From positions 1,088,001-1,152,000 of the forward strand of contig CAWCKH010000004.1 in assembly GCA_963796055.1 (NCBI GenBank): a DNA stretch of 64,000 nucleotides, in the 5' to 3' direction. The notes under the pieces were generated by a model. That model was not told the DNA's origin. It made no database searches and saw only the letters and a list, made by a program, of their open reading frames with translations. A program made the translations under genes and the position numbers. Source of the stretch: an uncultured delta proteobacterium (GTDB lineage Bacteria; Myxococcota; Myxococcia; Myxococcales; Myxococcaceae). This document shows positions 1-64,000 of this stretch, in pieces (positions within the stretch are counted from its first letter, which is position 1; the number at the start of each line of letters is the position of its first letter).

Positions 1-2798
1 CCCGACCGGGACAGCTCGTCCAGCGCGTCGAGCAGCGCCGGGCCGGACACCTGGCCCCTCGCCAGCGCCCCCAGCTCGGAGCCGATGAGCGTCGCCTTCC
101 CCACACCGAGAAGCTCCCCCGCGGGGTCGTTGGCCCACAGGATCCGGAAACCGTCGTCGAGCAGCAGCACCGGGCTGGGGAACAGCGACAGCGGCGCGAC
201 CTGTTCCGCGTCGAGCCGGGCCGGGCCGCGCACCACCGGGGCGAGGCTGATCACCGCGCCCCCGATGACGTGATCCACCGTCCGGTAAGGCCGGACCCGC
301 AGCTCGAACCACCGCCCGTCGGCGGCAAGCACCCCCTGCTGCGCGGGGACCAGCCGGTCGATGACCTGACGGCACACGCGTTCGAGGTCCACCGAGGGGA
401 AGAACGGCCGGAGGATGGACACCGGCCGGTTGACGTCCTCGCCGGAGAGCCCGAACGCGCTCTCGGCCGCGTCGGTCACCCGGCGGAGCCGCAGGTCCAT
501 GCCCACCATCAGCACCGGGAGGTCCACCGCGGAGAGGAGATTCAGCAGGTCGTCGTTGCTGACCGAGAGCTCCTCCATCCGGTTCTGCAGCTCGTCGTTG
601 ACCGTGGTCAGCTCCTCGTTGGTACTCTGCAGCTCCTCCTTGGAGGTCTCCAGCTCCTCGTTGCTGCTCTGCAGCTCCTCGTTGGAGGATTGCAGCTCCT
701 CGTTGGCGCTCTTCAGCTCCTCGTTGGACGTCTCCAGCTCCTCGACCGCCGACTGGAGGAACTGCTTGGTGCTGGCCAGCTCGTGCTCCAGGGCCTCGGT
801 GCGGCCGCCCTCGGAGGTGGGTTGGGAGGGGAGAATGGGGTCCTCCGCGTTCCGGTCCTGTTCGTCTTCCCGGAACAGGACCAGCAGGCTGCGGGTGTTG
901 GTCTCGGGATCGCGCAGCGGGTGCACCTCGATGGAGACCAGCCTGTTCTGCTCGCTGCCGGGCAGGAGGATGGCCCGGCCGGAGATGGGCACGTTTTCTT
1001 GCAGTGCCCGTCCGGTGGTGTTGCGCAGCTCCAGATGCAGCTCGGGGCGGGCGAGCTTGAGCAGATTCAGGGTGGCCGTCCCGGGTTGGGGCTCGAAGTA
1101 CGGTCCGGTGCGCCCGCGGAACTGGAGGATGTCCAGGTGCTCGTTGACCAGGACCCCCGCCGGACCGAAGCGGTCGAGGACCTTGCGGTCCGCGAGCTGC
1201 TGGAGGTTCGCCAGCGGCCGTAGCGGATCGGGCGGCGAGGCGCGCAGGGCACGGGAGTCCCGCAGGGTGACGCCGTCGAGCTCGAACACCCCGGAGCTGG
1301 CGACGCTCTTCTTCACGTAGATGCGGTTCTTCTTGTCCAGCAAGGCGAAGAGCTCGGGGTTGTCGGACACCGTCTCGCTCGAGCCGAGCATGAGGAAGCC
1401 TTCCGGCAACAGGGAGTAGTGGAGCACCCGGAGCACCCGCTTCTGCAGCGGCGGCTGGAGGTAGATGAGGAGGTTCCGGCAGGTGCAGAGGTCCAGGCGG
1501 GAGAACGGCGCGTCACGGGTGAGATCGTGGACCGCGAAGATCACCATTTCCCGCAGCGTCTTCCCCACCTCGTAGCCGGTGTCGCGCTTCTGGAAGTAGC
1601 GCCGGAGCCGCTCCTCCGAGACGTCGGCGGCGATGGTCTTGGGGTACACCCCCACCCGGGCCCGGGCGATCGCCTCGTCGTCCAGGTCGGTGGCGAAGAT
1701 CTGCAGCCGAAATTCCTGGGCACGGTCGCCGAGCGTCTCCAGCAGGCAGATGCCGATGCTGTACGCCTCCTCGCCGGTGGAGCAGCCCGGGACCCAGATC
1801 CGGATCGACTCCCCGGGCTTCTTTCGCTCCAGCAGACGGGGAAACACCAGATCTTCGAGGGCCTGGAACGGCTCGCCGTCGCGGAAGAAGCTGGTGACGT
1901 TGATCAGGAGATCCCGGTAGAGCGTCTTCAGCTCGGCCGGTTGCGCCTGGACCAGCCGGAGGTAGTCGTCGAACCGTTCGACCTTGTTCAGCGCCATCCG
2001 CCGCTCGATGCGCCGCTGGACGGTGGCGTACTTGTAGAGTGACACGTCGGTCCCGAACGCCGAGCGCAGCAGGATGAAGAGCTTCTTCCGGGACTCGTCC
2101 TCCTCGGGGGGAATCGCCCCGCGCGCGACGTAGGGGTGGCGGCTGATGCGGACGATCTCCTGGGCGATCTCGTGTGGCGGGAGCACCGCGTCGGCGCCCA
2201 CCGCGGCTGCCGACGGCATCCCCTGGAACCGGGCGGTCGCCGGATCCTGGGCGAAGGTGAGCCCCCCCGCCTCGCGGATCTCTTGAAGCCCCCGCATTCC
2301 GTCCACGCCCGTCCCGGAGAGCACCACGCCCATGCACCGCGCGCCGCAATCCGCGGCCAGCGAGTGGAAGAAGAAGTCCACCGGCTGCACCGCGGAGCGC
2401 CCTCCCGCCGAAGGCAGGTCCATCAGGTGCAGCCGACCCTGGTACATGGCGAGGTTCGAGCCGGGCGGGATGACGTAGATGTGGTCCCGCTCGACCCGCA
2501 TTCCTTCCGAAGCCTGGAGGACCGGGAGCTGGGTCGCCCGGCCGAGGATGGCGGGGAGATGGCTCTCCTTCTCCGGGGACAGATGCTGGACGATGACGAA
2601 CGCCATCCCGGTGGGACCGAGGCGGCCCACCAGGCTCTCCAGCGCCTCGAGGCCACCCGCCGAGGCTCCGACGCCGACCACGGGGAAGAAGGCGCCGGAG
2701 ACGACCGCCGGGTCCTCCGCGGGGAGCTGCACCGACCCAAGCCCGTCGGCCGGAGGGTCGGCGGGCGGGGCCTCTGGCTCCTTCTCCAGCTCGTTCAT
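1..2798 (-). CDS. CheB methylesterase-CheR methyltransferase fusion with coiled coil and PAS domains (3' end runs off window)
   Basis: Absent from the ORF track because there is no stop in the window; translated by hand from ATG 2798. Motifs: VVGVGASAGGLEAL, VIVQHL, VVLSGTGVDG (CheB); INVTSFFRD, RIWVPGCSTGEEAYS, CRNLLIY (CheR); repeated EELQSSNEEL coiled coil; PAS-like C-terminus. Confidence 0.93.
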   Translation of the reverse strand, partial: MNELEKEPEAPPADPPADGLGSVQLPAEDPAVVSGAFFPVVGVGASAGGLEALESLVGRLGPTGMAFVIVQHLSPEKESHLPAILGRATQLPVLQASEGMRVERDHIYVIPPGSNLAMYQGRLHLMDLPSAGGRSAVQPVDFFFHSLAADCGARCMGVVLSGTGVDGMRGLQEIREAGGLTFAQDPATARFQGMPSAAAVGADAVLPPHEIAQEIVRISRHPYVARGAIPPEEDESRKKLFILLRSAFGTDVSLYKYATVQRRIERRMALNKVERFDDYLRLVQAQPAELKTLYRDLLINVTSFFRDGEPFQALEDLVFPRLLERKKPGESIRIWVPGCSTGEEAYSIGICLLETLGDRAQEFRLQIFATDLDDEAIARARVGVYPKTIAADVSEERLRRYFQKRDTGYEVGKTLREMVIFAVHDLTRDAPFSRLDLCTCRNLLIYLQPPLQKRVLRVLHYSLLPEGFLMLGSSETVSDNPELFALLDKKNRIYVKKSVASSGVFELDGVTLRDSRALRASPPDPLRPLANLQQLADRKVLDRFGPAGVLVNEHLDILQFRGRTGPYFEPQPGTATLNLLKLARPELHLELRNTTGRALQENVPISGRAILLPGSEQNRLVSIEVHPLRDPETNTRSLLVLFREDEQDRNAEDPILPSQPTSEGGRTEALEHELASTKQFLQSAVEELETSNEELKSANEELQSSNEELQSSNEELETSKEELQSTNEELTTVNDELQNRMEELSVSNDDLLNLLSAVDLPVLMVGMDLRLRRVTDAAESAFGLSGEDVNRPVSILRPFFPSVDLERVCRQVIDRLVPAQQGVLAADGRWFELRVRPYRTVDHVIGGAVISLAPVVRGPARLDAEQVAPLSLFPSPVLLLDDGFRILWANDPAGELLGVGKATLIGSELGALARGQVSGPALLDALDELSRS

Positions 2799-2926
2799 CG
2801 ACAGCCCCCGTGACCGACAGTCCCGGGTCCCACCGGGGAAGTCAACTGGGCGGCGTCGCTGTCCAGGCGCCGGTGCCAGTTCATGCCCTGGGCCCATGCT
2901 CCCTCGGGAGGCGGGGCGGGATCCGC

Positions 2927-3384
2927 GTTCATCGCGCCATCGTGGGGATCGGCACGTCCGCCGGCGGAGTGGCCGCTCTGCGCGAGCTCGTCGCTGCCTC
3001 GCCCCCTGAGTTGTCGGCGGCGGGGTTCGCGGTCCTGCACTCGGCGGCCGAGCACGGGAGCAAGCTGGCCGAGCTGACGCTCCAGCACGACGTCCTCCGC
3101 GTCACCCGCAGACCGAAGGAGGATGGGCACCGACCCGGCGGTGGATCCGCTCTTCCGGACCGCGGCCCATGTATCGTTCCCCCGCCATGCCCCTCAGCGC
3201 CCGCGCGCACGTGGAGGTGGATCGGCTGGCGGCCAGAGGTGACCGCGTTCTGGGCTGGCCGTTCCGCGAGAAGGCGGCGGCGCTGCGCCAGCACGCCGGG
3301 CTCCTCCAGGACCTGCTGCTGCACGGGACGACACTCGACCGGGAGGACCTGGCACTGCTCGACGGTCAGTGGGTGCCCGGGTGA
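2927..3384 (+). pseudogene. Collapsed relic of a stand-alone CheB-type methylesterase
   Basis: Successive CheB segments across three frames: IVGIGTSAGGVAALRELV..AVLH; VLRVTRRPKEDGHRP; then (+1 at CCC 3134-3136) AVDPLFRTAA; then PAMPLSARAHVEVD and a helical tail. The intervening segments, including the catalytic-Asp region, are missing. Confidence 0.75.
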
Positions 3385-3749
3385 CGGGCGGGCCCGAGAC
3401 CGTGCTCCTGGTCGAGGACGGGCCGGACCTGGGGCCCCTGCTCCGGGACACGCTCGAGGAGTGGAACCGGCGGGTCGTGCTCGCCACCACCGGCGGCGAG
3501 GCGCTGGAGGTGCTCGCCCGCGAGCCCGTGTCCCTCGTCCTGCTGGATCACGAGCTCCCCGACATGTCGGCGGGGGAGCTCGTCTCTCGACTTCGCGCGG
3601 AGCAACGGCAGATTCCACCGCTGGTCCTGATGAGCGCCCACCGGTCGCTCCGGGGCGAGCACTGGCCGGAGCTGGTGGAGCTGTTGCAGAAGCCGTTCGA
3701 GCTGTCCGAGCTCGCGGCGCTCCTGGAGCGGCATCTCCCTAGGCGCTGA
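3381..3749 (+). CDS. Single-domain response regulator (receiver)
   Basis: VLLVEDG, LVLLDHELP, LMSA and KPF motifs; GTG start overlaps the upstream TGA (GTGA 3381-3384). Confidence 0.85.
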   Translation: MTGGPETVLLVEDGPDLGPLLRDTLEEWNRRVVLATTGGEALEVLAREPVSLVLLDHELPDMSAGELVSRLRAEQRQIPPLVLMSAHRSLRGEHWPELVELLQKPFELSELAALLERHLPRR

Positions 3750-3770
3750 GCGCGGGGCGCGTTTGCGACG

Positions 3771-3820
3771 CAGCACAGCACAGCCGCTGTTCAACCTCTT
3801 TTCATGGCAACTGTACTGGT
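3771..3820. promoter_or_regulatory. Putative MocR-family operator (CAGCACAG repeats plus inverted CTGTACTG)
   Basis: CAGCACAGCACAG at 3771-3783 and CTGTACTG at 3811-3818 (reverse complement CAGTACAG), 60-110 bp upstream of the MocR gene. A direct plus inverted repeat layout is typical for MocR regulators. Confidence 0.4.
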
Positions 3821-3880
3821 AGCCCGGGCGGGTCGCCGATAGTTAGGCAGCCTCATCCGACACCCCAGGAGGAGTTCCTC

Positions 3881-5347
3881 ATGGCCGTCGCACGCGCTCA
3901 CAAACCGCTCCTGTTCGAGAAGGTGGCAGCGCGCATGCGCGACGCCATCCACGCGGGCATCCTCGCCGCGGGGGACCGCCTTCCCTCCGTCCGGGAGCTG
4001 AGCCAGCAGGAGAGGGTCAGCATCTCCACCGTCCTGCAGGCCTACCAGCAGCTCGAGGCCTGGGACCTGGTGGAGGCCAAGCCCCAGTCCGGGCACTACG
4101 TCCGGCTCCTCCGCCGTCCTCCCGTTCCCGAGCCCCCGGTGAGCCGGCCCCCGGCGTCGGCGCGCGAGCCCAGCGTCGTCGAGCTGGTCCGGCGCATGTA
4201 CCTGGCCGCGGGCAACGAGCGCATCGTCAACCTCGGCTCGGCGCGCCCCCACTCGAAGCTGCTGCCGACCCGGAAGCTCTCCCGGCTGATCGCCGCGCTG
4301 GCCCGGGAGGCCGGTGGCGTCGGCACCGAGTACGACATGCCGCCCGGCTGGCCCGCGCTGCGCCAGCAGCTCGCTCGCCGGTCGCTGGCCTGGGGCTGCC
4401 AGCTCGGGCCGGACGACTTCGTCACCACCATCGGGGCGGCCGAGGCGGTCCACCTGAGCCTGCTGGCCACCTGCTGCCGCGGCGACATCGTCGCCATCGA
4501 GTCGCCGGCGTACTACGGCACCTTGCAAGTCCTGGAGATGCTCGAGCTCCGGGCGCTGGAGATGCCCACCCACCCCCGCGAGGGCATGCAGCTCGACGCC
4601 CTCGAGGCGGCGATGAAGAAGCAGCCCATCAAGGCGGTGCTCGTGGTCACCAACTTCTCCAACCCGCTCGGCGGCTGCATGCCGGACGAGAAGAAGGAAG
4701 CGCTGGTCCGGATCTGCGAGCGGGCCGGGGTGCCGCTCATCGAGGACGACATCTACGGCGACCTCTACTTCGGGCCGGCGCGGCCGCGGGCGGCGAAGAG
4801 CTTCGACCGGTCGGGCAACGTGCTGTACTGCTCGAGCTTCTCCAAGACCCTGGCCGCCGGGTTCCGGGTCGGCTGGGCGGCCCCGGGCCGGTTCCGCGAG
4901 CGGTTGGAGCTGCTGAAGTTCGCCCAGACCGTGGCCACCCCCACCTTGCCCCAGATGGCCATCGCCGAGTTCCTGCAGCAGGGCGGCTACGACCGCTTCC
5001 TGCGCTCGCTCCGGCGCGAGCTGTCGAAGCAGATGGAGCACATGCGCAACATGGTCTGCAGCAGCTTCCCCGAGGGCACGCGGATGACTCGCCCCGAGGG
5101 AGGCGCCATCCTCTGGGTGCAGATGCCGGCCAGCATCGACGCTCTGAAGCTGCACGAGGAGGCGCTCCGGCGAGGGATCAGCGTCGCGCCCGGACCCATC
5201 TTCTCGTCCACCGGTCGTTACCGGAGCTGCATCCGGGTCAACACCGGGAACCCAGACCTCGAGCAGGTCGAGGCGGCAGTGAGGACCTTGGGGCAGATCG
5301 CCCACCGCCTCGCCGAGTCCGCGCCGCGGCTACAGAAGACCGCCTGA
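3881..5347 (+). CDS. MocR/GntR-family regulator with PLP-dependent aminotransferase-like domain
   Basis: N-terminal wHTH (GDRLPSVRELSQQERVSISTVLQAY), IEDDIY and SSFSKTLAAGFRVGW; RBS GGAGGAG. Confidence 0.93.
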   Translation: MAVARAHKPLLFEKVAARMRDAIHAGILAAGDRLPSVRELSQQERVSISTVLQAYQQLEAWDLVEAKPQSGHYVRLLRRPPVPEPPVSRPPASAREPSVVELVRRMYLAAGNERIVNLGSARPHSKLLPTRKLSRLIAALAREAGGVGTEYDMPPGWPALRQQLARRSLAWGCQLGPDDFVTTIGAAEAVHLSLLATCCRGDIVAIESPAYYGTLQVLEMLELRALEMPTHPREGMQLDALEAAMKKQPIKAVLVVTNFSNPLGGCMPDEKKEALVRICERAGVPLIEDDIYGDLYFGPARPRAAKSFDRSGNVLYCSSFSKTLAAGFRVGWAAPGRFRERLELLKFAQTVATPTLPQMAIAEFLQQGGYDRFLRSLRRELSKQMEHMRNMVCSSFPEGTRMTRPEGGAILWVQMPASIDALKLHEEALRRGISVAPGPIFSSTGRYRSCIRVNTGNPDLEQVEAAVRTLGQIAHRLAESAPRLQKTA

Positions 5348-5450
5348 GCGCCCTCCACGCTGCACGGGACGTCCCCGGGACCCTCGGGGACGCGAACGTG
5401 CCCCGGGAAGGTTACGCTCGTCGCCCGATGACCTTCGGCCGGAGCGCGGT

Positions 5451-6140
5451 GTGACCACCGGGACCGGGACCCTTCCGCGAAGGGCGAGCTTCTGGAGTCC
5501 CCACCGCGCCCTGGGCCGTCTCCTGCTCGCGGTCGCGGTCGGGGGCATCGTCGCGGTGGTCATCCCGGGCACGGCGGGAGGCCCGCTGCGCACCGTGGCC
5601 GCCTGGGACGCCGGGGCCTTGATCCTCCTGGCCCTGGTCTGGCGGATCATCCTCTCCTCCAGTCCGGAAGACACCGCCCGGCGGGCCGCCGGCGAGGACG
5701 TGGGCCGGCGCTTCGTCTGGGCGGCGGTGGTCCTCGGGAGCACCGTCAGCGTCTTCGCCGCCAACGTGGCGCTCCGGAACGCCCGGGTGATGGCTCCGCG
5801 GGCGCAGAGCGAGCTGACCCTGCTCTGCCTTCTCGCCGTCGCCACCGCCTGGTGCCTGTGCCACACCACGTACACCATGCACTACGCGCACCTGTACTAC
5901 CGGGACGACGGCGACCTGGGAGGCCTGGGCTTTCCCGGGACCGAGATGCCTTCCCTGCTCGACTTCGCCTACTACGCCTTCACCATCGGGATGTGCTTCC
6001 AGGTGTCGGACGTGACGGTGACCCAGCACCGCATGCGGCAGGCGACCCTGGGGCACGCGGTGCTGTCGTTCGCCTTCAACACCGCGGTGCTGGCGCTGGC
6101 GCTCAACCTCCTCTTCGGCCAGCTGACGCCGGCGGGGTAG
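5451..6140 (+). CDS. DUF1345 membrane protein
   Basis: HYAHLYY, DFAYYAFTIGMCFQVSDV and HAVLSFAFNTAVLALALN signature segments; multiple TM helices. Confidence 0.85.
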   Translation: MTTGTGTLPRRASFWSPHRALGRLLLAVAVGGIVAVVIPGTAGGPLRTVAAWDAGALILLALVWRIILSSSPEDTARRAAGEDVGRRFVWAAVVLGSTVSVFAANVALRNARVMAPRAQSELTLLCLLAVATAWCLCHTTYTMHYAHLYYRDDGDLGGLGFPGTEMPSLLDFAYYAFTIGMCFQVSDVTVTQHRMRQATLGHAVLSFAFNTAVLALALNLLFGQLTPAG

Positions 6141-6227
6141 AGGCGCGCCCCGGCGCCGCAGGGGACGGTCGAACCACCGCGGCGAATGGTGCAATGGTGG
6201 GGTGTACCCTCCGTCGCGGGAACACCC

Positions 6228-7562
6228 ATGACCGCCCTGCTCGCCGCCCTCGTGCTCGCCGCCTCGCCTCCGCTGGTCCAGTTCGAGACCTACACCTTGC
6301 CCAACGGCCTCACCGTGGTCCTCGCCCCGGACCACCGGCTGCCCACCGTGGGCGTCAACCTCTGGTACCACGTGGGCGCCGCGAACGAGACGGCGGGCCG
6401 CAGCGGCTTCGCCCACCTGTTCGAGCACCTGATGTTCCAGGGCTCCAAGCACCGCGCCGGCAACGAGCAGGACTTCGCCGGGCTGCTCCAGTCTGCAGGC
6501 AGCTCGGAACTCAACGCCAGCACCTGGAACGACCGGACCGACTACTTCGAGACCTTGCCCGCCAACCGGCTCGAGCTCGCGCTGTGGCTGGAGAGCGAGC
6601 GGATGGCCTTCCTGCTCGACGGGCTCGACCAGGCCAAGCTCGACACCCAGCGGGAGGTGGTCCGCAACGAGCGCCGCCAGAGCGTGGAGAACACGCCCTA
6701 CGGCAAGGCCGAGGTGCGCATCGTCGAGCTGCTCTTCCCGAAGCCGCACCCTTACTACGGCGTGGTCATCGGCTCGCACGAGGACCTCCAGGCCGCCACG
6801 CTCGCCGACGTGAAGTCCTTCTTCCGTACCTTCTACGTCCCGGCCAACGCCTCGCTGGTCATCGCCGGGGACCTCGATCCCGCCCAGGCGCGTGCGCTGG
6901 TGGAGAAGTACTTCGGGCCCATCCCCCGCTCGCCGAAGCCGCCCGCTCCCACCGTGCAGACGGTCCCCGTCACGCGGCAGGTACGGGAGACCCTCACCGA
7001 CGACGTGCAGCTGTCGCGCATCTTCGTCGGGGTCATCGCCCCGCCCGCCTGGACCGACGAGGGCTTCGCCTACGACGTGGTCCAGGAGATCCTCGCCGGA
7101 GGGAAGACCAGCCGGCTGTACCGTTCGCTGGTCTTCGACCGCCAGGTGGCCCAGGAGGTGGACATGGCCACCGACAAGAGCACCTTCGGCAGCCCCTCGG
7201 AGATCCGGGTGACGGTGTCGCCCGGGCACCTCGCGGCCGAGGTGGAGACCCTGCTCGACGCCGAGGTGGACCGCCTCGCCACCGCACCGCCCACCGAGGC
7301 GGAGCTCCGCCGCGCCCAGCGGAACATCGAGGCCCGGCTCTACCGCGGCCTCGAGCGGCTGAACGGGACCGGCAGCCGGGCCGATCTCCTGAACGCCTTC
7401 CAGATGTGGCGCGGGGATGCGGGCTTCGTGAACCAGGTGGTGGCGCGGTACCGCGCGGTCACCCCGGCCCAGGTCCAGGAAAGCGCCCGCCGCGTCCTCG
7501 CCCGCGACGCCCGGGTGGTGCTCACCGTCAATCCCCCCGCCCCCACCGCCTCGGCCCGATGA
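6228..7562 (+). CDS. M16 (pitrilysin) family zinc peptidase, catalytic subunit
   Basis: SGFAHLFEHLMF (HxxEH), NAST..DRTDYF and ESERM; signal peptide from ATG 6228. Confidence 0.92.
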   Translation: MTALLAALVLAASPPLVQFETYTLPNGLTVVLAPDHRLPTVGVNLWYHVGAANETAGRSGFAHLFEHLMFQGSKHRAGNEQDFAGLLQSAGSSELNASTWNDRTDYFETLPANRLELALWLESERMAFLLDGLDQAKLDTQREVVRNERRQSVENTPYGKAEVRIVELLFPKPHPYYGVVIGSHEDLQAATLADVKSFFRTFYVPANASLVIAGDLDPAQARALVEKYFGPIPRSPKPPAPTVQTVPVTRQVRETLTDDVQLSRIFVGVIAPPAWTDEGFAYDVVQEILAGGKTSRLYRSLVFDRQVAQEVDMATDKSTFGSPSEIRVTVSPGHLAAEVETLLDAEVDRLATAPPTEAELRRAQRNIEARLYRGLERLNGTGSRADLLNAFQMWRGDAGFVNQVVARYRAVTPAQVQESARRVLARDARVVLTVNPPAPTASAR

Positions 7563-9121
7563 GCACGACTCCCATGACCTCGCTCGCGCGCCTCGCCCTC
7601 CTCGCCCCGGCCGCCCTTCTCGCCTGCGCGACCTCGAGCCCCCCCGCACCGGCGACGGCCAGCGCCTCCGCCGCGGCCCGCGCCGACGCCGGCGTGTCCG
7701 AGACCGGGACTCCGGACGCTCCGTTCCGTCAGGTGCTCCCCGAGCCCGCCGCGCCGGTGGAGTTCCAACCCCCGGTGGCGTCCGTCCAGAAGCTCAAGAA
7801 CGGGCTCACGGTCTGGATCGTCGAGCAACACCAGCTCCCGCTCGCCTCGGTGGAGCTGGTGGTCCGCGCCGGCGAGGACACCGATCCGCTGGGAAAGCCC
7901 GGCACGGCGAGCTTCGTCGCCGACATGCTGGACGAGGGCACCACCCTCCGCGACCCTCCGGCCATCGCCGCCGCGTTCGAGGACCAGGCGGCCCTGTTCC
8001 GGGCCCAGGCCGACAAGGACTCGCTGGTCGCGGCGGTGTCCTTCCCCTCCGGCTCGCTCGCCCCGGTGCTGGACGTCTTCAGTGACTGCGTGCTCCATCC
8101 GGCCTTCAAGAAGCCCGACCTGGAGCGGGTGCGCACCCTGCGGCTGGGGGACCTGGCGCAGCTGCAGGCGGACCCGGCGCAGATCGGCAGGACGGTGCTC
8201 AACCGCACCGTGTTCGGTGACAGCCATCCCTGGGCGTTCCCTCCCACCGGCACCGTCGCCTCGACCAAGGCCGCCCGGGGCGACCAGCTCGCCGCCTGGC
8301 ACCGGGCCTGGGTGCGGCCGAACAACGCGGTCCTGGTCGTCGTGGGTGACGTCCGCCCGGCGACACTGCTGACCGAGCTCGAGCGCCGCTTCGGCGGGTG
8401 GAAGGCGGCGGCGCTCCCCAGGCGGCGCTCGCTGGTGCCCGCCGCCCAGAAGGCGCCCCGGGCCGTGACCGTGGTGGACCGCCCGGGCGCGGCCCAGAGC
8501 CAGCTCTGGGTGGGTGAGCTCGGGGTGGGCGCCGGGAGTGCCGACCTCTACGCGGCGCAGGTGGCGTCCGTCGTGCTGGGCGGCGGCTTGAAGTCCCGGC
8601 TCAACGCCAATCTGCGCTCGAGCAAGGGCTACACCTACGGCGCCTACAGCTTCTTCGACGTGCGGCGCGAGCCCGGCCTGTTCATGGCCGCCGCACCGGT
8701 GGTCGCGGACAAGACGCCGGAGGCGCTCTGGGAGCTCCTGAGCGAGATCGACCGGCTGCGCGAGGGCGGCATCGACGCCACCGAGCTCGCCGACGCCAGG
8801 TCGGGCCTCATCCAGAGCCTGCCGGGAGAGTTCGACACCACCACCAGCACCGCGCGGGCCTTCGGGTGCCTGGTCTCGCTCGGGCGTCCGCCGGACTACT
8901 TCGCGCATTACGTGGAGAAGCTGCAGGCGGTTACCCTCGAGGACGTGGCCCGCGCCGCCCGCGCGCGCTTCAACGGCAAGACCCTGGCGATCGTCGTCGT
9001 CGGGCCGCTGGCCGAGCTCCGCCCTCGCCTCGAGGCCCTGGGCCTGGGTGCCATCGCAGTGCGCGACGCCACCGGCGACGCGGTGAAGGCGGCCCGCGCG
9101 GCGAAGTCCGGCCCGAACTGA
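7559..9121 (+). CDS. M16 family peptidase, non-catalytic partner subunit (lipoprotein)
   Basis: ATGA overlap with the previous gene; lipobox LLAC; lacks HxxEH; carries the LRSSKGYTYG R/Y motif of M16B partner subunits. Confidence 0.88.
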   Translation: MSTTPMTSLARLALLAPAALLACATSSPPAPATASASAAARADAGVSETGTPDAPFRQVLPEPAAPVEFQPPVASVQKLKNGLTVWIVEQHQLPLASVELVVRAGEDTDPLGKPGTASFVADMLDEGTTLRDPPAIAAAFEDQAALFRAQADKDSLVAAVSFPSGSLAPVLDVFSDCVLHPAFKKPDLERVRTLRLGDLAQLQADPAQIGRTVLNRTVFGDSHPWAFPPTGTVASTKAARGDQLAAWHRAWVRPNNAVLVVVGDVRPATLLTELERRFGGWKAAALPRRRSLVPAAQKAPRAVTVVDRPGAAQSQLWVGELGVGAGSADLYAAQVASVVLGGGLKSRLNANLRSSKGYTYGAYSFFDVRREPGLFMAAAPVVADKTPEALWELLSEIDRLREGGIDATELADARSGLIQSLPGEFDTTTSTARAFGCLVSLGRPPDYFAHYVEKLQAVTLEDVARAARARFNGKTLAIVVVGPLAELRPRLEALGLGAIAVRDATGDAVKAARAAKSGPN

Positions 9122-9254
9122 CGACCACGCCTGCTCGCTCGCCACCAGGTGGCGTCCCGCGTCATCCGCGCGCCCGAGCGCCTCATCGGTCTTGACTTCG
9201 TAATCAGTCCCGATCGAGATGCGCGGTTCCGGGGGTTCACGGAGGGGTCGTCGC

Positions 9255-12200
9255 ATGAAGAGAGTCGTCTGGGCCGCCCTCGCCGCGTCCGCGGCGTTGC
9301 TGGTCGGCTGCAACAGCCCGCACATCGCGCTGGCGCAGGACAACGCGGTCACCGTGCCGGTGGGCGGCACATTCTTCTTCTCCGGAGTGGTCCAGGACGC
9401 GAACGGACCCATCCTCTGGAACCTCGACGGTCCTGGCTCCATCTCCAGCCTCTCCGGCCTCACCACCACGTACACCGCCCCGTCGACCTACGACCCGAGC
9501 CTGAACAAGGCCACCCTGACGGCCTCGCTCGCCGACGCCCCCGACGAGAAGCAGGTCGTCGCGATCACCATCGCCAAGCCCAGCTCCTCGGTGGGCGGAA
9601 TCCCCGGCCTGGCCTCGACGGTGACCGTCACCTACGACGAGCGCGACATCCCCACCATCAACTGCACCAAGTCGGTGGACTGCTACGCGGTCCTGGGCTT
9701 CATCCACGCCCGCGACCGGTTCTTCCAGATGGACCTCTTCCGGCGGAGCGGCCGGGGAACCATCTCCGAGCTGGTCGGCGACGGCGGCCTGGAGCAGGAC
9801 CAGACGATCCGCACCCTCTTCACCAACCGGAAGGGCGAGTTCGTTCCCGAGGCGCTGGCCGCCTACAGCCGCACCGACGACTTCGTGGCCAGCCGGGTGA
9901 ACGCGTACACCGCGGGGGTGAACGCCTGGATCGCGACGCTCCGGGCCAACCCCTCTCTGCTCCCGGCCGCGTACGGTCAGCTCGTCTACCGGATCGACCC
10001 GACCAGCACCACGGACCTTCCGGACTGGAGTGACGTGGATACCGCCGCGGTCGCGCGGCTCCAGCAGTTCCTCCTCTCCGAGGACGTGGAGAAGGAGCAG
10101 GACTACGGGAACTTCGCTGCCACGTTCCTTCCCATCGACCCGCTCGCGGTCAAGCTCTGGATCCGCGCCCAGTCGCCCGTGGGCGCCTTCACGCTCGCCG
10201 GGACCGGGGCAGCCGAGGCCCCGAGCCTGAAGGCGGGCCCTCCAGCAGCGGAGGCGGTGAAGGTGACGGTGCCCGCGATCCGGGGGGCGGCCAAGCGCGT
10301 TGTTCCACTCCAGCTGCTGCGGGAGCTCTTCACCGACCCCGCGGGCTCCAACAACTGGGTCGTGGATGGCGCGCACTCCGCCACCGGCCAGGCCATCGTG
10401 GCCAACGACCCGCACCTGTCACTGACCTACCCAGCTAACTTCCACCTCTCCCACCTCATCGGTACGGAGGATCAGCTGAACGTGATGGGAGCGATCTTCC
10501 CCGGCGTCCCGACCACACTGATCGGTCGCGGGGCGCACGTGGGGTGGGGGGCCACGGTGGTCGGGTACGACGTCACCGACCTCTACGTCGAGCACGTGGT
10601 GGGCGTGCAGCAGGGCGTGCCCATCGTCGAGTTCAACGGGCAGCAGGTCCCGCTGACGGTCGTGCCGCAGGTGTACCGCTACCGCACCTCGGCCGGGCTG
10701 GCGACCCTGCCCAACCCCCAGCCGGTGCTGGTCTCTCCCAAGCACGGGCCGGTGGTCTTCTTCGATCAGACCAGCGGTCTACTGGTGAGCGCGCGCTGGA
10801 CGGGGCAGGAGACGCAGACCGACGACATCCGCGCGTTCCTCCGGCTGAACAACGCGGCGAGCGTGGACGACGCCCGCCGCGCGCTCGAGGGTGATTCCAA
10901 GCCGGACGGAGGCCGGTTTACCGGATACTGGGTGGGAGCGCAGAACTTCGTGCTCGCCGATGACCAGGGCAACATCGGTTACGTCCCTCACGCCTGTGTG
11001 CCGCAGCGTCCCTGGGCCGTCTCCGCGGGCTATCCGTATCCGGTGGTACCTGTTCCGGGGACCGGAACCTTCGAGTGGACCGCCGCCTCCGACGGCGGGA
11101 TCGCCTGTGTCCCGGACGAGCTTCTGCCGCGGGTGTTCCCGGCCGATGGAGGCACGGGGTCCGCGAAGGGGTATCTGGCCACCGCGAACTTCGATCCACT
11201 CGGGGCCTCGAAGGACAACAACCCTTACAACGACGGTGCCCACCCTGGAGGGGCTCCCTACCTGAGCTTCGACTGGACTGACCCGGTGGGCTTCCGCATC
11301 CAGCGGATCCAGGACGTGCTGGACGCCAAGACGGGCAGCGGCGGGAAGGTCGGCCTCCAGGACCTCCAGGCGCTCCAGTCGGATCACGTGCTCACCGCGG
11401 CCCGGCCCTTCGTTGAGTTCATGGCTGCCCATGTGGGCGAGACGTCGGATCCGAACGCCCAGGCCGCCATCGCCTTCCTCGGCGACTGGGGCGGAGCCGA
11501 CGCGGGGATTCCCTTCGACTGCCCGACCGGGCTGGTGGCCGGAGCGCTCGATCCGCTGTCCCCTGCCGACCCCGACCCGGCCAACAGCGACAACTCCGCG
11601 CGCTGCCTGCTGTTCCACACCTTCCTCCGTCGCGTGCTCGAGACGACGTTCGCCGACGAGGCAGCGGCGGCGGGAATCTCCCGGGACCCGGGTATCGAGG
11701 TCCGGGCGCTCGTCACGCTGCTCACCAACACCACCGACCCGGTGGTCCAGGCGGCGAAGGCCAGCAACTCGCTCTGCAGCGACGTCGATGCCACCGGGCA
11801 CAAGGTCAAGGACCGGACCTGTGCCTCCCAGGTGCTCGATGCCATCGGCTGGGCCTACGGGAAGCTCACCAGCGTCTACGGAGCGAGGACCAGCTGGCGC
11901 TGGGGGCAGGTGCACACCGTGACCTTCAAGTTCGCGGTCAGCGGGTATCCGCTCGTCGACCCGGCGTTCCAGCCTGGACCGTACCCGCGGCCCGGCGGCG
12001 CGTGGACGGTGGACGTGGGAAGCCCTGCGGCGAGCACCTCAGCCCAGCTTTCGTTCCCTTACGGCTCGGGCGGGAATGTCCGCTGGCTGTCGGCCATGGA
12101 CGGCACCGTCGCCGACACCTTCATGCAGCTCCCGGGCGTGGAGAGCGGCGGGCCATACCCGTTCGGAAAGTCGACGATGCTGACCGACTGGGTGCAGAAC

Positions 12201-12269
12201 AAGTACTTCAACTTCCCGTTCGAGCCAGCCGACGTCACCTCGGTCCGGAGCGAGACCTTCACACCCTGA
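9255..12269 (+). CDS. Penicillin acylase / AHL acylase family Ntn-hydrolase (lipoprotein with N-terminal beta-rich extension)
   Basis: Lipobox LVGC; GFIHARDRFFQMDLFRR; GSNNW nucleophile site; ANDPHL; WRWGQVH. Confidence 0.9.
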   Translation: MKRVVWAALAASAALLVGCNSPHIALAQDNAVTVPVGGTFFFSGVVQDANGPILWNLDGPGSISSLSGLTTTYTAPSTYDPSLNKATLTASLADAPDEKQVVAITIAKPSSSVGGIPGLASTVTVTYDERDIPTINCTKSVDCYAVLGFIHARDRFFQMDLFRRSGRGTISELVGDGGLEQDQTIRTLFTNRKGEFVPEALAAYSRTDDFVASRVNAYTAGVNAWIATLRANPSLLPAAYGQLVYRIDPTSTTDLPDWSDVDTAAVARLQQFLLSEDVEKEQDYGNFAATFLPIDPLAVKLWIRAQSPVGAFTLAGTGAAEAPSLKAGPPAAEAVKVTVPAIRGAAKRVVPLQLLRELFTDPAGSNNWVVDGAHSATGQAIVANDPHLSLTYPANFHLSHLIGTEDQLNVMGAIFPGVPTTLIGRGAHVGWGATVVGYDVTDLYVEHVVGVQQGVPIVEFNGQQVPLTVVPQVYRYRTSAGLATLPNPQPVLVSPKHGPVVFFDQTSGLLVSARWTGQETQTDDIRAFLRLNNAASVDDARRALEGDSKPDGGRFTGYWVGAQNFVLADDQGNIGYVPHACVPQRPWAVSAGYPYPVVPVPGTGTFEWTAASDGGIACVPDELLPRVFPADGGTGSAKGYLATANFDPLGASKDNNPYNDGAHPGGAPYLSFDWTDPVGFRIQRIQDVLDAKTGSGGKVGLQDLQALQSDHVLTAARPFVEFMAAHVGETSDPNAQAAIAFLGDWGGADAGIPFDCPTGLVAGALDPLSPADPDPANSDNSARCLLFHTFLRRVLETTFADEAAAAGISRDPGIEVRALVTLLTNTTDPVVQAAKASNSLCSDVDATGHKVKDRTCASQVLDAIGWAYGKLTSVYGARTSWRWGQVHTVTFKFAVSGYPLVDPAFQPGPYPRPGGAWTVDVGSPAASTSAQLSFPYGSGGNVRWLSAMDGTVADTFMQLPGVESGGPYPFGKSTMLTDWVQNKYFNFPFEPADVTSVRSETFTP

Positions 12270-12361
12270 GCCGGTGAACCGGCCGGGTCGTCCTCACCTC
12301 TGCGTCCGCACGCCGCGGGCACCCGTCATCCACTTCGGAGTAGAAGAGCCGGCGACACGCC

Positions 12362-13603
12362 ATGCAGCCCGTCGACGTCTCGTGGCTGGTCCGGCTCCGC
12401 TGGGCCGCCGCCGTCCTCTTCCTCCTCCTCGCCCTGGCCGCCGGGTCGGTGTTCCACATCCCGGTGCCGCCGCTGGCGGTGGGCGTGGTGTGGGCGGCGC
12501 AGGTGGCGAGCAACGTCGCCCTCGCCCTCCGGGTGCGGCACCACCGGACGGTGCACACCAGCACCGTCGCCGCGCTGATGGCCCTGGACACCCTCTTGTT
12601 GACCGTGCTGCTCGCGCTGAGCGGCGGGCCGAGCAACCCCTTCAGCGTGCTGTACCTGGTGGACGTGGCGCTGGGCGCGGTGGTCCTCACCCCCGGGCTG
12701 ACCTGGGCGCTGCTGGGCCTGGTGCTCCTCTGCTTCGGCTCGCTCTTCCTCCCCATGCCCTGGAGCCCAGGCGCTGCGCTCGGACACGCCGAGCTGATGC
12801 AGCTGCACCTCCGCGGGATGTGGGTCGCCTTCGCGCTCGCCGGCTGCACCCTGGTGGCCTTCGTGCTCCGCGTGCGCCGTGCGCTGGCCGACCGGGAGAC
12901 GGAGCTCGGCCGCGAGCGGGAGCGGGCCGGACGCCGGGACCGCCTGGCCTCCCTGGCCACCCTCGCCGCGGGCACCGCCCACGCGCTGGGCTCGCCGCTC
13001 TCCACCATCGCCGTGGCCGCGCACGAGCTCGAGCGACGGCTCCAGTCGCTCCCCGAGGCTGCCGAGGACGCGCGGCTCATCCAGCTCCAGATTTCCCGCT
13101 GCCGGGAGGCGCTGGCCCGGATGTCCGCCGAGGCCGGACAATCCCCGGGGGAGATGCTCCACCCCCGCCCGGTCTCGCTGCTCCTCGAGGAGGCGCTGGA
13201 GGGCCTTCCCGAGCCCGAGCGGGTCAAGGTCGAGCTGCAGGAGGGCGTGCGCGACGCCACCGCCGCCCTTCCGGTCCGTGCGGTGGGTCAGAGCGTCCAG
13301 GCGCTGGTGCGCAACGCGCTCCAGGCCTCGCCCGCCGGCGTCCCGGTGCACCTCCGCCTCGGTCTGGAGGGAGACCGCCTACGGGTCGAGGTCGAGGACC
13401 GGGGCGAGGGCATGGCGCCCGAGGTGCTGGCCCGCGCCGGCGAGCCCTTCTTCAGCACCCGCGGCTCGGGACACGGGCTGGGCCTCGGGCTGTTCGTCGC
13501 CCGCAGCCTCGCCGAGCAGCTGGGGGGCGACCTGAGCCTGGTCTCGGCGCCCGCGCGGGGCACGCGCGCCCGGCTCACCGTCCCGCTGGTGCCCGCCTCA
13601 TGA
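12362..13603 (+). CDS. regB: RegB/PrrB-like redox sensor histidine kinase
   Basis: TM domain with GGPSNPF motif, H-box AHALGSPLSTI, conserved Cys (SRCRE), G-boxes; paired with a RegA-like gene. Confidence 0.85.
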   Translation: MQPVDVSWLVRLRWAAAVLFLLLALAAGSVFHIPVPPLAVGVVWAAQVASNVALALRVRHHRTVHTSTVAALMALDTLLLTVLLALSGGPSNPFSVLYLVDVALGAVVLTPGLTWALLGLVLLCFGSLFLPMPWSPGAALGHAELMQLHLRGMWVAFALAGCTLVAFVLRVRRALADRETELGRERERAGRRDRLASLATLAAGTAHALGSPLSTIAVAAHELERRLQSLPEAAEDARLIQLQISRCREALARMSAEAGQSPGEMLHPRPVSLLLEEALEGLPEPERVKVELQEGVRDATAALPVRAVGQSVQALVRNALQASPAGVPVHLRLGLEGDRLRVEVEDRGEGMAPEVLARAGEPFFSTRGSGHGLGLGLFVARSLAEQLGGDLSLVSAPARGTRARLTVPLVPAS

Positions 13604-14139
13604 CCTCGCTCTCGTTCCTCCTGGTGGACGACGACGAGAACTTCCGTGAGCGGATGGCGCGGGCGCTCCGGGACCGCGGCCACGAGGTCCGCACCGCCGG
13701 GAGCCCCGAGGTGGCGGTACGGCTCGCCAGCGAGGATTCGCCCGAGTGCGCGGTGGTGGACCTGCGGATGCCCGGCGGCAGCGGGCTGGACGTGGTCTCC
13801 GCGCTCCGGTCCATCGACCCGGCGACCACGGTGGTGGTCCTCACCGGGTACGGCAGCATCGCCACTGCGCTGGAGGCGGTGCGCCGCGGAGCGCTGCACT
13901 ACCTCCAGAAGCCGGTGGACGCCGACGAGCTGCTCGCCGCCTTCGCCCGCGGGGGCACGCTCCCGGCCGAGGAGATTCCCCCGGAGCCTGCGGCGCCCTC
14001 GCTGGCCCGCGCCGAGTGGGAGCACATCCAGCGGGTGCTCGCCGACTCGGGAGGGAACATCTCCGAGGCCGCCCGCCGGCTGGGGCTGCACAGAAAGTCG
14101 CTCCAGCGGAAGCTCCAGAAGCACCCCCCGCGGCGATGA
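13600..14139 (+). CDS. regA: RegA/PrrA-like response regulator
   Basis: ATGA overlap; receiver domain plus SLARAEWEHIQRVL..GNISEAARRLGLHRKSLQRKL Fis-type HTH. Confidence 0.9.
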   Translation: MTSLSFLLVDDDENFRERMARALRDRGHEVRTAGSPEVAVRLASEDSPECAVVDLRMPGGSGLDVVSALRSIDPATTVVVLTGYGSIATALEAVRRGALHYLQKPVDADELLAAFARGGTLPAEEIPPEPAAPSLARAEWEHIQRVLADSGGNISEAARRLGLHRKSLQRKLQKHPPRR

Positions 14140-14145
14140 GCGCGT

Positions 14146-15066
14146 TCAGTTCAGCACGAACTGCAGGCTCGCCGTCGCGGTGACGCCCACCGTCTGCTCC
14201 CCGAAGAGGTGCGTGGCAAACGGCACCTGCACCTGCGCCAGCAGCCACATGGGCCCGGCGATGTTCCAGGCGATGCCGGGAACCGCGGACACCACCAGGC
14301 CGCCGGTGTTTTCTTGAAGGACGCCCTCGGAGCGGTCGCGCCACGCGTAGCGTCCGTCGAGCCCCAGCTGCAATGCGAGCGGCTGGAGGACGCGGAAGCG
14401 CAGTTGCGCGCTCCACAGCACCGCGTCCCCAAACCGGTAGCCGTAGCTGTTGGTCGTCCGGAAACGCCCGGTCACCGAGAGGAAGAAGTTCCACGGGTCC
14501 TGGTGGAATGCGTACAGCGCGCCCACGTACGGACCCCAGGCACCAGTCCCGAGCTGGGCGTGCTGGTCGATCCGCTCGCCGTCCGCCGTCGTCTTGTCGT
14601 CCGGGCCGGTGGGGAACGAGGTGCCGACGGTCAACGCCAGGTTCTGCCGTCGCTGGGCCTGGATGCTCGTCGCGTCCCAGACGAACACCCGGGCCCCGAG
14701 GTCCACGTCCCCGAGCCCCGTCGGCACCGCGGTCTCTGGCTCGGCGGTGGGGGTGCCGGAGAGCGCCCAGTCCTTGCGGACCAGCGGGACCTGGAGCACC
14801 AGGTTCATCCAGCGCAGCGGGCTGAAGACGACCACCGGACGGAGCGTCATCTGGGTGAGCGACTCGGTCCGGTCCGGCTCGTCGTCGCTCCGGGCCGTCG
14901 CGGTCAGGTACTCGTACTCCAGCGCGAACCGGAACGTGCCGGCCACCGGCATCGAGTCCCCCGCCAGCACCAGTGGATCTCCGCACCCGCAGACCGAGCA
15001 GGCGCGCGCCGCGGCGGGGACGAAGAGGACGCTCGATCCCAGAGCGAGGGCGGCGAACCGGAGCAT
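14146..15066 (-). CDS. Putative outer-membrane beta-barrel protein with N-terminal CxxCxC motif
   Basis: Signal peptide (AARA|CSVCGCGDP), GLGDVDL and QLGTGAW motifs typical of MetA-pathway-like/transporter barrels, amphipathic strands, C-terminal LQFVLN. Confidence 0.7.
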   Translation of the reverse strand: MLRFAALALGSSVLFVPAAARACSVCGCGDPLVLAGDSMPVAGTFRFALEYEYLTATARSDDEPDRTESLTQMTLRPVVVFSPLRWMNLVLQVPLVRKDWALSGTPTAEPETAVPTGLGDVDLGARVFVWDATSIQAQRRQNLALTVGTSFPTGPDDKTTADGERIDQHAQLGTGAWGPYVGALYAFHQDPWNFFLSVTGRFRTTNSYGYRFGDAVLWSAQLRFRVLQPLALQLGLDGRYAWRDRSEGVLQENTGGLVVSAVPGIAWNIAGPMWLLAQVQVPFATHLFGEQTVGVTATASLQFVLN

Positions 15067-15104
15067 CTGGCCGCCGATTTAGCGTTCCCGCCACCCCCGC
15101 ACCC

Positions 15105-15121
15105 TGCGGCAAAGCGCCGCA
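15105..15121. promoter_or_regulatory. Putative RegA/RegR box
   Basis: Perfect palindrome TGCGGC-AAAGC-GCCGCA matching GCGGC-N5-GNCGC, 39-55 bp upstream of the barrel gene that sits next to regA. Confidence 0.55.
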
Positions 15122-15184
15122 CGAGATGGCGTCAGGAGCGTCGAGGTGGCCCCACGATGGCCACCGGCGAGTTCCGGACTCGGC

Positions 15185-16722
15185 TCACCGCCGGTGGCGC
15201 CCCAGCACCCGGAGCACCGCGCCGATCAGGTCCACCGAGTCCACGGGACGGGTCAGCTCGGCGTCGTAACCCTCGCGGCGGGCCCGGGCACGCTCTGCGG
15301 GCCGCGATGCATCCACCATGCGCCACGGCACGCAGCGCCAGGCCCGCCACACCCCGCACCTGCGCGAGCAGCCCGCGGGTGGGGTCGCCGAAGGCCATCT
15401 GTCCACTGACCAGCACGTCCGGCCGCGCCGCCCGGGCGTGCGCCAGGGCCTGGCCCGGGTCCGAGAGGTCCACCTCCGCCCCGGCACGGGCGAGCGCGGT
15501 GGCCATCAGCTGTCCGGCGGAGCGCTCCTCGGGCACCAGCAGCACCCGCACCCCGGCCAGCGGCAGCTGCGCGGGCGCCGCCACCGCGGCCATCGCCGGC
15601 ACCCCCTCCTGCGCCGGCGCGGGCACCGAGAGCCGGAACGTCGCTCCGCGGCCGGTGCCGCTCTCCACCGCCAGGCGTTCCCCCGTGGAGGGCGGTGAGC
15701 CTGCGGGCGATGGACAGCCCGAGCCCCAGCCCGCTCCCGCGCTGCTCGTCCTCCGTGCCCTTCCAGAACGGCTCGAACACATGGGGCAGCGCGTCGGGCG
15801 GAATGCCGGGGCCGGCGTCGCTGACCTCGAGCGCCACCCCGCCGTCCGCCCGCCGCATCCGGACCAGCACCGTGGCCCCCGGGGGCGAGTACTTGATGGC
15901 GTTGGAGAGCAGGTTCCACATCACCTGCGTCAACCGGCCCGGGTCGCCGTACAGCGCCGGCAGGTCCGGGGCCATCTCCATGTCGAGGTAGACCTCGCGG
16001 TCCTCCGCCTCGGGCTGCACCGTCTCCACCGCGTCGCGCAGCACCGCGCCCGGGTTCACCCACTCGCGCTTGAGGACCAGCTTCCCCCGCGCCATCCGCT
16101 CGGCGTCCAGCAGGTCGTCCACCAGCCGCGCCTGGGCGCGGGCGTTGCGGAGGATGGCGGTGATGGCCCGCTCCACCGTGTCCGGGTCCGAACGACGGGC
16201 CTGCAGCGACCTCGCCCAGCCGAGGATCGCGGTCAGCGGCGTCTTGAGATCGTGCGCTACCGCGGCCACCGCGAGGTTGCCGCGCAGCGCGCCCTCGGCC
16301 TGCTCGCGCGCCGACTGCGCCTCCGCCAGCACCTCCAGCTGCGCCCGCTCGGTCATGCGCCGGGTGGTGACGTCCAGCACCAGAGCGGCGAGGCCACGCG
16401 CGCGGCCGGCCGAGTCCACCAGGGGCCGCCCGTACCAGGCATGCCACCGGAGCGCCCCGTCGAGGTGGATGCACGGGTACTCGAAGTCGTGGATTCCCCG
16501 GTCCGAGAGCGCACGCCAGAGCGTGTTCCAAACCCGCTCGCGCTCGTCGGCCTGCACGTGCTCGAGGAAGGCGTCCACGGTGCGCGGCACCGTGCCGAAC
16601 AGCGACTCGGCCCGATCCGTCCAGCTGATGCGCCCGCTCTGGAAGTCGTACTCGCAGCTGGCGAACACCGCTGCCGTCGGCAGCGGGCCCGTCTCGATGC
16701 GCTCGCTGTCCGATGGGTTCAC
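15185..16722 (-). pseudogene. PAS/HisKA/HATPase-receiver hybrid histidine kinase with two +1 frameshifts (pseudogene or sequence error)
   Basis: AHDLKTPL, NLLSNAIKYS and GLGLGLSI motifs. Removing one base at ~15675 gives LHGGTLAVES..GATF; removing one at ~15320 gives the receiver end AERARARREGYDAELTRPVD. Confidence 0.8.
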
Positions 16723-16895
16723 CGGAAAAGCACCTCTCGGCTGGAAGCCCCAGGCGCCGACCGGCAACAAGAACCACGAGTGAAGAGGCGGCCGGCGCGG
16801 TGCCGCCTGTAAGACACCCTACCGCGCGGTTCGCGCGGCGCGCCATGGCGGGTCTCGCACACCCCGTCTCAGCGTGGGGCCGAGTCAACACCTAC

Positions 16896-16925
16896 CGGTG
16901 GCGAGTCAGACCGACCTCGCCACCG
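16896..16925 (-). terminator. Stem-loop downstream of the OmpA-family gene
   Basis: CGGTGGCGAG-N10-CTCGCCACCG 10-bp stem about 15 nt after the stop at 16940; no clear U-tract. Confidence 0.45.
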
Positions 16926-16939
16926 ACCAGAGCGGAATC

Positions 16940-17776
16940 TTACGGCTTGGGCTTCTCGAGGATGACCTCGACCCGGCGGTTCTTGGCCCGCCCGGCAGAG
17001 GTCTTGTTGTCGGCGACCGGACGGTCCTGGCCGATGCCCACCGTGCGGATCTGATTCGCCGGAATGCCGTCCTCCACCAGGTACTTCCGCACGGTCTCGG
17101 CCCGGGCCTGGCTGAGGGTCATGTTCGTCTCGGGCTTGCCGGTGCTGTCGGTGTGGCCCTCGATCAGGATGGTGCGCTGGGTACCCTTGAGCGCGTCGGC
17201 CACGACCTTCAGCCGGTCAACGGCGACCTTCTGCAGATTCGACTTGCCGGTCTTGAAGGGAATTCCGCCGGCGAGGGTGATGATGGTGCCGCGCTCGTCC
17301 TCCTTCACGTCGGCGAACTTCTGCATCCGCAGGCGCGCCATCTCGGCCTCGTGGGCGGCGCGCTCCGCCTCGGCCCGGGCCGCGGCGTCGTTGGCCGCCG
17401 CGCCCTTCTCGTCCCACTCCTTCTGGAGCCCGGCCAGCTCCCACTCCTTGGCGCGCCGATCGGCGTCGGCCTTCGCCGCCGCCGCCGCCTTGTCGGCGAC
17501 CTCCGCCTTGTACAGGGCCTCCTTGGCCAGGTCGCGCTCGCGCGAGGGGTCCTTGCCGTAGTCGAAGGAGGCCTGCGCATCCTGCGCGGACTGCGCGGTG
17601 CCAATGGCCGTCTTCGCGTCGCCGAACTCCTTCGGGAACTTCTTCGGGTCCCCGGTCTTTTGCGCGTGGGCGTAGGTCTCCTTCGCCTTCGCCAGGTCGG
17701 GGTAGGTGAATGGCGCCGAGCAGCCCGCGGACGCCAGCGCCAGGACAACGGTGAGCTTCGTCAGTCGCATGGTCAT
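16940..17776 (-). CDS. OmpA-family peptidoglycan-binding lipoprotein
   Basis: Lipobox SAGC, helical N-domain, IEGHTDSTG..N..LSQARA and GRAKNRRVE. Confidence 0.9.
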   Translation of the reverse strand: MTMRLTKLTVVLALASAGCSAPFTYPDLAKAKETYAHAQKTGDPKKFPKEFGDAKTAIGTAQSAQDAQASFDYGKDPSRERDLAKEALYKAEVADKAAAAAKADADRRAKEWELAGLQKEWDEKGAAANDAAARAEAERAAHEAEMARLRMQKFADVKEDERGTIITLAGGIPFKTGKSNLQKVAVDRLKVVADALKGTQRTILIEGHTDSTGKPETNMTLSQARAETVRKYLVEDGIPANQIRTVGIGQDRPVADNKTSAGRAKNRRVEVILEKPKP

Positions 17777-17787
17777 CCCTCTCCCTT

Positions 17788-18138
17788 TCACTTGCCCAGC
17801 TTGGTCTTGAGGTCGGCGATCTGCGCGTCGAGCTCCTTGACCTTGGCGAGGTTGTTGGCCTCGGTGGCGTGCATCTTCGCGTCGTCCGCGGCAGCGCTGG
17901 CCAGCGAGAGCTGGGTGACGGCCGCGGAGTTGTCGCCCTTCTTGATCAGGTCCTGCGCGCTGGCCAGGTACTTCTCCGCCTGGGCCAGCAGCTCGCTCGC
18001 CTTCGGGTCGTTCGCCGCGCCGGCGGCCTTGGCGGCGTCGATGGCGGAAGTGGCGGCTTTCAGCTTCGGCGACGGGTCGACTGTGGAGCAGCCCACGGCG
18101 GCCGCCCCCAACGCGATCACGGCAACGATTCGACGCAT
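17788..18138 (-). CDS. DUF4398-like helical lipoprotein
   Basis: Lipobox AVGC, Ala-rich helices (AIDAAKAAGA), directly upstream of the OmpA gene as is typical. Confidence 0.75.
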   Translation of the reverse strand: MRRIVAVIALGAAAVGCSTVDPSPKLKAATSAIDAAKAAGAANDPKASELLAQAEKYLASAQDLIKKGDNSAAVTQLSLASAAADDAKMHATEANNLAKVKELDAQIADLKTKLGK

Positions 18139-18253
18139 GGGAAAGTCCTCGAAACGGCGGGTTGTGCCTGCCCGGTGCGGCGCCCCGCATACTGGAGCAG
18201 GGGAAGCATCGGGTGACGGTTGTGAAACGACGGTTGCTCCTGCACCGGTCGGA

Positions 18254-18652
18254 TCAGACATCGCTCGTGCAAAACTTGCATCGGGTGGCGGCGGTGGGGA
18301 GCGCCTCGGTACATCGCGGACAGTTCTTCGTCGGCGCAGGGGGCGGGGTCTTGAGCAGCAGCTTGGTGAGGAAGAACACCACCAGGGCGACGATGAGGAA
18401 GTCCACCATCCGCCCGAGCAGATCGCCGTACTTGATGGCGTTGGTCACCTTCCCTGCCGCATCGTGGCCGAGCGGAGCCTCGAGGGTCCGCCACTCGCCG
18501 CCCGGAAGCAGGATGCCGACCACGGGCATGATCATGTCGTCGACGATCGCGCTCACGACCTTGCCCACGGCGCCCCCGATGACCACCGCGACTGCCAGTG
18601 CGAGGGCGTTCTGCTTCAGCAGAAACTCGCGGAAGTCCTTCGCCAGACTCAT
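18254..18652 (-). CDS. mscL: Large-conductance mechanosensitive channel with C-terminal CxxC..CxxC tail
   Basis: DFREFLLKQNALALAVAVVIGGAVGKVVSAIVDDMIMP, IKYG..FLIVA; tail CPRC..CKFC. Confidence 0.92.
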   Translation of the reverse strand: MSLAKDFREFLLKQNALALAVAVVIGGAVGKVVSAIVDDMIMPVVGILLPGGEWRTLEAPLGHDAAGKVTNAIKYGDLLGRMVDFLIVALVVFFLTKLLLKTPPPAPTKNCPRCTEALPTAATRCKFCTSDV

Positions 18653-18795
18653 TCGCGGCTTCCCCTCCCTGTCGCCCCCGCGAGTCCTGCCCGTCTCTCG
18701 CCCGAAAGGCAACAGGAACCTTACCTACGTGCGATTGACCGTTGGTGCGAGTCTCCCCAAGGTCGTACATGGAGCTTCGACTGGAGGGACGCACC

Positions 18796-19035
18796 ATGCC
18801 GGACGATGAGCCGGACTTCTCCGACGTGCAGGGCGGCAGCTCGAGCATCTCCACCGATGCGCAGGTCGAGCGGACCTACACCGTCCGCCCCGGTGACAGC
18901 CTGAGCAAGATTGCCAAATCGCTGCTCGGCGACGCCAAGAAGTGGCGGGTCCTCTACGAGACCAACAAGGACGTCGTGGGCAGCAACCCCGACCTCATCA
19001 AGCCGGGCCAGGTTCTGAGGATTCCCAAGGTCTGA
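18796..19035 (+). CDS. LysM domain protein
   Basis: YTVRPGDSLSKIAK..NPDLIKPGQVLRIP; RBS GGAGGG. Confidence 0.9.
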   Translation: MPDDEPDFSDVQGGSSSISTDAQVERTYTVRPGDSLSKIAKSLLGDAKKWRVLYETNKDVVGSNPDLIKPGQVLRIPKV

Positions 19036-19070
19036 AGCACAGCGCTCTTCCGCGTCCGCGAGGAACACCG

Positions 19071-19556
19071 ATGCTCCGAAAGGCTGCCCTTCTCGGTCTG
19101 TCCCTGCTGGTGCTCTCTGGCTGCAAGAAGGAGCAGCCGCCCCCGCCTCCACCACCACCGCCCCCCGTCACCCAGCCGCCTGCCGCTCCGCCGCCCGCGC
19201 CCTTCCGGGTCACCCTCGTCGAGCTGGGGAAGGGCATCCGGCCGGACAACACCGTGCAGAACGCGACCAGCACGTTCGGCCCCAAGGACACCATCTACCT
19301 GGTGGTCACCAGCGACGGGATGACGCCGGCCGCGGTCCTGGCGACGCGCTGGACGTTCGGCCCCAAGGACGTGCAGGTGCACGAGGAGAGCAAGACGGTG
19401 AGCCCGCCCTCCGAGAAGCCGGTGCACACCGAGTTCCACATCTCGAAGCCCTCGGGCTGGCCGGCCGGGGACTACAAGGTGGTCCTCACCGTCGATGGGC
19501 AGCCGGTCCAGACCAAGACCTTCACGGTGCCCAGGACCGCCTCGGGCAAGAAGTAG
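19071..19556 (+). CDS. Lipoprotein with poly-Pro linker and Ig-like beta domain
   Basis: Lipobox LSGC, poly-Pro run, GWPAGDYKV beta-sandwich-like end. Confidence 0.8.
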   Translation: MLRKAALLGLSLLVLSGCKKEQPPPPPPPPPPVTQPPAAPPPAPFRVTLVELGKGIRPDNTVQNATSTFGPKDTIYLVVTSDGMTPAAVLATRWTFGPKDVQVHEESKTVSPPSEKPVHTEFHISKPSGWPAGDYKVVLTVDGQPVQTKTFTVPRTASGKK

Positions 19557-19835
19557 TCACGCTCGGCGCGGCCGGACCTCGGTCCCGCCTGCTGCCGCCG
19601 GCATGCCCGTCCTCCGGTAGGCGTGGGCGAGACAGCGGGTGGAGTGCGCGAGCCCGACCTGGCCATGCCGATCGAGCACGATGAGCCCGGCGCGCCCCTG
19701 CACCGAGCGCTCCGCGAGCACCGCGAATCCCCGTTCCGCCGCGGCGAGGCAGCCGACCTCGTGCGCAGCGTGTGCCTCGGGCGGAATGCTCCACGCCCCA
19801 CCGTGCACCAGGATGGTCCTGGTCCGTTCGATCAT
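19557..19835 (-). pseudogene. Isoaspartyl peptidase/L-asparaginase (Ntn T2) relic with large internal deletion
   Basis: N-terminal ILVHGGAW..AAERGFAVL joined in frame to C-terminal GRAGLIVLDRHGQVGLAHST..AHAY; only 92 aa; the catalytic TVG region is absent. Confidence 0.75.
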
Positions 19836-19909
19836 GGGCGCTCTTCTGCCATACCCTGGCGTCGGACGGTTTCATCGGGTCGGGGGGCATGCCTACCGTG
19901 GTCGTCGCC

Positions 19910-22531
19910 ATGGTCTCGCCCTTCCAGAAGCGCTGGGTCCGCGTCCTCGCCATCGTGGTCGCGGTCCTGGTGGTCGTCGTCTACCTCGTCTCCCTGGTCC
20001 TCGACTCCATCCTCACCCGCCGTGCCCAGGCCGAGGCGGCCACGCTCTCGCAGCAGCTTGGCCGCCCTGTCTCCGTCGGCCGGGTCTCCACCAGCTTCCT
20101 CCCGGGCCTCGGAGCCACCGTCTCGGGCATCGAGGTGGGTGCCGCCGCCGACGAGGGGGTGCCCCTGGCCCAGGTGAAGGAGGTGGGCGTCAAGGTCGCG
20201 GCGCTCCGGGCGCTCTTCTCCCTGGGCAAGGACATCGGGGTCCGCTCCGTGGAGGTCACCCAGCCGGTGGTGAACGTGGTGCGCCTCCGGGACGGGACGA
20301 CCAACCTCGAGCGGCTCCAGTCCCGGCTCGCCGCACTGGAGAAACCGAAGCCCGCCGAGCCTGCGAGCACGGAGCCGAGTGACCTGTCGGCGGTGCGCGT
20401 CGACCACGCGGAGGTGACCGACGGGCGCGTGCGCCTGGTCGACCGGAGCACCGGGCAGACCCGGGAGCTGGGCATCTCGGACCTCGACGTCACGGTCGAC
20501 GACCTGCGCGCCGGCAAGCCGCTGGACGTGGTGGTCAAGGCCGCGCTGCTGTCGGAGAAGCAGAACCTCGAGCTGCGGCTCCACACCGCTCCGCTGCCGA
20601 ACAGCTTGCAGCCCACGCCCGAGCGTGTGGTCCTCAAGATCCAGCCCGTGGACCTGGCCCCGCTCGGGCCGTTCCTTCCCAGGGACGCACGGCTCGAGGC
20701 GGGCCGGCTCGACGCAGACTGGACCGCGGAGCTCGGGGCGGCGGTGCCGGGGGGCAAGGGGCCCACCCGGGCGAAGGGCGGCATCCACGCGCGCGGGCTC
20801 CGCTTCGCCGGCACCGCAGCGGCGCCGGTCGACGCCACCCTGGACACGGACCTCGACGGCAACGCCGAGACGGGCGATCTGGACATCCGGACGCTCGCCA
20901 TCGCGCTCGGCCAGGCGGGCATCACCGGGCACGGGCGGGTGCGCAACCTCGCCAGCGAGACGCCGAGCATCGAGAGCTTCGAGATCGTCGGCCACGATCT
21001 GGACCCGGCGGCGATCGGGCGCTCCTTCCCCGCGCTGGCGAAGGCGCTCAAGGGAGAGGTCGCCGGGCCCATCGGGCTCACCGTCCGCGGCGCCGGCACG
21101 CAGGCCGCGCCGATGCTGGAGGCACGGCTGGACTTCACCCCGGTGCGGCTGGCGGTTCCCGAGCAGCTGGCGAAGGCGGCCGGCGCACCGATGACCCTGG
21201 TCACCCACCTGCGCGGCGCCGGGAAGAACACCTACCGCTTCGATGCCGACCTCGACCTCGCCGGGGCCGACCTGCGGCCTGGACAGCTCCTGGACAAGCC
21301 GCCGGGCAAGCCGATGGCGCTGTCGCTGAAGGGCAGCACCAGCCGGGGGGGAACGACCCGGCTGAAGCTCGACCAGTGGACGCTTCGGGTGCTCGAGGAC
21401 ACCCTCACCGGGACCGCCTCGGTCGAGATGCAGGGCGAGGGCAAGCGCGCCACCACCACCTTCGCCCTCGACGCGCGGGCCCCGAAGCTCGACGCGGACG
21501 CGCTGCTCCTCGAGAGCGAGTCCTCCTCGAAGGCGCAGCCTCCGCCGGCCGACCCGCACCGCTTCGACGGGATGCGGGGGAAGATCCACGCCGAGGTCGC
21601 CTCGCTCGTCTTCCACAAGGTCCCCTGGAAGAACGTCCTCCTCGACGCCACCCTGCAGGACGATCTGCTCAAGGTGGAGCGGCTCAGCCTGGACGCGGCC
21701 GGGGGCCAGGTGCGCCTCGACGGGACGAGCGCGCGGCTGGGGCCGGTGGAGAAGCCCTGGGATCTGAAGCTGACGGTGAAGGATCTCGACCTCGCCCAGG
21801 CGTTGACCTTCAGCGGCAAGGGAAAGGCATTCGCCGGGGTGTTCGACGGGAACATCGCTCTGGCCGGCAAGGGCACCACGCTCTCCGCGGTAGAGAAGAC
21901 GGTCGACGGGACCATCCAGGGAAACCTCAAGAACGGAGACTTCCTCGGCGCGGACCTGGTCGCGGCCGTGGCCGGACCGCTGGCCAAGGCGCTGCCGTTC
22001 GCCACCAAGGCTGTGGGCGAGACCGGGCACACTCCGCTCGGCGACATCGACGTGTCACTCGCCGTGGACAACGGTGTTGCGAAGCTGACCAAGCCCCTGG
22101 CGCTGAAGCTCCCGGAGGCGGACATCGTGATGGGAGGTGGCATCGGGCTGTCCGGAACGCTGGCCCTGGCCGGAACGGTCGCTCTGACTCCAGCGACCAT
22201 CAAGTCACTCACCGGCGGAAAGGTGATGCCGCCCGAGCCCATCCCGGTCGCGCTCAGCCTCCATGGCCCGGCCTGGGCCCCGCAGATCGCCGGCCTGGAC
22301 ATCAAGCCGGCGGCGCTCACCATCGCCCGGCTGGCGGGGGCGAGCGCCCTCAAGTCGCTCGTCGGCCAGTCCGACATCGGCGCGGCCCTGTCGGGGGCCC
22401 TCGGTGGGTCGGGGGCGGCCGGCAGCGACCAGACCCAGGGCGAGCAGAAGGCCCAGGGCGAGGCCGAGAAGTTGCGCCAGCAGGCGGCCCAAGAGGCCGT
22501 GAAGAAGCTCCAGGGACTGTTCGGAAAGTGA
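19910..22531 (+). CDS. AsmA-family protein
   Basis: N-terminal TM anchor, LGRPVSVG, VRLRDGTTNL, long beta-rich body and AsmA-like C-terminus. Confidence 0.82.
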   Translation: MVSPFQKRWVRVLAIVVAVLVVVVYLVSLVLDSILTRRAQAEAATLSQQLGRPVSVGRVSTSFLPGLGATVSGIEVGAAADEGVPLAQVKEVGVKVAALRALFSLGKDIGVRSVEVTQPVVNVVRLRDGTTNLERLQSRLAALEKPKPAEPASTEPSDLSAVRVDHAEVTDGRVRLVDRSTGQTRELGISDLDVTVDDLRAGKPLDVVVKAALLSEKQNLELRLHTAPLPNSLQPTPERVVLKIQPVDLAPLGPFLPRDARLEAGRLDADWTAELGAAVPGGKGPTRAKGGIHARGLRFAGTAAAPVDATLDTDLDGNAETGDLDIRTLAIALGQAGITGHGRVRNLASETPSIESFEIVGHDLDPAAIGRSFPALAKALKGEVAGPIGLTVRGAGTQAAPMLEARLDFTPVRLAVPEQLAKAAGAPMTLVTHLRGAGKNTYRFDADLDLAGADLRPGQLLDKPPGKPMALSLKGSTSRGGTTRLKLDQWTLRVLEDTLTGTASVEMQGEGKRATTTFALDARAPKLDADALLLESESSSKAQPPPADPHRFDGMRGKIHAEVASLVFHKVPWKNVLLDATLQDDLLKVERLSLDAAGGQVRLDGTSARLGPVEKPWDLKLTVKDLDLAQALTFSGKGKAFAGVFDGNIALAGKGTTLSAVEKTVDGTIQGNLKNGDFLGADLVAAVAGPLAKALPFATKAVGETGHTPLGDIDVSLAVDNGVAKLTKPLALKLPEADIVMGGGIGLSGTLALAGTVALTPATIKSLTGGKVMPPEPIPVALSLHGPAWAPQIAGLDIKPAALTIARLAGASALKSLVGQSDIGAALSGALGGSGAAGSDQTQGEQKAQGEAEKLRQQAAQEAVKKLQGLFGK

Positions 22532-22738
22532 GTCGAGGCGGCGCCAGGCGGCGCTCGAGGTGCAGGTCGGCTGCAACACGGACCCGGGAATGAGAATCGG
22601 GCGGTGGATCGTATGGGTCCACAGTCCCCCTGGTGGGGCGACGACATTCGGTGTGTCATTGCTTCCGGCGGGGTGAATATTCCGCTGACCGGCGACGTCC
22701 TGCCGTCTCCGGCCGGAACAAGCAGAGGAGGGCTCCCC

Positions 22739-24316
22739 GTGACTGCGCGCCGCACCCCCATCGTCCAGCAGGCGGTGGCATCCCTGCTGGTCGCCGCGCT
22801 CGGCGGGTACCCGGTCCGAGCGCTCGCCCAGCAAGGCGCCCCGGCGCAGGGCGCTCCGGTCCAGTCGGTCCCTCCGCCGCCCGCCTACGCGCCGCCCCAG
22901 CCGGTGCCGCAACAGACCTACGCCCCGCAGCAGGCCCCTCCGCAGCAAGCCCCTCCGCAGGGCTACGCGCAGCAGCCGGCGCCGCCCCAGCAGACCTACG
23001 CCCCCCAGCAGGCCGCTCCGCAGCAGGCCCCTCCACAGGGCTACGGGCAGCAGCCGGCGCCGCCCCAGCAGACCTACGCCCCCCAGCAGGCCGCTCCGCA
23101 GCAGGCCCCTCCACAGGGCTACGCGCAGCAGCCGGCACCGCCCCAGCAGACCTACGCCCCCCAGCAGGCCGCTCCGCAGCAGGCCCCTCCGCAGGGCTAC
23201 GCGCAGCAGCCGGCGCCGCCCCAGCAGACCTACGCCCCCCAGCAGGCCGCTCCGCAGCAGGCCCCTCCGCAGGGCTACGCGCAACAGCCGGCGCCGCCCC
23301 AGCAGACCTACGCCCCGCCTGCGCCCGCGTACGCACCCCCGGCCGCAGCTGGCGCCGCGGTGGCCGCGCCCGGCGCTCCCGCCCCCGCCGCACCCCCGCA
23401 GCCCTATGCTCCGGCGCCCCAGGCTGCACCGCAGGGGTACGCCCCGGCGCCCGCGCCCCAGCAGCCGACCTACGCGCCACCTCCACCCGCCTACGCGCCC
23501 CCTGCCGCCGCGGGTGCAGCCGCCGGTGCCGCGGTGGCAGCGCCCGCGGCCCAGGCCCCGGCGGCGCCGCAGGGTGCCCAGCAGCCCGCCCCGGCGGCCC
23601 CCCAGCCCATGGTGCAAGACGCCCCCACGGCCGCTCCGCGCGTCCCACCTGGCGCAGTGCTGATCCCGCCGACCGCCGCACCCGCCCCGGCGCCCACCCG
23701 CTCGGGGGACGCGGACCTCGGCTCGGCACCAGCGCCTCCGCCCCCGCCGGGCCATGCGCCCAAGGCCCCGAGCGCCCAGAAGTCCGCTCCGGTGGACGAC
23801 CGGCTGATTCGCCTCGAGTGGCGGCCGGCGCACGTCGAGGGGAACCAGGGCTGGGGACCGATGGTGCAGGTCCCGGTGATGGGACCCTACAAGCGTCCGT
23901 TGAATGGGCGCTCGCTGTACACCGCTCTGGGTCGGAACGACCTGGCGGAGGAGTACGAGCGCCGCCTCGCCGCCAAGCGCATGATGGGCGTGGGCAGTGC
24001 GCTCCTGCTCGTCTCCGGCATCGCAGTCGGCATCAGCGCCTTCACGATCCACGGTTGCAACCCGGGTGACGCGAAGTGCTGGGACGACCGCGACGCGCAG
24101 CTCAGGTCGCGCTTCTACTGGTCGGGCGGCCTGGTGCTCGGCGGCGCCGTGCTCGGCATCGCCTCGAGCGCCTACAGTCCGCATCCAGTGTCGCGCGACG
24201 AGCTGATCGGCCTCATCCGCCAGCACAACGATCAGATCCGGAGCCAGCCCGGCGTCCACCTGGGCGCGATGGCGCTCCCGGGCGGCGGCGGCCTCAGCCT
24301 CGCCGGAGCGTTTTAG
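22739..24316 (+). CDS. Exported Pro/Gln/Ala-rich repeat protein with C-terminal hydrophobic segments
   Basis: RBS GAGGAG, GTG start, signal peptide (VRALA|QQ), 26-aa repeats, two hydrophobic helices, terminal GGGGLSLAGAF. Confidence 0.75.
   Translation: MTARRTPIVQQAVASLLVAALGGYPVRALAQQGAPAQGAPVQSVPPPPAYAPPQPVPQQTYAPQQAPPQQAPPQGYAQQPAPPQQTYAPQQAAPQQAPPQGYGQQPAPPQQTYAPQQAAPQQAPPQGYAQQPAPPQQTYAPQQAAPQQAPPQGYAQQPAPPQQTYAPQQAAPQQAPPQGYAQQPAPPQQTYAPPAPAYAPPAAAGAAVAAPGAPAPAAPPQPYAPAPQAAPQGYAPAPAPQQPTYAPPPPAYAPPAAAGAAAGAAVAAPAAQAPAAPQGAQQPAPAAPQPMVQDAPTAAPRVPPGAVLIPPTAAPAPAPTRSGDADLGSAPAPPPPPGHAPKAPSAQKSAPVDDRLIRLEWRPAHVEGNQGWGPMVQVPVMGPYKRPLNGRSLYTALGRNDLAEEYERRLAAKRMMGVGSALLLVSGIAVGISAFTIHGCNPGDAKCWDDRDAQLRSRFYWSGGLVLGGAVLGIASSAYSPHPVSRDELIGLIRQHNDQIRSQPGVHLGAMALPGGGGLSLAGAF
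22910..23315 (+). repeat. 78-bp in-frame tandem repeat, 5 full units plus partial sixth (QQTYAPQQAAPQQAPPQGYAQQPAPP)
   Basis: Units start at 22910, 22988, 23066, 23144, 23222 and 23300 with few substitutions. Confidence 0.95.
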
Positions 24317-24699
24317 TCCGCGCGGGGGGCCACTCGGTCCAGGACTCCCAGCAGCGCCTCGAGCTCGAAGGGCTTGCTGAGCACGGCCGCCACCTGGTCC
24401 CCCAGCACGGCGTAGGTTGCGGACGGGTCCGCGGTGGAGAGGATCACCGGGAACTCCGTCCCCCGCGGAAGCTCACGAAGACGGGTGAGGAATGCGGGGC
24501 CGTCCAGGACCGGCATCCTCCAGTCGAGCAGGATGGGGCACGGTTCCGACTGCTCGGCTGCCAGACCGAGGCCCTTGAGCCCGTCGGGCGCGGCCAGGAC
24601 GCGAAATCCGAGGTCGAGCAGCACGTCGATCAGCGCCTCCCGGACGGCGCTGTCGTCCTCGACCAGGAGAATGCGTCGCGCTGGCGACTCGGGGCTCAT
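24313..24699 (-). CDS. Single-domain response regulator
   Basis: ILLVEDD, ILLDWRMP, LST and KPF; ATG overlaps the chrA stop. Confidence 0.88.
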   Translation of the reverse strand: MSPESPARRILLVEDDSAVREALIDVLLDLGFRVLAAPDGLKGLGLAAEQSEPCPILLDWRMPVLDGPAFLTRLRELPRGTEFPVILSTADPSATYAVLGDQVAAVLSKPFELEALLGVLDRVAPRAD

Positions 24700-25898
24700 A
24701 CGCCGACCAGGTGGAGCGCGAACTGGAGCACGCCGCCACCGGCGACGATCCAGGCCGGGTTGAGGTCGTAGCGGACCAGGGTCAGCGCGGAGGCTGCAGC
24801 GATCGCCAGGCTCACCGGTCCGTGGAAGCTCCCTCCGAGCACCACCGCCGCCGAGCCGATGAGCCCCACCACCGCCGGGAGGAGCCCGTTCGCCGCAGCC
24901 TGCACCATCGGGTGCTCGCGAACGCGCGCCAGCCACCCACCCGCGAGCTGCACCAGCACCCACGGCGCGGCGAGCAGCGCGAGCGTGGAGGCCGCCGCCC
25001 CGGACCAGCCGTGGTGCAGATAGCCAGCGAAGGTGGCGAGCAGCAGCACCGGCCCGGGCGTGAGCAGGGCCACCGACACTCCGTCGGCGAGCTGGCGCCG
25101 GGTCACCCACTCGAGCGCGTCGAGCCGCTCGCTGAGATGGGGGATGATGGCCACTCCCCCGCCGTACGCCCCCAGTCCCGTGCGGAAGTAGAGCACCAGC
25201 GCCTCCACCACCTGGCCGTCCAGGCCGGTCAGGTGCATCGCGGCCAGCGCAGGAAGGGCGGCGACCAGCACCGAGCGCACGGTGCTCGTGCCTTCGGCCG
25301 GTGGCGGCGGGACGGACGGGTCCCGGGGACGACGTCGCCGCAGCCCGAGCTCGACGAACAGCCCCGTTGCCGCCCCGAGCAGCACCACCTCTGTGGGCGA
25401 GGCCTTGCCGGCGACGGTGAGGAGCAGCGCCGCGCCTGCCACCAGCATCTGCCATCGGGCCTGCACCGCGCCACGCACCCGGCGAAAGGTCAGCGCCAGG
25501 ATTGCCCCCACCGCCGCCCCCCCGAACCCGCGGAAGACAGGCTCCAGCCGGGTGCCCAGGTCGAAGCGGACGTACAGCCAGGCGACGGCTGCAGTGGTCA
25601 GGATGCCGGGCAGGACGAACCCGAGATAGCCGAGCAGTGACCAGCTCCAGCCGCCTAGCCGCTGACCGACGAGCGCCAGGGTGTTGGCCGAGGGCGCGCC
25701 TGGAAAGAGGTCCAGCGTCCGGAGCAGCGCGGCGTGCTCCTCCTCGGTCACCCAGCGCTGGTCCCGGACCAGCGCGGCCTCCAGCGGGGCCTGCATCCGC
25801 TGGCTGCTCCCGAACACGGCCATCCCCAGCCGGAGAGCGGCGCGGAAGAAGGCGAGCCGGCCCAGCTCTGGCCTGGGGGACTGTGTGGTCTGCTCCAC
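24696..25898 (-). CDS. chrA: Long-chain chromate ion transporter (CHR family)
   Basis: Two homologous halves with LFPGAPS and LTPGPV, YGGG motif, many TM helices. Confidence 0.85.
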   Translation of the reverse strand: MEQTTQSPRPELGRLAFFRAALRLGMAVFGSSQRMQAPLEAALVRDQRWVTEEEHAALLRTLDLFPGAPSANTLALVGQRLGGWSWSLLGYLGFVLPGILTTAAVAWLYVRFDLGTRLEPVFRGFGGAAVGAILALTFRRVRGAVQARWQMLVAGAALLLTVAGKASPTEVVLLGAATGLFVELGLRRRRPRDPSVPPPPAEGTSTVRSVLVAALPALAAMHLTGLDGQVVEALVLYFRTGLGAYGGGVAIIPHLSERLDALEWVTRRQLADGVSVALLTPGPVLLLATFAGYLHHGWSGAAASTLALLAAPWVLVQLAGGWLARVREHPMVQAAANGLLPAVVGLIGSAAVVLGGSFHGPVSLAIAAASALTLVRYDLNPAWIVAGGGVLQFALHLVGV

Positions 25899-26000
25899 GG
25901 AACCGTCTCTAAGCCAAAGAGCGGCTGGAGCCCACCCCCAGGCGTGGGTGGACGCTGGTACGCCAACAACGGGGGGCAGGACATCCGGGGTTGCGACCCC

Positions 26001-26372
26001 TCACTCGAGGGCGCGAACCTCGGCGTCCACCGCCGCGTGCAGGCGCTCGGGCGGACAGGGCTTGTTGAGCGCCGCGGTCACGTGGTCGTGTGTCTGGCGC
26101 CGCTTCACGTCGAGGTTCGCCGAGAGCACGATGATGCGAAACTGGCGCTCGGGGGGGTGGCGCGACACCTCGTCGAGGAGCTCGTCGCCGGTCATCACCG
26201 GCATCTGGAGGTCGAGCAGCATCAGCACCGGCTCCTGGCCGGCCCTCAGCCGTTCGAGGGCCTCGCGCCCGTCGCAGGCGGTGCTGACCCGGTATCCCCA
26301 GATGGAGAGCAGCTCCACCAGGGCGGTCCGCAGGGCGACCTCGTCTTCCACGACCAACACCTGCGCACGCAC
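26001..26372 (-). CDS. Single-domain response regulator
   Basis: VLVVEDE, MLLDLQMP, LSA and NKP; RBS GGAGGAG. Confidence 0.88.
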   Translation of the reverse strand: MRAQVLVVEDEVALRTALVELLSIWGYRVSTACDGREALERLRAGQEPVLMLLDLQMPVMTGDELLDEVSRHPPERQFRIIVLSANLDVKRRQTHDHVTAALNKPCPPERLHAAVDAEVRALE

Positions 26373-26608
26373 GGCCCGTCCTCCTCCCGACAGTTCCTCG
26401 CCACGGCGTCAGGGTTTGCACCGGGTCGAACAGAGGGAACCCGGGTACCGCGGTGTGCGCACCCCAGGCTCTCTTGCCTGGCCGGTCTGCGGCGTGGCCC
26501 AGCGCGTTGGCTGCATGGAGTGCGACGCCGCGGGCGGAGTGAGGCACACTGGCGGTCGAGGGGGGACCTGGCGCCGGGGCGGGGCATCCCGGGCGAAGGT
26601 GCTCTCGC

Positions 26609-27409
26609 TTGTTGCAGCTTGGTCGTGCGCTGGAGGTCGCGCAGAGCGTGCACCCGGCGCTCCACGTGGACCCCCGGGCGTTCCTCCGGTTTCTCGTGCG
26701 CCGCCGTCCTCCGCTCGACACGGCGGGCGTGCCCACCCATGCGGCGGACCTGTACCTGGTGGCCGCGGCACTCGCGGGCGAGGGTGCGGCGCTCGAGCTG
26801 CTCGACGCCCGGCTCCGGGGGCTCCTGCCACGGGCGCTGCGCCGGCTGCGCGCGGACGACGAGCTCCGCGCCGAGGTGCTGCAGCGCACGCGCGAGCGGC
26901 TGCTGGTGGGGCCACGGGTCCCCAAGCTCGCCGAGTACCAGGGCCGCGGGGGGCTGGATCCCTGGCTCCGCTCGGTGCTGGTGCGGGTCGCGCTGAACCT
27001 GCTCGAGGCCAGACCGCATGGGGAAGAGGAGCTGCGGGCACTCACCGAGCTCGCCGCGCCGGGCCCGGACCCGGAGGTCTCGCTGCTTCGCCGCTCGGAG
27101 CAGGCCACGCTCCAGGCTGCGCTGGTGGACGCGCTGGCCGGGCTCGCCCCGCGGACACGCCACTTCCTCGCGCTCTACGTCCTCGATGGGCTCACCCTGG
27201 AGGAGATCGGCCGGCGCGCCGGGACCCACAAGTCCACGGTCTCGCGGGCGCTGAGCGCCGCCCGCGCCCGGGTGATGACCGCGCTCCGCCGCCGGTTCCG
27301 CGCTGGTCCGGAGGGCGAGCTCGACTCGCTGCTCGGCTTCCTCGGCGAGGCCGGGGCAGACCTCCCGTTCGTGCTCCGCGAGCTGCTCGCCGGACGCGAC
27401 GGGAGCTGA
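26609..27409 (+). CDS. Myxobacterial-type sigma-70/ECF-like RNA polymerase sigma factor (start uncertain)
   Basis: HAADLYLVAAALAG, EVLQRTRERLL, YQGRGGLDPWLR, region-4 HTH LTLEEIG..HKSTVSRAL. Confidence 0.75.
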   Translation: MLQLGRALEVAQSVHPALHVDPRAFLRFLVRRRPPLDTAGVPTHAADLYLVAAALAGEGAALELLDARLRGLLPRALRRLRADDELRAEVLQRTRERLLVGPRVPKLAEYQGRGGLDPWLRSVLVRVALNLLEARPHGEEELRALTELAAPGPDPEVSLLRRSEQATLQAALVDALAGLAPRTRHFLALYVLDGLTLEEIGRRAGTHKSTVSRALSAARARVMTALRRRFRAGPEGELDSLLGFLGEAGADLPFVLRELLAGRDGS

Positions 27410-27478
27410 GCCGTCACCTTCGTCCGGACGAAAGGGACTCCGGATCCGCCCCGCGCGGACAGGGTAGCGTCCGCCCGC

Positions 27479-28741
27479 ATGCGCGAACACACCCGCATGC
27501 TGCTCGGGCTGGCCGTCGGCGCGGGACTGGGCCTGGTGGCCAGGGCCCTGGCCGGGGATGCACCGTGGCTGGCGTGGACCCTGGCCAACGTCACCGGTCC
27601 CATCGGCCAGGCCTTCCTCCGCCTTCTGTTCATGCTGGTGGTGCCGATGATCTTCTCGGCCCTGGTGATGGGGGTGGCCGACCTCGAGCTCCGGCACCTC
27701 GGCCGGCTCGGAGCGCGGGCGCTCGGCTACACCGTGGTCATCTCCACCATTGCGGTGCTGATCGGGATCGGCCTGGTGAACCTGTTCCGACCCGGCGAGG
27801 GCATGAGCGACGAGGTCCGGGCGCTGGCCCGCTCGAGCGTGGTCCCCAAGGCCGCGGTGGCCCCGAGCGACACCTCGGCGGCGTCGCTGCTGGTGTCCAT
27901 CATCCCGGACAACCCGGTGAAGGCGGCGGCCAGCGGCGACTATCTGGGGCTCATCTTCTTCGCCCTGGTGTTCGGCATCGCCCTGGGGCTGACCCGGGCG
28001 CCGGCCGCCGAGCGGCTCAAGGAGGTCATCGCCGGGCTGTACGAGGTCACCCTGGTGCTGATCAACGGAGTGTTGAAGGTCGCCCCGCTGGGCGTGGCCG
28101 CGCTGCTCTTCGGTCTGACTGCCCGGCTCGGGTTCGACGTCCTCCGCCAGCTCGCCGCCTACGTGGGGGTGGTGCTGCTCGGCCTCGCGCTGCACATGTT
28201 CGTGGTGTACTCGCTCTCGGTCCGCTTCTTCGGCGGCCGGAACCCGGTGCAGTTCTTCCGCGACGTGCGGATGGCGGCGATCACCGCCTTCTCCACCGCG
28301 TCGTCCAACGCCACCCTGCCCACCTCGCTCAAGGTCGCCGAGGAGGAGCTGCGGCTTCCACCCAACGTGGCCCGCTTCGTGCTCACCGCCGGCGCCTCGA
28401 TGAACCAGAACGGCACCGCGCTCTTCGAGGGCGTGACGGTCCTCTTCATCGCCCAGCTCTTCGGGGTTCATCTCAGCCTGGATCAGCAGATCGTGGTGAT
28501 GTTCATCTGCGTGCTCGGGGGGGTGGGCACCGCCGGGGTACCCGCCGGCTCGCTTCCGGTCATCGCGATGATCCTCGGGTTGTTCCACATCCCTCCCGAG
28601 GGTCTGGGGCTCATCCTCGGCGTCGACCGCCTGCTCGACATGTGCCGGACGACGCTCAACGTGGTGGGCGATCTCGCTGCTGCGGTCTACGTGGCCCGCG
28701 GCGAGCCGGTGGAGGAGGCCCCGGTGGCATCCACCTCCTGA
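27479..28741 (+). CDS. Dicarboxylate/amino acid:cation symporter (DAACS)
   Basis: FLRLLFMLVVP, AFSTASSNATLP, MNQNGTA, GVDRLLDMCRTTLNV. Confidence 0.93.
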   Translation: MREHTRMLLGLAVGAGLGLVARALAGDAPWLAWTLANVTGPIGQAFLRLLFMLVVPMIFSALVMGVADLELRHLGRLGARALGYTVVISTIAVLIGIGLVNLFRPGEGMSDEVRALARSSVVPKAAVAPSDTSAASLLVSIIPDNPVKAAASGDYLGLIFFALVFGIALGLTRAPAAERLKEVIAGLYEVTLVLINGVLKVAPLGVAALLFGLTARLGFDVLRQLAAYVGVVLLGLALHMFVVYSLSVRFFGGRNPVQFFRDVRMAAITAFSTASSNATLPTSLKVAEEELRLPPNVARFVLTAGASMNQNGTALFEGVTVLFIAQLFGVHLSLDQQIVVMFICVLGGVGTAGVPAGSLPVIAMILGLFHIPPEGLGLILGVDRLLDMCRTTLNVVGDLAAAVYVARGEPVEEAPVASTS

Positions 28742-29376
28742 CCGCGGAGGAGGACCCACGCACAGCTGCCCATCCAGGCCACCGCCGCCAGCAGGGCGAA
28801 TCGCTGCATCGCGGGCACGGCCACCGGCAGCGGCGCCTCGCGGAAGGTGAGGTAGAGCCCCAGCTCGAGGGCTGCGAGCATCAGGGAGGCGGCGCCCAGC
28901 AGCGCCAGCACCGGGCGAGGGCGGAGCCCGCGCACCACCAGCGCCGCGGCCACGAAGCCCGGCCCCGCGCCAGAAAGCAGCGCCAGCGCGTGCGGCACCC
29001 CGCGGGTCACCGGCACCAGCAGCAGCCCGAGCGCGCCCAGCGTCCCGAGCACGCGCACCCGCCTCGCGGTGCGTCCCCCCACCAGCGCCGGGACCATCCA
29101 CCAGAAGAGGCACAGGGCGGCGATGAACGCCCACTCGGCCGCGCGACCCCAGGGCGCCCCCGGGTTGTGACGTCCGTTCACGGCCATGTCCCGGGCGATG
29201 TCGCAGAGGAAGTTGGCCCACAGCGAGTGGCCGGCGGCCTCCGGGTCCACCCAGTTCCCACCGGGGTACTGCGCCGCCCCGACCACCGTGGTCACCGCGC
29301 CCGCCACGAGCAGCGCCAGCAGCGCCGCCGCCAGGGCCGAGGTCCAGCCGCGCGGAGGCGTTGACGGAGCGGGCAT
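28687..29376 (-). CDS. Hypothetical multi-pass membrane protein
   Basis: YPGGNW..SLWANFLCD motif and about 6 hydrophobic segments; 3' end overlaps the symporter by 55 nt. Confidence 0.65.
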   Translation of the reverse strand: MPAPSTPPRGWTSALAAALLALLVAGAVTTVVGAAQYPGGNWVDPEAAGHSLWANFLCDIARDMAVNGRHNPGAPWGRAAEWAFIAALCLFWWMVPALVGGRTARRVRVLGTLGALGLLLVPVTRGVPHALALLSGAGPGFVAAALVVRGLRPRPVLALLGAASLMLAALELGLYLTFREAPLPVAVPAMQRFALLAAVAWMGSCAWVLLRGQEVDATGASSTGSPRAT

Positions 29377-29470
29377 CTCCCCCAGTCCATCACGGGCGGA
29401 CCTGGAGGGGCTGTTTTCACCCCGAGGGGGAGTTCACCCTCAGTCAGCGCTGCCCCGCAGCCGCCTCGCC

Positions 29471-30003
29471 GACTGCGGCCGCCCTGACCTCGCCGACTGC
29501 AGCCGACCTGACGACACTCTAACCCGGACCTCGACTGCGGCCGCCCTGACCTCGCCGACTGCAGCCGACCTGACGACACTCTGACCCGACCTCGACTGCG
29601 GCCGCCCTGACCGAGCTGACTGCGGCCGCCCTGACCTCGCCGACTGCAGCCGACCTTACGACACTCTGACCCGGACCTCGACTGCGGCCGCCCTGACCGA
29701 GCTGACTGCGGCCGCCCTGACCTCGCCGACTGCAGCCGACCTGACGACACTCTGACCCGGACCTCGACTGCGGCCGCCCTGACCGAGCTGACTGCGGCCG
29801 CCCGGACCTCGCCGACTGCAGCCGACCTGACCGAGCTGACTGCGGCCGCCCTGACCTCGCCGACTGCAGCCGACCTGACGACACTCTGACCCGGACCTCG
29901 ACTGCGGCCGCCCTGACCGAGCTGACTGCGGCCGCCCGGACCTCGCCGACTGCAGCCGACCTGACGACACTCTGACCCGGACCTCGACTGCGGCCGCCCT
30001 GAC
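29471..30003 (-). repeat. Modular non-coding array: 19 x 18-bp cores (GACTGCGGCCGCCCTGAC / GACTGCAGCCGACCTGAC on +) with three recurring linkers
   Basis: Cores at 29471, 29495, 29533, 29557, 29594, 29618, 29642, 29680, 29704, 29728, 29766, 29790, 29814, 29838, 29862, 29900, 29924, 29948 and 29986. Linkers CTCGCC, CGAGCT and GACACTCTGACCCGGACCTC. Abuts the RES stop codon. Confidence 0.95.
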
Positions 30004-30768
30004 CTAGATGGCAGGCGCCGGGAGCTGGCCCGCCACCTCGAACTGCGCGCGGGGGAAGACCAGCCGGGTCCGCTCGAACCAGTCGAGCTTCTGCATCTCC
30101 ACCCGCTCGCGCGTGGCCACGCAGCGCCAGGTCTCCGGAGCGCGCGGGGTCTTCCGGGCCAGGGCGCGCGGGGTGAAGAGCGCCACGTTGGGTGCGCCGG
30201 CGAGGTCGCGGGCGCTGGGGTAGCGCACGAGCTCCACGCCGTCGGTCCGCATCTCGGCGCCGAGGCGCTGGGTGGCCTCGTATCGGCTCCTCGAGGCGAG
30301 GACCCGGTGGTGGGCCTCGAAGGGAGAGCGGGTCAGGTCCACCGCGGCGCGGGTGCGGACGTCGGCCCGGAACGCGCTCAGCTCCACCGTCAGCGGCGAG
30401 AGCACAGCCTGGGTCCCCTCCAGGAACAGCAGGCGGTAGTACGCGGTCTCGGCCATCGCCGTCTCCAGCGCCTCGCTGGCGTAGAACAGCGAGCGCTCGG
30501 CCCGGGTACCGAAGCGCGAACCGTGGGTCAGCGGCGGATGGCGGAAGGGCGTGAGGAGGAGGTAGTGCAACCCCTCGAACTCGGGACCCGCCGGCGCGGG
30601 CGGCTTCACCCGGTCGATCAGGGCCTCGAGGATCTCCTGCTCGGCATCCGAGTCGACCAGCCGCCGGGTGGCGTTCCGGTGCTGGGCCTCCACCACCCGC
30701 CACACAGGACCTTGGTAGGGGCGGAGGTTACGTTTTCCCCCGCACTGCATCCAGATACTCGTCGACAC
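30004..30768 (-). CDS. RES-domain protein (MbcT/ParT-like NAD+-acting toxin)
   Basis: WRVVEAQH, GSRFG..FYASE..TAMAETAYY and RYPSARD (R-E-S residues); downstream of an Xre/MbcA antitoxin. Confidence 0.88.
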   Translation of the reverse strand: MSTSIWMQCGGKRNLRPYQGPVWRVVEAQHRNATRRLVDSDAEQEILEALIDRVKPPAPAGPEFEGLHYLLLTPFRHPPLTHGSRFGTRAERSLFYASEALETAMAETAYYRLLFLEGTQAVLSPLTVELSAFRADVRTRAAVDLTRSPFEAHHRVLASRSRYEATQRLGAEMRTDGVELVRYPSARDLAGAPNVALFTPRALARKTPRAPETWRCVATRERVEMQKLDWFERTRLVFPRAQFEVAGQLPAPAI

Positions 30769-31111
30769 GCACCAGCCCCGCCACGCTCTGGATGCACTCT
30801 AGGGGCGCGGCTGACAGGTGCCCGTTCCGGGCGCGGAGCCAGGTCCGGGCCTTCTCCGCATCACCGCCCACCAGCGCGTCCAGGCTCCGGTAGAGCCGGA
30901 GGAAGAGCAGCGCCAGCTCGCCTTCCTTGCTGTCCGGGTCCACCGTGCGCTGCCCCGCGGCCAGCCTCGACCAGGAGGCCGCGCTCACCCCCACCACCCG
31001 GGCCATCGTCTGGCCGTTGAGGCCGAGGACCGATGCGGCGCGGATCAGCGCTCGGGAGAGCACCACCGCCGGGTCGGGCGCGGGAAGGGACGCTGAGGAA
31101 CGCCGGGCCAT
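30728..31111 (-). CDS. Xre/MbcA/ParS-family antitoxin
   Basis: N-terminal HTH (MARVVGVSAASWSRL), LYRSLDALVG..ARTWLRARN..P and YLDAVRG C-terminal domain. Confidence 0.88.
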   Translation of the reverse strand: MARRSSASLPAPDPAVVLSRALIRAASVLGLNGQTMARVVGVSAASWSRLAAGQRTVDPDSKEGELALLFLRLYRSLDALVGGDAEKARTWLRARNGHLSAAPLECIQSVAGLVRVDEYLDAVRGKT

Positions 31112-31114
31112 CTC

Positions 31115-31154
31115 TTTCAGGTGAAATCTTAAGTCCAGATATATTCAGATGCAA
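31115..31154 (-). promoter_or_regulatory. Sigma-70 promoter of the TA operon with overlapping palindromic operator
   Basis: Minus strand TTGCAT (31154-31149), 17 nt, TAAGAT (31131-31126). Palindrome TTTCA-GG-TGAAA at 31115-31126. AT-rich island in high-GC DNA. Confidence 0.7.
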
Positions 31155-31163
31155 GCCAGGTCT

Positions 31164-32408
31164 TCAGACCGGCCGGAGCAGCCAGCCGCACCAGGTGCTA
31201 CCCAGCACCGCCACCTGTCCCGCCAGCACCCGGAGCAGGTAGGCGCGCGAGCCCGAGGTCGCCGCCAGCACCACCTTGGTGACCGCGTTGCTGCTGGTCG
31301 CGACCAGTACCGCGAGCGCGGCCGCTTCGGGCGGAACCGCCGACCGGGCAACCAGCGCTCCGGTCGACCCGGCGAAGGCGTGCGCGTCGGCCAGGCCGCT
31401 CACCGCCGCAGCGACCAGGAGCCCCGCGCCGCCGAACCGTCGCTGCACCACCGTGGCGACGAGAGAGACCAGGGTGACCAGCCCGGCGAAGAGAACGGCA
31501 TCTCCCAGGCGGAACGCCGCCCCCGAGCGCACCGGCGGCGCCTCCGTCCGGGCGGCATGGCGGGCGAACACCGCGGCGACGATCAGCGCGGTGAGCCCCC
31601 CGGCGGAGAGGGACACGGCGAGGGGGCGCAGCAGTGCGGTGCCCGAGGCCGCGAGCAGCAGCGCGAGCTGGACGAAGGTGGCGACCGAGGAAGCCGTCGC
31701 TCCGGACACCGCCGCGGCGAGCACCCGGGGCTCCCGCGAGGCAAGACGGCCCATGGCGGCGACGGTGGCGGCGCTGGAGACGAACCCCGAGACGAGCCCG
31801 GCGAGGGCGAGCCCCACCCGGGGACGGACTAGCTTCTGAGCCAGCGCGCCGGCGGCCCCGACGCCCATCATCACCACCACCAGCTTCCAGACGTCGAACG
31901 GGCTGATGGCCCCGAAAGGGTCCACCGGGCGATCCGGCAGCAGAGGAAGGATCAGCAGCGCCGACACCCCGAAGACCAGCGCGTTCTGCAGCTCGCGATC
32001 GGTGAAGAGCTTCCGCGCCAGGCCGTGCAGGCGGGCCCGGAACGCGAGCAGGGTCGAGCTGGCGAGCGCGGCGGCGAAGGCCAGCGCTGGGGCTCCCTGG
32101 GCGAGGACCCCCAGCGTGAAGGCGAGCACCAGCGCCACCTCGGTGGTGAGCCCCGGGTCCGGCTCGGTCGCCCGCCAGGCCACGAGCAGGGCCAGCAGGA
32201 CCACCGCGGCGCCCGCCGCGCCCAGCACCACCGCGCTTCCCGTCTGCAGCGCCACCCCGCCCAGAAGCGAAGTCAGGGCGAAGCTGCGAAGCCCGGCCCA
32301 CCGGCGCGGCCGCTCGGCGTCGCGCGCCCGCTCGCGCTCGAGCCCCATCACCAGGCCCACCCCGAGCGCGACCAGCAGCCTCCATTCAGGCCGGTCCTCG
32401 AACCCCAT
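31164..32408 (-). CDS. MgtC/SapB-family N-terminus plus DUF4010 membrane protein
   Basis: GLVMGLERE..AGLRSFAL, GLTTEVA, GFVSSAAT and SGLADAHA. Confidence 0.85.
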   Translation of the reverse strand: MGFEDRPEWRLLVALGVGLVMGLERERARDAERPRRWAGLRSFALTSLLGGVALQTGSAVVLGAAGAAVVLLALLVAWRATEPDPGLTTEVALVLAFTLGVLAQGAPALAFAAALASSTLLAFRARLHGLARKLFTDRELQNALVFGVSALLILPLLPDRPVDPFGAISPFDVWKLVVVMMGVGAAGALAQKLVRPRVGLALAGLVSGFVSSAATVAAMGRLASREPRVLAAAVSGATASSVATFVQLALLLAASGTALLRPLAVSLSAGGLTALIVAAVFARHAARTEAPPVRSGAAFRLGDAVLFAGLVTLVSLVATVVQRRFGGAGLLVAAAVSGLADAHAFAGSTGALVARSAVPPEAAALAVLVATSSNAVTKVVLAATSGSRAYLLRVLAGQVAVLGSTWCGWLLRPV

Positions 32409-32541
32409 TCGCCTGCCTACCATTGGCGGGAGCGCCCGGTCAGTGCAAGGTCGACTGCTGGCTGCAGCGGATCTGCTCCGACAACGGCGCACCTTGTTCC
32501 GCCGGGCGAGGGCGTTAGGTTTCCCGACCTGGAGGTCCCGC

Positions 32542-32973
32542 ATGCCGCTCCGCCGCATCGTGGTCGCCATCGACGGCTCGGAACCGGCCGATCGCGCGCT
32601 CGATCTCGCCTCGGAGCTGGTGCGGACCGGCGACGGGGGCACGCTGACCCTCGTCTCCGCCATCTCGGATCCAGTCACCTTCGCACCGACGCCGGTCGCC
32701 GGGCTGGAGATGGTGCTCGAGGCCGAGCAGCGAGGGGCCGAACGAGACCTCGCCGAGCGAGCGGAGCGCCTCCGCGCTCAGGGCCTGCGGGTCGAGACGG
32801 TGGTCCGGGTGGGTGGAGCGCCCGAGGTCGTCGCCGACGTGGCTGAAGCGGCCCGTGCCGACCTGGTGGTGGCCGGGAGCACCGGCAAGGGGGCCCTCCA
32901 GCGCGCCCTCCTGGGAAGTGTCACCACCCGACTCCTTCACCAGCTCCGGAGACCTCTGCTGGTCGTTCCCTGA
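32542..32973 (+). CDS. Universal stress protein
   Basis: RIVVAIDGSE, DLVVAGSTG..LLGSVT..PLLVVP; RBS GGAGG. Confidence 0.92.
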   Translation: MPLRRIVVAIDGSEPADRALDLASELVRTGDGGTLTLVSAISDPVTFAPTPVAGLEMVLEAEQRGAERDLAERAERLRAQGLRVETVVRVGGAPEVVADVAEAARADLVVAGSTGKGALQRALLGSVTTRLLHQLRRPLLVVP

Positions 32974-33010
32974 TTCCCTTCACCCGCGTCCCCTGTAAGG
33001 TCCGCAACCC

Positions 33011-33364
33011 ATGGCTACCTGGACTTTCCTGACCAACCACGCCCACGTCCTCCTCTGTGTCTGGGAGGACTCCGAGGCCCGGGTCCGCGACATCGCCATG
33101 CGCGTCGGGATCACCGAGCGAGCCGTCCAGCGCATCCTCCAGGAGCTCGAGTCGGAGCAGTACCTGGTGCGCGAGCGCGTCGGCCGCCGTAACCGCTACC
33201 GCATCCGGGGTGACCGGCCCTTCCGTCACCCGGTGGAGGACCACCGCCCGGTGTCGCTCCTGCTGGACCTCATCACCAAGCGGAAGGCGCCCGGCACCCG
33301 CGCCCGCCCCGCGGCACGACGCAGCGCCCGGCCCCGGAGGACGCGAGCCCGCGCCAGACGGTAG
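33011..33364 (+). CDS. Small winged-HTH transcriptional regulator
   Basis: WTFLTNHAHVLLC, RDIAMRVGITERAVQRIL, GRRNRY. Confidence 0.85.
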   Translation: MATWTFLTNHAHVLLCVWEDSEARVRDIAMRVGITERAVQRILQELESEQYLVRERVGRRNRYRIRGDRPFRHPVEDHRPVSLLLDLITKRKAPGTRARPAARRSARPRRTRARARR

Positions 33365-33380
33365 GCCGAGCGGCACTGGA

Positions 33381-35732
33381 TCAGGGCTGGGTCCAGGTCC
33401 AGTCGCGTACCTCGGGCATGTCCTCGAGGTGCTCCTCGACATACGCCCGGTGCCGCTCCAGCTCCCCCCGGAACCGCTCGACCAGCTCGGAAGAGTTCTC
33501 GGGGATGCGCCGTGCACGCCGGAGCGCCTCGATGGCCAGGTGGTACCGGCTGATGCCGTTGAGCACCACCATGTCGAACGGGGTGGTGGTGGTGCCCTGC
33601 TCGCGGAAGCCGCGGACGTGGAAGCGCCCGGCGTTCGGTCGTCCGTGCAGCGTGTGGTGGATGCCGAGCGGGTAACCGTGGAAGGCGAACACCACGTCCC
33701 GATCGCGGGTGAAGAGCTGCACGAAGCGCTGCTCGTCCATCCCGTGCGGGTGCTCCTCGGGGGTGAACATCGACATGAGATCGACCAGGTTCACCACCCG
33801 GATGCGCAGCCCGGGCGCCGCGGTACGGAGCAGCCAGGTGGCGGCGAGCGTCTCCATGGTCGGCACGTCGCCGGCGCAGGCCATGACGATGTCCGGGTCG
33901 CCTTCGTCGTTGCTGGCCCACTCCCAGACCGAGGCCCCACGCTGGCAGTGGCGTTGCGCGGATTCCAGGTTCAGGTACTGGAGCTGCGGCTGCTTGTCGA
34001 TGACGATGACGTTGACGTGCGCCGCGTGCCGGAAGCAGTGGTGCGCCGTCCAGAGCAGGCAGTTGGCATCCGGCGGCAGGTAGATGCGCGAGACCGTCGG
34101 CTTCCGGGTCAGCATCGCATCGATGAAGCCCGGGCCCTGGTGGCTGAAGCCGTTGTGGTCGTTCCGCCAGCAGGTGGAGGTCAGCAGCACGTTGAGCGAG
34201 GGGACCGGCTTGCGCCACTCGAGCTTCAGCGACTCGTCCAGCCACTTGCTGTGCTGGATGGCCATGGAGGCCACCACCATCGCGAACGCCTCGTAGGTCG
34301 CGAACAGCCCGTGCCGCCCGGTGAGGATGTAGCCCTCGAGCCATCCCTCGCAGTTGTGCTCGCTCAGGACCTCCATCACCCGGCCGTCGGGGCCGAGCGA
34401 TTCGTCGGTGGGCTCGACCGGGAGCATGAAGGCGCGCTGGCTGGTCTCGAACACCGCGCCGAGGCGATTGCTGTTCGTCTCGTCGGGGCAGAAGAGGCGG
34501 AAGCGGCCCGGGTTCACCCGGTAGAGGTCGCGCATCAGCTGCCCGAGCCGCCGGGTGGACTCCTCGCGTTGCGCCGCCGGCGCTTCGACCTTCACCGCGT
34601 AGGGCTCGAGCGCCGGCATCTCCAGCGGCTCACAGGTCTCGCCGCTGGTTCTGGGGTTGGCGCTCATCCGGAGGTCGCCCCTGGGGGCCAGCGACCGCAG
34701 CTCTGGGACGAGCGAGCCGTGCGCGTCGAACAGCTCCGCCGGTCGGTAGCTCCGCATCCAGGACTCGAGGAGCTTCAGATGCTCGGGGTTGTCCCGGACG
34801 CCGGAGAGCGGGACCTGGTGCGCGCGGAATGTGCCCTGCACCTGGACCCCGTCCACGACGTCGGGACCGGTCCACCCCTTCGGCGTCCGGAGCACCAGCG
34901 CGGGCCAGCGCGGACGCCCCTTCACCCCCGAGCTGCGGGCCTCCTTCTGGATCCGGCGGATGCGCTCCAGGCAGCCGTCGAGCGCGGCGGCGAGCGCCTG
35001 GTGCACGCGTGGGGGGTCATTCCCCTCGACGAACAGCACCTCGTATCCGTGGCCCTCGAGGAGCGAACGGACCTGTGCATCGCTCGAGCGCCCGAGCACC
35101 GTGGCGCTGGAGATCTTGTATCCGTTGAGGTGGAGGATGGGCAGGACCGCGCCGTCGCGGGCCGGGTTCAGGTAGGTGATGCCCTTCCAGCTGCCCTCCA
35201 AGGGTCCGGTCTCCGCCTCGCCGTCGCCCACCACCGCGATGGCGACCAGGTCGGGGTCGTCGAACACCGCGCCGAAGGCGTGGGTCAGCACGTAGCCCAG
35301 CTCGCCGCCCTCGTGGATGGAGCCCGGGGTGGGGGCGCTCACGTGGCTGGGGATGCCACCCGGCGTGGAGAACTGGCGGAAGAGCCGTCGCATCCCCACC
35401 CCGTCGGGCGTCACCCGCGGGTAGAGCTCGCTGTACGTGCCCTCGAGGTAGGTGCAGGCGACGATCGCCGGCCCGCCGTGTCCCGGTCCCGCGAGGTAGA
35501 TGGCCGGGAAGGCGTCGCGCCGGATGAGCCGGTTGAGGTGCGCGTAGATCAGGCTCAGGCCCGGGCTGGTGCCCCAGTGGCCGAGGAGGCGGGGCTTGAT
35601 GTGCTCGGGGCGGAGCGGCTCGCGGAGCAGCGGGTTGTCCTGGAGGTAGATCTGCCCGACGGTCAGGTAGTTGGCCGCGCGCCACCAGGCGTCGATCAGC
35701 CGCAGTTCCTCGGGGGTGAGCGCGTCAGGCAT
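33381..35732 (-). CDS. xfp: Phosphoketolase (xylulose-5-P/fructose-6-P)
   Basis: [38 protein letters not shown]. Confidence 0.96.
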
Positions 35733-35925
35733 CGGTCGGCCTCCGGTCTCGTCAGTCGTCGAGCCCCTTCTACGCGCTCTGCGCCGGGCTGGCAGACCCT
35801 GAACGGCCCCCGTGGCAATCGTGCGACATCCCCGGTGCTCGGCCGCTCCTGAACCGGGCCGCCCCGTCGATGGGCCATTCCCACTCCCGGAGCGGGCGGG
35901 CTGCTGCCTAGTGTGCACCCCGCGC

Positions 35926-37041
35926 GTGGCTCCCGTCCTGGTGGTGAACGTCGGTTCGAGCAGCTTCAAGTGGTCGGCCCTGGAGGACGACGGGACGCCC
36001 ATCGCCTCGGGCAACGAGGCCTGGACGCCATCGAGCGACTCCTCCGCGGAGCATGTCGCGGGCGCGCTCCAGCGCGTGGGGCGGCCACGTGCCATCGGCC
36101 ACCGGATGGTGCATGGCGGGCCGGCCTTCAGCGGTCCGGTCCGGCTCGACGCGGCCGTCCGGGAGACGCTGGAGAGGCTGCGGCCGCTCGCCCCGAAGCA
36201 CATGGCACCGGCGCTGGCCTCGGTGGACGCCTGCACCCGGCTGCTTCCCGACGTTCCCCAGGTCTGCGCGTTCGACACCGCCTTCCACGCCACCATGCCC
36301 GAGGAGGCGCGGCTCTACGCGGTGCCACCGGCCTGGGCCGAGCCGCTCTCGCTGCGCCGCTACGGCTTTCACGGGCTGAGCGTGGCCCACGCGGTGCGGC
36401 GGACGGAGGCGCTGCTGGGGGCGCTGCCTCCACGGGTCGTGGTCTGCCACCTCGGCAGCGGCGCCTCGGTCACCGCGGTCCGCGAGGGGCGCTCCGCCGA
36501 CAACAGCATGGGCTACACCCCGCTGGACGGCCTGGTGATGGCCACCCGGGCCGGGCACCTGGATCCGGGCGCGGTCCTCGCCCTCGCCGAGCACCTCGGG
36601 ACGGCGCCGGGTCCTCTCGCGGAGCGGCTGGAGAACGAGTGCGGCCTCCTCGCGCTCGCCGGCACCGCAGACCTGAGGGAGGTGCTCGAGCGGGCCGACC
36701 GCGGCGAGCCGCCCGCCCGTACCGCCTACGGCGTCTACCTCACCGCGCTGGTCCGGACGGTGGGGAGCGCGGTGGGCATCCTCGGCGGGCTCGACGTGCT
36801 GGTGTTCACCGGCGGGGTGGGTGAGCACTCGGCGCGGGTGCGGGACGACGTGTGCCGGGCGTTCGCCTTCACCGGGGTGGCGCTCGACCGGGATCGGAAC
36901 GAGGCACCCGAGGGCGATGCGGATCTCGCACAGGCGGCGGCCCCGGTCCGGGTGCTGCGGATCATCGCTCGGGAGGACCTGAGCGTCCTGGTAGACGTGC
37001 ACCGGGTGCTGGGGAGAGCCCGATCGGCCGACTCCGGCTGA
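35926..37041 (+). CDS. ackA: Acetate kinase
   Basis: [46 protein letters not shown]. Confidence 0.95.
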
Positions 37042-37137
37042 GTCACTCCAAGCAGGGCACCACCCAGCAGCTCACGTCCCTGCTCCTCGACTGCGGAAGC
37101 CGAGCCTGCGCAAGCTGGGCCGAACGAGGTCTCCTCG

Positions 37138-38511
37138 ATGAGCGACGCACTCTTCTGGCATCGCCTGCACTTCGGCTTCACCGTCACCTACCACTACCTC
37201 TTCCCTCAGCTGACGATGGGGCTGGCGCTGCTCATCCTCCTCTTCAAGTGGCGGGCGTTCCGGACCGGCAGCGCGCTCCACGCCGACGCGGCACGCTTCT
37301 GGGCCCGCATCTTCGGCGTGGCGTTCGCGATGGGGGTCGTCACCGGCATCCCGCTGGAGTTCCAGTTCGGGACCAACTGGTCGCGCTTCAGCCAGTTCGC
37401 GGGGGGAGTCATCGGTCAGACCCTGGCGATGGAGGGCATCTTCGCCTTCTTCCTCGAGTCCACCTTCCTCGGCCTCTTCCTCTACGGTGAGAAGCGGTTC
37501 GGCCCGCGGATGCACCTGGCCTCGGCCGCGGCGCTCTGGGCCGGAAGCTGGCTGTCCGGGTACTTCATCATCGCCACCAACGCCTTCATGCAGTCGCCGG
37601 TGGGCCACTCCATCGGTCCGGACGGCCGGCTTCAGCTCGCCGACTTCTGGGCCTTCGTCCTCAACCCCTGGGCCATCTGGCAGTACCTCCACAACATGAC
37701 CGCCTCGGTGGTGACCGCCTCCTTCGTCGTGGCCGGGGTGGGGGCGTTCTGGTCGCTGTCGGGGCGCCACCGCGAGGCTGCCACCCTGGCGCTCCGCACC
37801 GGGGTCATCGCCGGCCTGGTGGCCTCGTGCCTCCTCATCTTCCCCACCGGAGACCGCAACGGGAAGCTGGTGGCCGAGAAGCAGCCGGCGACCTTGGCGG
37901 CGATGGAGGGCCTCTTCGAGAGCAAGCCCGAGGCCGAGCTGGCCATCATCGGCCAGCCCAACGTCCAGCAGCGCCGGCTCGAGAACCCGATCGTCGTCCC
38001 GGGGATGCTGAGCTTCCTGGTCTACGGGAGCTTCGGGAGCACCGTCACCGGACTCGACGACATCCCGCGAGACCGGTGGCCGGACAACATCGAGCTGCTC
38101 TACTACGCCTACCACGTGATGGCGGGGCTGGGGACGCTGCTCATCGCCCTGCTCGCGCTCGCCGTCCTGCAGCTCTGGCGCGGGCGTCTCGAGACCTCGC
38201 GGCCGCTGCTCTGGGCGCTGATGCTCGCCATGCCCTTCCCGTACATCGCCACCACCGCCGGATGGATGACCGCGGAGCTGGGACGGCAGCCGTGGCTGGT
38301 CTACGGGCTGATGCGAACCGCCGAGGGCACCTCGGCGCAGGTCTCGGCCGGCAACACCCTCTTCACCCTCCTCGGCTTCTCGGGCCTCTATCTGGTGATG
38401 GGCATCCTCTTCCTCTACCTGGTCGGACGGGAGATCGCCCACGGACCGGGTGGAGCACACGGCGCCATCGAGGCCGCGGAGCACTCGCCGCTCGCCGGGG
38501 AGGCCGTCTGA
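37138..38511 (+). CDS. cydA: Cytochrome bd ubiquinol oxidase subunit I
   Basis: HYLFPQLTMG, EFQFGTNW, AAMEG, ELGRQPW. Confidence 0.95.
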   Translation: MSDALFWHRLHFGFTVTYHYLFPQLTMGLALLILLFKWRAFRTGSALHADAARFWARIFGVAFAMGVVTGIPLEFQFGTNWSRFSQFAGGVIGQTLAMEGIFAFFLESTFLGLFLYGEKRFGPRMHLASAAALWAGSWLSGYFIIATNAFMQSPVGHSIGPDGRLQLADFWAFVLNPWAIWQYLHNMTASVVTASFVVAGVGAFWSLSGRHREAATLALRTGVIAGLVASCLLIFPTGDRNGKLVAEKQPATLAAMEGLFESKPEAELAIIGQPNVQQRRLENPIVVPGMLSFLVYGSFGSTVTGLDDIPRDRWPDNIELLYYAYHVMAGLGTLLIALLALAVLQLWRGRLETSRPLLWALMLAMPFPYIATTAGWMTAELGRQPWLVYGLMRTAEGTSAQVSAGNTLFTLLGFSGLYLVMGILFLYLVGREIAHGPGGAHGAIEAAEHSPLAGEAV

Positions 38512-39584
38512 TGGAGGCGCTCTGGTTCGGCATCGTCGCCGGCATGCTCGCGGTGTACGTGGTCCTCGACGGCTTCGACTTCGGGGCCGGCTTCCTGCAC
38601 CTGGCGGTGGCCCGGACCGACGCCGAGCGACGCACCGTGCTCGCCGCCATCGGCCCGGTCTGGGATGGAAACGAGGTCTGGCTGATCGCCGGCGGGGGCG
38701 CGCTCTTCATGGCCTTTCCCACGGCGTACGCGGTGGGCTTCGCCGGATTTTACCTGCCGCTGATGCTCCTGCTCTGGGTGCTCATCCTCCGCGGCCTGTC
38801 CATCGAGCTCCGCGGCCACGTCACCAACCCGCTCTGGGCGGCGTTCTGGGACACCTGCTTCGCGCTGGGAAGCACGCTCATCGCCATCGTCCTCGGGGCT
38901 GCGCTGGGCAACGTGCTGCGCGGAGTGCCGCTGGACGCGACGGGCACGTTCCACGTCGCGCTTTGGGACAGCTTCTGGCCGGGGAAGGACTCCGGAGTCC
39001 TCGATGCCTACACCGTGCCGGTGGGCGTCTTCACCCTGCTCGCGCTCGGAGGACATGGGGGGCTGTACCTGGCGCTCAAGACCGACGGAGCGGTTCAGGC
39101 GCGAAGCCTGCGCGCAGCCCGCCTCCTCTGGGTCGGCGCCGGCATCCTCTTCCCGCTGGTGACCTGGGGCACGCTGCGGGTCTCGCCCGAGCTGCTGCCC
39201 GCCGCCGCGGGGCGTCCGCTGGTCTGGGTGCTCCTCACGGTCCAGCTGGCCTCGGTCGCCGCGCTTGTCTCGGGACTGGTGCGCCGCCGCCCGGGGCTCG
39301 GCTTCCTCGGCTCGGCGGGGACGCTCTTCACCATGCTCGGAACGGCCGCCGCTGCGCGCTGGCCGGTGCTGCTCCGCTCGAGCCTGGGCCCCTCCTTCTC
39401 CCTCGATGCGTTCGCGGCCGCCACCACCCACCATGGGCTCCGCGTGGCTCTGAGCTGGTCGATGCTCGGGCTTCCGCTGGCCTGCGGCTACTTCCTGTTC
39501 CTGGCGCGGCTGTTCCGCGGCAAGGTCCAGGTGGCCCCGGAATCCGCACCGGACGGTCCGGCCAGGGGGCGCGCCGGGCCCTGA
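38511..39584 (+). CDS. cydB: Cytochrome bd ubiquinol oxidase subunit II
   Basis: YVVLDGFDFGAG and GPVWDGNEVWL; TGATG overlap with cydA. Confidence 0.95.
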   Translation: MEALWFGIVAGMLAVYVVLDGFDFGAGFLHLAVARTDAERRTVLAAIGPVWDGNEVWLIAGGGALFMAFPTAYAVGFAGFYLPLMLLLWVLILRGLSIELRGHVTNPLWAAFWDTCFALGSTLIAIVLGAALGNVLRGVPLDATGTFHVALWDSFWPGKDSGVLDAYTVPVGVFTLLALGGHGGLYLALKTDGAVQARSLRAARLLWVGAGILFPLVTWGTLRVSPELLPAAAGRPLVWVLLTVQLASVAALVSGLVRRRPGLGFLGSAGTLFTMLGTAAAARWPVLLRSSLGPSFSLDAFAAATTHHGLRVALSWSMLGLPLACGYFLFLARLFRGKVQVAPESAPDGPARGRAGP

Positions 39585-39630
39585 CTGCGCCCGGGCACCG
39601 CCGGGGTCGATGGGGTACGCTGGGGCGACC

Positions 39631-39930
39631 GTGTCGAGGACGCTCCCCCTCCTTCTGCTGGTTGCGCTGGCCAGCCCCGCCCGGGCGCAGCCCGCCATCC
39701 CGGTGGAGGTGCAGGTCGGCAAGACGGCCAAGGTGAACGTCGGCCTGGCGCAGGGGCTGAACTGCGACGACCTCGGCGTGGTGGACGCGAAGCTCGTCCC
39801 CGCCAAGGACAAGAAGACCCTGTTCCTGGTGCTGAAGGGCAAGGCCGCGGGCGACACCTACTGCCGCGCCGGCACCGGCCTGGGCGCGACCGTGCTGGTG
39901 CACGTCACGGTGAGCGAGCCCCCGCTCTGA
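39631..39930 (+). CDS. Small exported beta-rich protein with two Cys
   Basis: Signal peptide (PARA|QP), high-GC3 codon pattern, Ig-like composition. Confidence 0.65.
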   Translation: MSRTLPLLLLVALASPARAQPAIPVEVQVGKTAKVNVGLAQGLNCDDLGVVDAKLVPAKDKKTLFLVLKGKAAGDTYCRAGTGLGATVLVHVTVSEPPL

Positions 39931-40044
39931 CGCGCGCCGGAGGGCTCTGCGCACAGTCGTCGCGAGAACACCGGAGCGCAGGGCAGCACCGGCCCGGCCG
40001 AGCGGTCCACTAGCGTCCCTCGCCGCTCCTGCCCCGGAGGCCCC

Positions 40045-40449
40045 TTGCCCAGCCCCCACGCGCCCGCCGCCGGCGTCGTGAGCAAGCCCAGCCCGCGCAG
40101 TGCCGGCGAGACGCTGGACCGGCTCCTGAAGGTGATCCGTTCCCGCGGGCTGACGCACTTCGCGAGCATCGACCACGCTGCCGGGGCCGCCGCCGTCGGG
40201 CTCTCGCTCCGGCCGGCCACGGTGGTCATCTTCGGCAACGCGCGGGCGGGGACACCACTCATGTCCGCGGTCCCGCTGCTCGCGCTCGAGCTCCCGCTTC
40301 GGGTCCTGGTCTGGGAGGACGCGGAGGGACGGGCACAGCTGAGCTACCTGGACCCGGCCTGGCTCGGCGAGCGCTACGGGCTCGAGGCCGGCCAGATGCA
40401 CGCGCTCGATGGCGTGCACGCCGTCACCGACGCCGCGGTGGCTCCCTGA
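40045..40449 (+). CDS. DUF302 domain protein
   Basis: IDHAAGAAAVGLSLRP, FGNARAGTPLM, ALELPLRVLVWED. Confidence 0.88.
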   Translation: MPSPHAPAAGVVSKPSPRSAGETLDRLLKVIRSRGLTHFASIDHAAGAAAVGLSLRPATVVIFGNARAGTPLMSAVPLLALELPLRVLVWEDAEGRAQLSYLDPAWLGERYGLEAGQMHALDGVHAVTDAAVAP

Positions 40450-40458
40450 GGCGCCCGC

Positions 40459-40815
40459 TCAGCCCCGGCCGGAAGCGTCCTCGACGTTGATGGTCGCCCA
40501 GGGCAGCGCCTCCAGCCGGGCGAGGGGGATGGGCTCACCGGTGACGTCGCTCAACCCGTAGGAGCCCTCGGCGAGCTTGGCCAGGGCGCGGTTCACCTGA
40601 GCGAGCTGCGCCCGCTCACCCGTGGTGAGGGTGTTCCGGGTCGTCCGTTCCACCTGTTCCTCCGCGACGTCGGCGGCGTCACCCGGGTCGGCGAGGCCGG
40701 GCATCTCCGGCGGCGCGTCCGAGTTGGTGAGCCCGAGCAGCCGGGCGCGCTCGCGCTGCAGCCGCTCCTCGAACCGGGCCAGCTGGTTCCGTGTCAGCTG
40801 CGGGGTGGAGGCCAT
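40459..40815 (-). CDS. TraR/DksA-family transcription factor lacking zinc-finger cysteines
   Basis: Coiled coil with DPGDAA tip; ALAKLAEGSYGLSDVTGEPIPLARLEALPWA; no Cys. Confidence 0.85.
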   Translation of the reverse strand: MASTPQLTRNQLARFEERLQRERARLLGLTNSDAPPEMPGLADPGDAADVAEEQVERTTRNTLTTGERAQLAQVNRALAKLAEGSYGLSDVTGEPIPLARLEALPWATINVEDASGRG

Positions 40816-40891
40816 GGTGGGGGGACCCTAGCACCCCTCCCAGGTGACAGCGGACGCGCTTACCCTCTCTGGCGGTGAAGGCCGACCGACC

Positions 40892-41971
40892 ATGAACACC
40901 TTTCGCACGCTCTTCGGGGCGGACCCCGAGGTGACGGCCGAGGCCCCCGGGCGAGCGAACCTCATCGGGGAGCACACCGACTACTCGGGGGGCTACGTGC
41001 TGCCGGTCACCATCCCGCAGAGGACGCGGGTGGAGCTGCGCCGGCGCGCGGATGCCACCGCCCGGGTGCACTCGGTGCAGCTGCGGAGGACGGAGGAGTA
41101 CCGGGTGGGCGCCGAGGCCCCGCGCCACGACTGGCTGGACTACGTCCAGGGCGTGACCGCGGTGGCGCGGCCCAGGCCACTCGGCGGGTTCGAGGCGTGG
41201 ATCGACTCCGACGTGCCACCGGGCGGCGGGCTGGCGTCGAGCGCGGCGCTGGGGGTGTCGATGCTCCGCGCGCTCCGGCAGGCCTTCGGATGGGAGCTGG
41301 ACGACGTGCGGCTGGCGCTGCTCGAACAGCGGGCCGAGGTGGAGTTCGTGGGTGCCCCGGTGGGGGTGATGGATCCGATGGTCTCGAGCCTCGGCGGTCC
41401 GCGGGCGGCGCTGCTCATCGACACCCAGTCGCTCCTCACCGAGTCCATTCCGCTCCCCCGAGGGCTGGCGATCGCGGTCGTGCACTCCGGCATCTCGCAC
41501 GACCACGCCAGCGGCGAGTACCGGGCCCGACGCAACGAATGCGAGGAGGCCACGCGGGCGCTGGGGGTGACCAGCCTCCGGTCGCTCTCGGTGGCGGAGC
41601 TGCCGCGGCTGGAGCTGCTCCCGCCCCCGCTCGACCGCCGGGCCCGCCACGTGGTGACCGAGAACGCGCGGGTGCTGGAGGCAGTGCAGGCGCTACGGTC
41701 CGGGGAGCTCGAGCGGCTGGGGGCGCTGCTCGCGGCGTCCCATCGTTCGCTGCGCGACGACCATCAGGTCAGCGTGCCCGACCTGGACCGCCTGGTGACG
41801 CTCGCCGCGGAGGCTCCGGGGGTCTTCGGCGCGCGGCTGACGGGGGGCGGGTTCGGCGGGGCCATCGTCGTCGCCGCGCGGCCGGAGGGCTTGCGCGCCT
41901 CGATGGAGCGGGTGGCGGAGCGGTACCGGGTGCAGACTGGACGCACCGCGACCGTTCTCGTCCCGGTCTGA
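40892..41971 (+). CDS. galK: Galactokinase
   Basis: APGRANLIGEHTDY, PPGGGLASSAA, GARLTGGGFGG. Confidence 0.93.
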   Translation: MNTFRTLFGADPEVTAEAPGRANLIGEHTDYSGGYVLPVTIPQRTRVELRRRADATARVHSVQLRRTEEYRVGAEAPRHDWLDYVQGVTAVARPRPLGGFEAWIDSDVPPGGGLASSAALGVSMLRALRQAFGWELDDVRLALLEQRAEVEFVGAPVGVMDPMVSSLGGPRAALLIDTQSLLTESIPLPRGLAIAVVHSGISHDHASGEYRARRNECEEATRALGVTSLRSLSVAELPRLELLPPPLDRRARHVVTENARVLEAVQALRSGELERLGALLAASHRSLRDDHQVSVPDLDRLVTLAAEAPGVFGARLTGGGFGGAIVVAARPEGLRASMERVAERYRVQTGRTATVLVPV

Positions 41972-42220
41972 AGACGCCTGCGGCCCGCGGGTCGCGCGCG
42001 ACGCGCAGCAGCGGATGCTGGAGGAGCAGGTCGCACTTCACCCCATCCGCCCCCGGACGCGGCAGCACGTCGGGAGCTGGACAGCGCCTGTTTTCGTGCT
42101 CTTTTCAGTGGGGAGACCCCATTGCAGGCTCGGTGGCGCAAGCAGACTGCCCTTCCCGACGCCCGGGCAGGTCAGGCGTTCACGGTCGAACGACCGGTGT
42201 CCACGAGGTTGGAGGAGACT

Positions 42221-42625
42221 TTGCCCGATGTCGCCCTGCCGATAGACGCGCCCGACATGGGGCCTGGAAGCGTCCTGCTGGTCGAGGACGACGCCGACAT
42301 CCGGGAGGCGCTCACCGACGTGCTCCAGATGGAGCGCTGGACCGTGGAGCCGGCGGCGAACGGCAAGCTCGCTCTGGACCGTCTTCGCGCTGGACCGCCG
42401 CCGGACCTGATGCTCCTGGATCTCATGATGCCGGTGATGGACGGCTTCGAGCTGCTGGAACAGCTGCGCGGTGAGCCGGGTCCGTCGACGGTGGTGCTCT
42501 CCGCGAGCCGGGACGTGGACCGGGTCCGGGAGCATCCCCTGGTCCGGGCCACGCTGGGTAAGCCGGTCGAGGTCGGGGTGCTGCTCGGGCTGCTCGAGCG
42601 GTTGCGCCGGGCCGATCAGGGCTGA
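42221..42625 (+). CDS. Single-domain response regulator (start uncertain: TTG 42221 or ATG 42257)
   Basis: VLLVEDD, MLLDLMMP, LSA and KP; GGAGGAG before TTG 42221. Confidence 0.85.
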   Translation: MPDVALPIDAPDMGPGSVLLVEDDADIREALTDVLQMERWTVEPAANGKLALDRLRAGPPPDLMLLDLMMPVMDGFELLEQLRGEPGPSTVVLSASRDVDRVREHPLVRATLGKPVEVGVLLGLLERLRRADQG

Positions 42626-42647
42626 GGCAAGGCAGGGGGAGGTTCCC

Positions 42648-43280
42648 GTGCTGAAGCTGTTCGGTCATGACGCCTCGCCGTACGTCCGTCGGGTCCGGAT
42701 CGTGCTCGCCGAGCTGCAGATCCCGTTCGAGCGTGACGTCCACAGCTGGCAGGACCCGGCGCCCGAGTTCAGCGCTGCCTCGCCCATCCGGCGTGTGCCG
42801 ATGCTCGACCTCGGTCCGGGGGCCCCGGTTCGCCATGTGTTCGAGTCGCGGGTCATCACCGCGCTGCTCTACGCCATGCCCCACCCCCGCCCCGGCGGCG
42901 CGCCGCCGTTCCAGGACTCGGTCTTCGACCCGGGGCTCGCGCTCCTGGACCAGAACGTCGTCTCGGCGGCCGACGCCGCGCAGGACAGCCTGGTGAACGT
43001 CTTCCTGCTCGAGAACGACGGCGTGCGAACCGAGCAGTCGTCGTACCTCCGGCGTCAGGTGGACCGGGGGCGGGCGTGCCTGGACTGGCTCGAGGCCCGG
43101 TACCAGGGCAAGAGCACCCTCGCCCCGGGACGGCTGGCCTACGCCGACGTGGCGGTGATGAGCCTGCTGGGCTGGATCCGGTTCCGGAACCGGATGGACC
43201 TCACGCCCTGGCCGGAGCTGCTGGCCCTGGAGGCGGCCCACGCCGGGCGCCCGAGCATCGCCTCGACCCGGCCGGCGTAG
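42648..43280 (+). CDS. Glutathione S-transferase family protein
   Basis: SPYVRRVRIVL, SPIRRVPML, FESRVI, YADVA. Confidence 0.88.
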   Translation: MLKLFGHDASPYVRRVRIVLAELQIPFERDVHSWQDPAPEFSAASPIRRVPMLDLGPGAPVRHVFESRVITALLYAMPHPRPGGAPPFQDSVFDPGLALLDQNVVSAADAAQDSLVNVFLLENDGVRTEQSSYLRRQVDRGRACLDWLEARYQGKSTLAPGRLAYADVAVMSLLGWIRFRNRMDLTPWPELLALEAAHAGRPSIASTRPA

Positions 43281-43410
43281 GTCAGGGCGGCCGCTGTCGA
43301 GATCCGGGTCAGGGGTCCTCAGGCGCTATAGTCGGCGAACTCAGGGCGGCCGCTGTCGAGTGGTCAGGGCGGCCGCTGTCGAGTGGTCAGGGCGGCCGCT
43401 GTCGAGATCC
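43281..43410 (+). repeat. Second, shorter copy of the modular repeat family (4 x GTCAGGGCGGCCGCTGTC plus one degenerate B core)
   Basis: Cores at 43281, 43340 (first base C), 43363 and 43386. Colinear with the reverse complement of the 30003 end of the first array. Starts at the base after the GST TAG. Confidence 0.92.
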
Positions 43411-43850
43411 CCGGAACAACACTCTGAACGGAGTGTTGGACCCGCCGCTGGGCGAGCGCATCACCGCGGTCTCCTCCGCCGTTCGCTGTGACATCCAGGT
43501 GGACCCGGACGGCCGTAACCTGTCCGGGCGTTGCACCGTACCCCTGACCAGCATCACCGTGGACGCCGACCCGACCAAGACCGAGCACTTCCGCCAGTGG
43601 GCCACCAACCGCAAGGTTGACGCTGCTCGCTGCATCTTCGGAGCGCAACTCGACCGGATCGCGGTGTCCTGGCTCCAGGCGCCGGGTGAGACCACCGAGT
43701 TCCAGGCCGAGATTCCGTTCACCGTATGCGGGCGTCCCCGTGAAGACGCCGGGCGTGAGCGCGTGACCGGCACCCTGGTGCGCCTGGACGATGGGTATGG
43801 CCAAGGTGGTCGCCGAGGAAGGTACGCTGGAGCTGACGCTGTTCGCCTCG
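43406..43850 (+). pseudogene. Truncated relic of a YceI-like beta-barrel protein (family call tentative)
   Basis: Protein-like DPRNNTLNGVLDPPLGERITAVSS..TVPLTSITVD..TKTEHF with no start codon (5' end replaced by the repeat). A C-terminus-like segment AKVVAEEGTLELTLFA lies in another frame from ~43800. Confidence 0.55.
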
Positions 43851-43951
43851 CCCCCGGGGAGTTGCGCCCGCCCGCGTGCGAGCGGAGAAAACGCGCCGTG
43901 TGTTCCGCGGCCGTCCACCCGCAGTCCAAACGAAGAGAGGAAGTGTCGAAC

Positions 43952-44230
43952 ATGAATGGAAAGAATCTGAAGGGGGCGCTCATCGCCTCAGCCGTGTGCG
44001 CGATGTTCGCCACCGCCGCCCACGCCGCGGACAAGGCCGCGGGTCATGACAAGGCCGGCGGCGAGGTGAAGTGTGCCGGCATCAACTCCTGCAAGGGCAC
44101 CGGCTCGTGCGCCGGCGGCGGCCACGGCTGCGGCGGCCAGAACGCCTGCAAGGGCCAGGGCTGGAACGCGACCAAGACCGAGAAGGAGTGCACCGACAAG
44201 GGCGGCAAGATCGTCACCGCCAAGAAGTAG
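43952..44230 (+). CDS. bufA2: Bufferin-type (BufA2-like) Cys-rich RiPP precursor with Sec signal peptide
   Basis: 92 aa; signal (AAHA|AD); six-Cys core KCAGINSCKG..SC..HGC..NACKGQGW..EC; directly upstream of DUF692 and DUF2063-like genes. Confidence 0.85.
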   Translation: MNGKNLKGALIASAVCAMFATAAHAADKAAGHDKAGGEVKCAGINSCKGTGSCAGGGHGCGGQNACKGQGWNATKTEKECTDKGGKIVTAKK

Positions 44231-44249
44231 TCGTCGGTTTCTCACCCCT

Positions 44250-44290
44250 CACCGGAGCCGGACCGCCTGGTTCGGCTCCGGTGTGCTTTT
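44250..44290 (+). terminator. Strong intergenic hairpin after the precursor gene
   Basis: CACCGGAGCCGGACC-GCCT-GGTTCGGCTCCGGTG (15-bp stem, one G-U) followed by TGCTTTT. Confidence 0.7.
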
Positions 44291-44302
44291 CTGAAGCCCT
44301 CC

Positions 44303-45133
44303 ATGGTTCCCTTCCTCGGGCACGGCATCGGCCTCCGCACCAAGCACTTTCCGGATCTGCTGGAGCAGGGCCGGCGAGCGGACTGGTTCGAGGTCATCAC
44401 CGAAAATTTCCTGAACGTCGGCGGACGCCCCCGGGCGGTGCTGGAGGCAGTGCGCGCGGACCGGCCGGTGGTGCTCCATGGCGTCTCGCTGTCGGTGGGC
44501 TCGGTGGACCCGCTCGACGAGGGGTACCTGCGCGACGTGCGCGCGCTCGCCGACGCGGTGGAGCCAGCCTGGGTGTCGGACCACCTCTGCTGGGGCACCT
44601 TCGGAGGCCACAATGCGCACGACCTCTTGCCGATGCCGTTCACCGAGGAGTCGCTGGCCCACGTGGTGTCGCGGGTCTCCGAGGTCCAGGAGCGGCTCGG
44701 CCGGCGCCTGGTTCTGGAGAATGTCTCCAGCTACCTGACTTACGCCGCCTCGACCATCTCCGAGTGGGACTTCCTCGCCGAGGTGGCGCGGCGGGCGGAC
44801 TGCCTCGTCCTCCTCGACGTGAACAACGTCCACGTCAGCGCGGTCAACCACGGCTTCGACCCCCACGCCTACCTGCGCGGGATCCCCGAGGACCGGGTGG
44901 CGCAGATCCACCTCGCCGGCCACCAGGACCTGGGCACGCATCTGCTGGACACCCACGACGCACCGGTGCCGGATCCGGTGTGGGCCCTCTACCGCGAGGC
45001 GGTTCGCCGCTTCGGCCGGGTGAGCACCCTGGTGGAGTGGGACGATCACATCCCCCCGCTCGACGAGGTGCTGGACCAGGCCGAGAAGGCCCGGGCCTTC
45101 GAGAAGGCGGTGCTGGAGGGAGAGGCGTCGTGA
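44303..45133 (+). CDS. bufB: DUF692 / MNIO multinuclear non-heme iron oxidase (bufferin maturase)
   Basis: GIGLRTKH, LHGVSLS, SDHLCW, LENVSSY, LLDVNN, IHLAGH, DTH, VEWD. Confidence 0.93.
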   Translation: MVPFLGHGIGLRTKHFPDLLEQGRRADWFEVITENFLNVGGRPRAVLEAVRADRPVVLHGVSLSVGSVDPLDEGYLRDVRALADAVEPAWVSDHLCWGTFGGHNAHDLLPMPFTEESLAHVVSRVSEVQERLGRRLVLENVSSYLTYAASTISEWDFLAEVARRADCLVLLDVNNVHVSAVNHGFDPHAYLRGIPEDRVAQIHLAGHQDLGTHLLDTHDAPVPDPVWALYREAVRRFGRVSTLVEWDDHIPPLDEVLDQAEKARAFEKAVLEGEAS

Positions 45134-45909
45134 GGCTGGGCGAGCTCCAGGCGTTGCTCCACGGGCGGATCACCGGCAGCGTGGCCGGCCGCGAGGACGA
45201 GCTCCGGGAGCAAGTCGTGCCCCGCCCCCCGCTCGACGCGCTGGAGCGAGTGGAGATCTACGCCCGGATGTACCTCTATCGGCTGGTGGACGCGGTGGCC
45301 GAGGACGTCCCTCACACCGCCCGGGTGCTGGGCCACGAGGCCTTCGTGAACCTGGTGCGTGAGTACCTGCTGGAGCACCCCAGCCGCTCGCCGGACATCG
45401 GGCAGGTCGGGCGCCACTTCGGATCCTGGCTCCGGACGCGGGAAGGATTCCGCGCCGACCTGCCGGATCTGGCACTGCTCGAGCGAGCGCGGTCCGAGGT
45501 CCGCACTGCGCTGGACGCGCCGGTCGCGGGAACCGAGGCCCTGCAGGGCCTGCCGCCCGACGCGCTGCCCGCGGCCCGGTTCGTCTTCTCCCCGTCGCTC
45601 CGGGTCCTCCGGTTGCAGCACGACGTCATGCCGCTCTGGGATGCGCTGGAGAAGGACACGGGCACGGTCCCCGAGCCCATCACCGGACCGACCGCGCTCC
45701 TGGTCTGGCGGCAGGAGTTCAAGGTCTTCCACACCGGGCTGTCCGAGCCCGAGGCGCGGGCGCTGGTGGTGGCGCGCGAGGGCGGCACCTTGGAGGACGT
45801 CTGCGCGACGTTCGCCGGCGAGCCCGATCCGGCCCACACCGCGTTCAAGACGGTGCTCAGCTGGTTCGCCGACGGGTGGGTGGCGGCGGTCACCTGGGAG
45901 CGGGCCTGA
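45130..45909 (+). CDS. bufC: DUF2063-like MNIO partner protein
   Basis: GTGA overlap with DUF692; RVEIYARMY..RLVDA, YLLEHPS and DLALLE. Confidence 0.85.
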   Translation: MRLGELQALLHGRITGSVAGREDELREQVVPRPPLDALERVEIYARMYLYRLVDAVAEDVPHTARVLGHEAFVNLVREYLLEHPSRSPDIGQVGRHFGSWLRTREGFRADLPDLALLERARSEVRTALDAPVAGTEALQGLPPDALPAARFVFSPSLRVLRLQHDVMPLWDALEKDTGTVPEPITGPTALLVWRQEFKVFHTGLSEPEARALVVAREGGTLEDVCATFAGEPDPAHTAFKTVLSWFADGWVAAVTWERA

Positions 45910-45915
45910 GGGGGA

Positions 45916-46029
45916 TCAGCCGACCTCCAGGCGCGCGATCTTCTGGCCTTCGAGCTTGAACCAGTAGGTCAACGCGACCGGACTTCCCGGAAAGCTGCCC
46001 GACACGCGGACGCTGACGGCGGTTCGCCC
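45916..46029 (-). pseudogene. C-terminal remnant of a SnoaL/NTF2-like protein
   Basis: GRTAVSVRVSGSFPGSPVALTYWFKLEGQKIARLEVG*; in-frame TGA upstream (46039-46041) and no plausible start for a full gene. Confidence 0.65.
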
Positions 46030-46267
46030 AGAAGAGCATCAGGGGGCGGCGCGCGGCGGTTACGCGGGCGCTGCCGGGGCCTTCCTGCTCCGTGGAGGAC
46101 GCGGGGTGGTCATGAGCCGGCGTCGGTGCCCGGACCGGGGCGGCCTGCGCGCCTCTCGAGCGCTCCGGCAATCCGGACGGTCCCATTCAGGAAAGAGCGG
46201 AAAGGCAGGTTCGCGCGACCCGTCCGGAACGTGGCCTTGCACGTCACATCCCCGCCGTCGGCCGGGC

Positions 46268-47026
46268 TCAGGGCGCGACCGACACCGCCCGGCCCTTGAG
46301 CGGCTGCACCGGCCGCGCGTTCTTCGCGTACTTCGCCTTGAACCCGTCGAGCTCCGGCTTCGACACCGGCTCGGCGGCGAGCAGCACGATCCACTGCACG
46401 TCCTCGCTGCAGGGCGGAGTGGTGAGCGAGCCGGCGTAGGCGAAGTGCTTCCGGTCGGCGGGGAGCATCGCCGGGAGGTCGACCTCGACGGTCTTCTTCT
46501 CGCCCGGGGCCGGAAGCGCGGTGAGCACCGGCGCGAATGCCGAGGGTGCCGTCCCCTGCTTCACCATCACCCCGACCACCGCCAGCTTCCCCTCGGCCGA
46601 CTTGTGGACGAAGTGGACCTCCATCGGGGCCGCCTTGCCATCGATGGTGTGCTCGGACGGGGTGTGGAAGTGGAACTGGAGCAGCTCGTACCGCGTCCCG
46701 CCGTAGGTGATGGCGTTTCCCGGCGGGAGGTTCACCTGGTCGCTGTGCCCGGTGTCGACCAGCTCACCGGTCGACCTGCTCCACGCGAACTCCAGCGGCT
46801 GCTGCGGTGCCTGGGCCTTGGCCTGCTTCGTCGAGAGCGCGACCGGACTCTGGTGCGTCCCGGTGGCGCAGGTGGGCGAAACCTCGCCCCACTTCGGCGG
46901 GGTGATTCCGTGGGTGTAGCTCCACTGGTGCTCGCCCTCGGCCTTCTTCGGCTCGTCGGCACGGGCAGCGGCGACGAGCGCGACGGCGGCAACGGCGGCA
47001 ACGGCGAACGTCTGGATGAGGCGCAT
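46268..47026 (-). CDS. Alpha-class carbonic anhydrase, exported
   Basis: Signal peptide; WSY, QSP, QFHFHTPSEH, EVHFVH, GSLTTPPCSE, NARPVQP. Confidence 0.95.
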   Translation of the reverse strand: MRLIQTFAVAAVAAVALVAAARADEPKKAEGEHQWSYTHGITPPKWGEVSPTCATGTHQSPVALSTKQAKAQAPQQPLEFAWSRSTGELVDTGHSDQVNLPPGNAITYGGTRYELLQFHFHTPSEHTIDGKAAPMEVHFVHKSAEGKLAVVGVMVKQGTAPSAFAPVLTALPAPGEKKTVEVDLPAMLPADRKHFAYAGSLTTPPCSEDVQWIVLLAAEPVSKPELDGFKAKYAKNARPVQPLKGRAVSVAP

Positions 47027-47169
47027 GGGCGACTTCCCTCCCGGCGGGTGGCCAGCGACGAGATGCGACGACGCCGACCGCGGACAATGCGTCCAAAGAC
47101 CTAGCCCTCGACGCTCCGTGGCGGAGACGACTCCGGATTGCAACTTCCCTGGGGACGCAGGCCGCCGGT

Positions 47170-49308
47170 CTACTTGTGGACCGAGACTGCGACCTGGCCC
47201 GATCGCCGGGAGACGTCCACCCCGGCCCCGCCATCGGCGTAGCGATGGATCCGGAGGTCGATGCGTGACGAACCCACGCGGAGACCCTCGATGTGCAGAA
47301 CGTCGAGGAACCCGGGGAGCATCGGATTGCTGAAGGTCACCTGCCCGCGCACCCCGTCGACGTCGAGCCCGAGCGCGGCCCGGAGCATCATCAGCACCGC
47401 TCCGGAGGCCCAGGCCTGCGGCGAGCACGCCACCGGGTACAGGGTGGGCCCCGAGCCCGGCCGGCGCGGGAAGCCGCAGAACAGCTCGGGAACGCGCCGG
47501 AGCTCGAACGACAGGCTGGCCTCGGAGAACCGCTCCAGCACCGCCAGCGCGGCTTGCTTCAGGCCGTAGTGCGAGAACCCCAGGGCGGCGAGGGCGTTGT
47601 CGTGCGGCCAGACCGAGCCATCGTGGTACGACATCGGGTTGAAGCGCGCCTCCCCGAGCGCCACGGTGCGGATCCCCCAGCCGGAGAAGAACGCCTCGCC
47701 GGTCAAGGTGGCGGCCACCTTTCTCGCCCGCTCCGCGCTCACCAGCTGCATCGCCAGGCAGTGCCCGGCGTTCGAGGCGCGCACCTCGCACGGCCTCTTG
47801 GCCCCATCGAGCGCCAGCGCATAGGTGGAGAGCTCCTCGCACCAGTACGCGCTCTCGAAACGCGCTCTGAGCTCCTCGGCGAGCTCGCTCTGCCGCCTGG
47901 CCAGCTCGGAGCGCCCGAGCGCGGTCGCCATCCGCGCCATCGCCCGGCGGGCCGCGTAGACGTAGCCCTGCACCTCGCATAGCGCGATGGGGCCCTCGGC
48001 CAGGCGGCCGTCGGCGTGGAAGACGGCATCGAACGAGTCCTTCCATCCCTGGTTGCTCAGGCCTGTGGCTGAACGGCGGGCGTACTCGATGAAGCCGTCG
48101 CCGTCCCGGTCGCCGCTGGTCTCGATCCAGCCCAGCGCCGCCTGGAAGTGCGGCCAGAGCTCCTTCACCAGCGCGACGTCGCCGGTGGCGTGCAGGTACT
48201 CGCCGGCGAGGACCAGGAAGAGCGGCGTGGTGTCCACCGCGCCGTAGTAGCGACCGAAAGGAACCTCGCCCAGCGCCGCCATCTCCCCCTCGCGCATCTC
48301 GTGGATGATCTTCCCCGGCTCGGCGTCCTCCTCCGCCGAGGAGTGAAGGGCCTGGGTGGCGGCCAGGAAGCGCAGAACGCCGGCCGCCACCTCCGGCTGG
48401 ATCCACAGCATCTGGAGCGCGGTGATGATCCCGTCGCGGCCGAAGGGAGTGCTGTACCAGGGCACGCCAGCATAGGGGTACAGGCCCTCATGCTTCCGGG
48501 TGAGGAGCATCCGCAGGTCGGACACGGAGCGATCCAGCCACTCGTCGAACAGGCCGCTGGACGAGCCGATGCGGGCCTCCGCGCGCCGCAACGCCTCATG
48601 CTCCGCTCCCCTGCGCCCGGCCGCATCGGCGTAGGAGCTGACCTTCTCCGCGGACGTGCCCTGGGTGAAGGTCACCTCAAAGGAGATCTCGCGCTCCTCC
48701 CCGGGCCCGAGCGCCAGGGAGTAGCGCACGTCGTGGTCGGCGACCTGGGTCGGGTCGGGCCGGCACCGCAGGCGCGTCCGTCGGAGCACGCCGTCCAGGC
48801 CGTGGTACGCGATGCCGATGCCGTCAGGGTGCAGCTCCGGAGGATCTTGCCTCCCGCGCCGGCTCCGCGGCGTCCCCCGCACCTCGAAGACGTCCGCGAA
48901 GTCCGCCTCCAGCCGGATGCGGAGCTCGAAGGCGACCACGCCGGCCGAGAAGTTGTTCACCCGCACCCGCTGGTGACACACGCCGTCCTCGAGGATGCAC
49001 CCCCGGAACAGGTGAACGCTGTCGTGCGGGACTGCCAGCTCGCCCTCGCGGGAGAGGTCCGGGTTGGTCAGATCCACGGCCAGGAGCACGTTGTCCCGCA
49101 CCACCGTCGAGCTCAGGGTCATCGGACGCTGACCGTCGACACGGACATCGAGGCGAGACACGTACCGGGTTCCGCGGTGGTAGACGCCCTGCTCCTGCCG
49201 CGCATCGGAGGAGATGGCGCCGGCCCGGTCGAACACCGCGAAGGTGTCCTGGTGCATCAGCACCCGGGCCAGCTCGTCGTGGCCCTCCGTCACCCGCGTT
49301 TCAGCCAT
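47170..49308 (-). CDS. Amylo-alpha-1,6-glucosidase-like glycoside hydrolase
   Basis: AGVPWYSTPFGRD, EPGKIIHE, NQGWKDS, YHDGSVWPHDN, PELFCG, ACSPQAWAS. Confidence 0.92.
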   Translation of the reverse strand: MAETRVTEGHDELARVLMHQDTFAVFDRAGAISSDARQEQGVYHRGTRYVSRLDVRVDGQRPMTLSSTVVRDNVLLAVDLTNPDLSREGELAVPHDSVHLFRGCILEDGVCHQRVRVNNFSAGVVAFELRIRLEADFADVFEVRGTPRSRRGRQDPPELHPDGIGIAYHGLDGVLRRTRLRCRPDPTQVADHDVRYSLALGPGEEREISFEVTFTQGTSAEKVSSYADAAGRRGAEHEALRRAEARIGSSSGLFDEWLDRSVSDLRMLLTRKHEGLYPYAGVPWYSTPFGRDGIITALQMLWIQPEVAAGVLRFLAATQALHSSAEEDAEPGKIIHEMREGEMAALGEVPFGRYYGAVDTTPLFLVLAGEYLHATGDVALVKELWPHFQAALGWIETSGDRDGDGFIEYARRSATGLSNQGWKDSFDAVFHADGRLAEGPIALCEVQGYVYAARRAMARMATALGRSELARRQSELAEELRARFESAYWCEELSTYALALDGAKRPCEVRASNAGHCLAMQLVSAERARKVAATLTGEAFFSGWGIRTVALGEARFNPMSYHDGSVWPHDNALAALGFSHYGLKQAALAVLERFSEASLSFELRRVPELFCGFPRRPGSGPTLYPVACSPQAWASGAVLMMLRAALGLDVDGVRGQVTFSNPMLPGFLDVLHIEGLRVGSSRIDLRIHRYADGGAGVDVSRRSGQVAVSVHK

Positions 49309-50368
49309 GCGACTCGGCTCCCGCGCTCCATCCGGGCTCGCCGACGCCCCGACGGGCGTCGATGAGCTGCTCATACACCCCGACGTACTCCCCGGCCATG
49401 CGGGCCACCGAGAATCTCCGTTCGAACTCCCGCCGGCAGCCGCCGCGGTCCATCGCGATGACCCCGGGTAGAGCGGCCACCGCCTCGTCCACCGAGCCGA
49501 CGATCGCGCCGGTGACTCCCTCCCGGAGCACCTCCTCGACCGCCCCGCCTCGGAAGGCAAGCACCGGCGTACCGCATGCCATGGACTCGATCATCACCAG
49601 ACCGAACGGTTCGGGCCAGTCGATGGGAAAGAGGACCGCGCTTGCCTCCCCCAGGAACTCGACCTTCTCCGCATCGCCGATCTCGCCCAGGTACTCCACG
49701 CCCGGTCCGGCGAGTAGTGGCTCGATCTCCCGTTCGAAGTACCTACGGTCGGCCGGGTCCACCTTGGCCGCGACCCGGAGTGGGAGGCCCACCCGCCGGG
49801 CGATCTCCAGCGCGCGATCGAGGCGCTTCTCCGGCGAGATGCGGCCCAGAAAGGCGAGGTATCCCCCGACGCCCCCTCCGGGGCGGTAGAGCCCGAGCGG
49901 AAGCCCGTGGTGGACGGTCCCGACCCACCGCGCGTGCGGCAGCGGTGCGCGCTGCGCGTCCGAGATGGAGACCACCGCGGCGTGGGAGAAGACCCGGTAC
50001 AGCCGCGCCAGCCCGGGAAGGTCCAGCCGCCCGTGCAGGGTAGTGACCACCGGCGTCAGCGCCTCGCGGAGCAGCGGGTAGTGCAGGCCGTCCCCGTGGA
50101 AGTGGATGACGTCGAAGTCGTCGCTGCTGCGGAAGACCTTCTCCACCTCGATGAGCGCGTGGTGGATCCACATCGGGTCTCCCCGCAATGGCCGTTCCAC
50201 CACCGGCACCAGGCGCGCCGAGGTCTGCGAGTCCGCGGTGGCGAAGAGCGTGACCTCGTGCCCCTGCCGGACCAGCTCCTCGGTGAGGTAGGAGACCACG
50301 CGCTCCGTTCCGCCGTACCGCAGCGGAGGCACGCTCTCGAACAGCGGGGCCACCTGCGCGATCCGCAC
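49301..50368 (-). CDS. Glycosyltransferase family 4
   Basis: RIAQVAP..VPPLRYGGTERVV, GRISPEK, EPFGLVMIESMACGTPV. Confidence 0.93.
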   Translation of the reverse strand: MRIAQVAPLFESVPPLRYGGTERVVSYLTEELVRQGHEVTLFATADSQTSARLVPVVERPLRGDPMWIHHALIEVEKVFRSSDDFDVIHFHGDGLHYPLLREALTPVVTTLHGRLDLPGLARLYRVFSHAAVVSISDAQRAPLPHARWVGTVHHGLPLGLYRPGGGVGGYLAFLGRISPEKRLDRALEIARRVGLPLRVAAKVDPADRRYFEREIEPLLAGPGVEYLGEIGDAEKVEFLGEASAVLFPIDWPEPFGLVMIESMACGTPVLAFRGGAVEEVLREGVTGAIVGSVDEAVAALPGVIAMDRGGCRREFERRFSVARMAGEYVGVYEQLIDARRGVGEPGWSAGAESHG

Positions 50369-50511
50369 GATTCCTCCCTGGGCGGAGGGTAAGACGGAAA
50401 CCGGCGGATGCCACCTGCCCGGCCCCGTGCGGCGACGCGCACGCGCCGAGCCTGGGCGCTCGGCGGGCAGGAGCCGGCGACGTGCCGCCCGGATGGCGAG
50501 GCAGGACGCCG

Positions 50512-52572
50512 TCAGTCCCCGACGCGGACCAGGACGCGCAGCACCTCGGCCACGCTCCACGCCTGGGCCGGCGCGCCGACCGGACGGAACGGAGGCTCGG
50601 GCTCGAAGCACTCGGGCAGCTGGCCCAGGCACCCGGTCTCCATCCGGGCGATGAGCGAGGCGATGGCGGCGCGGGCCCGGGTCCGGGTCTCTGCCGAGCC
50701 GCCGCGCACCGCGAACAGCGCGTCCACGTACGGGCCCACCAGCCACGGCCAGACCAATCCCTGGTGGTAGGCCGAGTCGCGCTGGGAGGGACCGCCGCGG
50801 TAGGCGGGACGGTAACCAGGGTCGCCCCGGGCGAGGGTCCGCAGTCCCACCGGGGTCACCAGCGCGGCCTCCACCGCCTCCAGCACCATCGCCCGACGGC
50901 GCCCGTCGAGCAGTGGAAACGGCAGCCCCACCGCGAACAGCTGGTTGGGACGGAGCCGCGCATCCGGACCCTCGGGGAGGACGACGTCGAAGCAGCAGCG
51001 CCGCGCGTCGTTCCAGAAGGCCCGGTCGAACGCGCCGGCGACCAGATCCGCCTCTCGGCCGAACGCGCGGGCCCGCGGTCCGTCACCGAGCTGGCGCGCC
51101 CATCGCTCGGACAGGCGGAGGGCATTGTACCAGAGCGCGTTCACCTCCACCGGCTTGCCGTGCCGCGGCGTCACCGGGACGTCGTTCACCCGCGCGTCCA
51201 TCCAGGTGAGGTTCGTGCCCGGACCTCCGGCCACCAGCAACCCGTCCTCGGGGTCGACATGGATCCCGTGGTGGGTGCCGCGGAGGTGCGCGTCCACGAT
51301 GGCGCACGCCGCCGGGTAGAACACGTCGCGGACGAACGCCGGCGAGCCCCCCGCCTGCTCCCAGGCGTGCACCGCCTGGAACATGAACAGGGTCGCGTCG
51401 ACGGTGTTGTACTCGGCCGGGCCTGCGGCGTCGGGAAACCGGTTCGGCACCAGGCCGCCGTCGAGGTGGGTGAGGAAGCCCTCCAGCACCTCGCGCGCCA
51501 GCTCCAGCTGCCCGCGGGCGACGAGGAGACCGGGGAGGGAGATCATCGTGTCCCGGCCCCAGTCGGTGAACCATGGGTACCCGGCGATGACGGTGGCCGT
51601 GCCATCCACACGTCGCACCAAGTACGCCTCGGCGGCTCGTTCCAACCGCGCGCATCCCTCGATGAGATCGTCCCGCCGACGCACCGGCCGCGCCGTGGAG
51701 GGAGGACGAAGCCCCGCCTCCGCGCGACGGAAGCGCCCGCCCAGCGCCTGGAGGTCCAGCCGCGCCGCGGACTCGACCGACGCCGCCACCACCGCCGGGC
51801 GGCCCGGTTCGACCTCCAGCTCGAAGCTGCCGGGCAGCAGGAGGTCTTCCCGGAAGTCGAGCCCGCGGTCCAGCTCCTCGAGGTACTCGACGTTCTCGTG
51901 CCACACCGGCGCGCCGGCGAACGGCCCACCTCCGTGCGCGATGCGCAGCGATGGCAGGCCCGGGTACGGCTGGAAGCGCACCACCCGCCCGGCCGCCGTG
52001 CTCTCCTCGTCGAACCCGGTCCAGGCCTCCCGGTTCCGGTGCGTCAGCCCGTGGTAGTCGCGGAATGCGAACAGTGGCTGGACGCGCAGCCGCACCGGGG
52101 CGGCGCTCGCGTAGCGCACGACGACCGTCTGCTCGCCCGGGACGAGCAGCACCCGCCGCTCCACCTCGACGCCCCCCACCGACCAGGTCCAGACCGGACC
52201 ATCGTCGAGGGAGAAGCGCACCAGCCGGGTGTACCCGTCCGGGTACAGGGTGTTCGGGTACTGGTTGACCGACAGCGGGACCGCGCCCTGCGGCGTCAAC
52301 GCGGTCTCCTCCAGCCGGGCGAGGGTGACGATGCGCTGCACGGGTGGGTGGAGGCTCGCAACCAGCAGGCCGTGGTACCGCCGGGTGCTCGACCCGGCCA
52401 CGGTGCCCATCGCGAAGCCCCCGGTGCCGTTGGTGAGCAGCCACTCCAGACGGGAGGCGCGCGGATAGAGCGTGCACACCTCGCGGGGCAGCTCGATGGG
52501 CTCAGGCGAGGAGACGGGCACCGGGCCTCCCGGGACGGCCGCGGGCGCGGCGCTGGTCGCCCGCGTGCTCAT
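50512..52572 (-). CDS. Glycogen debranching enzyme-like amylo-alpha-1,6-glucosidase
   Basis: EWLLTNGTGGFA, RRYHGLL, AGYPWFTDWGRD, LTWMDA, YHQGLVWPW, QAWSVAE. Confidence 0.92.
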   Translation of the reverse strand: MSTRATSAAPAAVPGGPVPVSSPEPIELPREVCTLYPRASRLEWLLTNGTGGFAMGTVAGSSTRRYHGLLVASLHPPVQRIVTLARLEETALTPQGAVPLSVNQYPNTLYPDGYTRLVRFSLDDGPVWTWSVGGVEVERRVLLVPGEQTVVVRYASAAPVRLRVQPLFAFRDYHGLTHRNREAWTGFDEESTAAGRVVRFQPYPGLPSLRIAHGGGPFAGAPVWHENVEYLEELDRGLDFREDLLLPGSFELEVEPGRPAVVAASVESAARLDLQALGGRFRRAEAGLRPPSTARPVRRRDDLIEGCARLERAAEAYLVRRVDGTATVIAGYPWFTDWGRDTMISLPGLLVARGQLELAREVLEGFLTHLDGGLVPNRFPDAAGPAEYNTVDATLFMFQAVHAWEQAGGSPAFVRDVFYPAACAIVDAHLRGTHHGIHVDPEDGLLVAGGPGTNLTWMDARVNDVPVTPRHGKPVEVNALWYNALRLSERWARQLGDGPRARAFGREADLVAGAFDRAFWNDARRCCFDVVLPEGPDARLRPNQLFAVGLPFPLLDGRRRAMVLEAVEAALVTPVGLRTLARGDPGYRPAYRGGPSQRDSAYHQGLVWPWLVGPYVDALFAVRGGSAETRTRARAAIASLIARMETGCLGQLPECFEPEPPFRPVGAPAQAWSVAEVLRVLVRVGD

Positions 52573-52617
52573 GAAGGACGGACCTCGAGGAACGTCAACC
52601 CCGGATCCGTGCAGGGC

Positions 52618-53439
52618 TCAGTTCACGGACGCGCTCGATCCCACACCACCCTTCGCTGGAGCGTCGCGGTCGTTCCGGACCACCGCGCCGCCCTTCATCA
52701 CGAAGAAGATCCCCTTCTTCCGCATCAGCTCGAAGGCCTCGTCGTCCAGAAAGGAGCCGTGCTCGATGGAGTCGATGCCGGCACGGATGGCGCGCTTTGC
52801 CCCTTCCGCTCCATGCGCATGGGCCGCAGTCTTCCGGCCCAGCGCGTGGGCCTCGTCCACCAGCGCGTCCAGCTCGGCCTGGGTCAGCTGCGGCGAGTCG
52901 ACCTTGTCCGCCTCCGAGAGGACGCCGCCGGTGGCGCAGGTCTTGATGACGTCCGCCCCGTGCTTGGCGTTGAATCGGACCGCGGCGCGAATCTGGTCCG
53001 CGCCATTGGCCACGCCCTGGTCCGTGCCGGGCTCCCGGAAGAGCTCCGGCCGGAAACCCCCGGTCGGGTCGCAGTGTCCGCCGCGAGCGCCGATGGCGTA
53101 GACCGAGACCCGCATCCGCGGACCCGGGACCTTCCCCGCATCGATGGCGTTGCGCAGCCCCACGTCGATGAGCCCAGGGAGCAAGGTGGCGTCTCCGAGG
53201 TCGATCACCCGTGCCCCACCCGGAATCTCGGCACGCGGACCGGCCGCGAGGATCGTCCCCTTCGCCACCACCACGATGCCCGGAGCCACGACCGTCTCCG
53301 ATTTCCCGTCGTACAGCCGCGCCGCGCGGACGACGGTCACCGGCTCGGCGGCGGCAGCGCCGACACACCATGACGCCACCAGGCAATGCAGGACGCGCAG
53401 GAAGGGACGGCCTCGGAGATGAGGGGGCTCGAAGGGCAT
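52618..53439 (-). pseudogene. Amidohydrolase (Xaa-Pro dipeptidase-like) with two in-frame internal deletions
   Basis: TLLPGLID joined directly to VGLRNAIDAG..PGPR (HxH missing); KKGIF joined to FVMKGG (GTD region missing). Retains KTCATGG, AHAHG and IEHG. Confidence 0.75.
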
Positions 53440-53641
53440 GCCCGGTTCAAAGCACCTTGCCCCGGGCGGCACGTGGCGAAAGTTGCGAGCGGTGCCCGGG
53501 CGGCGGCCAATCTGTCACGTCGCGCCGCGACCGGCGGACAGCAGGCCCGTGCCCGGGCATGGCGCCCCGAGAACCCTGAGGAGTTCCGCCGGGGCGCGTC
53601 ATGTCACCGCGACCCCACCACGCGTGGGCGACCGATTCTGG

Positions 53642-53667
53642 GTAACCGCCCTTGCCGGCACGCCGTA
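53642..53667 (+). promoter_or_regulatory. Putative ECF-sigma promoter GTAACC-N16-CGTA
   Basis: GTAACC at 53642-53647, 16-nt spacer, CGTA at 53664-53667, 30 nt before the doxX ATG. Confidence 0.55.
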
Positions 53668-53696
53668 TCTTCCACGTCCCCTCCAGGAGCTCCACG

Positions 53697-54188
53697 ATGA
53701 ACCTCGAAGCCCTCCGCACCCGCGCCCGCGCCACCCTGGACCGCTTCTCCTGGGTTGGCCCCCTCGCCGTCCGCCTCTCGCTCGGCTCGGTGTTCATCGG
53801 AACCGGCTGGGGAAAGCTGCACAACCTGGGGCAGGTGACGAGCTTCTTCTCCGAGCTGGGGATTCCCTTCCCCACGATCCAGGCGCCAATGGTGTCTGGC
53901 ATCGAGCTCGTCGGCGGAACACTGATCCTCCTCGGCCTCTTCACCCGCTTCGCCGCGCTGCCCCTGATGGCGACGATGGTCGTGGCCATCCTCACCGCCA
54001 AGCGGCCCGAGATCGAGGGAATCCGTTCCCTGCTCGCCTTCGACGAGTCACTGTACTTCGCTGGGTTCCTCTGGCTGTTCGTCGCCGGTGCCGGCAAGGC
54101 GTCGCTGGACGCGCTGATCTTCGGCCGCAAGTCGGGGCTGCCCCGTCCTCTGCTCCGCCCCGGGGCCATGCCGGCCGAGCAGCGCTGA
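53697..54188 (+). CDS. DoxX-family membrane protein (possible BufD)
   Basis: LAVRL..FIGTGWGKL, IELVGG..LLGLFTRFAA, GAGKASLD; RBS AGGAG. Confidence 0.88.
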   Translation: MNLEALRTRARATLDRFSWVGPLAVRLSLGSVFIGTGWGKLHNLGQVTSFFSELGIPFPTIQAPMVSGIELVGGTLILLGLFTRFAALPLMATMVVAILTAKRPEIEGIRSLLAFDESLYFAGFLWLFVAGAGKASLDALIFGRKSGLPRPLLRPGAMPAEQR

Positions 54189-54246
54189 ACGCCGAACGAC
54201 GGTGCTCCACCGGAAGGGGCTGGCGAGCCCGCAATGGCGGTGGAAA

Positions 54247-55317
54247 TCAGCCCGCGAGCGAGGCTCGCACCCGCGCCGCATCTGCCACCAGCCAGCGGAC
54301 GATCTCCGCGGCTGGACCGCGCCGGGCGAGGCGGGCTGCCTGTCCCGCCCAGAGCGAGAGCAGCTCGGCCCGTCCGGCACGCGAAGCCGCCGTCCGCATC
54401 GGGCGGGTGAGCGCGTTCTGCAGCGGGTAGGGCAGGATGGCCTGGGGCTGTCCCTCCACTGCGGTGAGGAAACGGTTCACCAGCCCGCGCGCGGCTCTCC
54501 CGGAGAAGGCGCGGGTGACGGCCGTACCATCGTCGGTGGCGGCGAGCACCGCCTCCTTGTACGCCGGGACCGCTCCGCATTCGTCGCTGGCCAGCAACGC
54601 AGTTCCCACCTGCACCCCGGCGGCCCCGAGCGCCTCGGCGGCGACCCAGCCTCGCCCGTCCATGATGCCTCCGGCCGCCACCACCGGGATGCTCACCGCG
54701 TCGGCCACCTGGGGCACCAGAGCCATGGTGCCCACCAGGCCACGCTCGAAGCTGCCGACGAAGCTGCCCCGGTGTCCGCCCGCCTCGCTTCCCTGCGCCA
54801 CCACCGCCTCGAAACCCGCCGCCTCGATCCGGCGCGCCTCCTCCACCGTGTTCGCCGTCCCCATCCGCACCATCCCCGCGCGCTCCAGCCGCGCCAGCTG
54901 TGCCGCCGAGGGAATCCCGAAGGTCACGCTGAACGCCGCCGCGCCGCTCTGCCCCACCGCCTCGATCTGCACGTCCAGCGACCGCGTCACCGGCCCGGGG
55001 GCCTCCGGCGGTGGCAGTCCCAGCTCGGCGTGAATGGGACCGAGCAGCTCCAGCATCGCCCGTGGATCCGCCGCCGGCCCTTCCGGGACGTCGGCGAAGA
55101 GGTTGATCCCGAAGGGCCGATCGGTGCGTGCGCGCACCTCGCGGCTCCACTCGAGGATCTGCTCCGGCGGGGAGTATGCGCAGCCCAGGAAGCCGAGCCC
55201 GCCCGCACGGGAGACCTCTGCCGCCAGCGCCGGGGTGCTGGGACCTCCGGCCATCGGTGCACCGATGAGCGGGTGCTCGATCCGGAGCAGGGAACACAAC
55301 CTCGCTGGTGCACGCAT
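54247..55317 (-). CDS. Nitronate monooxygenase-family flavin oxidoreductase
   Basis: PLIGAPMAGG, QGSEAGGHRG, AAGGIMDG, LWAGQ. Confidence 0.92.
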   Translation of the reverse strand: MRAPARLCSLLRIEHPLIGAPMAGGPSTPALAAEVSRAGGLGFLGCAYSPPEQILEWSREVRARTDRPFGINLFADVPEGPAADPRAMLELLGPIHAELGLPPPEAPGPVTRSLDVQIEAVGQSGAAAFSVTFGIPSAAQLARLERAGMVRMGTANTVEEARRIEAAGFEAVVAQGSEAGGHRGSFVGSFERGLVGTMALVPQVADAVSIPVVAAGGIMDGRGWVAAEALGAAGVQVGTALLASDECGAVPAYKEAVLAATDDGTAVTRAFSGRAARGLVNRFLTAVEGQPQAILPYPLQNALTRPMRTAASRAGRAELLSLWAGQAARLARRGPAAEIVRWLVADAARVRASLAG

Positions 55318-55339
55318 CGAAACCTCCGTGGGCGGGCGC

Positions 55340-56926
55340 TCAGTGTGCTCCGGCGGGCGCTCCGCCGGGCTGGTTCTTCTTCAGGAAGAGCAGGATCAAG
55401 GGCACGAACACCGCGGTGACGACCGCCAGGTCCTCGATGATGCGGACGTACGCGAGCACCGCCGCCTGTCGCTGGACGGTCAGGTAGAGCATCCCGTACG
55501 CCCGCCGGAGCGCCTCCCCCGGCCCTTCCGAGGCGAAGAGCTGCTGCAGCTGGGCGAGCCTCTCCTGGAGGTAGACATTGGAAGGCGTCAGCCGGTCCAC
55601 CAGGACGTTCTGGAAGGTCTGCGACCGGCGGGCGAGGGTGGTGACGAAGAACGAGATCCCCACGCTCCCCCCGATGTTCCGCGCCAGGTTCATCAGGCCC
55701 GACACCTGGTTGTTCTGCTCGCGCGGCACACCGATGTACGCCACGGTGTTGATCGGCACGAAGAGGAACGCCAGCGAGGCCGCCTGGTAGACCCGGTACA
55801 TCGTCGCGGTGTGCGGATCGATGCCCAGGTTGATGTTGCTCATGTTCCAGAGCGCCAGCGAGAGCCCGGCGAAGCCGGCGGTGATCAGGTACTTCGCCGG
55901 CACCCGCGAGACCAGGAAGCCCACCAGCGGCATCATGGCCATGGTGGTGAAGCCTCCCGGCGAGAGCACCATCCCCGCACGCTCGGCGCTGTAGCCCATC
56001 AAGGTCTGCACGAACTGGGGGATGAGCACCGTGCTCCCGTAGAGGACTGCCCCCAGGGTGAACATCAGCACGGCGCTGGTGGCGAAGTTGCGGTTCAGGA
56101 ACAGCCGCACGTTGACGATGGGATTGGGATGCACCCGCTCCCAGACCACCGTCCCCACCATGCAGATGACGGTCACCATGGTGAAGAACACGATCAGGGG
56201 TGAGCTGAACCAGTCGTCCTGCTGTCCCTTGTCCAGGATGATCTGCAGGCTCCCGAAGGCCGTTGCCACCAGCGCGAGGCCCAGCCAGTCCACCCGCACC
56301 CCGCGGGACTCCTCCTTCTCCTGCTCCAGCCAGGGTGGGTCCTCCACCATGATCGAGCTGAGGATGAGCGAGGCGATGCCCACCGGGATGTTGATGTAGA
56401 AGATCCATCGCCAGCTGGCGTGGTCGACGATGTAGCCGCCGAGGGTCGGTCCGATCGCCGGGGCAAACACCACCGCCAGGCCGTACATCGCGAACCCCAT
56501 CCCGCGCTGCCGGGGCTCGAAGGTGTCGGCCAGGATGCCTTGCTCGCTCGGGGCGAGCCCTCCCCCACCAATTCCCTGCAGTACCCGGAAGAAGATCAGC
56601 GACTGGAGGTTGGGGGCGAAGCCGCACAGGGCGCTGCTCACGGTGAAGAGCACCACGCAAGCCATGTAGAAGCGCTTCCGGCCGACGCGGCTGGAGATCC
56701 AGGCGCTGATCGGCAGGACCACCGCGTTGGAGACCAGGTACGAGGTGAGCACCCAGGTGGCCTCGTCCTGGCTCGCCGAGAGCCCTCCGGCGATGTGCGG
56801 TAACGCCACGTTGGCGATGCTGGTGTCCAGCACCTCCATGAACGTGGCCAGGGTGACGGTCAGGCCCACCAGCCACGGGCTGTGGCTGGGACGCCACTGG
56901 ACCTCGGGGTGCGCCTCGGCCGGCAT
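55340..56926 (-). CDS. DHA2-family MFS efflux transporter (EmrB-like)
   Basis: FMEVLDTSIANVALPHI, WVLTSYL, GPTLGG, WRWIFYINIPVG. Confidence 0.93.
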   Translation of the reverse strand: MPAEAHPEVQWRPSHSPWLVGLTVTLATFMEVLDTSIANVALPHIAGGLSASQDEATWVLTSYLVSNAVVLPISAWISSRVGRKRFYMACVVLFTVSSALCGFAPNLQSLIFFRVLQGIGGGGLAPSEQGILADTFEPRQRGMGFAMYGLAVVFAPAIGPTLGGYIVDHASWRWIFYINIPVGIASLILSSIMVEDPPWLEQEKEESRGVRVDWLGLALVATAFGSLQIILDKGQQDDWFSSPLIVFFTMVTVICMVGTVVWERVHPNPIVNVRLFLNRNFATSAVLMFTLGAVLYGSTVLIPQFVQTLMGYSAERAGMVLSPGGFTTMAMMPLVGFLVSRVPAKYLITAGFAGLSLALWNMSNINLGIDPHTATMYRVYQAASLAFLFVPINTVAYIGVPREQNNQVSGLMNLARNIGGSVGISFFVTTLARRSQTFQNVLVDRLTPSNVYLQERLAQLQQLFASEGPGEALRRAYGMLYLTVQRQAAVLAYVRIIEDLAVVTAVFVPLILLFLKKNQPGGAPAGAH

Positions 56927-56930
56927 CCGG

Positions 56931-58244
56931 TCACTGCGCCGTGGTGGCGCGATCCAGCGCGACCCTGGCGATGGTCCGCTCGTAGCGCGCCCGGGCGAGA
57001 TTGAGCCTGGCGGTGGTCAAGGCAGACTGCGCGTCGAGCAGGTCGGTGGTGGTCGCCGTGCCGGCGGAGACCTGAGCGTTGGTGACCCGGTACGCCTCGT
57101 CGGCGCTGGCGATCGCCGTCTCCGCCACCTCCACCGCCACGAACTGCGCCTCCAGCTGCGCGGACTTGCTCGCCACGTCGTAGGCCACCTGCTTGCGGGT
57201 GTTCTCCAGCAGCGACGCGGACGCGTCGGCTTGCCGCTGCGCACTCTGCGCCGCGTACCACTTCGTGCCCCAGGTGAAGAACGGCCAGCTGGTCACCACC
57301 CCGATGAAGGAGCTGTTCTCCGGCTGGAAGACCTGCCCCTTCACGTTGCTGTAGGCCGCCTGCACGTCCACCTCCGGGAGCAGCTCCCACATGCGGGCTT
57401 GCCCGTTGGCCCGCGCCGCCTCCGCGTCCTTCTGTGCCCGCTGCACCTCGGGGCGATTCTGGAGCGCGCGGTTGATCAGAGCATCGTTCGTGCCCTCGGG
57501 CCGCACCCCCGCCTGTCGCTCGAGGTCCACCGGCTCCACGAACTCCACCGAGGGGTCCTCGGGATTCCGGGCCAGCAGGGTGAGCAGCGCCTGCCGCGCG
57601 GTCTGGGCCAGTGTGGCCGCCAGGATCCGCTGCTGCTGGGCGTTGGCCACCGCGGTCACGAACCGGAGCAGGTCGGCCTTGGTGATGGTGCCCGCGTTGT
57701 ACCGGGCCTGCGCATCCTGCACCTGCTTCTGCAGCTGCTCGATGCTCGCCTCGGCGATGGCCACTCCGGCCCTGGCCTCGAACAGGTGCAGGTAGGTGGT
57801 GCGGACCTGCTCGGCGATCTGCGACTGGGCATCCGCCTGGTCCGCGCGGCTGGCGTCCGCCGAGGCGCTTGCCGCATGAAGGTCCCGCTCCCGGTGCAGC
57901 AGCCCGAGGATCGGCTGCTGGGCGGCGACGGTGAAGACGTTGGTGTTGATGTTCCTGGCGACCACGCCCGGACTAGTGGTGCCGGGGGGAGCCAGCGAGA
58001 TGACGAAGGGACCGTCCCAGTGCTGCCAGGTGTCGCTGGCGTTCAGCACCGGGAGGAGCCGCCCCCGGGCGCTGCGCGCGGTGTCCTCCGCCCCCTCGGC
58101 GCGGAAGCGGACGGCCCGGAGCTGATCGTTCACCCGCATCGCCTCGTTCACCGCCTCGTCGATGGTGAGCGTCTGCGGACCCTCGGCCAGCACCGCCGCC
58201 GAAGCGAGAAGCGCGGCTGCAATGAGCGGTCGAATCAAGGACAC
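56931..58244 (-). CDS. TolC-family outer membrane efflux protein
   Basis: Signal peptide; ARYNAG..DLL and GTATTTDLLDAQ repeats. Confidence 0.88.
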   Translation of the reverse strand: MSLIRPLIAAALLASAAVLAEGPQTLTIDEAVNEAMRVNDQLRAVRFRAEGAEDTARSARGRLLPVLNASDTWQHWDGPFVISLAPPGTTSPGVVARNINTNVFTVAAQQPILGLLHRERDLHAASASADASRADQADAQSQIAEQVRTTYLHLFEARAGVAIAEASIEQLQKQVQDAQARYNAGTITKADLLRFVTAVANAQQQRILAATLAQTARQALLTLLARNPEDPSVEFVEPVDLERQAGVRPEGTNDALINRALQNRPEVQRAQKDAEAARANGQARMWELLPEVDVQAAYSNVKGQVFQPENSSFIGVVTSWPFFTWGTKWYAAQSAQRQADASASLLENTRKQVAYDVASKSAQLEAQFVAVEVAETAIASADEAYRVTNAQVSAGTATTTDLLDAQSALTTARLNLARARYERTIARVALDRATTAQ

Positions 58245-58260
58245 ACCTCCGGATCCTCGG

Positions 58261-59508
58261 TCACTGGTTCACGTGTACGGTCACCACCACCGACTGGCCG
58301 GCGCGGAGCGCGATGTCGGCGGGTACGGCCTCCAGCGTGATCCGCACCGGGATGCGCTGGGCCACCTTCACGAAGTTGCCGGTGGCATTGTCGGGGGGGA
58401 GCAGGGAGAAGCGGGCGCCGGTGCCGCCAGAGAGGCTCTCCACCTTCCCGTGCAGCGTCCTGCCGTAGGTGTCCACGTCGACGTCCGCGGGCTGACCGGG
58501 GTGCATCTTCCCGATCTGGGTCTCCTTGAAGTTGGCGGTGACGTACTTCCGCACCGGAACGAACTGGGCGACCGTCTGCCCGGTGGAGAGCAGCGCACCA
58601 GGGTGGGCGGTGATGCGGCTCACCGTCCCGTCACCGGGGGCGACGATTCGCGTCCACTCGAGGTTGAGCCTGGCCAGCGCCAGGGCGGCCTCTGCGCTCT
58701 TCACCCGCGCGTGCTGGTAGGCGGCGTTGGCCGTGGCCGCGGCGATGTTCGCGTCCACCGGACCGCTCACCACCAGCCGGCCTTCCGCCTCGTTCACCTG
58801 GGCCTGGGTGCGACGGAGCTGGTCCGCGGCGGCGTTCACCGCTGCCTGCGCGGCAGTCACTCCGGCCTCCGCGGACTGGAACTGGGCTTGCCACTGGTCG
58901 AACTGCTGCTGAGGAATGGCGTTCGCCTTCTGCAGCTCGCGGGCCCGCTCGATGTTCGACTGTGCCAGCTTGAGGTCCGCCTGGCGGCTGACCAGGGTCG
59001 CCCGCGCCTGTTCGAGCTGGGCCCGGGCCCCGGACACCGAACGGCTGCTGCCGACGAGGTTGGCCTGCGCCTGGGTGAGACCACCACGCGCCGCGGCGGC
59101 GGCGACCGCCACCTGGGCATCGGCCGCCGCGGCCTGGGCCTGGACGCTCTCCAGCTCGGCCTCGGCCTGCGCGACGCGCGCCTGGTAGTCCCGGTCATCC
59201 AGCTGGAGAACGACCTCGCCCTTCTTGACGCCCTGGTTCTCGGCCACCGGCACCGAGGCAACCAGCCCGGGGACGTGGGGTGCGAGCGGCACCACGTCGG
59301 CGTCGATCTGCGCGTCGTCGGTCCCCTCCTTCCCCGCGTTCAGCAGCAGATAGAGGAGCACCCCGAGGATCACCACCCCGGCCACGCCTCCGATGATCGT
59401 CAGCGCCCGGCGTTTCCTGGCGGCAGTGTCCGCCGCCGCTACGTCCTTGCTTTGCGCGTCCCGTGCCTGGACGTTCTCGGGCGCCCGCTCCACTGCGGCA
59501 TCGGCCAT
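58261..59508 (-). CDS. HlyD/EmrA-family membrane fusion protein
   Basis: TDDAQI, ANFKETQI, FSLLPPDNATGNFVKVAQRIPV. Confidence 0.93.
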   Translation of the reverse strand: MADAAVERAPENVQARDAQSKDVAAADTAARKRRALTIIGGVAGVVILGVLLYLLLNAGKEGTDDAQIDADVVPLAPHVPGLVASVPVAENQGVKKGEVVLQLDDRDYQARVAQAEAELESVQAQAAAADAQVAVAAAAARGGLTQAQANLVGSSRSVSGARAQLEQARATLVSRQADLKLAQSNIERARELQKANAIPQQQFDQWQAQFQSAEAGVTAAQAAVNAAADQLRRTQAQVNEAEGRLVVSGPVDANIAAATANAAYQHARVKSAEAALALARLNLEWTRIVAPGDGTVSRITAHPGALLSTGQTVAQFVPVRKYVTANFKETQIGKMHPGQPADVDVDTYGRTLHGKVESLSGGTGARFSLLPPDNATGNFVKVAQRIPVRITLEAVPADIALRAGQSVVVTVHVNQ

Positions 59509-59580
59509 CTGGTCGTCTCCCTCGGACCTCGACTGCGCGAGCGCTCGATAATGGCCACCAGGGAACGTGGCAAGCAGGTC

Positions 59581-59597
59581 ATACGTGACTTAACTAT
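59581..59597. promoter_or_regulatory. Putative MarR operator
   Basis: AT-rich imperfect palindrome ATACGT-N5-AACTAT between the divergent marR and efflux genes. Confidence 0.4.
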
Positions 59598-59647
59598 CCG
59601 TTGCGCACGACTCGCCGGTAGCTGACTGCTCGAAGGGATTCGTCGCT

Positions 59648-60220
59648 TTGGCCCTCCCCCGCCGCCCACCGTCGCTCGAGCGATACGAGGCCGCTCGCCG
59701 GCTGATGACCCGCGTTCGCGGAGCGGACCCGGAGGCCATCGACACCTGCCTGTGCCTGTGGCGCTTCTCCGAGGAGATGTCGGCCTCGTTCGAGGCGTTC
59801 TACGCTGCACACCACCTCTCCAGCGCCCGCGGCCACGTCCTGGCCCAGCTACTGGAGGCCGAGCGCGGGCTCACGCCAGCACAGCTGGCCGAGCGGGCCG
59901 GAACCACACCTCCGAGCATGACCGGCGTGCTCCGTTCCCTGGAGCGCAAGAGGCTGGTGAAGCGCAAGGCGATGTCGGAGGACCGGCGGTCGCAGTGCGT
60001 CTTTCTCACCGCGGCGGGACGACGCAGGATCGAGGCGCTGCTCCCGCTGATGGCGCGCCGGCTGGCCGAGCTCGCCGGCGCCCTGCCACCTACCGAGCGC
60101 AAGGCGATGCTCTCCGGCGCCCGCCGACTGTGGGAGCGAGCGCGCGCACTCTCCGCCCCGGAAGCAGCCACGAGCCGTCGGCACCGAAGCCACGGCCAGC
60201 ACCGGCGTCGGCGCGCCTAG
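59648..60220 (+). CDS. MarR-family regulator (start uncertain)
   Basis: LTPAQLAERAG..SMTGVLRSLERKRLV..EDRRS..LTAAG. Confidence 0.88.
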   Translation: MALPRRPPSLERYEAARRLMTRVRGADPEAIDTCLCLWRFSEEMSASFEAFYAAHHLSSARGHVLAQLLEAERGLTPAQLAERAGTTPPSMTGVLRSLERKRLVKRKAMSEDRRSQCVFLTAAGRRRIEALLPLMARRLAELAGALPPTERKAMLSGARRLWERARALSAPEAATSRRHRSHGQHRRRRA

Positions 60221-60690
60221 TGCGAAGGGGCGTTCTGCCCCTCGGCGGCGGGGAGCGCCTGGCGGTGGCACTGCACGCAGGTCTCCATCACGCTCCCGAA
60301 TGCCCCGGGGAGCTCCGAGTCCGGGCCACGCCGCGCGACGTCGGCCAGCGTGCGCGTGCGGGCGCGGAGCTGCGACTCCATCCTCTCCAGCGACTTGCGC
60401 GTGGTCGCACCTGCGTCCGCACCGGGCCAGGCGCCGAGCCCGGTGTCTCGTTCCAGCCCGGCCGCGAGCTCGGCCACCCTCGGCCGGTCGACCCGGAGCG
60501 TGGCGCTGGCCAGAGCGTCGAGCATCGCCCCGTGCCGCGACATCCGCCGGCGAAGGGCCGCCCGCCCGTCGTCCGGGGCGAGCTCGGGCGGCTGGGAGTC
60601 GTCCAGAGGCCGTGCGCCGCTCTGGGCGACCGCAAGCGCCGTCCCGAGCGACGCTCCAGCGACCACCGCGGCCATCAGCCACCTTCTCAT
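60217..60690 (-). CDS. Exported helical c-type cytochrome (cytochrome c'-like)
   Basis: Signal peptide, helical body, C-terminal CVQCH; ATGA overlap with the ATPase stop. Confidence 0.7.
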   Translation of the reverse strand: MRRWLMAAVVAGASLGTALAVAQSGARPLDDSQPPELAPDDGRAALRRRMSRHGAMLDALASATLRVDRPRVAELAAGLERDTGLGAWPGADAGATTRKSLERMESQLRARTRTLADVARRGPDSELPGAFGSVMETCVQCHRQALPAAEGQNAPSH

Positions 60691-63215
60691 GCCCGTCTCC
60701 TCGCTCGCGGAGTCCCCAGACGTCCGGTGAGCACCAGCGCCGCCACCAGCAGCACCGTGAGCCCGGCGGAGATCGCCAGGTCGTCGAGGTGCAGCGGCCC
60801 GAACTGGAAGACGCGTCGCAGTGGCGGCAGCGCCAGCACCAAGGTCAGCACGCCGATCGCCCCGCCGACCACCGCCCAGAACGCTGGATTCGGGACCTGG
60901 AACGAGCGCCACAACCCGCTGAGGTGCGCGCGGTGCGAGACGATGAGGCCGAGGTTCCCGAGCAGGAGCCCGCTGAAGGCGAGCGTGCGCGCATCGGTGA
61001 GGCCCCCGTGCTTCTGCAGGCCGAGCCAGAACCCCAGCGCCACCACCGCGAACACCGCCAGCCCCTCGGCCAGGCTGCGGAGGATCTCCCTCCTCCCCAT
61101 CAGCCGCCCCCCCGGCGAGCGCGGCGGCCGTTCCATCGCCCGGGGGTCACCAGGCTCCATCTCGAAGGCGATGGAACAGGCCGGATCGATGACCAGCTCG
61201 AGGAAGACGATGTGCACCGGAGTGAAGAGCATCGGCCAGCCGAAGAGCACCGGGAGCATCGCCATACCAGCGATCGGCACGTGGACCGCGAGCACGAAGC
61301 CCAGCGACTTCTGGAGATTGGTGTAGATGCGCCGGCCCGCCCGGATGGCGCCGACGATGGAGACGAAGTCATCGTCGAGGACCACCAGGTCCGCCGCCTC
61401 ACGGGCCACGTCGGTCCCCCGCCCTCCCATGGCCACCCCGATGTGGGCAGCCCGGAGCGCGGGCGCGTCGTTGACCCCGTCCCCGGTCATCGCCACCACC
61501 TCGCCCATGGACTGGAGCACCTCGACCAGGCGCAGCTTGTGGAGCGGCGCCACGCGGGCGAAGACCTGGGTCCCGGCCAGGGCGGAGCGGAGCGCGCCGT
61601 CGTCCAGCGACTCGAGCTGGGCGCCGGTGAGGAACCGGGAGGCGTCGATCCCCGCTTGCCGCGCGATGGCCAGCGCCGTGCTCGGATGGTCGCCGGTGAT
61701 GAGCATGACCCGGATGCCGGCACGACGGCACTCGGCCACCGCCTCCGGGACCCCGGGGCGGAGCGGGTCGGCGAAGGCGAGCAGGCCGAGCATCCGGAAC
61801 CGCAGCCCGCCGAGGTGCTCCGGGGCCGCAGCCGTCGCCAGGTCCGCCCGGGCAACCGCGAGCACCCGGAGCCCTCGCACGGCGAAGTCGTGCACCTGGG
61901 TATCCAGCGCGCGCCGTCGCTCCGCATCCCAGCCCGCCAGCGCGGCGACCGCCTCCGGAGCGCCCTTGGCAGCGATCACCACTCCGCGCCTTCCCGCGTG
62001 GGCGAAGGCCATCACCGGAAGCTCGGGGGTGAGCGGATACTCCCGGAGCACCGGACCGGCCGGGCCGCTGACGGCGGCAGCCCGGCCGAACTCCAGCGCT
62101 GCCTGGTCCATCGCATCGAAGCTCTCGCAAGGAGAGGCCAGCGCAGCGATCTCGCGGAGCTCAGCGACGGGGGCCGGTTCGTCGCCGGTCCGTCCGGGCA
62201 CGGCAGTGGTGAATTCCACCACCCGCATCCGGTTCTCGGTCAGGGTGCCGGTCTTGTCGGTGCAGAGCACCGTGGCCGCCCCGAGCGTCTCCAGCGCCGC
62301 CATCCGACGGGCGAGGACCTTGTTGCGCGCCATCCGGTACGCGCCGAGCGCGAGGAAGACGGTCACCACCACCGGGAACTCCTCCGGCAGCAGCGAGATC
62401 GCCAGGGTCAGGCCGGCGAGGAGGCCGCCCTTCCAGTCGGAACGTCCCAGGCCGTAGATGAGGAGCACCGCCCCGCAGCACGCCGCCGCGGCGAGAGCGA
62501 CCGCGCGCACCAGGCCCGAGAGCTGAAGCTTCAGCGGGCTCTCGGCGGAGGAGACCGATTCCAGCGCGCGGCCGATGCGGCCCACCTCGGTCCGGGCGCC
62601 CGTCGCGCCCACCACCGCCTCGGCACGACCGGCGACGACCAGGGTGCTCGCGTAGACGAAGGGCGTCTGACCTTCCCCGGGAGGCTCGAGGGGAATGGGC
62701 AGGGGAACGGCCCGCTTCCTGACCGCCAGCGACTCTCCGGTGAGCAGCGACTCGTTCACCTTGAGCCCGGTGGCCGAGACCAGCACCGCGTCCGCGGCCA
62801 CCCGGTCTCCTTCCTGCAGCAGGAGCACGTCTCCGGGGACCACCTCGGTCGCCTTGATCCGCAGCGCGCGGCCGTCCCGGCGAACCGAGGCCTGCGGGCT
62901 CGAGAAATCCTTGAGCGCCTGGAGCGCGCGCGCGGTCTTTCCCTCCTGGAGGAGGCTGATCGCGACCACCAGGACGACCGAGCCCCCGAGGATGAGCGCC
63001 TCGGAGAGGTCGCCGAACGCGACGTACACCCCGGCACAGATGACGAGCAGGAGCACCATCGGCTCCCGCACCACGTCGAGGAGCGTGCGCCACCATCCAC
63101 CCCCGCGGTCGGCACCCAGCGTGTTCGGCCCCACCTCGGCGAGCAAACGCCGCGCCTCGACGCTGCCCAGCCCCGGGTTGCCACCCACTGGTGCCACCTG
63201 TGCGGCGGTGTTCAC
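60687..63215 (-). CDS. Cation-translocating P-type ATPase (P2-like)
   Basis: LTGES, PEEFP, DKTGTLT, KGAPE, TGD, GDGVNDAP. Confidence 0.95.
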   Translation of the reverse strand: MNTAAQVAPVGGNPGLGSVEARRLLAEVGPNTLGADRGGGWWRTLLDVVREPMVLLLVICAGVYVAFGDLSEALILGGSVVLVVAISLLQEGKTARALQALKDFSSPQASVRRDGRALRIKATEVVPGDVLLLQEGDRVAADAVLVSATGLKVNESLLTGESLAVRKRAVPLPIPLEPPGEGQTPFVYASTLVVAGRAEAVVGATGARTEVGRIGRALESVSSAESPLKLQLSGLVRAVALAAAACCGAVLLIYGLGRSDWKGGLLAGLTLAISLLPEEFPVVVTVFLALGAYRMARNKVLARRMAALETLGAATVLCTDKTGTLTENRMRVVEFTTAVPGRTGDEPAPVAELREIAALASPCESFDAMDQAALEFGRAAAVSGPAGPVLREYPLTPELPVMAFAHAGRRGVVIAAKGAPEAVAALAGWDAERRRALDTQVHDFAVRGLRVLAVARADLATAAAPEHLGGLRFRMLGLLAFADPLRPGVPEAVAECRRAGIRVMLITGDHPSTALAIARQAGIDASRFLTGAQLESLDDGALRSALAGTQVFARVAPLHKLRLVEVLQSMGEVVAMTGDGVNDAPALRAAHIGVAMGGRGTDVAREAADLVVLDDDFVSIVGAIRAGRRIYTNLQKSLGFVLAVHVPIAGMAMLPVLFGWPMLFTPVHIVFLELVIDPACSIAFEMEPGDPRAMERPPRSPGGRLMGRREILRSLAEGLAVFAVVALGFWLGLQKHGGLTDARTLAFSGLLLGNLGLIVSHRAHLSGLWRSFQVPNPAFWAVVGGAIGVLTLVLALPPLRRVFQFGPLHLDDLAISAGLTVLLVAALVLTGRLGTPRARRRA

Positions 63216-63216
63216 G

Positions 63217-64000
63217 TCACTCCCGGACCGGGTGGACGACCAGCACGGGGCGGCGACAGCTCCGGACCACCCGCTCGGCAACGGAGCCGAGGGCAATGCG
63301 CTCGACGCCAGCGCGCCCGTGCGAGGCGAGACAGACCACGTCCGCATCGAGCCGCTCGGCAGCGGCGACAATCGCCTGGCTGGGGTCGCGCGCGCCGACG
63401 ACCTCGGTCCGGATCGGAACACCCGGCGGGTCTGGGGCGAGGCCGCGGAGGCGGGCGGCGATGGCGATCGCCTCCGAGGGCGCCGGCTCCTCCGCCTCCA
63501 CCACGTGGAGCAGATACACCTCGCCGCCGGCCACGCGCGCGAGTGCCAGACCGTGCGCCACAGCGACGACCGACGCAGGCGACAAATCCACCGCCACCAG
63601 CACCCGCCGCAGCTCGGGGATGTTCACCGGGATGGTCTCGACGTCACCGGGAACGAGGAGCACCGAGGTGCGCCCATGGTGCAGGACACCTTCCGACACC
63701 GAGGTGAGTCGCGCCAGGCCTCGGGCCCGGTGCGTGCCCACGACCACCAGATGGGCGGCGGAGCGCTCGGCGACGTCGAGCAGGTGGTCGGCCGTCCGCC
63801 CGAGCCCGAGCGTTGGATGGATCCCGACCGCGCCCTCCCCTCCCAGGGAGGACAGTCGCCGCTCGATGTCCCGCGCGACCAGGCGCTCCAGCTCCGGGTC
63901 CGGCGTGGTCCATGGTAACCGCGGGTGCAGCCCGTACCGGTCGTGCGTCCCGGGAGGCGAGTACACCTCGGCGGCAGTCACGTCGCAGCGTCCGGCAGCG
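63217..64000 (-). CDS. Multi-domain universal stress protein (5' end outside window)
   Basis: VVVGTHRARG..SVSE, RVLVAVDLS, SHGRAG..LGSVAERVVR..PVLVV. Confidence 0.9.
   Translation of the reverse strand, partial: AAGRCDVTAAEVYSPPGTHDRYGLHPRLPWTTPDPELERLVARDIERRLSSLGGEGAVGIHPTLGLGRTADHLLDVAERSAAHLVVVGTHRARGLARLTSVSEGVLHHGRTSVLLVPGDVETIPVNIPELRRVLVAVDLSPASVVAVAHGLALARVAGGEVYLLHVVEAEEPAPSEAIAIAARLRGLAPDPPGVPIRTEVVGARDPSQAIVAAAERLDADVVCLASHGRAGVERIALGSVAERVVRSCRRPVLVVHPVRE

Follow-up and report, generated by a model that had tools for sequence, protein, structure and literature searches.

The window, by which we mean the whole 64,000-nucleotide stretch of DNA analysed here, contains a RES-Xre toxin-antitoxin locus in which the stop codon of the RES gene is followed by an array of short repeats. 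The features of this locus are listed in Table 1, together with a second locus of the same repeat family. The antitoxin gene scored under the cut-off of NF049845. In several relatives the gene for the 229-aa protein likewise lies behind RES after a short spacer. An imperfect inverted repeat (window 30737-30805, 19-nt arms, 31 nt apart) spans the overlap of xre and res.

Table 1. Features of the RES-Xre locus and of the repeat family in the window
Feature	Position	Strand	Basis
229-aa hydrophobic protein gene, downstream and co-directional	28687..29376	-	no Pfam match
Decayed right end of the repeat family (core A end and IS1182 TIR-like tail)	29438..29469	+	local alignment
Tandemly expanded repeat copy with 24, 62 and 86 nt modules	29471..30003	-	core parse
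CTAG insertion target including the RES stop TAG (30004-30006)	30004..30007	-	CTAG is the family's commonest tag
RES-domain toxin gene, 254 aa, host gene outside the element	30004..30768	-	PF08808, E 8e-30
Xre/MbcA/ParS antitoxin gene, 127 aa	30728..31111	-	PF09722, PF20432
Second family locus, 4 cores, directly after a glutathione S-transferase TAG	43281..43403	+	core search

In our parse the array consists of 19 cores, each 18 nt long; 12 belong to type A and 7 to type B, and linkers of 6, 6 and 20 nt separate them. Core A holds the palindrome GCGGCCGC, with a T to G variant in 2 of its copies. Core B contains CTGCAG, differs from core A at 3 positions and is a degenerate core A. Read on the plus strand, each B (7/7) is preceded by an A plus the linker CTCGCC and the 20-nt linker is found solely after B (6 times, once as 19 nt). 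TRF reported periods of 24, 62 and 86 nt. On the minus strand the first core begins one base past the RES TAG, which is itself part of a CTAG. The initial annotation had described exactly this arrangement, with two 18-bp cores, three linkers, a grammar in the order of A and B, and a first core directly 3' of the RES stop on the transcribed strand, and both our parse and the coordinates agree with it. It had also stated that the array breaks any reading frame, but on the transcribed strand the frames are not interrupted by stops: this strand is nearly stop-free, with 0, 1 and 1 stops per frame and one frame open for 177 codons. We nevertheless call the array non-coding because neither 62 nor 86 nt, two of its periods, is divisible by 3 and because copies of the repeat vary by frequent indels of 1-5 nt; in its lack of coding capacity the family is like a MITE.

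The array is among the two largest of its family in the source genome, and the count of 19 cores is the count as assembled (7 contigs, longest 3.66 Mb). It is very improbable that this number reflects the expansion of a shorter array during assembly. The irregular order of the modules and the private variants (a 1-nt deletion and three point variants) would be unlike a collapsed or looped assembly, the source assembly is in few pieces, and independently assembled relatives carry arrays of 9-10 cores. The decayed right end that adjoins the far end of the array is inverted relative to it and aligned with a score of 32, which was reached in 0/2000 shuffles. Elsewhere in the window (22906-23316), 5.3 copies of a 78-nt in-frame tandem repeat encode a Pro/Gln/Ala-rich stretch of a 570-aa ORF.

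A consensus scan of positions 29000-31400 detected no terminator-like or promoter sites. Given that the array lies on the same strand as the genes with no terminator-like site between them, it is predicted, and likely, to be co-transcribed with xre-res. It had been proposed that the array may have a role specific to the toxin-antitoxin system, for example as the source of a processed repeat RNA which, like a type III antitoxin, would neutralise or tune the RES toxin. In type III systems, ToxI and its kin, the repeat array lies upstream of the toxin gene, has a terminator at its end, is locus-specific and conserved with the toxin gene, and is processed into unit RNAs by the toxin. The array after RES resembles these in consisting of short tandem repeats beside a toxin gene, but it lies downstream of that gene, belongs to a dispersed family and is absent at orthologous loci. 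We found RES homologs in 11/12 same-genus genomes. The RES orthologs, which are 87-91% identical, do not carry the array, and no core was found within about 1.5 kb at 13/13 fetched same-genus RES loci. Similarly, five RES loci from other genera had no core at the stop, and the single match, with 3 mismatches, lay about 1 kb off. The repeat is present at 58 other loci of the source genome, where it follows many unrelated genes. A protein antitoxin is already encoded beside RES, and Rfam at gathering thresholds gave 0 matches over the window, the array included. A TA-specific element would fit the position of the array at the RES stop and its large size, but we give it almost no credence: our observations largely refute this reading, and the link of the array to RES is incidental. 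In one same-genus genome, G004 (contig C6; L025, L029), the RES ortholog is split over two frames, either by an assembly error or as a pseudogene.

The dispersed repeat family and its CTAG target

When the source genome (G000, 5.53 Mb) was searched with core A we found 81 exact matches and 190 at ≤2 mismatches. Four shuffled cores gave 0 exact matches and 2-4 at ≤2 mismatches in the same genome. The core A matches fall into 59 loci, each of which has between 1 and 19 cores. At 50/59 loci the repeat begins directly past a stop triplet (47 TAG, 2 TAA, 1 TGA), and at 45/59 a same-strand gene-like ORF lies upstream, as called by our own codon log-odds model, not a standard gene finder. These upstream genes are unrelated. 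Eight of 11 that we scanned had a Pfam match, all different, and they include genes for a tautomerase, a T2SSE ATPase, AceK, a YCII protein and a GST. The basic unit consists of core A, a 44-nt middle and a second core A; roughly one copy in three additionally has the right terminal inverted repeat (TIR) of the resident IS1182. We are almost certain that the repeat is dispersed and not TA-specific.

The family is restricted to one genus. Exact core A was found in 10/12 same-genus genomes and 0/28 genomes of other genera. A scan of a species-level genome collection gave 33 loci, all of them titled Myxococcaceae, Myxococcota or uncultured delta-proteobacterial MAGs. Among 53 loci from relatives, which were selected by exact core match, 48 lie after a stop and 42 of these stops are CTAG. 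The family is apparently undescribed: we found no description of it in the literature searched, although published repeat catalogues (e.g. that of PMC3733652 or those of large MITE surveys) could list it. The arrays are also of practical use for typing strains in this uncultured genus.

The tag found most often in the family is CTAG (30/59 loci). Gene-like stops in the source genome comprise 2769 TGA, 1086 TAG and 148 TAA, and among the TAG stops GTAG (661) is more frequent than CTAG (349). In contrast, CTAG accounts for 30 of the 47 TAG tags of the family, compared with 349/1086 gene-like TAG stops (p 7e-6). Since CTAG is preferred over the commoner GTAG, we conclude that the rule is a CTAG target and not stop codons as such. 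Harmless insertions pile up at TAG stops because CTAG is rare in this genome (1211 sites) and about 28% of its sites are gene stops.

Comparison of orthologous sites in the source genome and the same-genus genomes G006, G010 and G012 revealed how the repeat sits in its target. At C4:1487030 the empty genomes have a single CTAG that is common to two convergent genes, 3/11 genomes are filled, and in G006 and G012 a CTAG is present on both sides of the insert. A likewise duplicated CTAG was seen at C3:157551 in comparison with G010, where the copy is full-length with a tail; the cleanest duplication, at C4:1487030, belongs to a tailless copy. CTAG present twice in filled and once in empty sites is the target-site duplication that is also found with MITEs. 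At loci shared across species a non-CTAG tag often faces CTAG in the ortholog, and the non-CTAG tags fit drift after insertion. We found that 27/43 mappable loci of relatives are empty in G000 and that for three young G000 loci none of the 10, 9 and 9 orthologs carries an intact copy. This presence/absence polymorphism shows past movement of the repeat. Array lengths also vary between orthologous loci.

A stop-codon recoding signal (PYLIS-like) was considered and rejected. Filtered aragorn output contained only tRNA-Sec and no CUA-anticodon tRNA, and orthologs without the element terminate at the corresponding position with a different stop codon.

Relation to a resident IS1182 element

The source genome carries six copies of a 1.6 kb insertion sequence, all CTAG-flanked, with a transposase of the IS1182 type (NF033551, 366.5 bits, cut-off 270). 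Three copies that we compared are identical. A 4-bp target duplication has been reported for the IS1182 element ISPse1 (PMC3281130). At 18/59 repeat loci we found a terminal tail that corresponds to this IS's TIR, with an exact match over 15 nt, so that the repeat has an end in common with an autonomous IS of its host, as MITEs do. In addition, the repeat starts with 13 nt that are also found just inside the left TIR of the IS, and the end of core A has 10 nt in common with its right subterminal region. For end matches of this kind, 11-mers occurred in <0.1% of random 70-nt windows, with the family included. Among IS homologs across the phylum, 25/28 loci had an end matching the CTAG-plus-TIR start with ≤1 mismatch. 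Since the ends of these homologs have the same motif, we conclude that the tail of the repeat is IS-derived.

The left TIR was seen in no copy of the repeat, and the 44-nt middle gave no convincing match in the IS. MITEs have TIRs at both ends; the repeat has the right TIR alone, at the 18 loci mentioned. A two-TIR parent MITE was not found: the one metagenome scan for TIR plus core gave 2 matches, both of them the IS itself, one internally deleted.

The repeat shares features with several known systems (for general background see PMC3184786). Like MITEs mobilised by an IS, here IS1182 (NF033551), it is short, non-coding and multi-copy, with a 4-bp target duplication and an end identical to the TIR of a resident IS. 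It differs from them in having one TIR, in 18/59 copies, in that its other end is a subterminal match to the IS, and in being GC-rich and polar to the host gene. Pneumococcal BOX elements, boxA-boxB(n)-boxC, are likewise modular composites with a variable tandem middle and IS-related ends, often at gene 3' ends, and longer BOX copies are reported to vary more (PMC3049150). BOX has TIRs at both ends, with ISSpn2 as its proposed partner, whereas here the end module itself is tandemly repeated, and we liken the two by architecture, not sequence. BrickBuilt of Porphyromonas gingivalis is described as a minisatellite within a MITE-like element of narrow host range, present in about 20 copies (PMC4596501). 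As described there, its ends are inverted repeats and its distance from genes is 49-591 nt, whereas our repeat starts right past the stop. In its behaviour the repeat is MITE-like and in its build it resembles a BOX-type composite or BrickBuilt, but since it does not have TIRs at both ends we do not class it as a MITE. It is an ordinary kind of mobile DNA in a somewhat unusual form, with two oddities for a MITE-like element, the single TIR and the fixed orientation to the host stop.

We think it likely that the array after RES is a locally expanded copy of a genus-restricted, non-coding, BOX-like and non-autonomous repeat that occupies CTAG sites at gene ends and is moved by IS1182. The family would have arisen from a deletion derivative of the IS1182 lineage that lost its left TIR, and the IS1182 transposase would move the repeat in trans, with the conserved 13 nt at its start standing in for the missing left end. 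The tail may have been lost through deletion between short CTA repeats. Copies would later decay or expand, and arrays probably lengthen through slippage or unequal recombination, a route also reported for boxB arrays (PMC3049150). The RES gene would be one CTAG stop hit in this lineage and the array a passive 3' passenger of the xre-res transcript. Several points speak against mobilisation by IS1182. The cut of a DDE enzyme at an end without the left TIR is unexplained, 41/59 loci are without a tail, as is the copy with the cleanest CTAG duplication, the 44-nt middle has no convincing match in the IS, and the cognate IS was not found intact in 12 same-genus genomes, which are mostly fragmented assemblies. 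Should it prove true, the repeat would be a handle on the poorly studied mechanism of IS1182.

Four further observations concern the IS itself. An intact IS1182 (G000:C4:1657503-1659126, L031) sits in the CTAG of a single-core copy of the repeat, between the stop of the gene and the core. Two directly oriented IS1182 copies, of which the second has a frameshift, are separated by about 2.7 kb (G000:C4:2582094-2587970) and form a possible composite transposon. A metagenome contig (L097) carries an internally deleted two-TIR derivative of the same IS1182 at a TAG stop. Finally, in IS1182 homologs from other Myxococcota (L214, L209-L212) each TIR is followed on its inner side by tandem hexamer repeats or hairpins, which suggests that the subterminal regions of this IS group readily grow repeats.

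Polarity and conservation of the core end

The repeat is strongly polar with respect to the gene it follows. At 44 loci it is the core end that meets a sense-strand stop; at 2 it is only the tail end, at 1 both ends and at 12 neither. Among the 18 loci that keep the terminal CTAG, the sole ones with a scorable right end, the ratio is 12 vs 2 (p about 0.013, hand calculation). In contrast, the six IS copies show no bias at stops, with two placed by the left end, two by the right end and two by neither. In G006 the element is inverted at a shared locus, and its core end is then at the stop of the convergent gene. This one-way orientation despite a palindromic target is unexplained by mobilisation through IS1182 and counts against it.

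Both the polarity and the missing left TIR would be explained if the repeat were a REP/REPIN-type element whose single-stranded DNA is moved by a RAYT-like HUH nuclease and inserted 3' of a coding-strand CTAG, with the IS1182 TIR gained secondarily by a founder copy. GTAG-type REPs are reported to often supply the TAG of flanking ORFs (PMC3733652), and Y1 transposase genes are present in 13/13 genomes of the genus. Like the GTAG REPs, BIMEs and REPINs with RAYT as described there, our repeat is extragenic, lineage-restricted and long-lived at orthologous sites, and it often supplies or adjoins a TAG stop. It differs from them in its CTAG tag, which is duplicated, and in its cores, which are direct repeats arranged head-to-tail. 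REPs are palindromes of 20-40 nt with a GTAG or CGTC tag beside a RAYT (Y1) gene, whereas the palindrome here is only 8 nt, the tag is mostly CTAG, and none of the 30 Y1 loci fetched, out of 45 matches, has core A, while many of them carry another repeat. Moreover, both ends of the repeat match IS1182 ends. We regard movement by an HUH nuclease as improbable. The initial annotation had considered a REP/BIME-like element and a linked RAYT/HUH gene; the element is indeed a dispersed repeat, but the linked transposase is the IS1182 DDE enzyme and not RAYT.

The RAYT-like Y1 genes are about 300-360 aa long and occur at 1-6 per genome in all 13 genus genomes (e.g. G000:C4:2031891-2035130, L032; G000:C4:1005110-1008343, L033; L237-L264); the one tested against NF047646 scored below its cut-off. 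A separate short palindromic repeat, for which G000 has 82 near matches, often lies beside them, and these genes and that repeat probably make up a REP/RAYT system distinct from the core A family.

The core end is also well conserved. In 19 filled copies at three genus-wide loci (picked because they are shared, with filled copies recognised by their first 4 nt and one inverted and one 5'-truncated copy left out), the first 13 nt differ from the consensus at 6/247 positions (2.4%) and the core at 28/342 (8%), while fourfold-degenerate sites upstream of the same loci differ at 146/568 (26%). At these shared loci the first 13 nt thus show about one tenth of the divergence of fourfold-degenerate sites, and they are better kept than expected of a passive relic of IS1182. 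This low divergence may come from selection on the core, from repeated insertion at hot spots or from exchange between species. Identity of the 44-nt middle was 0.77 between orthologs and 0.73 between paralogs (8 pairs), which does not separate vertical inheritance from repeated insertion.

The whole array folds at a z of -3.7 (20 shuffles) because a self-complementary octamer is repeated in it, and only this invariant octamer pairs in the predicted fold. The antisense strand folds at least as well against shuffles (z -2.0) as the sense strand (z -1.3). Among 51 units we found compensatory base changes at 0/11 RNAalifold pairs, and slid controls matched the observed counts. A conserved structured RNA was rejected for lack of covariation, and given this and the antisense folding, RNA structure does not explain conservation of the core.

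An addition to mobilisation by IS1182, and one that does not exclude it, is that the host keeps the IS1182 debris as a putative protein-binding motif or a putative control motif close to the stop. Either the first 13 nt or a two-octamer GCGGCCGC hairpin would then affect terminating ribosomes or the 3' end of the mRNA, or would be bound by a DNA-binding protein. The low divergence of the first 13 nt and the core and the strong polarity to the stop are consistent with this, as is drift of the CTAG tag (GTAA, CTGA, CTAA, ATAG) beside perfect or near-perfect cores and the presence of one locus in 9/10 genomes. The distance to the stop is also that at which translation effects are reported for E. 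coli REPs, which are said to stall ribosomes when ≤15 nt from the stop (PMC12306157). We nonetheless find such a function rather unlikely. Most loci are patchy or lineage-specific, as the empty sites in G000 and the absence of its three young loci from orthologs indicate, and the host genes have no function in common. The folding and covariation results also speak against it, and repeated insertion at hot spots or cross-species exchange would lower divergence as well. Host selection on the core, if real, would make it a case of a transposon end turned 3'-end regulatory motif.

A still more doubtful extension would combine these elements: a one-ended IS1182 derivative with fixed polarity at UAG stops may have been domesticated in one genus as a stop-proximal control motif, with the first 13 nt under purifying selection and copy number tuning the effect, as a DDE counterpart of REP/RAYT. 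As a separate observation, two copies of the family lie head-to-head between convergent genes in the source genome, each at the TAG of its own gene (G000:C4:2325249-2325708).
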